From positions 3,008,001 to 3,072,000 of the forward strand of contig CBDBGH010000003.1 of assembly GCA_965205265.1 (NCBI GenBank): a stretch of 64,000 nt of DNA, given 5' to 3'. Within the stretch, counting starts at the first letter, position 1. Every line of letters starts with the position of its first letter. Of the stretch, positions 1 through 64,000 are shown piece by piece. Origin of the DNA: Alphaproteobacteria bacterium. GTDB taxonomy: Bacteria; Pseudomonadota; Alphaproteobacteria; Bin95. Below the pieces are notes generated by a model, which ran no database searches, was not told where the DNA came from, and worked only from the letters and a program-made list of their open reading frames with translations. Both the position numbers and the translations under genes were made by a program.

Positions 1-150
1 GGCCGTCTCGTGCCGGGCGAGCAGGACGCGGATGCCGGCGCGGTCGAGCGCGTCCATGACCGCCAGAACCTCGCCGCCCGGAATGCCGAAGGCGTAACGG
101 CAGCCGGCCGCCGCCAGCCGCCGCGCAATCAGGTCCGCCGAATGGGCCAT
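1..150 (-). CDS. Thiamine pyrophosphate-binding protein (acetolactate synthase large subunit-like), 5' end; runs off the window
   Basis: Manual translation from ATG at 150: MAHSADLIARRLAAAGCRYAFGIPGGEVLAVMDALDRAGIRVLLARHETA. FGIPG and RHE motifs of the TPP N-terminal domain. Confidence 0.85.
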   Translation of the reverse strand, partial: MAHSADLIARRLAAAGCRYAFGIPGGEVLAVMDALDRAGIRVLLARHETA

Positions 151-240
151 GCCGCCCTCCCCCTCCACGCTTCCGCGCCGCCAGTCTAGGCGGATTCCTT
201 GCGCGGCGGGGAGCGGCGCCCGGCATCCCGCCTCTTTTGC

Positions 241-405
241 CGTCATACCCGCCCCAAATCGTCATGCCCGGACTTGTTCCGGGCATCTCCCGCCACCGCT
301 TACGCCGGACGGCCGCATGGATGCCCGGAACAAGTCCGGGCATGACGGAGGGGGTGTCCGTTGTATGACGGAGGGGGCGTTCGGACATGATGGAGGGGGA
401 GTGTC
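241..405. repeat. CGTC-type REP cassette (inverted 28-bp palindromic arms plus degenerate satellites)
   Basis: CGTCATGCCCGGACTTGTTCCGGGCATC at 260-287 and its reverse complement at 320-347; partial copies at 241 and ~365-390. Related copies at 9657, 9848 and 23374. Confidence 0.9.
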
Positions 406-471
406 CGGGGTCCGGCCCCGGCCTTGAAAAAATTTCTTGCTTTGTTCCCGGTTCGTAGTAATCTTCCAGCC

Positions 472-1530
472 ATGCAGGCGGTGCGGAAGGGACGCGGGGC
501 GGCGAGCAACCGGAGCGGGCGCTATGAGCGCGCGCGGGCCGAGGCGTTCGACGACGGCTGGGGCACGGCGGCGGAGGAGCCGGCGCCGCTGCGCACCACC
601 GTCACCGAGGAAGCGCCGCGCAAGATCATCTCCCGCAACGACTCGCCGGATATCGGCTTCGACCGCTCGATCAACCCCTACCGGGGCTGCGAGCACGGTT
701 GCATCTACTGCTATGCGCGGCCGACCCATGCCTGGCTCGGGCTCTCGCCGGGGCTCGATTTCGAGAGCCGGCTCTACGCCAAGCCGACCGCGCCCGCGCT
801 GCTGGAGAAGGAGCTGGCGCGGCCGGGCTACCGCTGCGCCGTGCTCGCCATCGGCACCAATACCGACGCCTACCAGCCGGTCGAGAAGCGCTACGCCATC
901 ATGCGCGCCATCCTCGAAGTGCTGGCCCGCTGCCGCCACCCGGTCTCGATCACCACCAAGTCCGCCCTCGTGCTGCGGGACCGCGACCTGCTGGCGGAGA
1001 TGGCGGCGGAGAACCTCGCCCATGTCACCATGTCGGTCACGACGCTCGACGGGCGGCTCGCGCGCAGCATGGAGCCGCGGGCGTCCTCGCCGGCGCGGCG
1101 GCTGGAGGCGGTGGCCGGGCTGCGCGAGGCGGGCATTCCGGTCTCGGTCAATTTCGCGCCCATCATCCCGGCGCTGAACGACCACGAGATGGAGGCCGTG
1201 CTGGAAGCCGCCGCTGCAGCCGGGGCGCGCAGCGCCGGCTACACGCTGCTGCGCCTGCCGATGGAGATCGCGGACCTCTTCCGCGAATGGCTGGAGGCGC
1301 ATGCGCCGGACCGCGCGGCGCGGGTGCTCTCGCGGGTGCGCGACATGCGCGGCGGGCCGCTCTACAAGAGCGCCTTCCATGTGCGCATGAAGGGCGAGGG
1401 CGCCTGGGCGGAGACGGTCTCGAAGCGCTTCGCCATCGCCTGCCGCCGCCTCGGCCTCGCACGCGGCTACGGCCGGCTGGACGACACCCGCTTCCGCCCG
1501 CCCGGCGCGCAATTGCAACTGGAGCTCTGA
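472..1530 (+). CDS. PA0069/Rv2578c-family radical SAM protein (SplB-like, DNA repair associated)
   Basis: INPYRGCEHGCIYCYAR (CxxxCxxC) and GTNTDAYQP motifs. ATG at 472 preferred over TTG at 424. Confidence 0.9.
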   Translation: MQAVRKGRGAASNRSGRYERARAEAFDDGWGTAAEEPAPLRTTVTEEAPRKIISRNDSPDIGFDRSINPYRGCEHGCIYCYARPTHAWLGLSPGLDFESRLYAKPTAPALLEKELARPGYRCAVLAIGTNTDAYQPVEKRYAIMRAILEVLARCRHPVSITTKSALVLRDRDLLAEMAAENLAHVTMSVTTLDGRLARSMEPRASSPARRLEAVAGLREAGIPVSVNFAPIIPALNDHEMEAVLEAAAAAGARSAGYTLLRLPMEIADLFREWLEAHAPDRAARVLSRVRDMRGGPLYKSAFHVRMKGEGAWAETVSKRFAIACRRLGLARGYGRLDDTRFRPPGAQLQLEL

Positions 1531-3276
<1,746 letters not shown>

Positions 3277-3280
3277 CGGG

Positions 3281-4297
3281 ATGGCGAGCGACAATGCGGA
3301 CTGGCTGGCGCTGACCGAGGAGGAGGCGCTGGAGCCGGACCTGCCGATCTGCGATCCGCACCACCATCTCTGGGATGCTCGCGCGGGCTATGTGCAGCCG
3401 CGCTACCTGCTGGACGAGTTCCTGGAGGACCTGGGCAGCGGGCACAATGTCGTCAGCACCGTCTTCATCGAGTGCGGCGCCATGTTCCGGGCCGACGGGC
3501 CGGAGGAGATGCGCCCGGTCGGCGAGACGGAGTTCGTGAACGGCATCGCCGCCATGTCCGCCTCCGGCGGCTACGGCCCGGCGCGGATCGCCGCCGGCAT
3601 CGTCGGCACGGCTTATCTGCACCGGGGCGACAGCGCGGCGGCCGTGCTGGACGCGCAGATCGAGGCCGGGAAGGGGCGGTTCCGCGGCATCCGGCAGGGC
3701 GCCACCTGGCATGAGAGCCCGCAAGTCCCCAACCACCGCACGGAGCCGCCGGCGGGCCTCTACGACAGCGCGGGCTTCCGCGCCGGCCTCGCCCATCTCG
3801 CGCCGAGGGGGCTCACCTTCGAGCTCTGGTGCTACCACACGCAACTCGACGAAGCCGCCCGGCTGGTCCGCGACTTCCCGGACCAGACCTTCATCCTCGA
3901 CCATTTCGGCGGGCCCGTCGGCATCGGCCCCTATGAGGGACGCGCCGACGAGGTGTTCGCCGACTGGCGCCGTGCCGTGGCGCCCGTCGCCGCCTGCCCG
4001 AATGCGATGGCCAAGCTCGGCGGGCTCGCGATGGAGGTCAACGGCTTCGGCTGGCACGAACGGCCCCGCCCGCCGACCAGCGCGGAACTGATGGACGCCT
4101 CCCGGCGCTACTACGAGGCGGTGCTGGAGCTGTTCGGCACGGAGCGCTGCCTGTTCGAATCGAACTTCCCGGTCGAGAAAGTGAGCTGCAGCTACACGGT
4201 GCTCTGGAACGCCTTCAAGCGCCTGACCGCCGGCTACTCGGCACACGAAAAGGCGGCGCTCTACCACGACAACGCCGCCCGCATCTACCGCCTCTGA
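3281..4297 (+). CDS. Amidohydrolase family protein (amidohydro_2)
   Basis: DPHHHLW, ILDHFGGP and FESNFPV motifs. Confidence 0.85.
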   Translation: MASDNADWLALTEEEALEPDLPICDPHHHLWDARAGYVQPRYLLDEFLEDLGSGHNVVSTVFIECGAMFRADGPEEMRPVGETEFVNGIAAMSASGGYGPARIAAGIVGTAYLHRGDSAAAVLDAQIEAGKGRFRGIRQGATWHESPQVPNHRTEPPAGLYDSAGFRAGLAHLAPRGLTFELWCYHTQLDEAARLVRDFPDQTFILDHFGGPVGIGPYEGRADEVFADWRRAVAPVAACPNAMAKLGGLAMEVNGFGWHERPRPPTSAELMDASRRYYEAVLELFGTERCLFESNFPVEKVSCSYTVLWNAFKRLTAGYSAHEKAALYHDNAARIYRL

Positions 4298-4316
4298 CGG
4301 GGCGCTGAACCGTTCG

Positions 4317-5501
4317 TCAGGACTGCGGCTCGTTCCGCCAGGGCAGGAAGGCGCGGATACGCTCCCGGTTTGCGCGAACGCCGTCCGGGCCGCTCGAGAG
4401 CAGGCCGCGGCGCACCAGGGCCTCGACATCGCGCAGCAGCGTCCGGTTCGACACCGTGGCGTAGTCCCGCGCCACCGTTGCGTCCAGGGACGGCAGGCGA
4501 TTCACCGGAACCGCCTCGGGCTGCCGCGACAGGGCAAGCACCAGGGACCGGCGCCGCCGTTCCGTGGCGCCGCCGCCTTGCCCGAATTGCTCGTGGACGA
4601 AATTGGTCCAGGCGACCGCCTCCTGATGCTCCCGGATGACTTCGACCTGTTCCCGCAGCCCGTCCGCAAATCCCCGGATCGCATAGCTGGCGAAGCCGTA
4701 TATGCCGTCTTCCTGCCCGCTGGCCCTTGCAAGCTGACGGTAATATTCCGTTCGCGTGAGGTTGTAGTGATTGCTCGGCAGATGGCAGGCGGGCTGCGGC
4801 AGGCCCGCTTCCAGCAGGATGGCCAGTTCGATCAGCCGCGCCGTGCGCCCGTTGCCGTCGCCGAAGGGATGGATCCAGACGAAATAGAGGTGCGCGAAGA
4901 CCGCCTTGAGGATCGAGAAGGCGCAGCGGTTTTCGTCCGGCAGCGGAAACCCGTTCAGTACCTCGCAAAGCCGGGCCAGCAGGAATCCGGCGTCGCGCCG
5001 GTCCGGGCAGCGATAGCCGCCGACCGACACATTCACCTTGCGGACTTTCCCGGGTTCGACATGGTCGTCAACCTCAAGGCCCTGCAGCACCATCGCGTTC
5101 AGGCGCTCGACGCCCGCTACGTCCAGGGGGAAGCGGCCCTGCCCGGCGATTTCTCCGGCCACCATGTTGCAGGCCTCGACGATGTTCCTGACTTCCTGGC
5201 CGAGATAGGCCCGCGACGGCGGGAGCGTTGCCCTGTCGTCGATCACGGCGCGCGCTTCCGCCTCCGAGAGCGTGTTGCCCTCGATGGCGGTGGTAGCGAG
5301 GGCGCCTCTCGCGAGATAGAGCCGGTGGACCTCCTCGGCGACATCCGGGTCCAGCGGCGCGCCGGCGATCCGGTCGATCATCGCGGCCACCTCGCCGAGG
5401 GCGAGCCAGTCCGTATGTTGCAGCCGCCCAAGGTCGAAGGCGAAAGTCAGCCAGGGATGGGTTCGCTCATATGGCCGCTGGTTTGTCACCGTCCTTGTCA
5501 C
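4317..5501 (-). CDS. Fic family protein with probable C-terminal winged helix
   Basis: Fic motif HPFGDGNGRTAR and TTAIEGN motif; C-terminal SNRTLLRDVEALVRRGLL is HTH-like. Confidence 0.9.
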   Translation of the reverse strand: MTRTVTNQRPYERTHPWLTFAFDLGRLQHTDWLALGEVAAMIDRIAGAPLDPDVAEEVHRLYLARGALATTAIEGNTLSEAEARAVIDDRATLPPSRAYLGQEVRNIVEACNMVAGEIAGQGRFPLDVAGVERLNAMVLQGLEVDDHVEPGKVRKVNVSVGGYRCPDRRDAGFLLARLCEVLNGFPLPDENRCAFSILKAVFAHLYFVWIHPFGDGNGRTARLIELAILLEAGLPQPACHLPSNHYNLTRTEYYRQLARASGQEDGIYGFASYAIRGFADGLREQVEVIREHQEAVAWTNFVHEQFGQGGGATERRRRSLVLALSRQPEAVPVNRLPSLDATVARDYATVSNRTLLRDVEALVRRGLLSSGPDGVRANRERIRAFLPWRNEPQS

Positions 5502-5617
5502 AGAAAAATCCAGGAGAAGGCGATTATATTCAATCTGTTATGATATTTCAATGGAAGATTTGGCAGATCTGTTGACAACATTTTTGTCACAGACTGGCAA
5601 CAGCGATGCCGCCGCCC

Positions 5618-6868
5618 TCACCCCACCCGCACCAAGCGGGCGGCGTAGAAGCCGTCCATGCCGCCGCGTTCGGCCAGCATGGAGGGCAGAGTGCGCAGCG
5701 CGCCGTCGGGCGCCGCGGCTTCCGGCAGCGCCGGGAAGGCGACCGGCTCCAGCGCGAAGTCCGGGCGCTCCGCCAGGAAGGCGGCGATGCGCTCCGGCCC
5801 TTCCTCCGGCTCCAGCGAGCAGCAGGCATAGACCAGCCGCCCGCCGGGCGCCGTGGCGCGGGCGGCGCCGGCGAGCAGGCGGTCCTGGAGCGCGGTCAGC
5901 CGGTCGAGCCGCCGCCCGGCCCGACGGTGGAGGATGTCGGGGTGCCGGCGGATCGTGCCGGTGGCGCTGCAGGGCGCGTCCAGCAGCACGGCCAGGAACG
6001 GCCTCTCAGGCCGCCACTCGGCGGCGTCCGCCTCGACCCACTCGGCTTCCAGGCGCAAGCGGGCGAGATTGGCGCGGGCCGCGTCCAGCCGGTCCGGCGC
6101 GCGGTCCAGCGCCGTCACCCGCGCCCCGGCCGCGGCGAGTTGCGCCGTCTTGCCGCCCGGCGCGGCGCAGAGGTCCAGCACCCGCTCGCCGGCGACCGGG
6201 CCCAGCATCCGCGCCGGCAGGGCGGCCGCCATGTCCTGCACCCACCAGCCGCCTTCCTCGTAGCCGGGCATGCGGCTGACGGCCCCCGGCCGCTGGATGC
6301 GCAGCGAGCCGGTCGGCATGGTCTCGCCCTCCGGCAGCGGCCCCGGCGCATCCGGGCGGAGAAGGGTGAGGTCGAGCGGCGCTTCCCGGAGATGCGCTTC
6401 GGCGACGGCGCGGGCGGCGGCCTCGCCATAGGCCGCCTCCCAGCCCGCCATCAGGCGCGGCGGCGTGTTCAGCCGGGCGGCGTCCTGGGCTTCGACCAGG
6501 GCCGGTCCCTCGCGCGCGCAGCGGCGCAGAACGGCGTTGACCAGCCCCTTCATGCGAGGCTCCGCCAGGCCGACGGCGGTATCGACCGCCGCATGGGCCG
6601 GCACCTCGCCGAACAATATCTGCGCCATGCCGAGCATCAGCAGCAGCCGGGTCCGCTCCGCCCGTTTGGGCAGGGGACGCGCGAGAAAGCGCGCCATCAG
6701 CGCCTCGATCTGGCCCGCGCGCCTGAGCGCCGTCGCGGCCAGCCGGCGCGCAAAGGCGCGCGTCTCCGGGCTTTCCCTCTCCGGCGGCGCGTCTTCGAGC
6801 GGGCGACCCTCCAACAGAACGGAAGCAAGCAGGTCGAGGGCGAGCGCGCGCGCCGCGCCGCCGTTCAC
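5618..6868 (-). CDS. rsmB: RsmB/NOP-family rRNA m5C methyltransferase (NusB + MTase domains)
   Basis: [26 protein letters not shown] and DGFY motifs; N-terminal NusB-like VNAVLR. Confidence 0.88.
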
Positions 6869-7791
6869 GCCCAGGGGCCTTTCCGGCGGGGCCCCTGCAT
6901 CCAGGAGGCCCCGGTCGGCGCGCCGCCCGGCCGCCCGGCGGGGCGCGGCCGCCGCGCGCGGGCCATGTCCCGGAGCGCCCGGACCCGGTTCGCCGTCGAG
7001 GGATGCGTCGAGAACAGCCTGTCGGCCTTGTGCGCATGCAACGGGTTCACGATGAACATATGGGCCGTGGCGGGGTTGCGCTCGGCCGCATGGTTGTCGA
7101 TGCGCGCCGCGCCCCGCTCCAGGCGCTCGAGCGCGGAGGCGAGCGCCAGCGGGTCGCCGCAGATGTCCGCGCCAAGCCGGTCGGCCTCGTATTCGCGCGC
7201 CCGGCTGATCGCCATCTGCACCAGCATGGCCGCCATGGGCGCCAGAATCGCGACAAGCAGCGCGCCGGCGAAACCGAGCGGGCTGTTGCGCCCGCCGCCG
7301 AAGAAGAGGCCGAAATTCGCGAGCATCGACACCGCGCCCGCAACCGTCGCGGTGATCGTCATGATGAGCGTGTCGCGGTTCTTCACATGCGCGAGCTCAT
7401 GCGCCATCACGCCTTCGACCTCCTTTTGCGAAAGAGTCCCGAGCAGGCCCGTCGTGGCCGCCACGGCGGCGTTCTCCGGGTTGCGGCCGGTGGCGAAGGC
7501 GTTGGGCTGGTCGTTCCGGACGACATAGACGCGCGGCATCGGCAGGTCCGCCCGCTGCGACAGGCGCCGGACCGCGGCGTAAAGCTCCGGCGCGCGCCGT
7601 TCGTCCACCTCCTCGGCGCCGTACATGGACAGCAGCATCCGGTCCGAGTTCCACCAGGCGAAGGCGTTCATGCCGAGCGCCGCGACAAGCGCCAGCCCCA
7701 TGCCGGCAGGGCCGCCCAGCAGGTAGCCGACGGCGAGGAACAGGCCGGTCAGACCGGCGAGCAGGATCGCGGTGCGGGCGAAGTTCGGCAT
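6865..7791 (-). CDS. htpX: Zinc metalloprotease HtpX
   Basis: [25 protein letters not shown] and FSTHP motifs. Confidence 0.95.
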
Positions 7792-7845
7792 GGGGTATCG
7801 CGGCTCCGCTTGGCAAGGGGCTCCAGCATGCCATATGTAGGAACC

Positions 7846-8016
7846 ATGTCGCGCAAATCACGCCCCGACGAGCCGAAGACGCGAGACCCGGCGCCCGGCA
7901 ATGAGCGCCTGCCGCTGCCGGAAGCCCCTGCCGGCGATGCGCAGGACAAGCCCGAAAGGCCCGACCCGACGCGCTACGGCGATTGGGAGATAGACGGGCG
8001 CTGCATCGACTTTTGA
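7846..8016 (+). CDS. DUF1674 / SdhAF4-like small protein
   Basis: C-terminal [18 protein letters not shown] signature; divergent from htpX. Confidence 0.88.
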
Positions 8017-8058
8017 GCCCGGCGATCGTTGAGCGGAGCCGATGGCGGCGTCCCCCAT

Positions 8059-8162
8059 TGTCGCCCCGGCCTTGAGCCGGGGCCCAGCACTGCCGGTGCA
8101 ACATGGCGGAGACTTCGACTGCCTGGACCCCGGCTCTACGCTTCGCTCCGGCCGGGGTGACA
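8059..8162. repeat. Second REP-like inverted pair (GTCRCCCCGGCC...GCCGGGGYCCAG)
   Basis: Arm 8059-8087 TGTCGCCCCGGCCTTGAGCCGGGGCCCAG; inverted arm 8123-8162 has an expanded loop. Confidence 0.7.
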
Positions 8163-8207
8163 AGTGGGAACGGCATTCTCCATGAGTCGCAGACCGGCGT
8201 CGCTGGT

Positions 8208-9182
8208 ATGAGCCCGCTCTGGCGGGTCTGGCTCACCGTCCCGGAAGACCGGACGGCGGCGGCCGAGCGCGTGCTCGAAGGCTGGGCCGACGCCGTTTCC
8301 GTGTTCGAACTCACCTCGGCGGACAGGCCGCGGCCCGGCAGCCGCTTCCGGACCGGGGGATGGGCGGACGAGATCTGGCTGGCGGAGGTGTGCGTGGTGG
8401 AAGGCCTTGCCGCCGCGCCGCTCGACATGGCCGCGCTTGCGCGCCGCGCGGCCGCGGAAGGCCTGCCGGCGCCCGGGGCGGCGCCGCTCGCCGAGCGCGA
8501 CTGGACGGCGGAAAGCCAGGCGGGCCTGCCGGTGCGGCGCATCGGCCGCATCGCCGTCGGCGACCCCGGCGCGCGGCTGCCGCCCGCGCCGGTGCGTCTG
8601 CACATCGCCGCGGCGACCGCCTTCGGCACAGGCGCGCACCCCACCACGGAAGGATGCCTTGCCGCGCTCGACTGGCTCCGATGCCGGACGAAGCCCGGAC
8701 GGCGGCCGCGCGCCGTGCTCGATCTCGGCACGGGCACCGGCGTGCTTGCCTTCGCGGCGGCGCGCCTCTGGCCGGGCGTCCGCGTCGCGGCAAGCGATAT
8801 CGACCCCGCCGCCGGCGCGCCCTTCGCCCGCAATGCCCGCGCGAACGGGCTCCGCCTCCGCATGCTGCAGGCGGACGGGCCGGCGCATCCCGCGCTCCGC
8901 GCCGGTGCGCCCTATGACGCGGTCCTCGCCAATCTCCTCTACCGGCCCCTGCTGCGCCTTGCGCCCGGGATCGCCCGCCTGGCTGCGCCGGGAGGTCTGG
9001 TCGTGCTGTCCGGCATTCTCGAACGCCAGGAACTGCCGCTGCGGCTCGCGCTGCGCCGCCAGGGCCTGCGTTTCCTCCGCTCGCGCCGCCGCGGCGGCTG
9101 GTCCACCGTCGAGGTGGAGCGCCCGCCGGACAGGCGGGCAAAGCGCCGGAACGGTTGCCGGCAACGGCCGTTCCGCCTATAA
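8208..9182 (+). CDS. prmA: Ribosomal protein L11 methyltransferase (divergent)
   Basis: [24 protein letters not shown] and LSGIL motifs. Confidence 0.85.
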
Positions 9183-9222
9183 CGCGCCCGACTATCGTTC
9201 AAATTCGCAGCGAGTGAAGCCC

Positions 9223-9600
9223 ATGGCGCGCGTCACCGTCGAGGACTGCGTCCTCAAGGTCCCGAACCGTTTCGATCTTGTCATGCTTGCGGCGCAGCGC
9301 TCGCGCGACATCTCCGAGGGCGCGGAGATTACCCTGGACCGCGACAGGGACAAGAATCCTGTGGTGTCGCTCAGGGAGATCGCCGAAGAGACGGTTCCCC
9401 TCGACGAGCTCGAGGAAGGCCAGATCCGGCGGCTTCTGCGCCACCGCGAGGAAGAGGAAGAGCCGGGCGACGGGCTCGACATGCTGCCGGCCCCCGATGT
9501 TCCGGACAGGAGCCCGGCGGAGCAGGATCTCGACATCGGCTCGCTCATGCGCGAGGTGGCCCAGCAGGACGGCGAACTGCAGCCCCGCGACAACAGCTAG
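9223..9600 (+). CDS. rpoZ: RNA polymerase omega subunit
   Basis: MARVTVEDC...NRFDLV...[12 protein letters not shown]. Confidence 0.97.
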
Positions 9601-9656
9601 TGTGCTGAAACCGAAGTGCGCAGCTTTGCAAAGTGACCGTCCCGGTGCCTCCACCC

Positions 9657-10070
9657 CGTCATGCCCGGACCCGTTCCGGGCATCCATGCGGCCGCCCGGC
9701 GGACGCGGTTGAGGGAGATGCCCGGAACAGGTCCACTGCTGTCCGGTTCAGCCGTCGGGCAAAGCCGGGCGGGCCGCGGTCGGGTTTTCGGGGGCGCGCG
9801 GCGTCCCCGGTCGGCCTCCTGTCCGTCATGCCCGAACGCCCCCCTTTCGTCATACCCGGACTTGTTCCGGGTATCCATACGGCCGCCCGGCAGAGCCGCT
9901 TGAGAGAGATACCCGGAACAAGTCCGGGTATGACGGGAACAGGGCTAGGCCGCCGGGCGTCGATCCGAGTCCCGATCCCGCCGACCCCCTCGAAACCCGG
10001 TTGAATCCAAGCCATGCGTTCTGTCCACAAAATCCAAACCGGACAGCCGTGGAACAAGTCCGGGCATGAC
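9657..10070. repeat. REP cassette interrupted by a MITE-like insert
   Basis: Left arm 9657-9684; right arm split into 9717-9734 and 10051-10070. Confidence 0.85.
9735..10050. mobile_element. Putative non-autonomous MITE-like element (~316 bp) containing its own REP cassette
   Basis: Ends ACTGCTGTCCGGTT / AACCGGACAGCCGT (13/14 inverted); flanking duplication GGAACAGGTCC / GGAACAAGTCC; internal REP pair at 9848-9935. Confidence 0.7.
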
Positions 10071-10137
10071 GCAGGAGCGCGCGGGCGCCGGAGGATTCCC
10101 TGCCGCCGGGCGCGGTAGGCGCGTTCGGGTTCGCGGG

Positions 10138-12288
10138 ATGCTTCGGCAGTACGAGCTGATCGAACGCATCAGGGCATACGACCCCGATGCCGACGAACTG
10201 CTGATAAACCGCGCTTATGTCTATGCGATGGCCCAGCACGGCCACCAGGTCCGCGCCTCGGGCGACCCCTATTTCTCCCATCCGGTCGAAGTCGCCGGGA
10301 TCCTGGCCGACATCAGGCTCGACAGCGCCTCGATCATCACCGCGCTGCTGCACGACACGGTCGAGGATACCGACGCCACGCTCGCCGACATCCGCCGGAT
10401 GTTCGGCAGCGAGGTGGCCCGCCTCGTGGACGGCGTCACCAAGCTCTCCAAGATCGAGTCCCAGTCCGCGCACACCCGGCAGGCCGAAAACCTGGGCAAG
10501 CTGGTGCTCGCGATGTCGCAGGACATCCGGGTGCTGCTGGTCAAGCTCGCGGACCGGCTGCACAATATGCGCACGCTGCATTTCGTCGCCGGCGAAGAGA
10601 AAAGGCGCCGGATCGCGGCCGAGACGCTGGAAATCTACGTGCCGCTCGCCGAGCGGATCGGGATGCAGGACTGGAAGGAAGACCTGGCGGACCGGGCCTT
10701 CGCCGTACTCCAGCCCGAGACCCACAAGAATATCGCAGAGGGATTCGAGCTGCTCGAACGGGAGGGCGGCGGCCAGGTCGAAGGGATCATGGAAGCGCTG
10801 TCGCAGTCGCTCGAGGAGGCCGGCCTCAAGGCCGAGATCACGGGCCGGCGCAAGCGCCCGCATTCCATCTGGACCAAGATGCAGCGCAAGAAGGCCGTGT
10901 CCCTGGAACAGGTCTCGGACATCATGGCGTTTCGCGTCGTCGTGGACTCGACGATGCATTGCTACGAGGCGCTCGGGCATCTGCACGCCGCCTACCGCGC
11001 GGTGCCGGAGCGGTTCAAGGACTACATCTCGCTTCCCAAGGACAACGGCTACCGCGCCCTGCACACGGTGCTGACCGGCCCCGACGGGCACCCGATCGAG
11101 GTGCAGATCCGCTCTCGCGAGATGCATGAATTCGCCGAAAACGGCGCCGCCGCCCACTGGCTCTACAAGCAGGAAGGCGGCGGCGTGGACGGGCGGCAGT
11201 ATGAGTGGGTGCAGCAGTTCCTCGACATCCTCGAAAGCGCGTCGAGCCCGGAGGAGTTCCTGTCGCACACCAAGATGCAGCTCTTCCCGGACCAGGTGTT
11301 CTGCTTTACGCCCAAGGGCGACCTGAAGGCCCTGCCCGCCGGGGCAACGCTGGTCGATTTCGCCTATGCGATCCACTCCGAGGTCGGCGACCGCTGCGCC
11401 GGCGGCCGGGTCAACGGCCGGCAGGTGCCGCTGCGCACCGAACTCAGCAACGGGGACCGGGTCGAAATCGTCACGGCGAAGAACCTGCGCGTCACCCCGG
11501 AATGGGACCGGTTCGTCGTCACCGGCAAGGCGAAGGCGCATATCCGCCGCCATGAGCGCCTGCAGCGGCGCGAAGAGTTCATCAGGCTCGGCCGCCAGCT
11601 TCTCGATTCCGAGATGCGCGACGCCGGGCACCCCTGGCGCGAGCGCCAGCTTGCGCCCGTTGCGCGCGCCCGCAAGCTGGAGTCGCCCGAGGACCTGCTC
11701 GCCGCAATCGGCGAGGGGCGCGTCGCGACGCGGGATGTCCTGAAGGCGCTTTATCCCGAGGCGCCGGTCGATCCGGACACCGAAACCGTGGTCTCGATCG
11801 AGCGCGCCCGGCGGCGGCGGGAGGGACGCGCCGGGCCGCTGCTGGTCCGCGGCGTGATGCCGGGGCTCGCCACGCATTTCGCCCGCTGCTGCCACCCGAT
11901 TCCGGGCGACCGGATCGTCGGCATCATCACCACGGGCAAGGGCGTGACCGTCCATACCGAGGAATGCCTGACGCTCGAGAGTTTCTCCCACACGCCGGAG
12001 CGCTGGATCGAACTCGCCTGGGAGAACGAACCGGGCGAGGAGCAGCCGCGCCATGTCGGGCGGATGCGCCTGACGGTGGCCAACAAGCCCGGCACGCTGG
12101 CGAATGTGGCGTCGCTGATCGCAAGCAACCGGGCGAACATTTCGAACCTGAAATTCGTCAACCGCCAGACGGATTTCTTCGACATACTGGTCGATGTCGA
12201 GGTCCTCGATACAAGGCAGCTCAACGACATCATGGCCGCGCTGAGCGCCCGGCCCGAGATCGCTTCCGTGAAGCGGGCGAAGCGCTGA
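10138..12288 (+). CDS. spoT: Bifunctional (p)ppGpp synthetase/hydrolase (RelA/SpoT homologue)
   Basis: HD motif LLHDTVED, KLADRLHNMRTL, EVQIR, TGS domain, CCHPIPGD and ACT domain. Confidence 0.96.
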   Translation: MLRQYELIERIRAYDPDADELLINRAYVYAMAQHGHQVRASGDPYFSHPVEVAGILADIRLDSASIITALLHDTVEDTDATLADIRRMFGSEVARLVDGVTKLSKIESQSAHTRQAENLGKLVLAMSQDIRVLLVKLADRLHNMRTLHFVAGEEKRRRIAAETLEIYVPLAERIGMQDWKEDLADRAFAVLQPETHKNIAEGFELLEREGGGQVEGIMEALSQSLEEAGLKAEITGRRKRPHSIWTKMQRKKAVSLEQVSDIMAFRVVVDSTMHCYEALGHLHAAYRAVPERFKDYISLPKDNGYRALHTVLTGPDGHPIEVQIRSREMHEFAENGAAAHWLYKQEGGGVDGRQYEWVQQFLDILESASSPEEFLSHTKMQLFPDQVFCFTPKGDLKALPAGATLVDFAYAIHSEVGDRCAGGRVNGRQVPLRTELSNGDRVEIVTAKNLRVTPEWDRFVVTGKAKAHIRRHERLQRREEFIRLGRQLLDSEMRDAGHPWRERQLAPVARARKLESPEDLLAAIGEGRVATRDVLKALYPEAPVDPDTETVVSIERARRRREGRAGPLLVRGVMPGLATHFARCCHPIPGDRIVGIITTGKGVTVHTEECLTLESFSHTPERWIELAWENEPGEEQPRHVGRMRLTVANKPGTLANVASLIASNRANISNLKFVNRQTDFFDILVDVEVLDTRQLNDIMAALSARPEIASVKRAKR

Positions 12289-12293
12289 CGGCC

Positions 12294-12875
12294 ATGGCGA
12301 TCCTGGGGCGCAAACAACGGCGCGGCCTGCCGTCCCGGATCGGGGCCTGGGTCTGGCCGTCCGGCGGCTGGCGGCGCGCGTCCCGCTATCTCGCCATGCG
12401 CCTCAGCCGCATTCCGGGCACGCCCTATTCGCTCGCCGCGGGCTTCTCCTGGGGCGCGTTCACCTCCTTCCTGCCGTTTCCGGGGCTGCATTTCGTCATG
12501 GCGGCGATCTTCGCGCTCGCGACCCGCGCGAATGTGCTCGCGGCCGCCATCGGCACGGTGGTGGGCAATCCCTGGACCTTCCCCTTCATCTGGGTCGGCA
12601 CCTACGAACTCGGCGCCTGGCTCGGCTTCGGCGCGGAGGGCGTCAATTTCGCCGACACCTGGGGGCGCGCCTTCGAGGCCGGCATTGACGGCCGGTTCGC
12701 CACCTTCCTGGAGACAGCGCAGCCCCTGCTGCTCGCCATGACGGTCGGCGGCGCCGTGCTGGGCGCGGTCGCCTGGGGGGCGTTCTTCATCATGCTGGCG
12801 CCGCTGGTGCGCGCCTATCAGAGGCGAAGGCGCGGCCGCATCGCCCGCGCCCGGGCCGGAGACGTGGAAGCATGA
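12294..12875 (+). CDS. DUF2062-family membrane protein
   Basis: TPYSLAAGF...PFPGLHF...[11 protein letters not shown] pattern; hydrophobic segments. Confidence 0.8.
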
Positions 12876-13600
12876 CAAACCGACCGAGACTCGGCGTGAA
12901 CGTCGATCATGTCGCGACCGTCCGCAATGCGCGCGGGACAGCATATCCCGACCCGGTGCGCGCGGCGCTGCTCGCCTGCGAAGCGGGCGCGGACGGGATC
13001 ACCGCGCATTTGCGCGAGGACCGCCGCCACATTCGCGACGAGGACATGCGCCGGCTGAAGGAAGCGCTGCCGGCGCCGCTCAACTTCGAGATGGCGCCGA
13101 CCGACGCCATGGTGGAGATCGCCTCGGCCGTCGCGCCTCACGCGGTCTGCCTCGTGCCGGAGCGTCGCGAGGAGCTGACCACCGAAGGCGGCCTCGACGC
13201 GGCGGGCCTCGGCAACCTGCTCGCCGACAAGGTGCGCACGCTCGCGGCGGCGGGCATCCGGGTCTCGCTGTTCATCGAGCCCGATCCGAAGCAGCTTCGC
13301 GCCGCGGTGGCGCTCCGCGCGCCGGTGGTCGAGTTGCACACCGGGCGCTATTGCGAACTGGCGGGGGAGGCGCAGCAGGCGGAGCTGGAGCGCATCCGCT
13401 CGGCCGCGGCGCTGGCGGCGGAGCTCGGCCTCGAATGCCATGCCGGCCACGGCCTGACCTGCGACAATGTCGGCCCCGTCGCGGCGATCCCGACGGTCGC
13501 GGAACTCAATATCGGCCATTTCCTGGTCGGCGAGGCGATCTTCACCGGCCTGGCGGAAGCGGTCCGACAAATGCGGGCGGCCATGGACCGCGCGCGATGA
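12872..13600 (+). CDS. pdxJ: Pyridoxine 5'-phosphate synthase
   Basis: [24 protein letters not shown] and ELNIGHF motifs. Confidence 0.97.
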
Positions 13601-14016
13601 TCGTCGGGCTCGGCAGCGACCTGATCGACATCACGCGGATCGAGCGCACGCTGGAGCGGTTCGGCGAGCGCTTCACCCGGCGCGTGTTCACCGAGGCGGA
13701 GCGCAAGCGGTCCGAGCGCCGGCGGCTGCGCGCGGCAAGCTACGCCCGGCGCTTCGCCGCCAAGGAAGCCTGCTCCAAGGCGCTCGGCACGGGTCTTCGC
13801 CAGGGCGTCTTCTGGCGCGACATGGGCGTGGTCAACCTGCCGGGCGGACGCCCGACGCTCGAATTGACCGGCGGCGCGGCCCGGCGGCTCGCAAGCCTGC
13901 TGCCGCCCGGCACGCGCCCGCGCATCGACCTCACCATCACCGACGAGCCGCCGCTGGCCCATGCGCTGGTCATCATCACCGCAGTGCCGGAAGATGCGGC
14001 GAATGGCTGCGCTTGA
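13597..14016 (+). CDS. acpS: Holo-[acyl-carrier-protein] synthase
   Basis: MIVGLGSDL...[15 protein letters not shown]. Confidence 0.96.
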
Positions 14017-14100
14017 CAGGCGGCCGCCCGGCGGCGTTCTATCCGGCCCCGGTCCGCGCCGGCGGAAATCCGGCTTTTCCCTGTCCAGGTCGCTGCTCCC

Positions 14101-14826
14101 GTGAAAGAAACCGTCAAGACCATCGTCTATGCCGGTCTGATCGCGCTTGGCATCCGCAGCTTCCTTTTCGAGCCTTTCACCATCCCCTCCGGCTCGATGC
14201 TGCAGACCCTGCTGATCGGGGATTTCCTGTTCGTCTCCAAATATTCCTACGGTTACAGCCGCTACTCCCTGCCCTTCGGCCTGCCGCTGATTCCGGGGCC
14301 GGGCCGGCTGTTCGGGGAAGGGCCGGAGCGCGGCGACGTGGCGGTGTTCAAGAACCCGATGGCGCCGAAGATCGATTTCGTGAAGCGCGTGGTGGGCCTT
14401 CCGGGCGACACGGTCCAGCTGCGCAGCGGGCGCCTGTTCATCAACGGGACGCCGGTGGCGCGCGGCCGCATCGGCCCCGCGAACTACCGCGACAAATACG
14501 GCATCGTGAAGCGGGCGATCCGCTACCGCGAAACCCTGCCGAACGGCCGGACCTACGAGATCCTGGAGGAAAGCGACTCCGGCCCCGCCGACAACACCCC
14601 GGTTTTCGAGGTGCCGGACGGCCACTATTTCGCGCTCGGCGACAATCGCGACAACTCCACCGACAGCCGGTTCCTCAGCCATGTGGGCTACATCCCGGCG
14701 GAGAATTTCGTCGGGCGCGCGGAAATCCTGTTCTTCTCCCTCGACCACGACACCAGCTTCTGGGAGTTCTGGAGATATCCGGGCGGGGTTCGCTGGGAGC
14801 GCATTTTCGACGCGATCGGCCCGTGA
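14101..14826 (+). CDS. lepB: Signal peptidase I
   Basis: IPSGSM, FVKRVVGLPGD and GDNRDNSTDSR motifs. Confidence 0.96.
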   Translation: MKETVKTIVYAGLIALGIRSFLFEPFTIPSGSMLQTLLIGDFLFVSKYSYGYSRYSLPFGLPLIPGPGRLFGEGPERGDVAVFKNPMAPKIDFVKRVVGLPGDTVQLRSGRLFINGTPVARGRIGPANYRDKYGIVKRAIRYRETLPNGRTYEILEESDSGPADNTPVFEVPDGHYFALGDNRDNSTDSRFLSHVGYIPAENFVGRAEILFFSLDHDTSFWEFWRYPGGVRWERIFDAIGP

Positions 14827-15485
14827 ACGCCCGGTTCCGCGCAGCCCTCGGCCACGAATTCGCCGATCCCCGCCTGCTCCGGCAGGCGCTGACCCACCCG
14901 AGCGCGCCGGGGCGCGAGGACGATGCGTTCCAGAGGCTGGAATTCCTGGGCGACCGCGTGCTCGGCCTCATCGTGGCCGAAATGCTGCTCGAACGCTTCC
15001 CGGACGTCGATGAGGGCGGGCTCGGGCGGCGCCTGTCCGTGCTGGTGAGCCGGGAGGCGCTGGTGGAGATTGCCGGGGAAACGGGCCTCGACGAGGCGGT
15101 TGCGCGGGCGCGGGACCCCGGGGCCGGCGGCGGGCGCATGGCGGCAACCGCGGCGGCCGACGCCTGCGAGGCGGTCATTGCCGCGCTTTTCCTCGACGGC
15201 GGGCTCGACGCCGCGCGGCAGTTCATCCGCCGTCACTGGCAGGCGCCGGTCGAGCGCCATGCGGAGGTGGAGCGCGATGCCCGCAGCCGCCTGCAGGAGT
15301 GGAGCCACGCCCGCGCGCTCGGCCAGCCGGTCTATACCGTCTCTGCCCGGCGCGGCCCCGCGCACCGCCCCGAATTCGAGGTCGAGGCCGCGCTTTCCAG
15401 CGGCGAGCGGGCAAGGGGCTCGGGCGGCTCCAAGCGCGCGGCGGCCGCGGCGGCCGCCGCCGCCCTGCTCGAACGGCTGGAATGA
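14823..15485 (+). CDS. rnc: Ribonuclease III
   Basis: QRLEFLGDRVLGL, ADACEA, C-terminal dsRBD (LQEW...GPAHRPEF); lepB-rnc-era order. Confidence 0.95.
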   Translation: MNARFRAALGHEFADPRLLRQALTHPSAPGREDDAFQRLEFLGDRVLGLIVAEMLLERFPDVDEGGLGRRLSVLVSREALVEIAGETGLDEAVARARDPGAGGGRMAATAAADACEAVIAALFLDGGLDAARQFIRRHWQAPVERHAEVERDARSRLQEWSHARALGQPVYTVSARRGPAHRPEFEVEAALSSGERARGSGGSKRAAAAAAAAALLERLE

Positions 15486-16378
15486 CCGCGCGCCGGGCCG
15501 GTTTCGTCGCTCTGCTCGGCGCGCCCAATGCCGGCAAGTCCACCCTGCTCAACCGGCTGGTCGGCGCGAAGGTCTCCATCGTCACGCCCAAGGCGCAGAC
15601 CACGCGCTCGCGCATTCTCGGCATCCGCAACCATGGCGCGGCCCAGGCCGTGTTCGTCGATACGCCCGGCATATTCGAGCCGCGCCGGCGGCTGGAGCGC
15701 GCGATGGTGCGCCGGGCCTGGCGCGCCGCGGGCGATGCCGACATGACCGTGCTGCTCGTCGATGCCGCGCGCCGGGCGGGCGCCCGCGAGGAGGCTATCG
15801 TCAGCAGCCTCAAGGCGGGCGGCAGGCAGGCGGTGCTGGCGCTCAACAAGATCGACCTGATCGCGCGCGAGCGGCTGCTGGCGCGCGCCGACCGGCTTTA
15901 CGGCACGGGCTGCTTCAGCGATGTCTTCATGGTCTCGGCGCTGACCGGCGACGGCGTGGACGACCTGCTGGAGCATCTGGCGGCGCGCCTGCCGGAAGGC
16001 CCTTGGCTCTATCCCGAGGACGACCTCTCCGATGTGCCGCTGCGCTTCCTCGCCGCTGAGATCACGCGCGAGAAGCTGTTCCTGCGCCTGCATGACGAGA
16101 TTCCCTACGACGTCGCGACGGAAACGGCGGACTGGCAGGAGTTCGACAATGGCGGCGTGCGCATCGACCAGACGGTCTATGTGCGCCGGACGAGCCAGCG
16201 CGCGATCGTGCTCGGCAAGGGCGGCGCGCGCATCAAGGCCGTCCGCGAGGCCGCGCAGGCGGAGCTGGCCGACGCGCTCGACCGGCCGGTCCACCTGTTC
16301 CTGACGGTAAGGGTGCGCGAGGGCTGGCCCGACGACCCCGAGCGCTTCCGCGACCTCGGCCTCGACTACAATGTCTGA
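15482..16378 (+). CDS. era: GTPase Era
   Basis: GAPNAGKST, DTPG, NKID and KH domain. Confidence 0.97.
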   Translation: MTARRAGFVALLGAPNAGKSTLLNRLVGAKVSIVTPKAQTTRSRILGIRNHGAAQAVFVDTPGIFEPRRRLERAMVRRAWRAAGDADMTVLLVDAARRAGAREEAIVSSLKAGGRQAVLALNKIDLIARERLLARADRLYGTGCFSDVFMVSALTGDGVDDLLEHLAARLPEGPWLYPEDDLSDVPLRFLAAEITREKLFLRLHDEIPYDVATETADWQEFDNGGVRIDQTVYVRRTSQRAIVLGKGGARIKAVREAAQAELADALDRPVHLFLTVRVREGWPDDPERFRDLGLDYNV

Positions 16379-16524
16379 ACCGGACGGCGGGAGCCGTTCG
16401 GGACTTCCGCATGCAATCCCCGATGCATTAATATCAAAACCGGACCGGCCGCCGGGGCCGGTCGCCTGCCCGTCCGCATCGGGCGCGGCTTGAGGACTCC
16501 CGAACTCGCACCGGAGGGAACATC

Positions 16525-16806
16525 ATGGCCAGATTCGTCATGCTCGGAAAATACACGCAGGGGTCGATGGAGGGGATCAGCGCGTCGCGCACCGACCGGG
16601 CGGCGGAGGCGGTCCGCGAGAGCGGCGGCGAGGTGATCGGCATATACGCGCTGCTCGGGGCCTACGACCTCATCCTCCTGGTGGACCTGCCGGATGTCGA
16701 GACCGCGATGCAGGTCTCGCTGAAACTGACCCGGCTGACCGGGGTCGGGTTCCTGACCTCGCCCGCCGTCGATGTGGAGACATTCGACGCCCTCGCTTCG
16801 GACTAG
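16525..16806 (+). CDS. GYD-domain small protein
   Basis: LGAYD motif, ~93 aa ferredoxin-like pattern; GGAGG upstream. Confidence 0.8.
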   Translation: MARFVMLGKYTQGSMEGISASRTDRAAEAVRESGGEVIGIYALLGAYDLILLVDLPDVETAMQVSLKLTRLTGVGFLTSPAVDVETFDALASD

Positions 16807-16839
16807 GGTGCGGCCCGCCGCGCAGGCGGAGGCCTGTCT

Positions 16840-19692
16840 TTGCCGGAGGTTGCGGTGACGCCGGGGGCGTTCATCGCCAAGTGGCGCGCGTCGGCGCTGA
16901 AGGAGCGCTCGGCCGCGCAGGAGCATTTCATCGACCTCTGCCGGCTGCTGGGCGAGCCGACGCCGGCCGAAGCGGACCCTGCCGGGGCGCATTACTGCTT
17001 CGAGCGCGGCGCGCGCAAGGACACCGGCGGCGAGGGCTGGGCGGATGTGTGGAAGCGCGGCTGCTTCGCCTGGGAATACAAGGGCAAGCACGCGGACCTC
17101 GACGCGGCTTTCGACCAGCTCCGGCAATATGCGCTGGCGCTGGAGAACCCGCCGCTGCTGGTCGTCTCCGACATGGCGCGCTTCCGCATCCGCACCGCCT
17201 GGACCAACAGCGTGAGCGAGACGCACGAATTCGCGCTGGAGGACCTTGCCGACGCCGCGTGGCGCGACAGGCTGAAATGGGCGATGTCGGACCCGGAGCG
17301 CCTCAGGCCGGGGACAAGCCGGCAGGCGCTGACCGAGCGCGCGGCGGCCGCCTTCGCGGCGCTGGCGGCGCGCCTCAGGGCGCAGGGCCATGACCCGCAG
17401 GCGGTGGCCCATTTCGTCAACCGGCTGGTGTTCTGCATGTTCGCCGAGGATGCGGGCCTGCTGCCGGACAGCATGTTCACGCGGATGCTGGAGCATGCGC
17501 GGCGGCGGCCGGAGGAGTTCCGCGACCTTGCGCGGGACCTGTTCGGCGCGATGGCGGCCGGCGGGCGCGTCGGCTTCGAGGCGGTGGCGCGGTTCAATGG
17601 CGGGCTGTTCGACGACGATGCCGCCCTGCCGCTCGACCGGGCGGGAATAGAGACGGCGCTGGAGGCGGCGGCGCTCGACTGGTCGGAGATCGACCCTTCC
17701 ATCCTCGGCACGCTGTTCGAACGCGGGCTGGACCCGGACAAGCGCTCGCAGCTCGGCGCACATTACACGGACCGCGACAAGATCATGGCCATTGTGGAGC
17801 CGGTGGTCGTCCGCCCGCTGCTGGCCGAATGGGAGGCGGCGAAGGCGGAGGTGGCGGCGGCGCTGGACCGCGCGGCGGCCGCCCGCTCCGCGCGGACGCG
17901 CAACCGGGAACGCGGCCGGGCGGAGCGGTCGTTCGGGGCGTTCCTGGCGCGGCTCAGGGCGTTCACTGTGCTCGACCCGGCCTGCGGCTCCGGCAATTTC
18001 CTCTATCTGGCGCTGCACGCGCTCAAGGACATCGAGCACCGCGTGCAGCTGGAGGCGGAGGCGCTGGGCCTCCAGCGCGGCTTCCCGGAAATCGGCCCGG
18101 CGAGCGTGAAGGGCATCGAGGTCAACGCTTACGCGGCGGAACTGGCGCGCGTCTCGGTCTGGATCGGGGAAATCCAGTGGATGCGCCGCAACGGCTTCGC
18201 CGTGTCGCTCGACCCCGTGCTGAAGCCGCTGGAAACCGTCGAATGCCGCGACGCCATCCTCGCGCCCGACGGCTCCGAGCCGGACTGGCCGGAAGCCGAT
18301 GTCGTGATCGGCAACCCGCCGTTTCTGGGCGACCGCGTCATGCGGGACGGGCTCGGCCACGAATACACGGAGCGTTTGCGCCGCAGATACCGGGGCAAGG
18401 TGCCGGCGTCGGGCGATCTTGTCTGCTACTGGTTTCACAAGGCGGGCCAACTGGTCGCGGAAGGCAGGCTCGTCCGCGCCGGCCTTGTCGCGACGAATTC
18501 GATCCGGGGCGGAAACAACCGGAAGGTCCTCGACCGGATTGTCGATGGAGGCTCCATTTTCGACGCTCGGCCCGACGAACCCTGGGTGATCGACGGCGCG
18601 GCCGTGCGGGTGTCGCTGGTCTGCTTCGCGGCGAAGGACGCCGGCCTTCCGGTTTTCCTGAATGGGGAGAAAACGGCGCATATCCACGCCGACCTTACGG
18701 CAGGCGGCATCGACCTGACGCGGGCGGTACGACTGAACCGGAACCGGGCGGTCGCTTTCCTGGGCGTTTACAAGAACGGTCCGTTCGACATGCCGGGCGA
18801 CTTGGCGCGAGAGTGGCTGAGCCTCCCGGCGAACCCGAACGGGCGGCCCAATGCCGATGTTCTCAAGCCGAGGTTCAATGGCATGGACCTGACTCGCCGC
18901 CCGGCGGGCAACTGGATTGTGGATTTCGGCGAAGACATGGGTGAAGCCGATGCGGCGCTCTACGAAGCTCCGTTCGCCCATGTCGTGGAACATGTGAAGC
19001 CGGTGCGCCTCCGCAGACGGCGGGAGAGGCATCGCAAATACTGGTGGCGGCACGGCGAAACCCGTCCGGGCATGTGGCGGGCGCTTGAGGGCCTGCCGCG
19101 CTTCATCGCCACCCCGACGGTTTCCAAGCACCGGTTGTTCGTCTGGCTGGATGCAGGCGTCTGCCCCGACCATCAGCTTATCGTCATCGCCCGCGACGAC
19201 GACACGGCTTTCGGCATCCTGCACAGCCGCTTCCACGAGGCATGGTCGCTTCGGCTCGGCACCAGCCTCGAAGACCGCCCGCGCTATACGCCGACCACGA
19301 CCTTCGAGACCTTCCCCTTCCCGGAGGGCCTTTCGCCGGACATTCCCGCCGCCGAATACGCCGAAGACCCGCGCGCCCAAGCCATCGCCGAAGCCGCCCG
19401 CCGCCTCGTCGAACTGCGCGACCGCTGGCTCAACCCTCCCGAATGGGTCGAATGGCTGGAGGAGCCCGCCCCCGGCTACCCGCCCCGCCCCGTCCCCCGC
19501 AACGAGGAAGCGGCAAAGGAACTCCGCAAGCGCACCCTCACAAACCTCTACAACGCCCGCCCCCAATGGCTCGCCGACGCCCACACCGCACTGGACGCCG
19601 CCGTTGCTGCGGCCTATGGCTGGGATGCGAACATTGAGGAGGAGGAGGCGCTGGGGGAATTGCTGGCGTTGAACTTGTCCATGAGTGCTTGA
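16840..19692 (+). CDS. MmeI-like type IIL/IIG restriction-modification enzyme (nuclease + N6-adenine MTase + TRD)
   Basis: N-terminal ADVWKRGCFAWEYK (PD-D/ExK-like), GAHYT, LDPACGSGNF, GNPPF, RYTPTTTFETFPFP, LTNLYN...AHTALDAAVAAAYG. Confidence 0.9.
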   Translation: MPEVAVTPGAFIAKWRASALKERSAAQEHFIDLCRLLGEPTPAEADPAGAHYCFERGARKDTGGEGWADVWKRGCFAWEYKGKHADLDAAFDQLRQYALALENPPLLVVSDMARFRIRTAWTNSVSETHEFALEDLADAAWRDRLKWAMSDPERLRPGTSRQALTERAAAAFAALAARLRAQGHDPQAVAHFVNRLVFCMFAEDAGLLPDSMFTRMLEHARRRPEEFRDLARDLFGAMAAGGRVGFEAVARFNGGLFDDDAALPLDRAGIETALEAAALDWSEIDPSILGTLFERGLDPDKRSQLGAHYTDRDKIMAIVEPVVVRPLLAEWEAAKAEVAAALDRAAAARSARTRNRERGRAERSFGAFLARLRAFTVLDPACGSGNFLYLALHALKDIEHRVQLEAEALGLQRGFPEIGPASVKGIEVNAYAAELARVSVWIGEIQWMRRNGFAVSLDPVLKPLETVECRDAILAPDGSEPDWPEADVVIGNPPFLGDRVMRDGLGHEYTERLRRRYRGKVPASGDLVCYWFHKAGQLVAEGRLVRAGLVATNSIRGGNNRKVLDRIVDGGSIFDARPDEPWVIDGAAVRVSLVCFAAKDAGLPVFLNGEKTAHIHADLTAGGIDLTRAVRLNRNRAVAFLGVYKNGPFDMPGDLAREWLSLPANPNGRPNADVLKPRFNGMDLTRRPAGNWIVDFGEDMGEADAALYEAPFAHVVEHVKPVRLRRRRERHRKYWWRHGETRPGMWRALEGLPRFIATPTVSKHRLFVWLDAGVCPDHQLIVIARDDDTAFGILHSRFHEAWSLRLGTSLEDRPRYTPTTTFETFPFPEGLSPDIPAAEYAEDPRAQAIAEAARRLVELRDRWLNPPEWVEWLEEPAPGYPPRPVPRNEEAAKELRKRTLTNLYNARPQWLADAHTALDAAVAAAYGWDANIEEEEALGELLALNLSMSA

Positions 19693-19739
19693 TTAGGGCG
19701 CTTGCATCGACAATAACGGAAGTCGTAGGAAGAATAGTA

Positions 19740-20633
19740 ATGTCAACTCCCAAACGTCATCATACTACCCCGATTATGTTGATAAAGAACTTCGTCGATT
19801 CGGACGGGTTTCTCCATGTCGGGTGGCCCAATCATATTGACCGAAGCGTTGTGCCAATGAAGCCCAGTCAAGCTTTGGTGAGAACGCACTTTCATACCCT
19901 TACGAAGCGAGATGGATCTCGCGACACATATGTCGAAGCGCGGCTCTCCGATCAGGAAAGTCTATGGAGTCCGATTGTGGATAAAATCATTGGACAAATA
20001 GATGCAAGCCAAGACCGATCTGGACAACATATATCACTGGAACGAGATGAAATAAAACTAATGAAGCAGCTTGTATTTATACAATTTTGGAGATCTTCAG
20101 ATAACTACAAAGACGAGAAAATGGGCGAATTATTGAAAGATGCGTTGTCTTTGTTTGAAACAGAGTTCGGTATATCCGTGTCAAGATTAGCTAAATTAAA
20201 CCCTAAACAAAAGCTGTCTGACGAGGATTTATCGAGAATCAAGGATAATTCCAGGGTATCGGCAATTAATAGTGCTTTGGACGGTGAACCTTCTTCCTTG
20301 AAAATGGTTATGGGCAAGAATCTTGCTGTATGCGTGATTCGAAATCCCAACAAAAGCTTCATATCTGGCAGTAGCCCTGTAGCGAATAATTCGACTGAAC
20401 AAAAGCCACTATACCATCCGGAATCGTGCTTATTTTTGCCGATTGCGAGTCATGTTGCGCTACAGCTCATGAACACTGAAGCTATAGAACCAACCATGCG
20501 TGATGGTGCCGTTGTATATCCTCCCAATAATCAATGGATTCGTTTTTTAAATTTAAGTATTGCTCGCCAAAGCGAAACAATTGTGGGGCGGAGCGGACAA
20601 TTGATCGAGTCTCTTTGCCGAGACAGGAGATGA
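19740..20633 (+). CDS. DUF4238-like hypothetical protein (low GC)
   Basis: N-terminal KRHHTTPIMLIKNF, VEARLSDQES, FISGSSPV...FLPIA pattern; markedly AT-richer than flanks. Confidence 0.7.
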   Translation: MSTPKRHHTTPIMLIKNFVDSDGFLHVGWPNHIDRSVVPMKPSQALVRTHFHTLTKRDGSRDTYVEARLSDQESLWSPIVDKIIGQIDASQDRSGQHISLERDEIKLMKQLVFIQFWRSSDNYKDEKMGELLKDALSLFETEFGISVSRLAKLNPKQKLSDEDLSRIKDNSRVSAINSALDGEPSSLKMVMGKNLAVCVIRNPNKSFISGSSPVANNSTEQKPLYHPESCLFLPIASHVALQLMNTEAIEPTMRDGAVVYPPNNQWIRFLNLSIARQSETIVGRSGQLIESLCRDRR

Positions 20634-20705
20634 CAGACGGTTTAACTGTATCGGTAATCCAGGGTTTTGGAGGAGGCGAAGCGGCGCGACGAAGACGTTT
20701 GAATT

Positions 20706-22621
20706 CCTGACTTCGACGGTTGATTCGCATAAGTAGTTGATATTGCCTGGTTCTCATTTCGGCTAGGCACTACATCCGGCATTTCTTCGAGCCGTGCTTC
20801 GTCGACGGTCAGGCGAGTTGATACGGGGTGATCGTCAGGGGCAGCCCCATGGTTGCGTAAATCTGCTCCGCCGCCGGTGTCGGCTTCGAGGGGATGACGT
20901 AGCGGTTGCCCGATTGCCGACAGCGCAGCAGGGAGCACTGGCGGTGGACGAGGGCGGAGCGGATGACCTCCGGGGACATCCGCCGCTTCTGGATGGCGAC
21001 GCGGTACGCAAGGTGTCGAACGCAGGCGAAGGCCAGGAAGGCGATGGCGATGTGAGCGCGGATCCGGTCCGGGTTCCAGTGCCAGATGGGACGTATCTTC
21101 AGGTCGTGTTTGGTGATCCGGAAGCTCTCCTCGACCTGCCAGAGCCCCTGGTAGTGAGCCATCACTTCGGTGACGCGCGCGTCGCGCAGATTGGTGATGA
21201 CGCCGGTGAGCCCGTCCCATCGTGCGGCCTCGGCGATCTTCTCCGGGTTCACCGTGAGCCGTGCGTCGCCCTCGACGGCGATGAAGCGCTTTGCCCCGTG
21301 ATTGGAGAGCAGTTCCCTGGGATTGTCGCTGCGGGCCAGCCTGTCGAGCAGGCGTTCCACCTGATGGCGGCGCTCGTGCGCGTCCTTGCGTGCGCGCTGG
21401 GGGCAGAAGACGACGATCAGGCGACGGCCCTTGTACTCCCACTCGCCGACCCGGCGGTCCTGTGAGCCCTCCAGCGGGGCATAGGTCCCGGGGTCGAGAA
21501 CCTGCCCCAGCAGCGCGAGCGGCAGCTTGCGCAGCCGCGCGCCGACGACATACTCGCCGCCGATGGCGTCCATGGCGTCGAGGTTGTCGGCGCTCAGCAT
21601 GCCCCGGTCGGCCACGCATACCGTGCGCTCCACCTGGTGGCGGCGCTGCATGTCCTGCAGGACCGGGACCATGCTGTGTCCCTCGTAGGTGGCGCCGGGG
21701 AAGACCTCGTAGCTGATCGGCAGCCCTTCGCGCGTCACCATCAGCGCCAGCAGAACCTGCGAGTCCTTGTGTTTGCCGTCCTTGCTGAAGCCGTGCTGGC
21801 GAAGCTCGTCCTCGGCGGCCGTCTCGAAGTAGAGCGTGGTGCAATCGAAGAAGAGGATCGCGACCGGCTCCGGCAGCAGCGACCGGCTCGCCTCGCCGAC
21901 GCGCGTGCGCAGTCGCTCGATCACCGTCGCGTCGAGCTGATCCATCATCCGGTAGACCTTCTCGAGCGGAAGACTCACGCCGAAGTCCTCCTCGAGCCGG
22001 CGCACGCTGCCCCGCTTGCTGTCGGGGTTGGCTACCCGCGCCATCACCACATGGAACAGCGCGTCATGGGAGGCCCGGTAGCGCGAGCGCGGCAGCAGCG
22101 CGTCGAGGCCCAGCAGCCGGTAGATCTCGCCATAGACCTCGTGGATGCCTGTGATCAGGCGCTGCTCCTCTTCAAGCTGCTTGAGGTCGACCGGGAGTTC
22201 CTCCTTGCCGTCCCCCCGGCGGCCGACACGGATCGCCTGCTCAGCGATCTTCTCGGGCGCAAACAATGCCGGCTGACGCTCGTCCTCCAGCTTCGCCTTG
22301 ACGTACTCGCCGAGCTGCCTCAGGCGCTCGAGCTCGTCCTCGTCCATGGCCACGCCGACATGGCGGACGATGCGCTGTCGGACCTTGCCGCCGTCGCGCA
22401 CGGCCTCGACGATCTGGACCGAGCGTCGCGGGCTGTTGGGGGAGGTCTTGATGCGCACGAACATGGGGGGAGTGTAGCGCGTGGCGGAGGCATTGACAGT
22501 CTCAAAGATTTACTAGGCACTACAACGCAGCTTGACCGCACCGCAACTGCCAACTCATTGGCTTTACTGAAAACTCCAGACGCGAGATCGGTCAGAAGTC
22601 AGCCCAACCGTCGAAGTCAGG
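20706..22621 (-). mobile_element. IS1634-family insertion sequence
   Basis: Perfect 17-bp TIR CCTGACTTCGACGGTTG (20706-20722 / 22605-22621); 11-bp direct repeat ACGTTTGAATT (20695-20705 / 22622-22632). Confidence 0.92.
20809..22464 (-). CDS. IS1634-family DDE transposase
   Basis: FFDCTTLYF, GFSKDGK, VADRGM, YQGLWQVEESFRITKHDLKIRPIWHW; intact 551-aa ORF. Confidence 0.93.
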   Translation of the reverse strand: MFVRIKTSPNSPRRSVQIVEAVRDGGKVRQRIVRHVGVAMDEDELERLRQLGEYVKAKLEDERQPALFAPEKIAEQAIRVGRRGDGKEELPVDLKQLEEEQRLITGIHEVYGEIYRLLGLDALLPRSRYRASHDALFHVVMARVANPDSKRGSVRRLEEDFGVSLPLEKVYRMMDQLDATVIERLRTRVGEASRSLLPEPVAILFFDCTTLYFETAAEDELRQHGFSKDGKHKDSQVLLALMVTREGLPISYEVFPGATYEGHSMVPVLQDMQRRHQVERTVCVADRGMLSADNLDAMDAIGGEYVVGARLRKLPLALLGQVLDPGTYAPLEGSQDRRVGEWEYKGRRLIVVFCPQRARKDAHERRHQVERLLDRLARSDNPRELLSNHGAKRFIAVEGDARLTVNPEKIAEAARWDGLTGVITNLRDARVTEVMAHYQGLWQVEESFRITKHDLKIRPIWHWNPDRIRAHIAIAFLAFACVRHLAYRVAIQKRRMSPEVIRSALVHRQCSLLRCRQSGNRYVIPSKPTPAAEQIYATMGLPLTITPYQLA

Positions 22622-22644
22622 ACGTTTGAATTGCTGCGTTCCCG

Positions 22645-22810
22645 TCACCCGTCGGCGGCCAACGCGCGCCGGACGGCTTCGGGTTCCTTCTGCATCACCC
22701 GCAGGAGCGCCGCCGCCGGGCCGCTGACGCGCCGCGTTCCCTGTTCCCACTTGCGGTAGCCGGAAAGGCTCATGCCATCGGGGACGCCATCCGGGTCTGC
22801 GTGGGCTTCG
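22645..22810 (-). pseudogene. Truncated XRE/HigA-like antitoxin fragment
   Basis: 22773-22645 reads MSLSGYRKWEQGTRRVSGPAAALLRVMQKEPEAVRRALAADG*, the C-terminal half of an HTH_3 antitoxin; 5' part degenerate. Confidence 0.7.
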
Positions 22811-22820
22811 CCTGCCGCCG

Positions 22821-23105
22821 CTACGCCGCCGGCGCTTCCCCGCCGACCGGTTCGTTGCGGCGCAGGATGTAATTTTCGACAAAGGTGAGCTTGCCCTTCA
22901 CCTCCGCCAGCCCCTGCTCCACAGCCCGCAGCCGCGCGTCGATACCGTCCAGACGACCGTCGATGCGCTTTTCGACGCCGTCGATGCGCCTGTCGATGCC
23001 GTCCAGGCGTTGCCCGAGGTCCCGGCGCAGCGATGTAATCATGCCGATGATCAGCGCGGCCAGGGCGGCGGCTGCGCCGAGAACCGCAATGAGAACCGGG
23101 TCCAT
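22821..23105 (-). CDS. Small membrane-anchored coiled-coil protein
   Basis: MDPVLIAVLGAAAALAALIIGMI (TM) followed by heptad-like RLDGIDR/RIDGVEK repeats. Confidence 0.7.
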   Translation of the reverse strand: MDPVLIAVLGAAAALAALIIGMITSLRRDLGQRLDGIDRRIDGVEKRIDGRLDGIDARLRAVEQGLAEVKGKLTFVENYILRRNEPVGGEAPAA

Positions 23106-23288
23106 GGCGGCGCGAACTCCGAACGGCTTCAACGCCCGCGCGCTTCCGGCGTAAGCGGGAGCGCGCACGATAGCAAACCGCCCCGCTTTCTGTCCACGCC
23201 GCCGAGGGACGGGAACGAAGCTTTGCATCCTGCGCGCTTGCGGCAGCCGGAAAGGCTCATGCCCATCGGCGGCCCGTCCAGGCCTGCG

Positions 23289-23515
23289 CGGGCTTCGAGG
23301 GGTCCGGTGGAATCGGGACCCGGACCGACGCCCGGCAGCCTGGTCCCCAAGTCGTCATGCCCGTCCCCAATATCGTCATGCCCGGACTTGTTCCGGGCAT
23401 CCATGCGGCCGCCCCGAGGGAGAAGCGATGGAGGGAGATGCCCGGAACAAGTCCGGGCATGACGGAGGAGGGCGCTCGGGCATGACGGAAGAACCTGTTC
23501 TGAGCCTGTCGAAGG
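23289..23515. repeat. REP cassette with shared flank modules, plus a TGAGCCTGTCGAAG-type repeat half
   Basis: Arms at 23374-23401 and 23437-23464; flank 23289-23357 resembles the reverse complement of ~9930-10000. Confidence 0.85.
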
Positions 23516-23721
23516 GGAAGACGGGCGCCGGGCGGGCCGCAACCCCCGCGCTCGCCCGAAGGCATGAGGCTATTGCGAATGTCTCCGGCGCCCGCGCGCA
23601 GGATGGAGCCCGGCGCGGCGGCGGGCAAGCTCGAAAGCGGGCGGCGGGAAGCCGGCCGGCAGGGCAGGATCGGAAGCAATGCCTTGTTCATGAATTATTC
23701 GTTATAATTCCTACTTAATCA

Positions 23722-23750
23722 TTGACACCGGCAGGCCCTCCCCCTATATG
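23722..23750 (+). promoter_or_regulatory. Sigma70-type promoter
   Basis: TTGACA-N17-TATATG preceded by an AT-rich tract containing GAATTA-N7-TAATTC (23692-23710). Confidence 0.65.
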
Positions 23751-24282
23751 GGCCGGGAGGAGGCGGTATCCGGAGGCCGCATCCGTTCGCGCCGGCGCGA
23801 AAAACGCCCGGGAAGGCGGTGGGAGAGCTGCGCCCTGCGTCCGGCTCGCGCGCGCGGGCGCACCCGGGCAATCAGGCGCGCGATTCGCGCCGCCGCGAAA
23901 CGTGCGCCTGCGGGCGCAGGCGCGGGCGGGCATTACGCGCGAATCAGGGTCCCGCCGCCGGGGAAACCGGGAGCGGGACCGACGGAACGAAGAGGGTTCG
24001 AAAGGAGGCACCCATGCCGAAGACGGCAAGCCGGGGAAACCGGAGGACGACTGCGCCCGCAAGCCCCCACCCGTCGTCCCGGCCGGAGCGCAGCGCCTGC
24101 CCCGGCCTGCCCTCGCGGAAGCGGGGGGCCCCGATCCGGGGGAGAGCCGGGACCTCATGCAGCGTTGCCCCGGCCACGCGAGGCCCCGGCTCGCCCTGCG
24201 GGCGTCCGGGGCGACGGTGGGCGCCCGCGCGGGAGGAGCGTTATGCCCGGATGGATCATGGAACATGCATCACACGCATGAA

Positions 24283-24473
24283 GAACATGACATCTCATGA
24301 CACCTCCGCCGGTTCCGCCGCTTGGGGAAACCGGAGGACATACCGGGGGGCCCGCCCCGGACGAGGCCCCTATGCCCGGATCGAACGCACGACATGATCC
24401 CGGCGCATGGCGAACATGACATTCCATGACACCGCACAGCCCCCTCACGACGAAACATGACATTCCATGACAC
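24283..24473 (+). repeat. Three copies of AACATGACAT(T/C)(C/T)CATGACAC
   Basis: 24283-24303, 24412-24432 and 24453-24473; each has CATGACA twice at 10-bp period. Confidence 0.85.
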
Positions 24474-24562
24474 GCCCGCCGGTGCCGCCGCGGCGCCTTC
24501 GGAGGCGGCCCGGCCGAAAGCGCATGCGCGCCGGGCCGTGAACGGTGCTATGACGCCCGGCG

Positions 24563-25273
24563 ATGATCGACTGGACCGACCGCGCCGTCATGCTGTCCGC
24601 CCGCCCCTTCGGGGAAGGCAAGGCCATTGCCCACGCGCTGACCGAGACGCATGGCCGCCATGCCGGGCTGGTGCAGGGCGCGCGCCGCCACGCCGGGGCG
24701 CTCCAGCCCGGCACGCTCGCCACGGTGCGCTGGCGGGCGCGGCTCTCCGACCAGCTCGGCACGTTTTCCTGCGAGATCGAGACGGCCCATGCCGCGCTCT
24801 GGCTGGACGACCCGGCGCGGCTGGCGGCGCTCCAGAGCGCCTGCGCGGTGGCGGAGCTGGGCCTGCCGGAGCGCGAGCCGCACCCCGCCGCGTTCCTCGG
24901 GCTCGCGGCCCTCCTGGAGACGCTCGCGGGCGAGGCCTGGCCGGCGGCCTATGTCGGCTACGAGGTGGCGCTGCTGGCGGAGCTCGGCTTCGGCCTCGAC
25001 CTGGAGCGCTGCGCGGTCACGGGGGGCCGGACCGGGCTTGCCTGGGTCTCGCCCCGGTCCGGCCGGGCGGTCACGGCCGAGGCGGGCGAGCCCTGGAAGG
25101 ACCGGCTGCTGGCCCTGCCGGGCTTCCTCTCCGGCGCGCCCGGCTTCACCCCCGGCGACATAAGCGACGGCCTGGCGCTCACCGGCCATTTCCTCGCCCG
25201 CCATATCGCCGGGCCCGCGGACCGCCCCCTGCCCGCCGCGCGCCTGCGCCTGGCGGATTGTTTCGCGGGCTGA
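24563..25273 (+). CDS. recO: DNA repair protein RecO
   Basis: [35 protein letters not shown] and LTGHFL motifs. Confidence 0.95.
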
Positions 25274-25322
25274 GGACGCCTATGCTCGAAGCGATCCCGA
25301 TTCGGAGCATTCGCAGCGCGCC

Positions 25323-27560
25323 GTGTCCGACGAGACTGCCGGAACCGTTGAGCCCGTCCCCTTCAGCACGGCGCTGGGCGAGCGGTATCTTGCCTATGCG
25401 CTCTCGACGATTACCGCGCGCTCGCTCCCGGATGTGCGCGACGGGCTGAAGCCGGTCCACCGCCGCCTCGTCCACGCCATGCGCGAACTGGGGCTCGACC
25501 CCGCCGCCGGTTTCAAGAAATGCGCGCGCGTCGTCGGCGACGTCATGGGCAAATACCACCCCCATGGCGACGCCGCGATCTACGACGCGATGGTGCGCCT
25601 CGCGCAGGAATTCGCCGTCCGCTACCCGCTGGTCGAGGGCCACGGCAATTTCGGCAATATCGACGGCGACAACGCCGCCGCCATGCGCTACACCGAGGCG
25701 CGCCTGACGGCCGTGGCCGAAGCGCTGCTGGAGGGCATCGACGAGGACGCCGTCGATTTCCGCGAGACATACGACGGCGAGGGCCGCGAGCCGGAAGTGC
25801 TGCCGGCGGCCTTCCCCAACCTGCTGGCCAACGGCGCGCAGGGCATCGCGGTCGGCATGGCGACCAATATCCCGCCGCACAATGCCGGCGAGCTCGCCGC
25901 CGCCCTGCTCCACCTGATCCGCTGGCCGACCGCGAAGGACGAGAAGATCGCCGAGCATGTGCCGGGGCCGGACTTCCCGACCGGCGGCTGCCTGACCGAG
26001 GACCCCGCCGCCATCGCGGAGGCCTACCGCACCGGGCGCGGCAGCATGCGGGTGCGCGCGCGCTGGGAGGTGGAAAAGCTCGAACGCGGCCACTGGCGCG
26101 CCGTCGTCACCGAGATTCCCTACCAGGTGCAGAAAGCGCGGCTGCTGGAACGGCTCGACGCCGCCATCGAGGCGCGCAAGCTGCCGGCGGTCGAGCAGGT
26201 CATCGACGAATCCGCCGAGGATGTGCGCATCCTGCTGGTGCCGCGCAACCGCAGCATCGACCCGGCCGCGATGATGGAGCAGGCGTTCCGGCTCTCGGAG
26301 CTGGAAATCCGCTTCGGCCTCAACCTGAACGTGCTGGACGCCGAGGGGCGGCCGCGCGTCATGTCGCTGCGCGAATGCCTGCTGGCCTTCATCGAGCACC
26401 GCATGGAGGTGCTGGAGCGGCGCACGCGCTACCGCCTGGAGCGGATCGCCCGGCGCCTGGAAGTGCTGGAAGCCTATCTCGCCGTCTATCTCAATCTCGA
26501 CGAGGTGATCCGCATCGTCCGCGAGGAGGACGATCCGCGCGCCGAACTCTGCGCGTGCCTCGGCGTGAACGAGGCGCAGGCCGACGCCATCCTCGCCATG
26601 CGGCTCCGGGCGTTGCGCCGGCTGGAAGAGGCCGCCATCCGCGAGGAGCATGCGAAGCTGACGGCCGAGCAGGCGGAATGCCGCGCGCTGCTGGCGGACG
26701 AGAAGCTCCGGCGCCGGCGGCTCTCCGACGAGGTCAGGGAGATGCGCAGGCGCTTCGGCTCGGGCGAGGCCGGGGCGCGGCGGACCCTGCTGGCCGAGGC
26801 GCCGGCCGCAAACGGCGCGGCGGCGGCGTTCTCCATGCCGGGCGAGCCGGCGACCGTGCTGGTGTCCGAGATGGGCTGGGTGCGCGTGCTGAAAGGCCAT
26901 ATCGGCGCCGATACCGCGCCCCGCTACAAGGAGGGCGACAGCGAGGCTTGGCGGCTGGCCGTCGAGACCTCGGACAAGCTGCTGCTGTTCGCCGCGTCGG
27001 GCCGGGTCTTCACCGTCGCGGTGGACCGGCTGCCGGACGGCAGGGGCATGGGCCGGCCGCTGCGCATGCATGCGGACATGGCCCAGGAGGACCGCATCGT
27101 GTCGATCCGCGCCGCGCGGCCGGACGGCCGCCTGCTGCTGGCGGCCGAGGACGGGCGCGGCTTCGTCGTGCGCGAGGAGAGCGCGATCGCCCAGACGCGG
27201 ACGGGCAGGCAGGTGATGACCGGCACGCTCAAGGCGGTCGCGGAAATCCGCCCGGACGACGACTCGATCGCCGTTATCGGCCGGAACCGGCGCCTGCTGG
27301 TCTTCCCGCTGGAGCAGGCGCCGGAACTCACGCGCGGGCGCGGCGTGCGCCTGCAGCGCTACGAGCGCGGCGGGCTGGCCGATGTCACGGCGCTCCGCAT
27401 GGAGGAAGGGCTCGTCTGGCGCATCGGCGGGCGCACCAGGCGGGAGGGCGACCTGCGCACATGGCTCGGGCGGCGCGGCGGCGTCGGCCGCCTGCCGCCG
27501 CACGGCTTCCCGCGCAACAACCGCTTCACGCCCCGCGACCCGCCTGAGGAAGAGGCGTAG
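25323..27560 (+). CDS. parC: DNA topoisomerase IV subunit A
   Basis: [27 protein letters not shown]; short CTD, no GyrA box seen; recO-parC order. Confidence 0.93.
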
Positions 27561-27566
27561 CGCCCC

Positions 27567-28979
27567 TCAGAGCTGCGGGCGCTTGTCGGCCCAGGGGCGC
27601 GCGGCCTCGAAGGCGGCGGCGGCCTGGAGCACGCCCGCATCGTCCAGCCGGCGCCCGACCACCTGGAGGCCGACCGGCAGCCCCGCCTCCGTGAACCCGC
27701 AGGGAATCGAGGCCGCCGGGTTGTGGGAAAGGTTGAAGGGGTAGCTGAACTGCGCCCATTGCAGCCAGTTCCACGGGTGGTCCGGCCAGTGGGCGGGCGA
27801 GAGGCGCTCGGCCGGGAAGGCGGCGACCGAGACCGACGGCGTGAGCAGGAAGTCGTACTCCTCGAAGAAGCGGTGGATCGCCTCGATATAGGCGAGCTTC
27901 CGCGCCCGCATGGCGAGATAGTCTTCCGCCCGGTAGCCCAGGCCGTCGCGGATGCAGGCGACGAGGCCGGGGTCCATCCGGTCCTCGAACTCCTCCAGCA
28001 GGCCGGCATAGGACAGCTCGTGGACCGGCCAGAAGAAGTGCTCGATCTCCGGGCCGTCCGGCCCCCAGGCAGGCGAAACCTCCTCGACCTCGGCCCCGAG
28101 CTCCGCGAAGGCCCGGACCGCGTCCGCCACCAGCGCCGCCACCTCGCCGTCCACGCGCGCATGGCCGAGATCGGGGCTCCAGGCGACCCGCGCGCCGCGG
28201 AGCCGCTCGTCCTCGCCCAGCAGCGCGGGATAGTCCGCCGGCGGCGCTTCGAGGCTGTAATGGTCGCGCGGATGCGGCCCCGCCACGACCCTCAGCATCA
28301 GCGCGGCGTCGGCGACCGTGCGGGTCATCGGCCCGACATGGGCCACCTGGTCCGTATTGCCGACCGGGAGATGCGCCACCCGCCCGTAGCTCGGCTTGAT
28401 GCCGAACACGCCGCAGAAATGGCTCGGCATGCGGATCGAGCCTGCGCCGTCGGAGCCCTGGTGGAGCGGGCCGTAACCCGCCGCCGCGCCCGCCCCGGCG
28501 CCGGCCGAGGAGGCGCCCGCATTCATGCCATGCGCCCAGGGATTGTGCGTAATGCCGGTGAGCGGGCTCTGGCTCACGCCCTTCCATCCGAATTCCGAGG
28601 TCGTCGTCTTGCCGAGGGAGATCGCCCCGGCGGCCGCCAGCCGGTCCACACAGGGCGCGCTCTCGGCCGGGACGTTGCCCTTCTCGGCGTGCGAGCCGCG
28701 TTCGGTCGGGACGCCGGCCGTGTTGGTCAGGTCCTTGATGGTGACCGGCACACCGTGCAGGGCCCCGAGCGCACCGCCCGCCATGACCTTCGCCTCGGCC
28801 GCCTTCGCCGCGTCTCGCGCGCGGTCGGCCGTCAGGGTGGCGAAGGCATTGATCCGGGGCTCCAGCCGCTCGATGCGCGCCAGCACGGTCTCGACGATCT
28901 CGACCGGCGAAAGCTCGCGCGCGGCCACCATCGCCGCCAGCCGGGTCGCCGGCGTGAAACACAGGTCTTCTTCGTTCAT
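27567..28979 (-). CDS. Amidase signature family enzyme
   Basis: GVPVTIKD, GASSAG and GSDGAGSIRMP (Ser-cisSer-Lys triad). Confidence 0.92.
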   Translation of the reverse strand: MNEEDLCFTPATRLAAMVAARELSPVEIVETVLARIERLEPRINAFATLTADRARDAAKAAEAKVMAGGALGALHGVPVTIKDLTNTAGVPTERGSHAEKGNVPAESAPCVDRLAAAGAISLGKTTTSEFGWKGVSQSPLTGITHNPWAHGMNAGASSAGAGAGAAAGYGPLHQGSDGAGSIRMPSHFCGVFGIKPSYGRVAHLPVGNTDQVAHVGPMTRTVADAALMLRVVAGPHPRDHYSLEAPPADYPALLGEDERLRGARVAWSPDLGHARVDGEVAALVADAVRAFAELGAEVEEVSPAWGPDGPEIEHFFWPVHELSYAGLLEEFEDRMDPGLVACIRDGLGYRAEDYLAMRARKLAYIEAIHRFFEEYDFLLTPSVSVAAFPAERLSPAHWPDHPWNWLQWAQFSYPFNLSHNPAASIPCGFTEAGLPVGLQVVGRRLDDAGVLQAAAAFEAARPWADKRPQL

Positions 28980-29099
28980 CGGCCCTCTCCGGTCCCCGCT
29001 CTCGTTCCGGGGCAGCCTAGAATCTTTGGCGGCAGGGGCAAAGCGGCGACGGGCCGTGGCTGTGCTATCCTTCCGCCCGGCGCATCGGAGACGAGGAAC

Positions 29100-29855
29100 A
29101 TGGCAGAGGTCGCGACATTCGCACCCGGCGGATACCGCTATATCCGGGGGCGGTTCCAGTATTCCGGCGGGGTGGCGGCGGAGCCCGGCTACCGGATCGA
29201 GCGGGTGCGCTTCCGCCGCCTCGTGCCGCTGGAGGCGGGTTTCCGGCGAATCGAGGCCCATATGGAGGCCGCCGGCCGGCCGATGACGGCCTTTTGCGCC
29301 TGCGAGCTGCGCTCGCCCGGACAGTTCTCGGAAGAGGGGTTCGTCGCCTTCAACCGGGCCTACGTACAGACGCTGGAGCGCTGGGGCATCTTCCGCGACG
29401 AGGAGAACCCGGTCGCGCGCTCCAATGTCTGCCCGGAGGCGGACCCGCCCGCCGAACCGGGCTTCCACGCCTTCTGCTACACGGTTCCGGACGATGGCGC
29501 GGGGGCCGGAACCTTCGTCATCGCGGGCTCCGGGGAGGCGCCGGAAGGGCCGGGGCAATACCGGGACCGGATCATCCGCCTCGGCGACACTTCGCCGGAC
29601 GCGATGCGGGAGAAGGCGCGCTATGTGCTGGGCGCCATGGAGAGCCGCATGGCCGCGCTCGGCTTCGGCTGGCCGGACGCGACCGCCGCCCAGGTCTATA
29701 CCGTCCACGACATCCACGGCCTGCTCGGCCCGGAGATCGTCGCGCGCGGCGCCGCCCCGGACGGCATCCAGTGGACCTTCGCCCGCCCCCCGGTCGAGGG
29801 CCTCGCCTTCGAAATGGACGTGCGCGGCCTGCCGGTGGAGCGCGTGATCGCCTGA
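29100..29855 (+). CDS. CnbZ-like (2-amino-5-chloromuconate deaminase-like) protein
   Basis: FQYSGGV, CACELRSP, NPVARSNV, FVIAGSGE and RPPVEGLAFEMDVR motifs. Confidence 0.7.
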   Translation: MAEVATFAPGGYRYIRGRFQYSGGVAAEPGYRIERVRFRRLVPLEAGFRRIEAHMEAAGRPMTAFCACELRSPGQFSEEGFVAFNRAYVQTLERWGIFRDEENPVARSNVCPEADPPAEPGFHAFCYTVPDDGAGAGTFVIAGSGEAPEGPGQYRDRIIRLGDTSPDAMREKARYVLGAMESRMAALGFGWPDATAAQVYTVHDIHGLLGPEIVARGAAPDGIQWTFARPPVEGLAFEMDVRGLPVERVIA

Positions 29856-29910
29856 CGCGGCGCCAGGCGATTAATTGTGCGAAAGCATATTTTTTGCTAC
29901 ATATTCACAC

Positions 29911-30150
29911 ATGAGGACCACCATAGATGTCAATGATGAGTTGCTGCGGGCCGTCAAGGTCTATGCAGCGGGCGAGCGCATGACGCTGAAGGCCGCGTTC
30001 GAGCGGGCGCTTCGGGAACTTCTTGCCGGGCGCGACGCTACCAATGCCGATGCGCCGCCGATCCCGGTGTTCGGCGGGCAGGGCGCACAGCCGGGCGTGG
30101 ACCTGACGGACAATGCGGCGCTTCGGGACATCATGGATGCAGAGCCCTGA
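29911..30150 (+). CDS. vapB: VapB-type antitoxin (RHH)
   Basis: MRTTIDVNDELL...PGVDLTDNAALRDIMD; overlaps the PIN gene. Confidence 0.82.
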   Translation: MRTTIDVNDELLRAVKVYAAGERMTLKAAFERALRELLAGRDATNADAPPIPVFGGQGAQPGVDLTDNAALRDIMDAEP

Positions 30151-30568
30151 CGTCAATGTGCTCGTGTCCGCCTTCCGGGCGGACTCCGAGCATCACGCAC
30201 TATGCCGCGAGTGGCTGACCGGGGCGGCAGCGAGCCGGGACCGGCTCGGCCTTTCGGAGTTGGTACTGAGCGGCGCTCTTCGCGTTTTGACGCATCCGCG
30301 CATTTTCCATCCGCCGACGCCGGGCGACCGGGCGCTGGATTTTGTCGACAGCCTGCTTGCGCAGCCAGCGGCGGAAAGGCTGCGTCCGGGCGGAGGGCAC
30401 TGGCGGTTGTTCCGGGACCTTGCGGGGAGACTCCGGCTGAGGGGGAACAGGCTGCCGGACGCCTATCACGCGGCGCTTGCGATGGAGCACGGTTGCGAAT
30501 GGGTGACTCTCGACCGGGGCTTCTCGATTTATCCCGGTCTCAGCGTGCGAAACCTTCTCGACGAGTGA
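30137..30568 (+). CDS. vapC: VapC PIN-domain toxin
   Basis: DVNVLV, PDAYHAALA and TLDRGF motifs. Confidence 0.88.
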   Translation: MQSPDVNVLVSAFRADSEHHALCREWLTGAAASRDRLGLSELVLSGALRVLTHPRIFHPPTPGDRALDFVDSLLAQPAAERLRPGGGHWRLFRDLAGRLRLRGNRLPDAYHAALAMEHGCEWVTLDRGFSIYPGLSVRNLLDE

Positions 30569-30610
30569 TCGGAACGGCCGGCCTTCCGCTCGGCTGCGCA
30601 GGCCGGACCC

Positions 30611-31744
30611 TCAATAGACGCCGGGGAAAATGCGGTATCTCACCCGCGCCCGGTATTCGGCCCATTTTTCGGGGCCGTATTTCCGGGCACAATGGCGGTC
30701 GTCGGCCCGCTCGCGCCAGAGGAACAGCGAGACGATGAAGACGAAATAAGTCCAGGCCCAGGGGTTGCCCGGATATCCGAAGACGAGCGCGATCGACAGC
30801 GCAAGGAAGCCCTCGCCCAGATAGTTGAAATGGCGCGCGGCGCCCCACAGGCCGCTGCACAGGATCCTGCGCCCGCCCGCCTCGATATATTCGGGCTCGA
30901 CGAGGCCCAGGAACCTGCGCCCGGGCCATCGCTTGAAGGTGTATTTCTGCAGGTTGGCGCCGCGCGAGATGCTCCAGCCGAACAGGAACAGCGCGGCCGT
31001 TCCGATGAGCCAGGCATTCGTCCATGCCGGCGGGAAGCCGGGGTCCGGCAGGGCGGCCATGCCCCAGAGCGGCAGGGCGAACAGCCACCCATAGACGATG
31101 AGCCCGCCCCAGAGCAGCTTGAAGCCGAGCTTCTCGTGGATCGGGTCGTAGGTGTAGAGCTGGACGCGCTCGAAGACGAAGTAGTCGAGCACGTAGAATG
31201 TAAACAGCGCCGCATACAGGAAGACGCCGGGATTGGAGTCCGCGCCGAAGCGTTCGTAGTGGTAGGCGGCGCCGGAAAGCGCGTTGAGCGCGAACATCGT
31301 CCCGCCGACGACATAGAGATACATCTTCACGTCGAAGCGGCCGTTGAAGAGCGCGATCTCCAGCGCCCGCCCGTGCCAGATGTCCGCAGCGAGGCTTCCC
31401 GTCTTCTCCCGGCCGCGCAGGGCGAGCACGGTGAAGACCGCGGAGAACACCGTCCCGCCGATCACCGCCGGGACCGCAGACCTGTAGAACCAGTCGAGCG
31501 GCAGGCCGGTGATCCCGGACGCCCACACCGCCACCGCGAGCGCAAACACCAAGATGCCGTTCAGGCGGTAGGGGCGGGGTGCGCCCGTTTCCGGGTCGAT
31601 GACGTAGCCCGGCACCCGCCTCGCCGGAAGGATGAGCTGCGCCGCGAGAAACACGGCGAAGACCGCGAGCGGGGTGAGGAAGCCGGCAATCGCCTCCGTC
31701 CGCGAAAGCGCGAAGAGATGGCCGATGCCGAGCACCTCGATCAT
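30611..31744 (-). CDS. ERG4/ERG24-family (sterol reductase-like) membrane protein
   Basis: Multi-TM; TYDPIHEKLGF, ANLQKYTFK, SGLWGAARHFNYLGE, DDRHCARKYG...WAEY...YRIFPGVY. Confidence 0.85.
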   Translation of the reverse strand: MIEVLGIGHLFALSRTEAIAGFLTPLAVFAVFLAAQLILPARRVPGYVIDPETGAPRPYRLNGILVFALAVAVWASGITGLPLDWFYRSAVPAVIGGTVFSAVFTVLALRGREKTGSLAADIWHGRALEIALFNGRFDVKMYLYVVGGTMFALNALSGAAYHYERFGADSNPGVFLYAALFTFYVLDYFVFERVQLYTYDPIHEKLGFKLLWGGLIVYGWLFALPLWGMAALPDPGFPPAWTNAWLIGTAALFLFGWSISRGANLQKYTFKRWPGRRFLGLVEPEYIEAGGRRILCSGLWGAARHFNYLGEGFLALSIALVFGYPGNPWAWTYFVFIVSLFLWRERADDRHCARKYGPEKWAEYRARVRYRIFPGVY

Positions 31745-31932
31745 GACCGGATACCCCTGCCTCCGGCGGCGCCCCGAGAGCGGTCGAATGCGCCCGGCGC
31801 AACAGTTCGGTCATGCTCCCCGCAGCGGCCGCTCCGCGACGCCGAGGGGACACGACAAAAGGCCGGGCAAATCGGCCCGGGGCCCTTCCTGTCGGCGCGG
31901 AGCGTCCTCCGGGAGCGCGCCGCCGGCGACGG

Positions 31933-32142
31933 CTACGAAGTGACGGTGAGGTCCTCGGCCGAGGACTTGCCGTTGCGTCCGGGCTGGAGCTGATAGCTGA
32001 CCTTCTGCCCTTCGCTGAGCGTGGACAGCCCGGCCCTCTCGACGGCCGAGATGTGGACGAAGGCGTCGCTCGAGCCGTCTTCCGGCTCGATAAAGCCGTA
32101 ACCCTTGGCGGCGTTGAACCACTTGACGGTACCGGTAGGCAT
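31933..32142 (-). CDS. cspA: Cold-shock protein
   Basis: GTVKWFNAAKGYGFI and FVHISAV (RNP1/RNP2). Confidence 0.95.
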   Translation of the reverse strand: MPTGTVKWFNAAKGYGFIEPEDGSSDAFVHISAVERAGLSTLSEGQKVSYQLQPGRNGKSSAEDLTVTS

Positions 32143-32327
32143 GTTCGATTTCTCCAGACGATGGAATTCCACGCATCGCAGCGCGCGACAGCGTTGTTGT
32201 TTAACGGTCACATTGTTGGGGGGATGTCGGTCGGCCCGGCGAACCGGGTCCACAGAGAGCACCAGACGAATGTAACGTGCCCGTGCGGTGTGCAACCTCC
32301 GGGCTGCAAAGTCAAGCCGTCTGCAGG

Positions 32328-33359
32328 CTACCTCCCGGCGCGCATCCCGCTAAGCGCCGCCTCCACATCGAAGGACGGGGTGCGCCCTTCCTGGGGCCGT
32401 GTGCCCTCGACCGCGATTTCGGGCGCGGTCGGGCGCATCGCGTCGTTCTTCAGCCAGAGCCTGAGCAGATGGCGGCGCCACTCCGGCTCCTCCCAGTCCT
32501 CGAAGGCCGTGCGGGCGTGCAGATGGGTGAAATTGTTGAACCAGAGGATCTCCCCCGGCCCGAGCGTGAACCGCAATTGCAGCTCATCGCTGCGCGCCGC
32601 CGCCAGGAAGGCCTCGACGGCCTCTTCCGCAAACCCTTCGAGCGATTCCCCTTTCGCCTCCTGGCCGAGAACCGCGTAGGTCCTGACCCAACGGCAGCTG
32701 ACCTTGCCTTCGATGGACGAGAAGACCGGCACCTTCCAGGGCGTGACGGGGTCCTCGCCGGGCGCCTCCTCGCCGCGCCGGTGCATGTAGAAGCCTTCGT
32801 AAAGCCGTTCCAGATAGTCCGGCCTCCCGGCGAACAGCCGGTTGTGGACGGCGAGCGCGCTGGTGAGGTGCGACACGCCGCCCTTCCTTGCGACGCGCAG
32901 GCTGAACAGGCCGACGACATGCGCGCGGTCCGTATGCGGGTCGAGCTCCCGGCGGTTGCGGTAGGCGCGCGCATGCGGGTCTTCGCGTGTCACGTCCCGG
33001 ACATGGCCCAGCCGGTCGCCGAGGACGCTTTGCGACATGCCGGTCCCGAGCCGCGTGCCCATCGCCCAATAGACCCGCTCCGCGTCTTCCTGCCGCCAGC
33101 GTTCGACCGGCAGGCCCGCCATCACCGCGAAGCCGCGCCCGTCCCGCAGCTCGTCGTAGAGGGCGGCGAGCCGCGCCTCGACCGACGGGCAACGGAAATC
33201 GTCCCTGCCGATGTCGTCGAGCGCCTTGCCCGCCCGGTCCATCTCCCGGATGAACCCGTCAAGCTCCGCGATCTCAGCCGCCGTCAGCCGGACCGTGTAG
33301 TCCTCCGGGCCGGCGAAATCCCCGACGGTCCAGATACCCGGGTCGTCAACGGCCTGCAT
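32328..33359 (-). CDS. TauD/TfdA (clavaminate synthase-like) 2-oxoglutarate dioxygenase
   Basis: PHTD, NNFTHLHARTAF and RHLLRLWL motifs. Confidence 0.88.
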   Translation of the reverse strand: MQAVDDPGIWTVGDFAGPEDYTVRLTAAEIAELDGFIREMDRAGKALDDIGRDDFRCPSVEARLAALYDELRDGRGFAVMAGLPVERWRQEDAERVYWAMGTRLGTGMSQSVLGDRLGHVRDVTREDPHARAYRNRRELDPHTDRAHVVGLFSLRVARKGGVSHLTSALAVHNRLFAGRPDYLERLYEGFYMHRRGEEAPGEDPVTPWKVPVFSSIEGKVSCRWVRTYAVLGQEAKGESLEGFAEEAVEAFLAAARSDELQLRFTLGPGEILWFNNFTHLHARTAFEDWEEPEWRRHLLRLWLKNDAMRPTAPEIAVEGTRPQEGRTPSFDVEAALSGMRAGR

Positions 33360-33419
33360 CGGTCTCTCCCGCGATTTGCGCCCTGCATTCCACGGTCCGC
33401 CACCATACAGCAACAGACT

Positions 33420-33570
33420 GCGGGACGAAGCGCGGCTTGCTCCGCCGCGCCTGGCGCAGCACATGACGCGGCGCGAATTCGTCCATGAACACGAATGGCG
33501 GCGCGGCGATATCGCGCTCTGGGACAATGCCCGCGTGCTGCACCGCCGCGAGCCGTTCGATCCCGCCCCG
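33420..33570 (+). pseudogene. C-terminal remnant of a TauD-type dioxygenase
   Basis: HMTRREFVHEHEWRRGDIALWDNARVLHRREPFDP with no N-terminal part. Confidence 0.7.
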
Positions 33571-33594
33571 CCGCGCGCAGCGGGCCCACGCTCC

Positions 33595-34068
33595 TCAGCC
33601 TTCCGACGGCCCCCACCAGGCGGCGCCCACGATTTCTGCGTCGGGATCGTCCCTCCCGGTCTCGAACGTAAGCCGGACCCGGCATCCGGACCTGCCGACG
33701 ACCAGACGCGGCCGGTTCTCCGGACCGATCAGAAGGCCCCGCTCGGGGTCATAGGAAAAGCCCGTTTCCGGTTCGACGCCGCCCCATCGCATCAGGGCCG
33801 CGAAGCCGCCTCCCGCATAGCCGTCGATCAGCAGATAGAGCGACTCTTCTGCAGGGCTGCCGTAGCCGAGCACAACGGTGCTTCCATCCGACACGCGCAC
33901 GGCGACGATCTCATCGAGTGCCACCGTGCCGCGCGACTCCGGACCCGCATACACGCTTTTGCGGGAAAGGACCGTCACTACCGGCAGAAGCGGAGTCCTG
34001 TTCCCGGAACGCCGCTCAACTTCCGCGGAGCGTTCGGGAACCGGTCGCCTACATCCTTGCCGGATCAA
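33595..34068 (-). CDS. Hypothetical protein; HTH-less paralogue of the C-terminal domain of 34429-35160
   Basis: Shared pattern PVV..GP...V..DEI.AVR.SDG...GY...EE...GG...WG.V...Y.P..GL.IGPE..SG.R.RL; TTG start with GGAGAG upstream. Start uncertain. Confidence 0.6.
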   Translation of the reverse strand: MIRQGCRRPVPERSAEVERRSGNRTPLLPVVTVLSRKSVYAGPESRGTVALDEIVAVRVSDGSTVVLGYGSPAEESLYLLIDGYAGGGFAALMRWGGVEPETGFSYDPERGLLIGPENRPRLVVGRSGCRVRLTFETGRDDPDAEIVGAAWWGPSEG

Positions 34069-34428
34069 GCGGATCTCTCCTATTCTCCTGCCGCCGAACC
34101 GCGAGGCGTGTCCTCGCGGGATGCCCGGCAGGCTGACGGAGCTGCACCGCCGACCGCCTCTTCAGGCGGGACAACGGGAGTGAGGATCATGCAGCTCCGC
34201 CAGCCATGCGGGCCAATATGGGCCGGCGAATTCCGGATGGCCATAAAGTTTGCTTCAGTTCAGGAATTTATTTTTGGCGAAATATAAAGTTTTCTTCACT
34301 TTCAATTTGTGCAGTCTATTTCCCGACCCCATTCGCACGGTCATTTCCCGATCCGATCAACGGGCGCTATGTCCGCGAGGCCCGCTGCGAGACGATATGC
34401 ATGCCATAAAGCGGTGAGCACATGATGC

Positions 34429-35160
34429 TCAACCTTCTTCCTCTTGCCCTGTCACTGAGTAAACATAGGCCTGTTTAGCCGCTCTCTCATTTCTCTCCTT
34501 CAGGTATTCAAGCCGTATGCGGGTTCCGGAAGCCACGACCAAAAGCTGTGTCTGCCCCTCGGGGCCGATTCGCAGTCCCACCCCGGGCTGGTAAACGATC
34601 CTCGCTGTCTTCGCATCGACTTTGCCCCACTTCAACAGCTTGTGTATGTCGCCCCCGAGCCACCTTTCAGCCAGCCTGATGAGCGCGTATTCCTCTACTG
34701 GCGAATAACCGATGGGAATGTTCTCGCCGTCCGAAAGACGGACTGCCATGATTTCATCCATCTCTACCGAATCCAATTCTCTAGGTCCGTCGATCAGAAG
34801 GTCAACCGTAATTACAACCGGAACGCCGACATATCGGTCCTCTTCGTATTCACCTTCGTTCGCTTCTCCGGGAACGTCTTCCAGAAGATCGCTGACCTCC
34901 ACTCCCATGCCGACGGCAATGAAGCGAGCGGTTTTCGGGTCTACGTTTCCACCGTTGTTCTCGATCTTGCTGAGCGTAGCCATTGAAATCGGGTCGGGGT
35001 TGCCGTGTTTCATTCGGTCCCTGACCCATTCGATCATGGGCTTGTCATCCGAGTTCAGGACGTTGTCGATCAACTCCTTTATGAATTGCGGTTGGGTCAG
35101 GGCCATGGATTTTCGACGTTCGCGTACCATGTTCCCGCGTAGCATAAAGGACCTGGACAT
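34429..35160 (-). CDS. XRE-family HTH protein with unrecognised C-terminal domain
   Basis: VRERRKSMALTQ...ISMATLSKIEN...IAVGMGVEVSDLL (HTH_3 with an insertion); GAGGA upstream; lower GC. Confidence 0.8.
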   Translation of the reverse strand: MSRSFMLRGNMVRERRKSMALTQPQFIKELIDNVLNSDDKPMIEWVRDRMKHGNPDPISMATLSKIENNGGNVDPKTARFIAVGMGVEVSDLLEDVPGEANEGEYEEDRYVGVPVVITVDLLIDGPRELDSVEMDEIMAVRLSDGENIPIGYSPVEEYALIRLAERWLGGDIHKLLKWGKVDAKTARIVYQPGVGLRIGPEGQTQLLVVASGTRIRLEYLKERNERAAKQAYVYSVTGQEEEG

Positions 35161-35456
35161 TTCTCTTCCTCCTCGAAGTGAGTGGCGTTACCGTCCTATA
35201 TGTTGACCGGCAGTCCCTATGGCGGGCGAGACAGCCGGAAGAGGCCCGACCCGCTGTCCGGCGTCACCGGCCGGAGGCAGGGCCGTTGGGTTCGCACGAG
35301 GCAGCCTCCTTCCTTCCGATGGTGCGCAGTACGACGCGGAATCGTCGTTTTACGGCACCGGTCCGGGCAAGCTACCCAAATCGCCGGTCGTGACAAAGGG
35401 ACGATTCTGGTCACAACTGCGTGAGTAAATTTGCAGACAATTGACGGTTTCTTGAA

Positions 35457-35720
35457 TGCCCCGCTCGGGGATCGTACGAAAATCCCGTTTCCGGCTCGAC
35501 GCCGCCCCGGCGCATCAATGCCGCGAACCCGCCGCCCGCATAGCCGTCGATCAGGCAGATAGAACGCCTCTTCTTCAACGCCCCCGTAGCCGAGTATCGG
35601 CGCGCTCCCGTCCGACTGGCGGACGGCGACCATCTCGTCGAGCGCGACCGTGGCGCGCTCGCCGGGGCCGCCATGGATGAATTTGCAGGAAAGCACTATC
35701 GCCACCGGCAGAAGTGCAAC
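35457..35720 (-). pseudogene. Frameshifted, truncated second paralogue of the same domain
   Basis: LLPVAIVL..GPGERATVALDEMVAVRQSDG..GYG..EE..YL / LIDGYAGGGFAALMRRGGVEPETGFSYDP; extra bases at ~35554 and ~35470 relative to the 33.6-kb copy. Confidence 0.75.
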
Positions 35721-36344
35721 TCCCTCCTTTGGCGCAATCGGCGCTTCTTCGGAACGCCGCAGCCGTCCCCTTGAGCTTCCGGGAAAGCGGCGCGGAGTCC
35801 GCTGCCGTAACGGGCGAGTCTCCTGCGTTCCCTCGCTGTCCGACCGCATGGCGCGCCCTTCGTGCATTGTTTCCGGGCTGGAGGAGCGGCCCGAACAACC
35901 GGCTCATCACGTCCGGCGGTCGGGGGAGGGCCGTGCGCTCCTCCAGCTATGGACTCAATTCTATCAACAACTCCCATGCAGCGAGCAAGCTGCCATAATC
36001 CCTTATATTTCTTGGAAATTATGGTTCCCAGCAGCGATAGCCCGGACGCCTCGCGCACAATTTCCCCGGTCCGGGAGACCATTCTCCGGGTATCGGAAAA
36101 GTAAACCTACTTCCAAAAAGTTCGGACCGGAGGGAGCCTGTCGCAAAACTACCGCTGCCGGGAACGACGATTACGTCAATCGGGAATTTTTGGTGGCGCG
36201 AAACGGTTTTCCGCATGGCCATTTGTCGCGCGGGTCGAAATATGTGTCAGGGAAATACGGCCGAGCGTCCTTCCTGCGGCGGACGCAAGAGAGGTCCCGC
36301 AGGCGCTTGTGGGAGGGGCCAGACGGTGTAGGATTCCTGCCGTC

Positions 36345-37172
36345 ATGCGCAGCGATGTGGCCGAGCTTCACGCCTTCTATGACGGGCCGCTCGGGCGGGC
36401 GGCGGGGCTTGTGCTGGCTGAGCGCGTGCGACGGCGCTGGCCTTCGCTCGGCGGGATGCAGGTGCTGGGCCTCGGCTATGCGCCGCCCCTGCTCGACGGG
36501 CTCGGCGACGGGAGCGCGCATGTGCTGGCGGCCATGCCGGCGGGACAGGGCGCGCTTCGCTGGCCGGCGGAGGGCCGGTGCCGGACGGTGCTGACGGAAG
36601 AGGACGCACTGCCCTTCCCCGACCTCGCCTTCGACCGCGTGCTGCTCGCCCACGATGTCGAGACCTCGGACCATCTGGCGGGGCGGCTCCGCGAGGTCTG
36701 GCGCATCCTGGCGGCGGAGGGCCGGCTGATGGTCATCGCGCCGAGCCGCCGCGGCCTCTGGGCGCGCTTCGAACACACGCCCTTCGGCCACGGCCGGCCC
36801 TGGTCCCGCTCGCAACTGGAGCGGCTGCTGCGCGAGGCGATGTTCGAGCCGCTCGGCAGCGAGGAGGCGCTGTTCGCCCCGCCGCTCCGCCGGCTGGTGC
36901 GGCCGGGCGCGGCGGAGGCGTGGGAGCGGTTCGGGCGGCGCTGCCTGCCGGTATTCGGCGGGGTGGTAATTGCCGAGGCGGCGAAGCGGCTCGCGGGGGT
37001 CACGCCGCTTCCCGTGCGGTCGCGCCGGTCGTTGCTCCAGGGGGTGCTGAGTCCGCAGGCTACGCCGCAGCCGAGCGGCGCTCCTCGCTGCGGGCCGCCT
37101 CCCAGCCGATCAGCGCCGCCTTGCGGGCCAGCCCCCACTCGTAATTGTGGAGATAGCCGTTCGCGAGGATGA
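36345..37172 (+). CDS. Class I SAM-dependent methyltransferase (YafS-like)
   Basis: DVAELHAFY, LGLGYAPP, LPFPD..FDRVL and TPFGHGRPWS motifs. Confidence 0.85.
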   Translation: MRSDVAELHAFYDGPLGRAAGLVLAERVRRRWPSLGGMQVLGLGYAPPLLDGLGDGSAHVLAAMPAGQGALRWPAEGRCRTVLTEEDALPFPDLAFDRVLLAHDVETSDHLAGRLREVWRILAAEGRLMVIAPSRRGLWARFEHTPFGHGRPWSRSQLERLLREAMFEPLGSEEALFAPPLRRLVRPGAAEAWERFGRRCLPVFGGVVIAEAAKRLAGVTPLPVRSRRSLLQGVLSPQATPQPSGAPRCGPPPSRSAPPCGPAPTRNCGDSRSRG

Positions 37173-37905
37173 CCCGGTGGCAGGGCACGAGCCAGGAGAC
37201 CGGGTTGCGGCCGATGGCGGCGCCGACCGCCCGCGCCGCGCGCGGCGCGCCGACCGCCGCCGCCACATCGCCATAGGTCGCGAGCGCGCCCGGCGGAATG
37301 CGCAAGAGCGCGTCCCAGACGCGGATCTGGAAGTTGGTGCCGTGCAGGGTGAGCGGCAGCGGCGGCGCGGCGGCCTTGGGCTCGAATATGCGCCCGGCGA
37401 GCGCGGCGGTCTCGTCCGGCGCCTCCGTGAAGGCCGCGGCCGGCCAGCGCCGGCGCATGTTGTCGAGCCCCGCCCGCTCTTCTCCCTCGGCGGCGAAGGC
37501 GAGCCCGCAGATGCCCCGGTCGGTCGCCATCAGCAGGCAGCGGCCGAAGGGGGAATCGTGGATGCCGTAGCGGATGGCGAGGCCCGCGCCGCGCCGCTTG
37601 TAGTCGCCGGGGGTGACGGCCTCGTGGGTGACGAACAAATCGTGCAGCCGGCCGGGGCCGGAGAGGCCGGCGTCCCAGGAGGCCTCCAGCACGCTGGCGT
37701 TCTCCGCCAGGCTGGCCTTGGCGCGCTCCAGGGTCAGATATTGCAGGAACTTCGTCGGGCTGATACCGACCCAGCGGCGGAAGGTGCGCTGGAAATGGTG
37801 CGGGCTCATGCAGGCGGCGGCAGCCATCTCGTCGAGCCCCGGCTGGTCGGCCTGGTTCTCGGCGATCATGACGAGCGCGGCTTCGATGCGGGAATAGAGG
37901 CTCAT
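37060..37905 (-). CDS. Ada-like AraC-HTH / methylated-DNA--protein-cysteine methyltransferase
   Basis: SPHHFQRTF, GTNFQIRVW, NPVSWLVPCHRV (PCHR). Confidence 0.92.
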   Translation of the reverse strand: MSLYSRIEAALVMIAENQADQPGLDEMAAAACMSPHHFQRTFRRWVGISPTKFLQYLTLERAKASLAENASVLEASWDAGLSGPGRLHDLFVTHEAVTPGDYKRRGAGLAIRYGIHDSPFGRCLLMATDRGICGLAFAAEGEERAGLDNMRRRWPAAAFTEAPDETAALAGRIFEPKAAAPPLPLTLHGTNFQIRVWDALLRIPPGALATYGDVAAAVGAPRAARAVGAAIGRNPVSWLVPCHRVILANGYLHNYEWGLARKAALIGWEAARSEERRSAAA

Positions 37906-38026
37906 GGGCTTGGGTCTCCTTGCCGGGTCTCGGAGGCAAAGCTAGGATCGCCCGCGCGCGTCCGCCACCCGATGCTTGCGCATTTTGGCCCGCGCCTCCA
38001 GCGGCGGCAAAGGCTGCCCCACCCGC

Positions 38027-38054
38027 TTGATTGCATCGCAATCGACCCTAGAAT
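38027..38054 (+). promoter_or_regulatory. Putative fitAB promoter with overlapping operator palindrome
   Basis: TTGATT-N16-TAGAAT; inverted repeat GATTGC-ATC-GCAATC at 38029-38043. Confidence 0.6.
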
Positions 38055-38085
38055 GGTCTTCACCGGCGAACGGAGCACGGGACCT

Positions 38086-38328
38086 GTGGCCAGCATCACG
38101 ATCCGCAACCTCGACGACGATGTGAAGACCCGCCTGCGGGTGCGCGCGGCGGACAACGGGCGGTCCATGGAAGAGGAGGCGCGGCTCATCCTGCGCGACG
38201 CCGTCGGGCGCAAGACCCCTCCCCGGAATCTCGCGAGCGCGATTCGCGCGCGGATCGCGCCTCTCGGCGGCGTGGACCTGGAATTGCCGCCGCGCGGGCC
38301 CGGGCGCGAACCGCCGTCCTTCGATTGA
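38086..38328 (+). CDS. FitA-like RHH antitoxin
   Basis: ASITIRNLDDDVKTRLRVRAADNGRSMEEEARLIL. Confidence 0.9.
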   Translation: MASITIRNLDDDVKTRLRVRAADNGRSMEEEARLILRDAVGRKTPPRNLASAIRARIAPLGGVDLELPPRGPGREPPSFD

Positions 38329-38338
38329 GGCGGCGGCG

Positions 38339-38761
38339 GTGTTCCTGCTGGACACGAACATAATATCCGAACTCCTGCGTCCGTCGCCCGACCCGGCTGT
38401 CGAAACCTGGGTCGGTGACCACCGGGCAACGGACCTGTATTTCTCGGCAATCGGCGAGGCGGAGTTGCGTTACGGCGTTGCCGTTCTGCCGGCCGGGCAG
38501 CGGCAGGCCGCGCTTGCCTCCGCCATCGAGGCAATCCTGCAAGAGGACTTTATAGACCGGGTTCTCCCGTTCGACCGCGAGGCGGCGCGGGACTATGCGG
38601 ACATAGCCGCCATGCGCCGCGCCGCCGGCCGCACCGTGCTGCCGGCCGACAGCCAGATCGCGGCGATCGCGCGTTCCCGCGGGATGGCCGTGGCGACGCG
38701 CAACGTCCGGGACTTCGAGCACATCGGCATCGAGGTCATCGACCCCTGGACGGCGGCATGA
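38339..38761 (+). CDS. FitB/VapC PIN toxin
   Basis: LLDTNIISE, ADSQIAAIA, ATRNVRDF and IDPW motifs. Confidence 0.92.
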   Translation: MFLLDTNIISELLRPSPDPAVETWVGDHRATDLYFSAIGEAELRYGVAVLPAGQRQAALASAIEAILQEDFIDRVLPFDREAARDYADIAAMRRAAGRTVLPADSQIAAIARSRGMAVATRNVRDFEHIGIEVIDPWTAA

Positions 38762-38791
38762 GCGGCGCGCCGTCGAAGGGCGCGGGCTGAC

Positions 38792-39679
38792 ATGCGCCTC
38801 ACTCTGCTCGGCACCGGCACGCCGGCGCCCTCGCTGAGGCGCATGGGCTCGGGCTATCTGGTCGAGACCGGCGGCGACACCATCGTCTTCGACCACGGGC
38901 CCGGCGCGCATCACCGGCTGCTGGAGGCGGGCCGGCGCGCGGTCGATGTCACCCACTGCTTCCTCACCCACCTGCATTACGACCACTGCATGGACTATGC
39001 GCGGCTCGTGATGAACCGCTGGGACCAGGGCGCGGGCGAGCTCGGCGAGCTGCAGGTGTTCGGACCGCCGCCGACGGCGCGTATGACCGGTCTCCTGTTC
39101 TCGCCGGAGGGGGTTTACGGCCCCGATATCGAGGCGCGCACCCGCCATCGCTGCAGCCTCGACGTGTACGAAGCGCGCGGCGGTGCCGGCGAGCGCGCCC
39201 GGCCCGACCCGCAGGTGCGCGAGGTCGGCCCGGGCGATGTCGTGGAGGGGAAGGACTGGCGCGTCACGGTGGGCGAGGGCTGGCATTTCCAGCCATACCT
39301 GCAATGCCTCGCCTACCGCATCGACACGGATGCGGGCTCGATCTGCTATTCCGGCGACAGCGGCGGCGTGTGCCCCGACATTATCGAATTGGCGCGGGGC
39401 GCGGATGTGCTGATCCACATGAACCATTTCTTCACCGGCACCGAGCCGTCGCCGGAATACCGCCGCGCCTGCGGCAACCATAGGGACACGGCCGAGGTGG
39501 CGGCCGAGGCGGGCGTGGCGACCCTGGTGCTGACGCATATCACGAGCCAGATCGACACGCCCGTCATGCGCTCGCGCATCTTGCGCGAGATGGCGCCGGT
39601 TTTCGGCGGCGACATCGTCTGGGGCGAGGACCTGATGGAGGTCCCGGTCCGGCAGGCAGACATCGGGCGGATCGACTGA
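38792..39679 (+). CDS. MBL-fold hydrolase (RNase Z/arylsulfatase-like)
   Basis: LLGTGTP, THLHYDH, YSGDS and LVLTH motifs. Confidence 0.88.
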   Translation: MRLTLLGTGTPAPSLRRMGSGYLVETGGDTIVFDHGPGAHHRLLEAGRRAVDVTHCFLTHLHYDHCMDYARLVMNRWDQGAGELGELQVFGPPPTARMTGLLFSPEGVYGPDIEARTRHRCSLDVYEARGGAGERARPDPQVREVGPGDVVEGKDWRVTVGEGWHFQPYLQCLAYRIDTDAGSICYSGDSGGVCPDIIELARGADVLIHMNHFFTGTEPSPEYRRACGNHRDTAEVAAEAGVATLVLTHITSQIDTPVMRSRILREMAPVFGGDIVWGEDLMEVPVRQADIGRID

Positions 39680-39699
39680 CGGGTCGGGAAGGCGGAACG

Positions 39700-40755
39700 A
39701 TGAACGATATCCTGAATGCCGGGCCGGCTCCGGTGGAGACGCCGCAATGCTGGCGCGGCCCCGACATGGCGCGGCGGCCGGAACTCTGGACGCATGAGCT
39801 CGCGCCGGAAGAGGTCGCGGAGATCGAAGCGGCGGCCGCGCGCCTCGACGAGGTGCCCATTCTGGAGATCGTCCGCGACCCCCTGCCGAAACTGTCCGGG
39901 CGGCTGGGCCGCATCCGCGAGGAGGTGCTGCACGGCATCGGCTTCCAGGTGATCCGGGGGCTGCCGGTCGGGCGCTGGCCGCTCAGGCGCGCGGCGGCAG
40001 CCTTCTGGCTCATCGGCCTGCATCTGGGCGAGGCGGTCTCGCAGAACGGCAAGGGCCATGTGCTGGGCCATGTCCGCGACCTCGGCCTCGACTACAGCCT
40101 GGCGGAGACGCGCGGATACCAGACGAATGCGCGCCTGCCCTACCACACCGACCAGTCGGACCTCGCCTGCCTGCTCTGCCTGCGCACCGCGCGCGAAGGG
40201 GGGCTGTCCTCGCTGGTGAGCTCGGTCACAGTCTGGAACGAGATGGTCCGCCGCCGCCCGGACCTGGCGGACGCGCTCTGCCGGCCCGTCGCCCGCACGC
40301 GCTGGGGCGAGGTGCCGGAAGGCAGGAAGCCCTGGGCGGATGTTCCGGTGTTCGTGCCCTGGCGGGGCAATGTGGTCACGACCTACACGCGCAGCGCCGT
40401 GGAGAAGGCCCGCGCCATGCCCGGCCCGCCGGAGCCGGACGCGCTCCAGGCGCAAGCGATGGACATGATCGACGCGCTCGCCGCCGACCCGGCGTTGCAT
40501 CTCGACATGGCGCTGGAGGAAGGCGACATCCAGATCGTCTCCAACCACCGCATCCTGCATTCGCGCACCTCCTATGTGGACTGGGAGGACCCGGCCAGGA
40601 AGCGCCACATGCTGCGCCTCTGGCTCGCCTGCGCGGACGGGCCGGACCTGCCGCCGCTGATGACGGAGGAATACCAGGAGGCGACCGCGTCCGGCCGGCC
40701 GAACGGCATTCGCGTGCCGGGCGTGCCGCTGTCGGCGCCTCTTTCTGCCAATTAG
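39700..40755 (+). CDS. TauD/TfdA (clavaminate synthase-like) dioxygenase
   Basis: PYHTD, NHRILHSRT and RHMLRLWL motifs. Confidence 0.88.
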   Translation: MNDILNAGPAPVETPQCWRGPDMARRPELWTHELAPEEVAEIEAAAARLDEVPILEIVRDPLPKLSGRLGRIREEVLHGIGFQVIRGLPVGRWPLRRAAAAFWLIGLHLGEAVSQNGKGHVLGHVRDLGLDYSLAETRGYQTNARLPYHTDQSDLACLLCLRTAREGGLSSLVSSVTVWNEMVRRRPDLADALCRPVARTRWGEVPEGRKPWADVPVFVPWRGNVVTTYTRSAVEKARAMPGPPEPDALQAQAMDMIDALAADPALHLDMALEEGDIQIVSNHRILHSRTSYVDWEDPARKRHMLRLWLACADGPDLPPLMTEEYQEATASGRPNGIRVPGVPLSAPLSAN

Positions 40756-40853
40756 ATTCGGGCGAAGCCCGGTGCTATTGTCCGCCCCCCGCGCCGGGGA
40801 GACCGTCCCCCGCGCCCGTTTCCGCGCCGTGCGTGGGTTGGGACGATCCTGAT

Positions 40854-41324
40854 ATGACCGCGAAGACCGTCAAGTTCCTGCTGTCGGACGGCAGCACGAT
40901 CCATGTCGAAACCCTTGCCGGCGAGGCGGAACCGCCTGAAGACGCGGCCGCAGGCAGCATGGAGATCGTGCCGCGGTTCGAGCGCGCCGCCTCGCGCCTG
41001 CAACCGCTGGCCGGAACCCTGCTGGAGCAGGTGAAGGCGGCGGAACCGGGAAAGGTGGCGATTGCGTTCGCGCTGAAGTTCGACGCCGCCGGCGAGCCGG
41101 TGGTGGCGGCCGGAGACGAAGGCGCGGCCTTCCGCATCACGCTGGAATGGCAGCGCGGCGCGCGGCCCCCCGACCGGCAGGGCGACAACCGCAGGGGCCG
41201 GCCCTTCGAGGACAGGCGGGGCGACGACCGCCGCGGCGGCTATGACGACCGGCGGGGCCCGCCGAGGGGCGGCGGACCGAGGCGGCCCGGCTTCCGCAAG
41301 GACCGGGACCGCGACCGGGACTGA
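40854..41324 (+). CDS. Trypco1 (CU044_2847)-like protein with R/G/D-rich tail
   Basis: SDGSTIHVE...PGKVAIAFALKFDA..G..VVA.G...AAFRITLEW, then DRRGDDRRGGYDDRRG...DRDRDRD. Confidence 0.7.
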   Translation: MTAKTVKFLLSDGSTIHVETLAGEAEPPEDAAAGSMEIVPRFERAASRLQPLAGTLLEQVKAAEPGKVAIAFALKFDAAGEPVVAAGDEGAAFRITLEWQRGARPPDRQGDNRRGRPFEDRRGDDRRGGYDDRRGPPRGGGPRRPGFRKDRDRDRD

Positions 41325-41330
41325 TCCGCC

Positions 41331-41771
41331 CTACTGGGCCCCGGCCGGCTGGCTGAAGCGGCCGACATTGCCGAGGATCTGTTCCAGAATGGTGATCGAA
41401 TGGCCGGCCGTTGGCGTCTCGCGGCTGATCAGCACGACCTCGCGGCCGCTTTTTGCGTCCTTCGTCCCGATCTCGGACAGCAGGCCGCCGTCGTCGAAGC
41501 GCAGAATGAGGATATGGCGCTCGATCAGCTCGGGGTCAAAGAACGCCTCGCGCCAGGTCGTCTCGCCGATATAGTACCAGGTGTTGTCGTCCAGGGCGGC
41601 CGTGCTGGAGGGCGACCCGAGCGCCTGCAGCACCTCGTCGCGGGTCGCCGTGCCCGAGGCGAGCTTCTCCACCGCCTGTTTCGGCACCACATAGCCGCGA
41701 TGGTCTATCGCGGGCGTGCAGCCGGCAAGCACGAGGCCAAGCGCGACAAGCATGGCGGCAATCCGTATCAT
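41331..41771 (-). CDS. bamE: Outer membrane assembly lipoprotein BamE
   Basis: Lipobox LAGC, HRGY, LGSPS, WYYI and ILEQILGNVGRF. Confidence 0.9.
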   Translation of the reverse strand: MIRIAAMLVALGLVLAGCTPAIDHRGYVVPKQAVEKLASGTATRDEVLQALGSPSSTAALDDNTWYYIGETTWREAFFDPELIERHILILRFDDGGLLSEIGTKDAKSGREVVLISRETPTAGHSITILEQILGNVGRFSQPAGAQ

Positions 41772-41807
41772 GGGCAGCGCTTTCCCGCTCCGGAGTTCCG
41801 CTTCTTG

Positions 41808-42371
41808 ATGGCGAGACGAGGCCCCGCTGTCAATCTCGGCGCGCTGAAACGCCTGTTTTTCAGGCCGCAGCCCGCGGATGCAGCGTGGCAACTCTACCGC
41901 GCGGCCGTCGATGCGGCGCGCCGGCCGGCGGTCATGCTGGCGCTCGGCGTGCCGGACACGCTGGACGGGCGGTTCGAGCTGGTGACCCTGCATGCCGCGC
42001 TGCTGCTCAGGCGCCTGCAGCGGGCCCCGGCGCTGGCGGGGCTGGGCCAGGGGCTGGTCGATCTCTTCGTTGCGGACATGGACCAAAGCCTGCGGGAGAT
42101 GGGCGCGGGCGACCTCTCGGTCGGCCGCAAGGTGAAGCGGATGGCGTCGGCCTTTTACGGCCGGCTGGACGCCTATAGCGACGGGCTCGACCGGGGCGGC
42201 GACCTCGCGGCCGCGGCGGAGCGCAACCTCTACGGCACCTTGGAGGCCGCGCCCGGCCAGGCGGAGCGCGCGGCGGCCTATATCCGCGCGGTCGAGGCGG
42301 CGCTGGCCGCTGAGGAGGACGCCCGGCTTGCCGCCGGCGAGGTTTCGTTCCCGGACACCCCGCCATGCTGA
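41808..42371 (+). CDS. Ubiquinol-cytochrome c chaperone (Cbp3/UQCC1 family)
   Basis: GVPDTLDGRFEL, DMDQSLREMGAGDLSVGRKVKRMASAFYGR. Confidence 0.9.
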   Translation: MARRGPAVNLGALKRLFFRPQPADAAWQLYRAAVDAARRPAVMLALGVPDTLDGRFELVTLHAALLLRRLQRAPALAGLGQGLVDLFVADMDQSLREMGAGDLSVGRKVKRMASAFYGRLDAYSDGLDRGGDLAAAAERNLYGTLEAAPGQAERAAAYIRAVEAALAAEEDARLAAGEVSFPDTPPC

Positions 42372-42874
42372 CCTTGCGCATCCTCCGCCCCGAGACCGAG
42401 ACACGTATCGAGGCGCGCGCGACGGAGGCGGAATGCCGGGCGCTCGCGGGGCTGTTCGACCTGCCGGCGGTGCATGCCGTCGAGGCGGTCTTTGCCGTCC
42501 GGCCGCTGCCCGGGGGCGGGCTCGAACTGGAAGGCCGGGTGGCGGCCCGGCTGCGGCGGCTCTGCGTGGTGACGGCGGAGCTCTTCGACGAGGACTTCGC
42601 CGAGCCGGAAACGCGGCGCTACCTGCCGGGGCCGGTCGAGGCGGAGGAGGGCGAGATCGAGGTCGCCGCGCTGGAGGAGGACGCGCCCGAGCCGCTGCCG
42701 CCGGAGGGCGTCGATCTGATGGAGCTGGTGTCGGAGGTGCTGGCGCTCGGCCTCGACCCGCATCCCCGCGCCCCCGGCGCCGACATCGCCGAGCTCGAAT
42801 ACGACCCGGAGGCAGACGAGGAGCCGGCAGGCCCCTTCGCCGCGCTAGCCGCGATAAGGGAACGGGACGGATGA
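42365..42874 (+). CDS. YceD/DUF177-family protein
   Basis: CVVT, VDLMELVSEVLALGLDPHPRAPG and GPFAAL motifs. Confidence 0.85.
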   Translation: MLTLRILRPETETRIEARATEAECRALAGLFDLPAVHAVEAVFAVRPLPGGGLELEGRVAARLRRLCVVTAELFDEDFAEPETRRYLPGPVEAEEGEIEVAALEEDAPEPLPPEGVDLMELVSEVLALGLDPHPRAPGADIAELEYDPEADEEPAGPFAALAAIRERDG

Positions 42875-42884
42875 GGACGCAGCA

Positions 42885-44615
42885 ATGCTGACGAAACTCA
42901 CGGTCCGCAATTTCAAGCGGTTCGAGGACGTCGAGATCGAGCTCGGCAATCCGGTGGTGTTCGTCGGCCCGAACAATTCCGGCAAGACGACGGCGATGCA
43001 GGCGCTCGCGCTCTGGGATGCGGGTTTGAAGCAGTGGCTGGCCAAGCGCTCCGGACGGACGGCGCCCGAGAAACGCCCCGGCGTCACGGTCAACCGCCGC
43101 GACCTGACGGCCATCCCGGTCCCCAGGGCCAACATGCTCTGGCACGGGCTGCATACACGGCGCGTCGAGCGCGGCGAGGACGGTAATCAGCGCACCGACA
43201 ATATCCGCATCGACGCGATCGTCGAGGGCGTTACCGAGGACCGGCATTGGGCCTGCGGCCTCGAATTCGACTATGCCAATGAGGAATCCTTCTATTGCCG
43301 CCCGCTGCGGACCGGCGGGGGCGGGCGGATGCCTGTGCCCTCAGAGGCCGGAAAGACGCAGATCGCCTTCCTGCCACCGATGTCCGGGCTTTCCGCAACG
43401 GAAATCCTTCTGCCCGACGGCGCGGTCAAGGTGCGCATCGGCGAGGGGCGCACCGCCGAAGTGCTGCGGAACCTCTGCTACGCCATTTCCAGCGACACGG
43501 ACCGGCCCGGACTTTGGGAAGGGCTGGTCGCGCAGATCGACCGGCTGTTCGGCGTCCGGCTCGAAGAGCCTCGCCACGCGCCGCAGCGGGGCGAGATTGA
43601 GATGGCCTACAGGGAAAACGGCGTTCTGCTCGACCTCTCCTCCAGCGGGCGGGGTTTGCAGCAGACGCTGCTGATCATGGCCTATCTCTGCGCCAATCCC
43701 GGCAATGTGCTGCTGCTGGACGAACCGGACGCGCATCTGGAGATACTTCGCCAGCGCGAGATCTACCGCCTGCTCTCGGAGACGGCCGCGCAGAGCGGCA
43801 GCCAGGTCATCGCCGCAAGCCATTCGGAAGTGCTGCTCAACGAAGCCGCCGGGCGGGACCTGGTTGTCGCCTTTGTCCGTCGGCCGCGAACGATCGGGGA
43901 CAGGGGGAGCCAACTCTACAAGGCGCTCGCCGAAATCGGATGGGATCACTATTCGCAGGCGGACCAAAAGGGCTGGGTGCTTTATCTGGAAGGCTCCACC
44001 GATCTGGCGGTTCTCCAAGCCGTTGCAATGCGTCTGGGCCATGAAGGCGCCATAGAAGCGCTGCAGCGGCCGTTCGTCCATTATTGCGGCAACGAGCTAC
44101 GCAGGGTGCGCGAACATTTCTACGGCCTTGCCGACGCCGTGCCGAAACTGCAGGGCCTCGCCCTGTTCGACCGGCTGGAGAGCGCACAATCCGGCGAAGG
44201 CAGCCTTCGCATCGTCGATTGGCGTAAACGGGAAATTGAAAATTATCTCTGCACGCCGACGACCCTGGAGGCATGGGCAGCTGCGTCCGCACCGAACGAA
44301 TGGAGCGGGCCGTTATTCACCGCAGCGCAGGCTGAAAGACGGGTGCAGGCGATGCGCGAGGCTATCGAAGAAACCTCCGATGCATTGCGAAGGTTGAACA
44401 GGGGGTCGCCCTGGGATGGAGATATGAAGGTGAGCGACGAGTTTTTGCCACCGCTTTTCGGCAGCTATTTCGAGAAATTAAACCTGCCCAACCTGATGCG
44501 GAAGAAGAATTTCCACGAGCTTGCCGACCATGTCCCCGACAGCGAGATCGACCCGGAAATCCGGGAGAAACTGGACGCCATCGCGCAGGTGGCGGAAAGC
44601 GCCGGGCAGTCATGA
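42885..44615 (+). CDS. ABC-type ATPase fused to a TOPRIM-like domain (OLD-like nuclease)
   Basis: GPNNSGKT, SSGRG, LLLDEPDAHL, ASHS, LYLEGSTD and REIENYL motifs. Confidence 0.8.
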   Translation: MLTKLTVRNFKRFEDVEIELGNPVVFVGPNNSGKTTAMQALALWDAGLKQWLAKRSGRTAPEKRPGVTVNRRDLTAIPVPRANMLWHGLHTRRVERGEDGNQRTDNIRIDAIVEGVTEDRHWACGLEFDYANEESFYCRPLRTGGGGRMPVPSEAGKTQIAFLPPMSGLSATEILLPDGAVKVRIGEGRTAEVLRNLCYAISSDTDRPGLWEGLVAQIDRLFGVRLEEPRHAPQRGEIEMAYRENGVLLDLSSSGRGLQQTLLIMAYLCANPGNVLLLDEPDAHLEILRQREIYRLLSETAAQSGSQVIAASHSEVLLNEAAGRDLVVAFVRRPRTIGDRGSQLYKALAEIGWDHYSQADQKGWVLYLEGSTDLAVLQAVAMRLGHEGAIEALQRPFVHYCGNELRRVREHFYGLADAVPKLQGLALFDRLESAQSGEGSLRIVDWRKREIENYLCTPTTLEAWAAASAPNEWSGPLFTAAQAERRVQAMREAIEETSDALRRLNRGSPWDGDMKVSDEFLPPLFGSYFEKLNLPNLMRKKNFHELADHVPDSEIDPEIREKLDAIAQVAESAGQS

Positions 44616-45016
44616 AGGCCGAAGAAGTGGTCCGGCGGCTTCGGCTGGAGCCGCATCCGGAGGGAGGCTTCTACCGGGAGATTTACCGCGCGCCCGGGGA
44701 GGGGCGGACGGCCGTCACCTCCATCTACTTCCTGCTGGAGGGCGGGCCGTCGCGCTGGCACCGGGTCGATGCGCCGGAAATCTGGGCCTGGCACGGGGGC
44801 GCGCCGCTGGTGCTGGAGACGGAATCGGGCCGCGTGACGCTCGGGCCGCTGGAAGAGGGTCACGAACTCCAGGCGGTCGTGCCGGCGCATGAATGGCAGC
44901 GCTGCCGGTCCTTCGGCGCCTGGAGCCTCGCCGGCTGCATCGTCGCGCCTGCCTTCACCTTCGAGGGCTTCGAAATCGCCCCGCCCGGCTGGGAGCCGCC
45001 GGGCTCAGGCCTCTGA
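44612..45016 (+). CDS. Cupin_5 (DUF985) protein
   Basis: LEPHPEGGFYRE, TSIYFLL, SRWHRV and VAPAFTFEGF motifs. Confidence 0.9.
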   Translation: MKAEEVVRRLRLEPHPEGGFYREIYRAPGEGRTAVTSIYFLLEGGPSRWHRVDAPEIWAWHGGAPLVLETESGRVTLGPLEEGHELQAVVPAHEWQRCRSFGAWSLAGCIVAPAFTFEGFEIAPPGWEPPGSGL

Positions 45017-45331
45017 GTCGGTCAGCAGCATGAGGCCGCCGGCGCCGACCACGATCATCGCGATCAGGCCCGCCTTCAGGAGGCTCATCTTCTCGCCGAA
45101 CAGGACGACGCCCGCCAGCACGACCAGCGCCGTGCCGACGCCCGACCAGATAGCGTAGGCGGCGCCGACCGGAATCGCCCGGAGCGCGAGCGCCAGGAAG
45201 AAGAAGCACACGCCGTAGGCGAGCATGGAAAGACCGCCGATCCCGACCCGCTCGAAGCCGTGGGAAAGCTTCAGCAGGCCGGTGCCGACGGTCTCCAGCA
45301 GGATGGCGAGCGCCAGATACGCCCAGGCCAT
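45005..45331 (-). CDS. SMR family multidrug efflux transporter
   Basis: AILLET (conserved Glu), IPVGAAYAIWSGVG; 4 TM. Confidence 0.9.
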   Translation of the reverse strand: MAWAYLALAILLETVGTGLLKLSHGFERVGIGGLSMLAYGVCFFFLALALRAIPVGAAYAIWSGVGTALVVLAGVVLFGEKMSLLKAGLIAMIVVGAGGLMLLTDSEA

Positions 45332-45344
45332 CCCCTTTGTCTCC

Positions 45345-46142
45345 TTATCCGCAGGCGGTTACGGCCCGGCGGGCCATGACGCCGACCAGATGCGCGCGGT
45401 ATTCCGCCGAGGCGTGGATGTCCTCGTTCAGGTCGTCGGCCGAGGCGGTCATGCCATCGAGCGCGGAGGCTGAGAAGTTCCCTTCCAGCGCCGCTTCCAT
45501 CGCCGTCTCGCGATAGACGCTTGCGGCCGCGCCGGTGACAGCGACGCGCACGCCGCCGCCGGTCGTCCGGGCGACGAACACGCCGACGATGGCGTAGCGC
45601 GAGGCCGGGTTCGGGAACTTCATGTAGGCCGCCGTCTCCGGCGCCGGGAAGCGCACGGAGGTCACGATCTCGCCGTCTTCCAGCGCGGTCTCGAACATAC
45701 CGGTGAAGAAGTCGTCGGCCGCGATCTCGCGCCGGTCGGTGCAGACGGTCGCGCCGAGGCCGACCAGGGCTGCCGGATAGTCGGCGGCGGGGTCGTTGTT
45801 GGCGATCGAGCCGCCGATGGTGCCGCGGTTGCGGACCTGCGGGTCGCCGATATGGCCGGCAACGGCCGCCAGCGCCGGGATCGCCGCCGCCACCTCGGAG
45901 GAGTTGGCGACCGTATCGTGCGTGGTCATCGCGCCCACCGTAACCGCGCCGCCGGACACCTGGATGCCGCTCAGCCCGGCGATGCCGCCGAGATCGACCA
46001 CGTCGGAGGGCTGCGCGAGACGCTGCTTCAGGGTCGGCAGCAGGGTCATGCCGCCGGCCATCAGCACCGCGTCCTCTCCGGCGGCGGCTTTGGCGGCGGC
46101 GTCCGCAACCGAACTCGCCGCGTGATAGGTGAAGTCATGCAT
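45345..46142 (-). CDS. CoxM/CutM-like FAD-binding subunit
   Basis: AGGMTLLP, IGDPQVRNRGTIGGS and NPASRYA motifs. Confidence 0.9.
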   Translation of the reverse strand: MHDFTYHAASSVADAAAKAAAGEDAVLMAGGMTLLPTLKQRLAQPSDVVDLGGIAGLSGIQVSGGAVTVGAMTTHDTVANSSEVAAAIPALAAVAGHIGDPQVRNRGTIGGSIANNDPAADYPAALVGLGATVCTDRREIAADDFFTGMFETALEDGEIVTSVRFPAPETAAYMKFPNPASRYAIVGVFVARTTGGGVRVAVTGAAASVYRETAMEAALEGNFSASALDGMTASADDLNEDIHASAEYRAHLVGVMARRAVTACG

Positions 46143-46187
46143 GGGAAGGAGACTCCTTTGGCTCAGGCGTCGGCGCCTGCAGAGGAC

Positions 46188-48542
<2,355 letters not shown>

Positions 48543-48545
48543 GGG

Positions 48546-49025
<480 letters not shown>

Positions 49026-49184
49026 GGGAACGCATCCTCCTGGAGTTCCTGAGCGCGAGTGTTGTCCCGACATGGCGGCCGGGTCAAGCAGCATTAGCGC
49101 GCGGGCGCGGGGCGGGCGCAGTTTCCCGGACCTCACAATCCGGCTTTGATTTCCGCGCCGCCCCCGGATAAGCCGGGAGCCGCT

Positions 49185-50479
49185 ATGCGATGCTTTTACA
49201 TGCAGGCTTTCGGCGCGTTGCTTGCGCTCGCTGCGGGCGTCGCAATGCCGCCCGGCTCGGCCGCCGACGCCAACCGGACCGAGGCCGAATGGCTGCGGCT
49301 TGCCGTCGAGCGGCTGTGTCCGGAGCCGGGACTCACCGGCCTCGACGCGCAGGACGCCTTGTCCGGCAGCTGGCTGCTGAACGAGACCCGACGGCCCGAG
49401 AGCGGGAACCCCCGGCGAATTGTGGTGCGCCTGCTGCTGCCGGGGGCGGGTGAACTCACTGTCGAGCGGCGGCAATTCGGCGGCAGGCTGCGCCAATTCC
49501 TGGTTTCCTATGCCGCGCATGACGGCGAAGACGCTCGGCCATCCCTCCAGGCTATCGCCGACGGGAGCTGCGCGATCCGGTCCGGGCGCGCGATCCGGCG
49601 GGAGGACGGTGGCCGGCACTATCTCGACCAGCTGGAAAGCGACCTCCGGACGCTGAAATGGACCGAGACCCTGCAGGCCCCGTGGCCCGCAGGCGAAGAC
49701 CCCGGCGGCGTCCGGGTCGCACTCGTGGACTCGGGGCTGGCCTACGACCTGCCGCTGTTCCGCGACCGGCTGGCCCGTGACGGCGAGGGCATGCCGCTCG
49801 GCTACGACTTCTGGGACCTCGATCCCTGGCCCTATGACGGGGACACCGCGCGCGGCCCCTTCCTCCCGATCCGCCACGGCACGGCGGTCGCATCGGTGCT
49901 CGCGCGGGAGGCGCCGGACGCAGCCCTCATTCCGTTCCGCTATCCCCGCCCCGACATGACCCGCATGGCCGCGCTGGTCCGCCGCGCGGCCGAGGCGGGC
50001 GCCCGCATCCTCGCCATGCCGCTCGGCAGCCGCAATCCGGAGGACTGGCGCGGGTTCGAAAATGCGCTCGCCAGGCACGATATTCTGGCCGTCGTCTCGG
50101 CGGGGAATAACGGCCGCGACATCGACAGGGACCCGGTCTATCCGGCCTCATCCGCGCTCGAAAACATCCTCGTCGTCACATCGGCGGACGGCTTCGGGCG
50201 CCTCGCCGGGGGTCGAACTGGGGCCGGGAGAGCGTGGATGTCATGCTGCCGGCGGAGAATGTCGGGATCGTCGATTTTCGCGGCGCTTCGGGGACGGCTT
50301 CCGGCTCCAGCTACGCGGTTCCGCGCCTTGCCGCCCTTGCCGCGAGGCTGCTGGCGCGGGAGCCGGGACTGACTGCGGCCCGGCTCAAGGCGCGCATCCT
50401 GACGCGCGCAACGCCGTCTCCCTATGAACGGGAGGGCGTCGTGGCCGCCGGCTGGATTCCGGACCCGCTCGCGGATTGA
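49185..50479 (+). pseudogene. Secreted S8 (subtilisin-like) peptidase, split by a 1-bp frameshift at ~50208-50212
   Basis: VDSG, RHGT and SAGNN in the first frame; SNWG..VDV and GSSYA (catalytic Ser) in the frame ending 50479. Confidence 0.8.
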
Positions 50480-50489
50480 CCCGCGCTGG

Positions 50490-52535
50490 CTACCGGCGCC
50501 CCGGCGCGGGCGGGGCCGCGTCGATGAAGCGCCGGGCGGCCTCGGCCTGGCGCGGATCGGCCTTCCTGAGCGCCCGGTAAGCTTCCTCGGCCAGTTCCGG
50601 CGCACCGCCCCAGACACCGGACTGTATGGCGAACCGCAGGGCCTGCGGGTCCTCGGGCGCCATGCCCATCAGCCGGCGCGCATGGCCCGTCATCTCCTCG
50701 AAGCGCCCGCCGAGCTGCAGCGACACCAGCAGCGAAATCCGCGCATTGATCGAGTTCGGAACCTGCCGGGCTGCCTGGCCGTGCAAAGCGATGGCGCGGT
50801 CGAAATCGCCGGCCCGCGCCAGCAGCCGGCCGGCTTCCAGCAACTGGCCATGGTTCCGCGCCGCAGCGCAGGCCCCGGCCAGCCCGTCGCGGCCGGCCTC
50901 GGTTGCCGCACGGCCCCGGAATGCGTCCAATCCGGCCGCGCAGGCCGAAAAGACCGCCCCCAGCCGGCGCGTGACCTCGGCGGCCGCAGGGTGCGCGCGC
51001 AAGGCAAGGAGCGCGCGAATGCTTTCCACCGGCATCGCCTCGAACCGCCCGTCGCCGCCGCCGACGGCAATCCCCGCCAACCGGCCGGCCGCGTCCACCA
51101 GCGCGCCGCCGCTGACGCCGGGCTGCATGCGCGCGCGAATGTGCAGCCGCCCGAGCGCCGCGCCCTTGGCAGGCCCTGCGATCAGCCCGCCGGGCTCGAA
51201 GACGCGCACCTCCTTCCGGGCTATATCGACGCCGACGGCGTAGAACTCGCCGCCGCCCGGGACTTCGCCTTCGAGGCCGGGGATGAACCCGTCCGACGGC
51301 AGCCCCGGGACTTCCAGCAACGCGAGGTCGCCGGCATAGGCCGAGGGGACCACCCTCGCCTCCCTCGGCCCGCCCGGTGTGTGGACGACCGCGTCCGGCC
51401 GGTCCGCCAGCACATGCCGGTTGGTGACGAGCAGCGCCGGTCCGATCCGCGTTGCGCTTGCGGCCGGATCGAAGCCCGAGACCGGGAAGACCGCCTGCCG
51501 GACGCGGCAGACCGGCGCCGGATGGGGGCAGTCCGCCAGCGCTTCGGACGTCTCTGGCGCGGCGGCCGCCTCTGGCGCGGCATCGAAGGAGAACGGGACG
51601 ACGTGCCCCTGCCCGCCGCGCAGCAATGCGATGTCCACCGGCGTGGCGGGATCGCGGAGGACGGCGAAGGCGGCAATGGCGTCGCGCGGCGTGCGCACCC
51701 GGCGCGCGCCGATTTTCACGATCCTGTCGCCGGGCCGGATGCCCGCCCTGTCTGCCGGGCCGCCCTCGCCGACCGCATCGACCACCGGGGCGGCCACCTC
51801 GGCCAGCCGGTCGCGCCCGGCGGCCTCCAGCCTCCAGCCCGGTGAGGGGTACGCAACCTTGCCATCGGCAAGCAGCGCCTCGACGACGCGCAGGAGCAGG
51901 TCGGTCGAAACGGCGAAGTTGATGCCGATATCGGTGTCGCCGGCAGAGGCGAAGATCGCCGACATCATGCCGACAAGGCGGCCCTGCCGGTCCACCAGCG
52001 CGCCGCCGGAACTGCCCGGATTGGCGGCCGCGTCCGTCTGGACGAAGTCCTCCACGGGGTTGAAGCCTGCATCCGTCACATTCAGTGCGGAGACCACGCC
52101 GCATGTCACCGAAAGGCCGAGGCCGTAAGCATTGGCGATGGCGCATACCGGCTGCGCAAGCTGCGGGGCGGGCGCGATGGCGACGGGCGGCAGGCGGGCA
52201 TCGACGCGCAGGAGCGCGATGTCGCTCGCGGCGTCCTTCGCGGCCAACTGCGCCGGCAGGATGCGGCCGTCGGAGAGCCGGACATCGATCCGCCGGGCCG
52301 GCTCCACTACATGCCAGGCCGTCGCGATCGTCCCGGGCCGCAGCACCACGCCGCTGCCTTCCGGCGCCACCCCCGGACGCCGGCCCGCACCGCCCTGCGG
52401 CCGCCCCGGCCACACGGGCAGCACGGAGACGACCGACTCCAGCACCTCTGCCGGCAGCGCACCTGCCGGGACCGGTTGTGCGCCGGCGAACGCCAGCAGC
52501 AGCACCGTCGCCAGGAGGCATTTTCGGAAGGACAT
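50490..52535 (-). CDS. Secreted serine protease: trypsin-PDZ-trypsin-helical (TPR-like)
   Basis: Signal peptide; TAWHV/DIALL/NPGSSGG; PDZ GPADRAGIRPGD; TNRHV/DLALL/QPGVSGG. Confidence 0.85.
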   Translation of the reverse strand: MSFRKCLLATVLLLAFAGAQPVPAGALPAEVLESVVSVLPVWPGRPQGGAGRRPGVAPEGSGVVLRPGTIATAWHVVEPARRIDVRLSDGRILPAQLAAKDAASDIALLRVDARLPPVAIAPAPQLAQPVCAIANAYGLGLSVTCGVVSALNVTDAGFNPVEDFVQTDAAANPGSSGGALVDRQGRLVGMMSAIFASAGDTDIGINFAVSTDLLLRVVEALLADGKVAYPSPGWRLEAAGRDRLAEVAAPVVDAVGEGGPADRAGIRPGDRIVKIGARRVRTPRDAIAAFAVLRDPATPVDIALLRGGQGHVVPFSFDAAPEAAAAPETSEALADCPHPAPVCRVRQAVFPVSGFDPAASATRIGPALLVTNRHVLADRPDAVVHTPGGPREARVVPSAYAGDLALLEVPGLPSDGFIPGLEGEVPGGGEFYAVGVDIARKEVRVFEPGGLIAGPAKGAALGRLHIRARMQPGVSGGALVDAAGRLAGIAVGGGDGRFEAMPVESIRALLALRAHPAAAEVTRRLGAVFSACAAGLDAFRGRAATEAGRDGLAGACAAARNHGQLLEAGRLLARAGDFDRAIALHGQAARQVPNSINARISLLVSLQLGGRFEEMTGHARRLMGMAPEDPQALRFAIQSGVWGGAPELAEEAYRALRKADPRQAEAARRFIDAAPPAPGRR

Positions 52536-53650
52536 CAGGCGTCTCCGCCGGCCGGCCCGCCCTCGAACCTGCGGCGCCATTCCTCGAAGCGGCCCTGCTC
52601 GATGGCGGTGCGGATTTCGGCCATCAGGGCCTGGTAGAAGGCGGTGTTGTGCCAGCTCAGCAGGGTCGCGCCCAGCATTTCGCGCGACTTGACGAGATGG
52701 TGCAGATAGGCGCGGCTGAACTCGCGGCTCGCCGGGCAATCGACGCGCGCATCCAGCGGCGCGGGATCCTCGGCATGACAGGCATTGCGCAGGTTGAGCG
52801 GCCCCTCCCAAGTCCAGGCCTGCGCCGTGCGGCCGGACCGGGTCGGCAGCACGCAGTCGAACAGGTCTATGCCGCGCGCCACCGCGCCCACGATGTCCGC
52901 CGGCTTGCCCACGCCCATCAGGTAGCGCGGCCGGTCCGCCGGCAGGGCATCGGGGACGGTGTCGAGGACGGAGAACATCGCCGCCTGTCCCTCCCCGACC
53001 GCGAGGCCGCCGACCGCATAGCCGTCGAAGCCCATGCCCACGAGAGTCCCGGCCGACTCCGCGCGCAGGTCGTCATGCACGCCGCCCTGCACGATGCCGA
53101 ACAGGCCGTAGCCGGGCCGGTCCCGGAAGGCGGCCCGGCAGCGTTCGGCCCAGCGCATCGACCGGCGCATGGACGCGGCGGCACCGTCCTTGTCGATAGG
53201 CCAGGGCGTGCATTCGTCGAGCGCCATGGTCACATCGGCGTCGAGCAGGTATTGCGCCTCGACCGCGCGCTCGGGCGTGAGTTCGAGGCGCGCGCCGTCG
53301 ATATGGCTGCGGAAGCGCACCCCGTCCTCCCCGACCCTGGCGAGGCCGCCGAGCGACATGGCCTGGTAGCCGCCGGAATCGGTCAGGATCGGCCCCGGCC
53401 AGCGCATGAAGGCGTGCAGGCCGCCGAGGCGCGCCACCCGTTCCGCGCCGGGGCGGAGCACGAGGTGGTAGGTGTTGGCAAGCACCATCTGGGCGCCGGT
53501 TTCCGCCACCATGGCCGGGGTGAGCGCCTTGACGGTGGCGGCCGTGCCGACCGGCATGAAGGCGGGCGTCTCGACCGGGCCGTGCGCCGTCTGGAGCCGC
53601 CCGCGCCGCGCGCGCCCGTCAGTGCCCGTCAGCGCGAAGCCGAGCGCCAT
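52535..53650 (-). CDS. tgt: tRNA-guanine transglycosylase
   Basis: [30 protein letters not shown] and FDCVLPTR motifs. Confidence 0.97.
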
Positions 53651-53651
53651 C

Positions 53652-54479
53652 TTACCCTTCGGCCTCGGCTTCCTCTTCCGCCTCCGCTTCGGCTTCCGCG
53701 CGGGCCCGGCGGCGCTCGATGCCGCGCGCGAGCGCGATCGAGATTTCGTAGAGCACGAGGCCCGGGAGCGCGAGGCCGACCTGGCTGATGATATCGGGCG
53801 GCGTCAGCACCGCCGCCGTCAGGAACACGACCACGATGGCGTATTTGCGCCCGCGGGCCAGCTGGTCGGCGGTGACGATGCCCGCGCGCGCGACCAGGGT
53901 GAGCCCGACAGGCATCTGGAAGAACAGCCCGAAGGCGAACATGAGCTTGATGACCAGCGAGAGATACTCCGAGACCTTGGCCTCGAGCTGGATCGGCAGC
54001 GTGCCGGCCTCGCCCTCCGCCCCCGGCGCGCCGGGCGTCTCGAAGGTCAGGAAGAACTCCCAGGCAAGCGGCATAACCGCGTAATAGACCATCGCCCCGC
54101 CGGCGAAGAACAGCACCGGCGTCGCCACGAGATAGGGCAGGAAAGCCTGTTTCTCGCGGCGGTAGAGGCCCGGCGCGACAAAGCGCCAGAGCTGGTTCGA
54201 GATCACCGGGAAGGAGATGAACAGCCCGGCATAGATGCCGATCTTGATATAGACGAAGAAGGGCTCGTAGAGGGCGGTGAAGATCATCCGCCGCCCGGCC
54301 TCGTCGCCGAGCGCGCGGGCGAGCGGCGCGGTCAGGAACTCGAAGATATAGCTTGCGACCGAGACGCAGACGATGAACCCCACCAGGAGGGCGATAACGG
54401 AATAGACCAGCCGGTTGCGCAGCTCGATGATGTGGTCGAGCAGCGGGGCTTCTTTGTCTTCTTCCGCCCCCTGGTTCAC
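53652..54479 (-). CDS. tatC: Twin-arginine translocase TatC
   Basis: [20 protein letters not shown] and LTPPDIISQ motifs. Confidence 0.96.
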
Positions 54480-54826
54480 CAGAGTTTCGCCGGCTTGCCG
54501 GACTCGGCGGCGGCGGCCTGCGCCGTCGCGGAAGGCTGTGGCGAGGCTGCGGCGGGCGGAGACTGGCTGGCCGGCGGCTTGACGACGGCCTTGTCGTCAA
54601 GCCAGTTGTCCACGCGGGTTGCGCTCTCGACGGATTTCTTGACCTCGTCGAGCTCGGCCTCGCGCGCCATGTCCTCGATGCCGGTCTGGAGCTCGCGCAC
54701 CGTGGCCCGCGCCTTGCGCACCCAGCCGCCCACGGTCTTCAGCATTTTCGGCAGGTCGCGCGGGCCTATGACGACGATCGCGATAACCGCGATCACGAGC
54801 ATCTCCGTCCAGCCGATATCGAGCAT
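54476..54826 (-). CDS. tatB: Twin-arginine translocase TatB
   Basis: MLDIGWTEMLVIAVIAIVVIGPRDLP. Confidence 0.95.
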   Translation of the reverse strand: MLDIGWTEMLVIAVIAIVVIGPRDLPKMLKTVGGWVRKARATVRELQTGIEDMAREAELDEVKKSVESATRVDNWLDDKAVVKPPASQSPPAAASPQPSATAQAAAAESGKPAKLW

Positions 54827-54851
54827 GGCGCGTTGCCGGCCCTCCCGGCCG

Positions 54852-55070
54852 TCAGGTGCGGGCTGCGGTGTCTTTTTCGCTTTCGGCGGCGGCGACGGTC
54901 TCCGCCGGCTTGGACTCGATGGCCGTCTCGCGGTCTTCCTCGTTCAAGCCTTTCTTGAAGTTCTTCACGCCCTTGGCGAGATCGCCCATCACGCGCGGGA
55001 GTTTCCCGGCGCCGAAGAGGATCAGGATTATCACCAGGACGATGATGACTTGCCAGGGACCGATGCTCAT
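54852..55070 (-). CDS. tatA: Twin-arginine translocase TatA
   Basis: [25 protein letters not shown]...[11 protein letters not shown]. Confidence 0.95.
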
Positions 55071-55132
55071 ATGCTGTGCCTCCTGCTGCTGGGCGCCCTT
55101 ATCGCAGAAGCGCGCGCCGCCCGCAACGCGGC

Positions 55133-56215
55133 TCAATCGCGAGGAAAGACGAAGACCTGCTCGCCGTCCAGCGAAAGCTGGCGCACTTCGCCCTCGCCGG
55201 CGGGAACGCGGCCGGGGGACCGGACGTGGAGATGGACGCCTTCCGGGGCGTCGGGACCGTAAACGCCCCGGGCGGCGGCGGCGAGCGTGAGATGGACGAG
55301 CGTGCTGCGGCCGACCATGCGCACGGCATCGACCCGGGCTTCCGCGCCGGCGCCGTCCGGTTCGCCGATGCGGATCGCCTCCGGCCGGACCAGCACCTGC
55401 ACGGCCGATCCGTCCGCGAAACCGGGAGCGGCAACGGATCCGAGCGGCGTTTCCACCCGTTCTCCCGCCACCAGCCCGTCGAACCGGTTCACCTCGCCGA
55501 GGAACGTGGCGACGAAGGGGCAGGTCGGCTCGCAATAGATTTCTTCCGGCGTGCCGTTCTGGACCACCCGGCCGTCCTGCATCACCACCACCCGGTCGGC
55601 CATCATCATGGCTTCCTCGGCATTGTGGGTGACAAACAGGGTCGCGGCGCCGCTCGTCTTCAGGAGGTGCATGGAATCGTCGCGCACCCGGCCGCCCAAC
55701 TCGGGGTCGAGGCCGGAGAACGGCTCGTCCAGCAGCACCAGATAGGGCTCCGGCGCGAGCGCGCGGGCGAGCGCGACGCGCTGCTGCTGGCCGCCGGAAA
55801 GGACGTGGGGATAGGCGCCGGCATAGGCGGACATGCCGACCTTGTCGAGCAGCTCGTCCGCCCGGCGGCGTTGCTCCCGCGCCGCGAGGCGGCTCAGGCC
55901 GAAGGTGACGTTGTCGCGCACCCGGAGATGCGGGAAAAGGGCATAGTCCTGAAACATCATCGAGACGCGCCGCTGCTCGGGCGGCACGGTCAGGCCCGGG
56001 CCGGTCACGGTCTCGCCGGCGATGGCGACCCGCCCATCCGCTGGACGTTCGAGGCCCGCGACGAGGCGCAATGTGGTGGTCTTGCCGCAGCCGGACGGCC
56101 CGAGCAGGCACACGATCTCGCCGGCATCCACCGCGAAGCTCACGCCGTCGAGCACGGTCTCGCCGTCATAGCCGTGCTCCAGGCCTTCCACTTCCAGAAG
56201 AATGGGTGCGCTCAT
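55133..56215 (-). CDS. ABC transporter ATP-binding protein (FbpC/PotA-like)
   Basis: [22 protein letters not shown] and TOBE-like C-terminus. Confidence 0.9.
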
Positions 56216-56229
56216 TCCCGCCGTTCCGC

Positions 56230-56919
56230 TCAGATGACCGTTATGAGCCCCTCGATGATCCACTCGACCGGCCGCCAGAGCAGCCAGTCCAGCGGGTCGA
56301 ACCCGATGCCCGCCCTGGACAGCAGCCAGGGCAGCACAAACAGCACGAGCAGGATAAGCACGATCCCGCCGCGCTCAAAGGGCAGGAGCAAGCTGCCGAT
56401 GCGGCCCGGCAGCAGTGCCGTCAGGATGCGCCCGCCGTCGAGCGGCGGCACCGGCAGCATGTTGAAGACCGCAAGCACTGCATTGAGGATCACGCTCTTC
56501 CTTGCGGTCTCGACAAGCCATTCCCGCCCCGGCATGTCGGGCGTCCAGCCCAATACCTGAAGGACGACGAGCGACAGGACGCAAAGCGCGATATTGGCCG
56601 CCGGACCGGCCACCGCCACCAGCGCCATGCCGAGCCTGATGGGCTGGAGCCGGCTGAAATCGACCGGCACCGGCTTCGCGTAGCCGATGAGGAAGGGCGC
56701 GCCGGAGAGCAGCAACAGTCCCGGCAACAGCAGCGTCCCTAAGGGGTCGATATGGCGGACGGGATTGAGCGTGACCCTGCCGAGGCGCCGGGCGGTGTCG
56801 TCGCCGAGCTTCGAGGCGGCCCAGCCATGCGCCGCCTCGTGGCAGCCCACGGCCAGCAGCAGGGGCAGCGCCCAGACCGACAACTGGTAGAGGAATTCCT
56901 CCAGCGAAACGCCGCTCAC
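56230..56919 (-). CDS. Site-2 protease (M50) family protein
   Basis: HEAAH, AGPAAN and FNMLPVPPLDG motifs. Confidence 0.92.
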   Translation of the reverse strand: MSGVSLEEFLYQLSVWALPLLLAVGCHEAAHGWAASKLGDDTARRLGRVTLNPVRHIDPLGTLLLPGLLLLSGAPFLIGYAKPVPVDFSRLQPIRLGMALVAVAGPAANIALCVLSLVVLQVLGWTPDMPGREWLVETARKSVILNAVLAVFNMLPVPPLDGGRILTALLPGRIGSLLLPFERGGIVLILLVLFVLPWLLSRAGIGFDPLDWLLWRPVEWIIEGLITVI

Positions 56920-57881
56920 GATGCCCCCAGCCAGTTCCGGGCGCGCCGCCAGCGCGCAGCCGCCGCCGCCGTCATGCGGCCGGCCGCGGCGGCGACCTCG
57001 GCCATCTCGGCGGCGTCCGCGTTGCAGTGGAGCGCGATGTCGCAGCCGGCGTCGAGCGCCCGGCGGGTCCTCGCGCCGAACGGGCCGTCAAGCGCGTGCA
57101 TGGAGAGGTCGTCGGTAAGCAGCAGCCCGTCGAAGCCGATGCGCCCGCGCACGATCTCCCCGATCACCGCGGGCGAGAGCGTTGCCGGCAGCCGGGCGTC
57201 CCAGTCGCGGTAGAGCACATGGGCGGTCATGCCGACCGGCAGGTCGGCGAGCGCGGAGAAGGCCGCAACGGAAGGCTCGTCGGCATCCGTCTCCGGCAGG
57301 ATTTCGTGGCTGTCGCCAACCGCACGCCCGTGGCCCGGCAGGTGCTTGAGCACCGGCAGCACGCCCGCCTCTCGCAGGCCCTCGGCATAGGAGCGGGCAT
57401 GCACCGACACGATGGCGGGGTCGCTGGAGAAGGCGCGCTCGCCGATCACCTCGTGGGTGAGTCCGGGCGCGTGGACATCCGCGACCGGAGCGCAGTTCAC
57501 ATCGATGCCGAGCCCGGCCAGCATCTCGCCGATGGCGCGCGCCGTCGCCCGCGTCTCCCCGGCAGACCCCTCGGCCAACCGGGCGGCGGAAGGAAAGGCC
57601 GGCCATTCGGGCGGGCCGAGCCGGGCCACGCGCCCGCCTTCCTGGTCGATCAGCACAGGCGCGGCGGCATCGCCCACCGCCTCGCGCAGCTCGCAAGCGA
57701 GCCGGCGAATGGCCGCAGCGTCGCCGAGATTGCGCTCGAACAGGATGAAGCCCAGCGGATCCGCGTCGCGGAAGAAGTCGCGCTCCCGGGCCGTGAGCAC
57801 AGGGCCCGAGCAGCCGAAAACGGCCGCTAGCGGCGCCTCGCGCACAACGGTCCGCTCAGCGGACGAGGGAACAATCGACAT
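56916..57881 (-). CDS. nagZ: Beta-N-acetylhexosaminidase
   Basis: IDQEGGRVARL, KHLPGHG and TDDLSM motifs. Start approximate. Confidence 0.92.
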   Translation of the reverse strand: MSIVPSSAERTVVREAPLAAVFGCSGPVLTARERDFFRDADPLGFILFERNLGDAAAIRRLACELREAVGDAAAPVLIDQEGGRVARLGPPEWPAFPSAARLAEGSAGETRATARAIGEMLAGLGIDVNCAPVADVHAPGLTHEVIGERAFSSDPAIVSVHARSYAEGLREAGVLPVLKHLPGHGRAVGDSHEILPETDADEPSVAAFSALADLPVGMTAHVLYRDWDARLPATLSPAVIGEIVRGRIGFDGLLLTDDLSMHALDGPFGARTRRALDAGCDIALHCNADAAEMAEVAAAAGRMTAAAAARWRRARNWLGAS

Positions 57882-58530
57882 TGCGCGCCTTGAGCTGTTC
57901 GCAGACGAGTTGCGCCAGCGCCGCGTTCGAGACGGGGCCGGCGCGGACCCGGACGACCCCCTCGCCATGGACGAATTGCGCATCCATGCGCCCCAACAGG
58001 TCGTCATGCCGCTTCCTGAGTCCCTCCCAGGCCTCGCGGGCGGCGGCCTCTGTGCCGAATGCGCCGAGCTGCACGGAAAGGGGAGCCGCGGCTTGCTGCT
58101 GCGGCCTTGCAGGGGGCGCGGGCGGGGCGGCGGCGGTCGCGCTGCCGCCCCGAGGGGCCGGCACCGGCATGGGCGCGGCCTTCGGCCCGGTTTCCGCCGG
58201 TTCGGAGGATGGTGCCGGCGTCGGAGGCGGGATCACCGGCCGGGGCGCCTCCGGCAGCGGGCCGATGGTTTCGGGCACCGCGCCCGGCCGGCCGCGCACC
58301 AGCGCCTCGTAGATGCTCGCATCCTGATGGTCCACTTCGAGTCCCCCCCGGTCCTTCGGCACCACCTTGTAATCCCCCTCCGGAGCCTTGACGACAGGCA
58401 GGTCCGCATCGCTCGACCCCTGCAGCGCCCAGTAGCCGAACCATAGCAGCCCGCCCACCGCGACGACCGACAACACGCCCAGGCCCGCAAGCCGGAACGT
58501 ATGGCGTCGGTTGTCGGGCGCCGCCGCCAC
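57856..58530 (-). CDS. SPOR-domain protein (FtsN-like)
   Basis: N-terminal TM, Pro-rich linker, VQLGAF...VRAGP...C..LK; argS-SPOR-nagZ order. Confidence 0.85.
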   Translation of the reverse strand: MAAAPDNRRHTFRLAGLGVLSVVAVGGLLWFGYWALQGSSDADLPVVKAPEGDYKVVPKDRGGLEVDHQDASIYEALVRGRPGAVPETIGPLPEAPRPVIPPPTPAPSSEPAETGPKAAPMPVPAPRGGSATAAAPPAPPARPQQQAAAPLSVQLGAFGTEAAAREAWEGLRKRHDDLLGRMDAQFVHGEGVVRVRAGPVSNAALAQLVCEQLKARNVDCSLVR

Positions 58531-58534
58531 GGCC

Positions 58535-60241
58535 CTACATCCGTTCCACCGGCTCGACGCCGAGCGTCCGGAGCCCCCCGGCGATGACGATGGCGGTCGC
58601 GCGGACCAGCGCCAGCCGGGCGCGGGTGCCGGCCGGGTCGTCCTCCTGGATGAATCTCAGCCGGGCGTTCTCCCGGCCCTTCGTCCAGAGCGCGTGGAAA
58701 TCGGTCGCAGCGTCCATGAGGTAGAAGGCCGCGCGGTGCGGCTCATGCGCGGCCGCCGCCGTCTCGACGGTGTGCGGCCAGGCCGCCAGCCTGCGGATCA
58801 GCGCCAGTTCCTCGGGCGCTTCGAGATGCGCCAGGTCTTCCGCGTCCGCCTCGCCGATCCCCTCGCCGTGGCGCAGCACGGAGCAGCAGCGGGCATGGGC
58901 GTACTGGACATAGAACACGGGATTGTCGCGCGACTGGGCCACCGCCTGGGCGAGGTCGAAATCGAGCGGCGCATCGTTGCGGCGGGTGAGCATCAGGAAG
59001 CGCAGCGCATCGCGCCCGACCTCGTCCACGACTTCGCTGAGGGTGACGAAATCGCCGCTGCGCTTGGACATGCGCACCAGTTCGCCGCCGCGCAGCACGC
59101 GCACCAGCTGGCAGATCTTCACATCCAGCCTGGCGTCGGTCGCGGCCGATACCGCCGCCTGCATCCGCTTGACATAGCCGCCATGGTCGGCGCCCCAGAC
59201 ATCTATGAGTTCCTCGAAGCCGCGCGCCGCCTTGTCCATGTGGTAGGCGATGTCGGAGGCGAAATAGGTCCAGCCGCCGTCCGACTTCTTCAGCGGCCGG
59301 TCCACATCGTCGCCCGCCTCGGTCGAGCGGAACAGCATCTGCCGGCGGCCGGGCTCCCAGTCGTCCGGTTTCCTGCCTTTGGGCGGGTCCAGCACGCCCC
59401 AATAGACCAGCCCCTTTTGCTCCAGGCCGGCAATCGCGCGCTCAACGCCGCCGGACTCGACCAGTGCGCGCTCGGAGGCGAACACCTGCTGCTCGATGCC
59501 GGCGGCGGCCAGGTCCTCGCGGATCGCCGCCATCATCGCGGCGACGGCCCGGTCGCGGAAGGGCGCCAGCCACTCGGATTCGCCGGCGTCCCGGTAGCGG
59601 GGGCCGAACTCCTCCGCAAGCGCGGCGCCCACCGGCTTCAGGTAGTCGCCGGGATACATGTCTTCCGCCATCGGCCCCGGCGCTTCTCCCAGCGCCTCCA
59701 GATAGCGGTGGTGGACGGAACGGCCGAGCGCATCCACCTGGGCGCCGGCATCGTTGATGTAATACTCGGTGGTGACGTCGTAACCGGCCTTTGCAAGCAG
59801 GCGGGCGAGCGCATCGCCGAACACGGCGCCCCGCGCATGGCCGACATGCAGCGGTCCCGTCGGGTTGGTGGAGACATATTCGACATTCACCCGCCGGCCT
59901 GCGCCCCCGTCCGAGTCCCCGTAGGCCGGGCCCGCCGCGAGGATCGCCGGAATCTGCCCCCGCCAGAACCCCGGAGCCATGCGCAGATTGACGAAGCCGG
60001 GGCCGGCGACCCCGGCGCTCGCGACCCTCCCGTCGGCGCGGAGGCGCCCGGCAAGCGCGTCCGCCAGGTCGCGGGGTTTCTTTCCGGCGGCGCGGGCCGA
60101 CGTCATCGCCGCATTGGTGGCGAAATCCCCATGCGCCGGGTCGCGCGGCAACTCCACTCCGGCGGCGGGCGCGTCCAGCCCGTCCGCGACATCGCGGAGG
60201 GCGGCGCGCACGGCCTGTCCGAGTTCGCGAAAGACATTCAT
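58535..60241 (-). CDS. argS: Arginine--tRNA ligase
   Basis: [29 protein letters not shown] and YVQYAHAR motifs. Confidence 0.97.
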
Positions 60242-61401
60242 CCGGACGGGTTGTCTCCCCTGCAGAGGCGGGCGTGTTCGCTGTCGGCGAAGCGGTCGGT
60301 CATGCCGGCAATATAGTCCGCAACGACGCGCGCCGCCCGGCAGGCGTCCGCGCCCTCCGCGCGCCGGCGCCATTCCGGGGGCAGCGCTTCGGGCCGGGCC
60401 GAAAGCGCGCCGAACAGGTCCGTCACCACGGTCCGGGCCCTCCCGGTCTCCGCCTCGATACGGGGATGGCGGAAGACCCGCTCGCGCATGAAGGCCTTGA
60501 GCGCCCGGTCCGTGTCCGCCATGCCTTCCGAGAAGGCGACCAGCGGCCGGCCCGCCCGGCGGACATCGTCGGCGGTCTCCGGCCGGACCAGGGCCAGCCG
60601 CCGGCGCGTCTCCGCCACCGTATCCGCCACCATCGCGCGCACGCCCCGGCGCACGGTCTCGTGAATGAGGCGCGCCGGCGCCAGCTTGCCGTAGCGCGCT
60701 TCCACCTCGGCCATGGCCCCGCCGAAAAGCGGCAGGCCGCGCAGGTCGTCGGGGCGCAGCAGGCCGGAACGAACGCCGTCGTCGATATCGTGGTTGTTGT
60801 AGGCGATGTCGTCGGCGAGCGCGGCGGCCTGCGCTTCGAGGCCCGGCCACTCTTCGAGCCGGAGGTCCAGTTCGCGGTCCAGTTCCGCGACGGGGACGGG
60901 AACGGCGCCGGGAACGGCGGGCCCGTTATGCTTGGCGAGCCCTTCCAGCGTTTCCCAGGTCAGGTTCAGGCCGTCGAAGGCGGCGTAGCGGGCCTCCAGC
61001 CGGGTGACGATGCGCAGGGTCTGCACATTGTGGTCGAAGCCGCCGCAGCCGGCGAGCGCGCGATCGAGCGCGGCTTCGCCCGCATGGCCGAAAGGCGTGT
61101 GGCCGAGATCGTGCGCCAGCGCCAGCGTCTCCGCCAGGGTTTCCTCGAGCGCGAGGCTGCGGCAGATGCTGCGCGCGATCTGCCCGACTTCGAGCGAGTG
61201 GGTCAGCCGGCTGCGGTAGTGGTCGCCCTCATGCGAGACGAACACTTGGGTCTTGTATTGCAGCCGGCGGAAGGCGGCGGAATGGAGGATGCGGTCGCGG
61301 TCGCGCTGGAAGGGCGTGCGGTCGGCGGCCTCCGGCTCCGGATGGCGCCGGCCCCGACCGGCCGAGGGCGAGGCGGCATAGGGCGCGAGCGGCGCGTTCA
61401 T
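60238..61401 (-). CDS. dgt: Deoxyguanosinetriphosphate triphosphohydrolase-like protein
   Basis: [26 protein letters not shown] and DYIAGMTD motifs. Confidence 0.93.
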
Positions 61402-61630
61402 CGCCGCCGGCCGGCCGCGCCGCCGCCTTCGCCCATCCTGTCGGTCATGCGCTGTCCTTTTCGGGGCTTCCGCTCTGACATCCCGCCCGGCGGCGGCCCG
61501 CAACATAGCATTGCGGGGCTCCCGAGGGCCAGCGGTCCGTTTTCGTTCTTGCACGCTGCGGCAGGCCATGCTTATGTTTCGGGAATGAACGAGACCGGTC
61601 CCCGCGACGGGCCGGAGAGACAGGAAGGCC

Positions 61631-61957
61631 GTGGCGACCGTATCGCAGGACCGCATCCGCAGCGAACTCGAACGGCAGGGCATCCAGTCCGATGTCGCCG
61701 CTGCCCTTGCGGGGGCCGCTGCAACGCGCGCCGCCGCGCCATCTTATAGGGACTGGTTGCTGCCCATTCTGGCTGCGGGCCTGCTGGCGCTGCTCGGCTG
61801 GATCGCGCTCTCCATCCACGACATGAACGCCCGCATCGGTGTCGTCGAAACCCGCCTGATCGGGCTGGAAGAGGGACAGGCATCGATCAGGAAGGAACTC
61901 CAGACCCTCAATAGCAGGGTGGACGACATCTACCGGCGCGTGCCTCCCGAGAGGTAG
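61631..61957 (+). CDS. Small membrane protein with C-terminal coiled coil
   Basis: GTG start with AGGA upstream; TM WLLPILAAGLLALLGWIAL followed by heptad-like tail. Confidence 0.6.
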   Translation: MATVSQDRIRSELERQGIQSDVAAALAGAAATRAAAPSYRDWLLPILAAGLLALLGWIALSIHDMNARIGVVETRLIGLEEGQASIRKELQTLNSRVDDIYRRVPPER

Positions 61958-61979
61958 CGCCGCGCTTCGAGACCCCCGC

Positions 61980-62780
61980 TCACGCGCCCCGGAAATTCGC
62001 CGGGCGCGACTCGCGGAAGGCGGCGACGCCTTCGGCGAAATCCTCCGTGAGCTCCGTCAGCATGACCTCCTCCGTGTCCATGTGGATGGCGGCCCCGGCG
62101 AGCGCGCCGGCGATGGCGTTCACGGTGGTCTTGGTCATGCGCAGCGGCACGGGCGGCATGGCGGCGGCGCGGGCGGCGAGTTCGAGCGCGCGGGCCGCCG
62201 CCCTGCCGTCCTCCACCACCTCCTGCGCCAGCCCCCAGGCGAGCGCGTCGGCGGCCCCGATGCGGTCATTGCCGAGGCAGAGGATCTGCTTGGCGCGGGC
62301 CGGGCCCACAAGCGCCACGAGGCGCGGGATCGTGCCCCAGCTCATGGAGAGGCCGAGCGCCACTTCCGGCGCACGGAAATGCGCCCCCCGGCCCATCACG
62401 CGAAGGTCGAAGGCGGCCGCGAGCGCGAGCCCGCCGCCGATGGCGAACCGCTCTATCGCGGCAACGGTGAATTGCTCCAGCCCCTCCCAGGCCGCGCAGA
62501 GGCGCTTGCCGGCCCCGGCCGCATGGCGCCGCGCGAGCATCGGCTTGTCGCGGCGCAGCGCCATCGCCGGGTCCGCGAGGTCGCGCCCGGCGGAAAAGCC
62601 GCTGCCCTCCGGCATGCGCAGCACGATGGCGGAGGTTTCGAGGTCGTCCCGGAAGCCGAGCGCCGCGTCGGTCAGCTCCTCGACCGCCTGGAGCGACAGC
62701 GGGTTCAGCCGGTTGCCCCGGTCGAAGGTGACGGTTGCGACGCGGCCCTCGCGCCGGACGGAGACATAATCGTAAGCCAT
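61980..62780 (-). CDS. Enoyl-CoA hydratase/isomerase family protein
   Basis: FSAGRDL, AIGGGLAL, APEVALG and EGVAAFRE motifs. Confidence 0.9.
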   Translation of the reverse strand: MAYDYVSVRREGRVATVTFDRGNRLNPLSLQAVEELTDAALGFRDDLETSAIVLRMPEGSGFSAGRDLADPAMALRRDKPMLARRHAAGAGKRLCAAWEGLEQFTVAAIERFAIGGGLALAAAFDLRVMGRGAHFRAPEVALGLSMSWGTIPRLVALVGPARAKQILCLGNDRIGAADALAWGLAQEVVEDGRAAARALELAARAAAMPPVPLRMTKTTVNAIAGALAGAAIHMDTEEVMLTELTEDFAEGVAAFRESRPANFRGA

Positions 62781-62815
62781 GAGGGAGCGGTCCTTGTCGG
62801 GTGGCGGGAAGGGGG

Positions 62816-63466
62816 TCAGAAGCCGAGCGCCCGGGGAATGTCGGCGAAGCAGTTCAGCAGGGGCGCCGGGCCGCAGGGCCGGCCGTAACCGTAGCCGACG
62901 CCGACGAACAGCGCCCCCGCGCCCCGCGCCGCCTCCTCGTCATTGCGGGAATCGCCGACCAGCGCCGCAGAGGCGGGCCGGCTGCCGAGCGGCTCCAGGC
63001 AGGCGAGCAGATGGCGCGGGTCGGGCTTGCGGAACGGCGTGCGATCGCCGCCGACCAGCACCCGGAACCGCTCCCGGACGCCGAGCGCGGAAAGCGTGCG
63101 GTCGGCGGCCGCCTGCGGCTTGTTGGTGCACACGCCGAGCCTGAGGCCTGCCGCGGCCAGCCGCGCCAGCGTTTCCTCGACGCCCGGATACAGCCGCCCG
63201 AGGACCGGCTGGGCCGGATCGACATAGGCGTCGGCGAAGGCGCGCGCGCCGCGGTCGAGCGAATCCCCATCCATCGGTCCGCCCCGCAGCGCAAAGGCGC
63301 GCTCGACGGCCTTGCGGGCGCCGTCGCCGACGATACGCGCGGCTTCCTCGCTGGTGACCGGGTCGAGGCCCTCGCCCGCCAGCGCCGCATTCGCCGCAAA
63401 CGCGATGTCGGCGGCGCTGTCCACCAGCGTGCCGTCGAGATCGAAGATGACGGTGTCGATTGTCAT
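62816..63466 (-). CDS. gph: HAD-family phosphoglycolate phosphatase
   Basis: FDLDGTLVDS, CTNK, KPDP and VGDS motifs; divergent from glmU. Confidence 0.85.
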   Translation of the reverse strand: MTIDTVIFDLDGTLVDSAADIAFAANAALAGEGLDPVTSEEAARIVGDGARKAVERAFALRGGPMDGDSLDRGARAFADAYVDPAQPVLGRLYPGVEETLARLAAAGLRLGVCTNKPQAAADRTLSALGVRERFRVLVGGDRTPFRKPDPRHLLACLEPLGSRPASAALVGDSRNDEEAARGAGALFVGVGYGYGRPCGPAPLLNCFADIPRALGF

Positions 63467-63555
63467 AACCCGCAACAAAGCTTGAACCGCCGCCGATTGC
63501 GCCGCAACGAATTTCGCATAGGTTTCGGGCGGGGTCCCGGACAGGAGGCGAGGAC

Positions 63556-64000
63556 ATGGCGCGGCGGGCGCTGGCGGCGGTGGTGCTGGCGGCAGGCAGG
63601 GGCGAACGGATGCGCTCGTCGATGCCGAAGGCGCTGCATGAGGTCGCGGGCCGGGCCATGGTCGCCCATGTGATCGACACGCTGGGCGGTCTTGCGCCGG
63701 AGCGGATCGTCTGCGTGACGGGGCCCGGCATGGACGGGGTGGCCGCGGCGGCCGCACCGGCGGAGGCGGTCCTGCAGGCGGAGCAGCTCGGCACCGCCCA
63801 TGCCGTGATGGCGGCGCGCGGGGCGCTTGGCGGTTTCGAGGGCGCGGTGCTGGTGCTGTTCGCGGACACGCCGCTCATCCGGGCGGAGACGATGCAGGCG
63901 CTCGCCGATGCGGTGGACGGGGGCGCGGCCGTCGCCGTGCTGGGGATGCGTCCCGCCGGCGCCAACGAATACGGGCGGGTGGCGCTCGACGGGGCGGGCC
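63556..64000 (+). CDS. glmU: Bifunctional UDP-GlcNAc pyrophosphorylase/glucosamine-1-P acetyltransferase, 5' part
   Basis: VLAAGRGERMRSSMPKALH, EQLGTAHAV, ADTPLI and YGRV; runs off the window. Confidence 0.93.
   Translation, partial: MARRALAAVVLAAGRGERMRSSMPKALHEVAGRAMVAHVIDTLGGLAPERIVCVTGPGMDGVAAAAAPAEAVLQAEQLGTAHAVMAARGALGGFEGAVLVLFADTPLIRAETMQALADAVDGGAAVAVLGMRPAGANEYGRVALDGAG

Follow-up and report, generated by a model that had tools for sequence, protein, structure and literature searches.

In the window, a stretch of 64,000 nucleotides from an alphaproteobacterial genome, a domain of about 115 amino acids is present in three copies. As stated in the original prediction, they have the same orientation; the open reading frames (ORFs) place all of them on the minus strand. 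One copy is fused to a helix-turn-helix (HTH) domain of the XRE type, one stands alone and is termed the solo gene here, and one is a remnant. The distance from the fused gene to the downstream solo gene is 360 bp. The features of the locus are as follows:

33595-34068, minus strand: solo gene, ORF of 157 aa; the domain covers residues ~25-157, without the HTH recognition helices
34123-34213, minus strand: long, conserved hairpin within the solo-gene leader, with 24-nt arms that are 83% complementary
34243-34357, no strand: AT-rich spacer between fused and solo gene, candidate promoter/operator region for the solo gene
34429-35160, minus strand: fused regulator gene, ORF of 243 aa; XRE-type HTH followed by an unnamed C-terminal domain
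34441-34836, minus strand: C-terminal domain of the fused protein (residues ~109-240), alpha/beta, with a predicted dimer interface
34876-35160, minus strand: HTH region of the fused protein (residues 1-95), with an extra helix before the recognition helix
35251-35457, no strand: junction DNA from the remnant to the fused-gene cassette, no relative found
35458-35960, minus strand: remnant of a second solo gene (176-aa type) and its leader, with two +1 frameshifts and the 3' end lost

The fused gene is of foreign composition, with a GC content of 0.54 compared to about 0.70 for the genome. An orthologue of its product with 81% identity (P0002) was found in a related genome. The AlphaFold model of the fused protein has a mean pLDDT of 87, and values of 91-98 are reached in the HTH over residues 11-90. 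Helices were predicted at residues 9-18, 23-35, 40-50, 60-67, 75-85 and 89-92, of which 60-67 is the recognition helix and 40-50 the inserted one. The extra helix region (residues ~37-57, positions 34990-35052) is thus located between helix 2 and the recognition helix. The Pfam family HTH_3 (PF01381) matches with 17.7 bits, under the curated cut-off of 23 bits, and only over residues 58-92 (profile positions 21-55). This partial and weak match is explained by the insertion of ~20-30 residues ahead of the recognition helix. Among 19 family members, HTH_3 was detected in 7 at E ≤ 1 (best 3.4e-5), and the insertion of roughly 30 residues is missing in P0006, P0009, P0011 and P0013. With Foldseek, the HTH aligns over 80-90 columns to C.BclI, a 434 repressor variant, HipB and SinR (probability 0.97-1.00, E 0.04-0.2); the TMt values are 0.79 for the 434 repressor variant, 0.72 for SinR and 0.71 for HipB. 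The N-terminus of the model has the five-helix-bundle HTH fold of the XRE type, and the unusual insertion that had been noted for the central copy is borne out by the extra helix, the partial HTH_3 match and the four relatives without it. The HTH is all that a further XRE protein of the genome (L025, 1438-2187) has in common with the fused regulator.

For the C-terminal domain, an alpha/beta fold with long strands was predicted (pLDDT 90-97 in the core). Its invariant residues are E136, A139, G151, L163, W178, G195, G199, S211, G212 and R223. None of the 19 members has a Pfam match on the domain at E ≤ 1, and nothing was found in NCBIfam, PHROGs or PADLOC. PADLOC assigned 0 families to the fused and solo proteins, and PHROGs returned weak HTH matches only (E 0.02-0.08). 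A profile search of PDB sequences likewise gave weak HTH matches and none on the C-terminal domain; a PsbY repeat match in this search covers profile positions 37-89 and thus the N-terminal/HTH part. When the domain model was compared by Foldseek with PDB and with the predicted viral structures of BFVD, no match at E ≤ 0.001 was obtained. The best Z value of VIA-align against 48,161 chains was 3.2, and no chain reached Z ≥ 5. In the ESM Atlas, the solo query gave no score above 0.79, and the fused C-terminal domain led to Phage_CI_C clusters first (0.85-0.87) and to one cluster in which 16% of the members are Peptidase_S24, the sole hint of that family; with scores under 0.9 and 82-97 of 256 features in common, these serve as leads only. 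Membership in Phage_CI_C (PF16452) was rejected at the sequence level, as hmmscan gave no match at E ≤ 1 and hhalign against 6 members gave a probability of 0.5%, with 20 aligned columns that all lie in the HTH part.

The fused protein resembles the Phage_CI_C and LexA/lambda-CI (Peptidase_S24) repressors in its order of HTH, linker and C-terminal domain, for which self-association is predicted here. Unlike these, it has no Pfam match to either family, and no such structure, including C-terminal chains of LexA, UmuD or lambda CI, is among the Foldseek and VIA-align matches listed. A check for the Ser-Lys dyad showed that the invariant Ser211 precedes an invariant Arg, not Lys. The same two-domain plan is found in DdrO of Deinococcus, which consists of an XRE HTH and a C-terminal dimerisation domain. 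DdrO (6rnx_B) is also the best Foldseek match of the full-length model (E 0.038, 120 columns), but the rmsd of 10 Å over this alignment means that the HTH alone superposes. With the domain-only model, no DdrO chain was found by Foldseek or VIA-align. The domain, which the original prediction could not assign, is a candidate for a new fold, as judged from its model, and for a new entry in the family databases.

The solo gene starts with TTG, 6 nt downstream of a GGAGAG motif; its close relative P0020 has a methionine at this position. In an alignment with the full-length fused protein P0024 (alignment A9), the solo proteins keep the first ~33 residues and lack the next ~62, so that a stub of helices 1-2 is retained. 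In the phylogenetic tree, the solo clade (11 rows, support 91/98) includes the fused proteins P0024 and P0003. Alignment and tree indicate that the solo gene descends from a fused paralogue by an in-frame deletion in which the recognition helix was lost. The core of its product was modelled with a pLDDT of 92-96 (residues 51-130), and residues 1-24 were predicted to be disordered. The gene is under purifying selection: omega against the G013 orthologue, the closest relative, is 0.33 for the whole gene and 0.24 for residues 25-140, at a dS of ~0.4. For the fused gene, the same comparison gives 0.48 for the whole gene and 0.15-0.22 for the C-terminal domain. Solo and fused C-terminal domains show 32-38% identity, and that of the window's fused protein has a long branch (1.21) in the tree; these values weigh against the reading preferred below, as the two proteins may have drifted apart as partners.

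The spacer upstream of the solo gene contains two pairs of direct repeats (families D5 and D9), of 18 nt at 41-nt spacing and of 15 nt at 25-nt spacing. It is almost the same in G013, save a 21-nt insertion. A consensus promoter scan of 34243-34357 detected nothing; elsewhere, the promoter and terminator scan detected one promoter-like site within the fused ORF and, on the plus strand, one terminator-like site, neither of which is useful. No convincing operator emerged from inverted repeats or from 8-mers that the two upstream regions share. The leader hairpin has a fold z-score of -4.9. It was found upstream of 6 of 6 aligned solo-type copies, with 88% of the cells paired. Six pairs are changed on both sides, compared to 2.3 ± 1.0 in shuffled alignments, and none of 500 shufflings reached the observed value. 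Two snoRNA matches below threshold, obtained with Rfam on 33000-36600, were regarded as chance. With an AT-rich region of its own upstream and a conserved leader that is structured, the solo gene is probably expressed at a level that is controlled separately.

The original prediction proposed complex modelling as a check for pairing of the fused and the solo protein. In three runs, the complex model gave ipSAE values of 0.72, 0.79 and 0.80 (median 0.79; best of 3 controls 0.00), which speak for self-association of the domain rather than for a preference for mixed over fused-fused or solo-solo dimers, because the alignments of both chains consist of the same 19 proteins. Of 157 solved complexes, 116 reach the mark applied to ipSAE, as do 2 of 215 mismatched pairs. 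The runs share at least 62% of the contacts, and the pLDDT of the partners is at least 76. The best-defined contacts link fused residues 215-220 with solo residues 129-134 and fused 111-116 with solo 29-34; on the fused side, the interface comprises residues 108-120 and 211-224. Pairing of the fused and solo domains is thus supported as a prediction. Of 16 invariant or nearly invariant positions, 7 are located in the predicted interface. The conserved positions outside of it, among them R141, D144, W178, G195 and G199, hint at a second site.

The upstream copy, described before as frameshifted, is more severely damaged. Its ORF pieces lie in two frames (35555-35867 and 35411-35560), pairwise alignment reveals that single nucleotides are inserted near 35555 and near 35471, and homology ends at about 35458, so that about 47 codons are gone. 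The likeness noted for the flanking copies at DNA level was recovered by self-BLAST, in which solo gene and remnant match at 33732-33990 and 35454-35714 with 79.4% identity over 262 nt (E 3.7e-58); a repeat search found blocks of 73-87% identity. The weaker likeness noted up to ~34217 and 35960 is real as well: 35960-35458 aligns over ~500 nt, leader included, with solo genes in G003 and G004 at 74% identity, and remnant and solo genes have the leader hairpin in common. Many synonymous differences had also been noted, and in 104 aligned codons 41.8 synonymous and 55.2 non-synonymous differences were counted (dS 0.82, dN 0.29, omega 0.36). The N-terminus of the remnant clusters with the 176-aa solo type, unlike the window's solo gene, which is of the 157-aa type. 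The upstream copy is a dead, truncated pseudogene of a different solo allele type. The closest relative, G013, has the same cassette without an upstream remnant, and of the 37 genomes of the taxonomic family, none of the 36 besides the window's own has a match to 35251-35457 or to 35961-36249. The most likely reading of the upstream copy is that of a leftover from cassette replacement, not that of a component of the system. The ancestor would have carried a solo gene of the 176-aa type beside a methyltransferase gene, a state that G003 keeps; the low-GC cassette of fused gene and 157-aa-type solo gene, as in G013, would then have entered and removed the 3' end of the older solo gene.

The domain is very rare. 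Among 1.84 billion representative sequences, 17 matches at E ≤ 0.001 were obtained, which were sorted by eye into 12 true relatives from other loci, 2 products of the window (P0001, P0012) and 3 repeat-protein false positives (P0014, P0015, P0018). In the taxonomic family, 5 of 37 genomes contain the domain, all from one genus, and it was found in none of 400 genomes sampled at class level and none of 400 at phylum level except for the window's own genome (G000). Fused and solo genes occur together in 4 of the 5 domain-bearing genomes (G000, G013, G005 and G004), with the order fused, fused, solo in G005. The predicted recurrence of this pair holds within the genus, but the loci always lie at the same syntenic spot and therefore represent one evolutionary event, not independent recurrences. 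The fifth genome, G003, has a solo gene alone. No contexts of the distant members were found in scans of metagenome and viral contigs or by tblastn in plasmid and phage records.

An XRE repressor with an adjacent small HTH-less protein that has the same oligomerisation region is also found in SinR/SinI and SlrR/SlrA of Bacillus subtilis. SinR and SinI have short helical hooks in common, and sinI is located upstream of sinR. In contrast, the region in common here is an alpha/beta domain of ~115 aa without a sequence or fold match, and the small gene lies downstream of the regulator. The SinR-SinI complex (1b0n) and SinR bound to DNA (3zkc) are among the structural matches of the HTH; SinR chains match via the HTH only, and Pfam assigns neither a SinI-type nor any other family to the domain in any of the 19 members. 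Unlike SinI, the solo protein derives from a full regulator by an in-frame deletion that left the stub of helices 1-2. SinI binds the repressor and stops its DNA binding, whereas binding is a model prediction here. SinI and SlrA are described to bind SinR and to perturb its tetramer (PMC3917956). In the alphaproteobacterium Caulobacter and its phage phiCbK, a cluster of paralogous XRE factors interact physically and have common targets (PMC10688885). These paralogues all retain their DNA-binding domains, which sets the solo protein apart from them.

The best explanation of the locus as a whole, which we hold tentatively and with slightly less than even confidence, is a regulator accompanied by a deletion-born HTH-less protein that acts as dominant-negative partner or anti-repressor, with a dead copy upstream. 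The regulator consists of the XRE-type HTH with its inserted helix, a disordered linker and the undescribed alpha/beta domain. According to the models, this domain would self-associate via an edge beta-strand and the N-terminal segment and thereby serve as the dimerisation module of the regulator; it may double as a sensor. The in-frame deletion of ~60 residues took the inserted helix, the recognition helix and helices 4-5 and spared the putative dimerisation domain. The solo protein would most likely make mixed dimers with the regulator. Such a dimer would have one DNA-reading head instead of two, and operator binding would be weakened or re-tuned. By analogy, the solo protein would be a built-in antagonist following the logic of SinI against SinR, which is plausible here. 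The earlier idea of free copies acting as decoys is retained as plausible for the downstream paralogue, which is under purifying selection and pairs with the regulator in the model, and is given up for the upstream pseudogene.

A possible but somewhat unlikely alternative is that the solo protein acts alone, as a homodimeric small-molecule binder or small enzyme, and is adjacent to the regulator due to tandem duplication without acting on it. In G003 (97% complete, 730 contigs), the solo gene is intact and its locus contiguous from the methyltransferase gene through the TauD gene, and no fused gene was found in this genome with the query used. This counts against a role as antagonist only, since such a protein should not persist alone. 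Solo-type proteins also occur in several metagenome clusters (P0004, P0020, P0022, P0023), some of the conserved positions (E, R, D, Y, W, S and R) are off the predicted interface, and a leader and an AT-rich region of its own precede the gene. However, in all other cases the domain is joined to a DNA-binding domain: outside the genus, this is of the XRE or OmpR type in 7 of 7 full-length distant members, and P0024 and P0003 are fused as well. Such constant attachment would be expected of a regulatory module more than of an enzyme. Furthermore, the complex model joins both domains with high confidence, and no fold or family match points to an enzyme or binder.

It is improbable that the solo gene is a functionless, decaying leftover of a duplicated regulator, like the upstream remnant. 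Its birth by HTH loss, the TTG start, the disorder predicted for the first 24 residues and the clearly dead sister copy at the locus would fit such a leftover. Against this, an intact ORF is present in 5 genomes of the genus and in no fewer than 4 additional metagenome clusters, omega is 0.24-0.33 at a dS of ~0.4, the leader structure is kept with compensatory changes, and the model of the domain core is confident.

We consider it very improbable that the two genes form a toxin-antitoxin or phage-defence module within a small, variable islet. In favour of such a module, HTH proteins of the XRE type commonly serve as antitoxins, the fused gene has a foreign composition, and relatives carry VapBC-type genes in the islet between methyltransferase and TauD genes (L006, PIN and VapB; L011, PIN). 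However, the proteins match no known defence or toxin-antitoxin family in PADLOC or PHROGs and nothing in phage or plasmid records or viral contigs, and one domain is common to both proteins, unlike the layout of toxin-antitoxin pairs.

The proposal that the co-oriented copies on both sides of the fused gene are direct repeats for its excision or switching can be practically dismissed, since 79% identity over 262 nt with indels is a poor substrate for homologous recombination, G013 has the cassette without the upstream repeat, and contigs from 4 runs, two of which carry the whole stretch as one identical piece, contain neither a joint nor a collapsed allele, although contigs lose rare variants and this result shows that the full form is present, not that other forms are absent.

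For the preferred reading of a regulator with a deletion-born antagonist, the scope is narrow, as the family is so rare. The domain is nameless and without a structural neighbour despite a confident predicted model. A further-reaching view, which we regard as unlikely in its entirety, is that the domain is a new-fold ligand-sensing and dimerisation module for XRE- and OmpR-type regulators, that in this genus one in-frame deletion of the recognition helix turned a paralogue of the regulator into a dedicated anti-repressor, and that the structured leader RNA gates the production of this protein, which would give a three-part switch of regulator, decoy and leader. If the solo protein titrates the regulator, the locus would be a clean natural example of the birth of an anti-repressor, in which one in-frame deletion makes a duplicated regulator its own dominant-negative partner. 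Intermediates of this process would still be visible in G005, with its order of fused, fused and solo genes, and in P0024, a full fused form within the solo lineage.

All features of the locus are carried by the minus strand, and GC content is about 70% across the window. The original prediction had described three copies of one domain here, and its coordinates and description proved correct by ORF analysis, self-BLAST and repeat search. The features of the locus are:

34429-35160, minus strand: fused gene, an ORF of 243 aa with an N-terminal XRE-type HTH and an unnamed C-terminal domain of about 115 aa
33595-34068, minus strand: solo gene, an ORF of 157 aa with the same domain alone, 360 bp downstream of the fused gene
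35555-35867 and 35411-35560, minus strand: third, upstream copy, an ORF split over two frames
34123-34213, minus strand: leader hairpin of the solo gene, fold z-score -4.9
35868-35955, minus strand: copy of this hairpin before the upstream remnant

In the self-BLAST, 33732-33990 matches 35454-35714 with 79.4% identity over 262 nt (E 3.7e-58), and the repeat search returned the same blocks. The GC content is 0.54 for the fused gene, 0.665 for the solo gene and 0.70-0.75 for the neighbours. No further domain copy was found in the source genome (5.7 Mb, 3 contigs), where the 5 matches at E<=10 were 4 pieces of this locus and noise (E 0.48).

The origin of the solo gene can be read from P0024, a complete fused protein of 238 aa whose C-terminal domain belongs to the solo lineage. 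When aligned to it, the solo proteins keep the first ~33 residues and lack the next ~62, a stretch that holds helices 4-5 as well as the inserted and recognition helices. By this pattern, the solo gene descends from a paralogue of the regulator through an in-frame deletion. In a maximum likelihood tree of the domain (23 rows, leaving out the window remnant with its ORF P0012, the distant protein P0017 and false positives), 11 solo-lineage rows, with the fused proteins P0024 and P0003 among them, form one clade (support 91/98). Its sister group is made up of the genus's 5 fused proteins with low GC (91/90), and distant fused members lie outside both clades. Two solo subtypes occur, one of 176 aa (genomes G003 and G004, P0004, P0022, P0023) and one of 157 aa (window, P0020 and G013, the closest relative). 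Compared with its G013 orthologue, the solo gene shows an omega of 0.33, or 0.24 over residues 25-140, at a dS of 0.40-0.44; the fused C-terminal domain shows an omega of 0.15-0.22. By these ratios, both genes are maintained by selection.

The upstream copy is a remnant of the other subtype. It carries two 1-nt insertions (~35555 and ~35471), its homology stops at ~35458 and ~47 codons are missing. By leader and N-terminus it belongs to the 176-aa type, aligning with the G003 and G004 solo genes at 74% identity over ~500 nt, and the methyltransferase gene is ~290 bp away, in a position like that of the G003 solo gene. Over 104 codons, remnant and solo gene differ by a dS of 0.82 and a dN of 0.29 (omega 0.36), which indicates that their divergence was built up mostly while both were coding, in agreement with the earlier view that the flanking copies had been coding under selection. 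G013 has the same fused-plus-solo cassette, with 86% identity over 1.7 kb, and a VapB-PIN pair where the remnant would be. Neither flank of the remnant (35961-36249 and 35251-35453) found a match in the taxonomic family, where the remaining 36 of 37 genomes were searched. Read most simply, a cassette carrying the fused gene and a 157-type solo gene took the place of most of a 176-type solo gene that was resident here.

All domain loci of the genus have the same flanking genes, a methyltransferase gene on one side and a TauD-family gene on the other. In the other domain-bearing genomes they are arranged as follows:

G013: fused, solo
G005: fused, fused, solo
G004: fused (cut by the contig end), solo
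G003: solo only, then a PIN gene

Fused and solo genes are thus paired in four of the five domain-bearing genomes. These cases share a single syntenic locus within one genus and do not count as independent recurrence. G003 shows that a solo gene can persist where no fused gene was found.

The spot between the methyltransferase and TauD genes (window 33373-36343; L006, L011, L012 and L017 in relatives) is a small variable islet in the genus, with different mixes of fused, solo and VapB/PIN genes, and the domain is missing from 11 of the genus's 16 other genomes. In run X5, the word depth of the contigs over 33400-36400 was ~180 on the methyltransferase side, 5-10 across the fused-solo pair and ~45 on the TauD side. 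A mixture of strains that differ in the islet could look like this, which contig depths cannot establish. Nearby, a PIN-domain gene (38339-38761, plus strand; Pfam E 2.4e-14) is preceded by a short ORF tail (38100-38761 region, plus strand) of antitoxin-like appearance with no Pfam match. Beside it lies a gene for an Ada-like AraC/methylguanine methyltransferase fusion (37060-37905, minus strand).

In the fused protein, Pfam HTH_3 covers only residues 58-92 (profile positions 21-55) with 17.7 bits, which is under the cut-off. An AlphaFold model from an alignment of 19 family members (mean pLDDT 87) predicts N-terminal helices at 9-18, 23-35, 40-50, 60-67, 75-85 and 89-92 and a disordered linker at 99-108. 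The C-terminal domain is predicted as alpha/beta (H119-128, E131-141, E147-153, H157-165, H172-178, E187-191, E195-199, E206-218, H225-237). In Foldseek, the N-terminal part superposes on C.BclI, 434 repressor, HipB, SinR and DdrO (prob 0.97-1.00, E only 0.04-0.2). Helix 40-50, with its flanks, is inserted after helix 2 and ahead of the recognition helix. As this helix is present in the model and absent from four relatives (P0006, P0009, P0011, P0013), the unusual insertion noticed earlier in the HTH is real and common to part of the family. Between the fused gene and its G013 orthologue (34429-35160 versus L006 6001-6732), the HTH part shows a dS of 0.43 and a dN of 0.24, in sharp contrast to the C-terminal domain with 0.12 and 0.025. 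This suggests that the gene is mosaic (recombinant) or that its DNA specificity changes fast. The source genome also encodes another XRE protein (L025 1438-2187, plus strand; G000:C3 ~1224958-1225707; HTH_3 E 2e-10), whose C-terminal half of ~140 aa is different, low in GC and without Pfam match.

For the domain itself, Pfam at E<=1 gave no family in any of the 19 members scanned, NCBIfam, PHROGs and PADLOC gave no match, and a profile search of all PDB sequences returned weak HTH rows only. A language-model lead to the phage CI C-terminal domain failed the profile-profile test (probability 0.5%). A separate model of the solo protein has a core pLDDT of 92-96 at residues 51-130, with residues 1-24 predicted as disordered. 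It found no Foldseek match in PDB or BFVD at E<=0.001 and, with VIA-align against 48,161 representative chains, a best Z of 3.2 and none with Z>=5, where unmatched models typically reach a best Z of 7-8. For this model, the result is unusually empty, which falls short of proving a new fold. Among 1.84 billion representatives, phmmer with the solo query found 17 proteins at E<=0.001. By sequence inspection, 12 were judged true relatives from other loci (P0003-P0011, P0013, P0016, P0017) and three were taken as false, being repeat proteins (P0014, P0015, P0018); two are the window's own products (P0001, P0012). Word-based searches of 5.8 billion clusters added P0020, P0022, P0023 and P0024. The domain occurs in 5 of the 37 family genomes, all in one genus (17 genomes including the source genome), and beyond the source genome in none of 400 sampled genomes of the class and none of 400 of the phylum. 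A DNA-binding domain precedes it in all seven full-length members from outside the genus, six XRE-type and one OmpR-type (P0016; PF00486). In the distant P0017 (529 aa), phmmer found two stretches, of which hhalign confirmed the C-terminal unit alone (probability 62%, E 7.7e-5, 110 columns). As a lead only, a single chain of this protein may hold two units of winged-helix-like part plus domain, as could be expected of a module that dimerises.

Complex prediction with fused residues 108-243 and solo residues 22-157 gave ipSAE values of 0.72, 0.79 and 0.80 in three runs (median 0.79), against 0.00 for the best of three controls. It passes a mark reached by 116 of 157 solved complexes versus 2 of 215 mismatched pairs, with at least 62% contact agreement between runs and a partner pLDDT of at least 76. 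The predicted interface is pseudo-symmetric: each chain contributes a long strand of high conservation (fused 211-224; solo 127-139), the two pairing antiparallel, and the stretches that precede the domain (fused 108-120, solo 25-36) pair as well. Because one set of 19 proteins supplied the alignments for both chains, the prediction says that the domain self-associates and cannot rank mixed dimers against homodimers. It is unlikely that the pass comes from the model's memory, since no similar solved complex exists as far as the PDB profile and fold searches show.

A long hairpin stands before every solo-type copy, the dead remnant included, with further copies at L006 ~6975-7065, L012 ~2395-2480, L017 ~940-1020 and L011 ~1233-1310. 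Its loop holds a pyrimidine-rich word, CCTCACTCCC in the window. Over six copies, 88% of cells are paired (slid controls 28-55%), and 6 pairs are changed on both sides versus 2.3 +/- 1.0 in shuffles, none of 500 matching. Rfam gave no family for the hairpin, which could be a translational or stability element. The AT-rich spacer upstream of the solo gene contains two pairs of direct repeats; together with the conserved hairpin, this suggests separate control of the solo gene. In the proposed mechanism, the C-terminal domain would dimerise the regulator. The solo protein would offer the same interface without a recognition helix, giving mixed dimers with one DNA-reading head, and operator occupancy would thereby be lowered or re-tuned.

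The same logic is known from SinR/SinI and SlrR/SlrA, the comparison that the literature search covered. Small proteins are described as binding SinR and perturbing its tetramer, so that operator binding is lost (PMC3917956), and heteromers of paralogous XRE regulators are described for Caulobacter and its phage (PMC10688885). The locus does not belong to the SinR/SinI family, because the region common to fused and solo proteins resembles it neither in sequence nor in fold. From the original prediction, an HTH-less paralogue adjoining its regulator stands as real and under selection, by the P0024 alignment and the omega values against G013, and its pairing is predicted; a working role of the upstream copy, with its insertions, lost codons and different subtype, and excision of the regulator are unsupported. 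The locus would represent a known kind of circuit, built here on an apparently undescribed and very rare domain.
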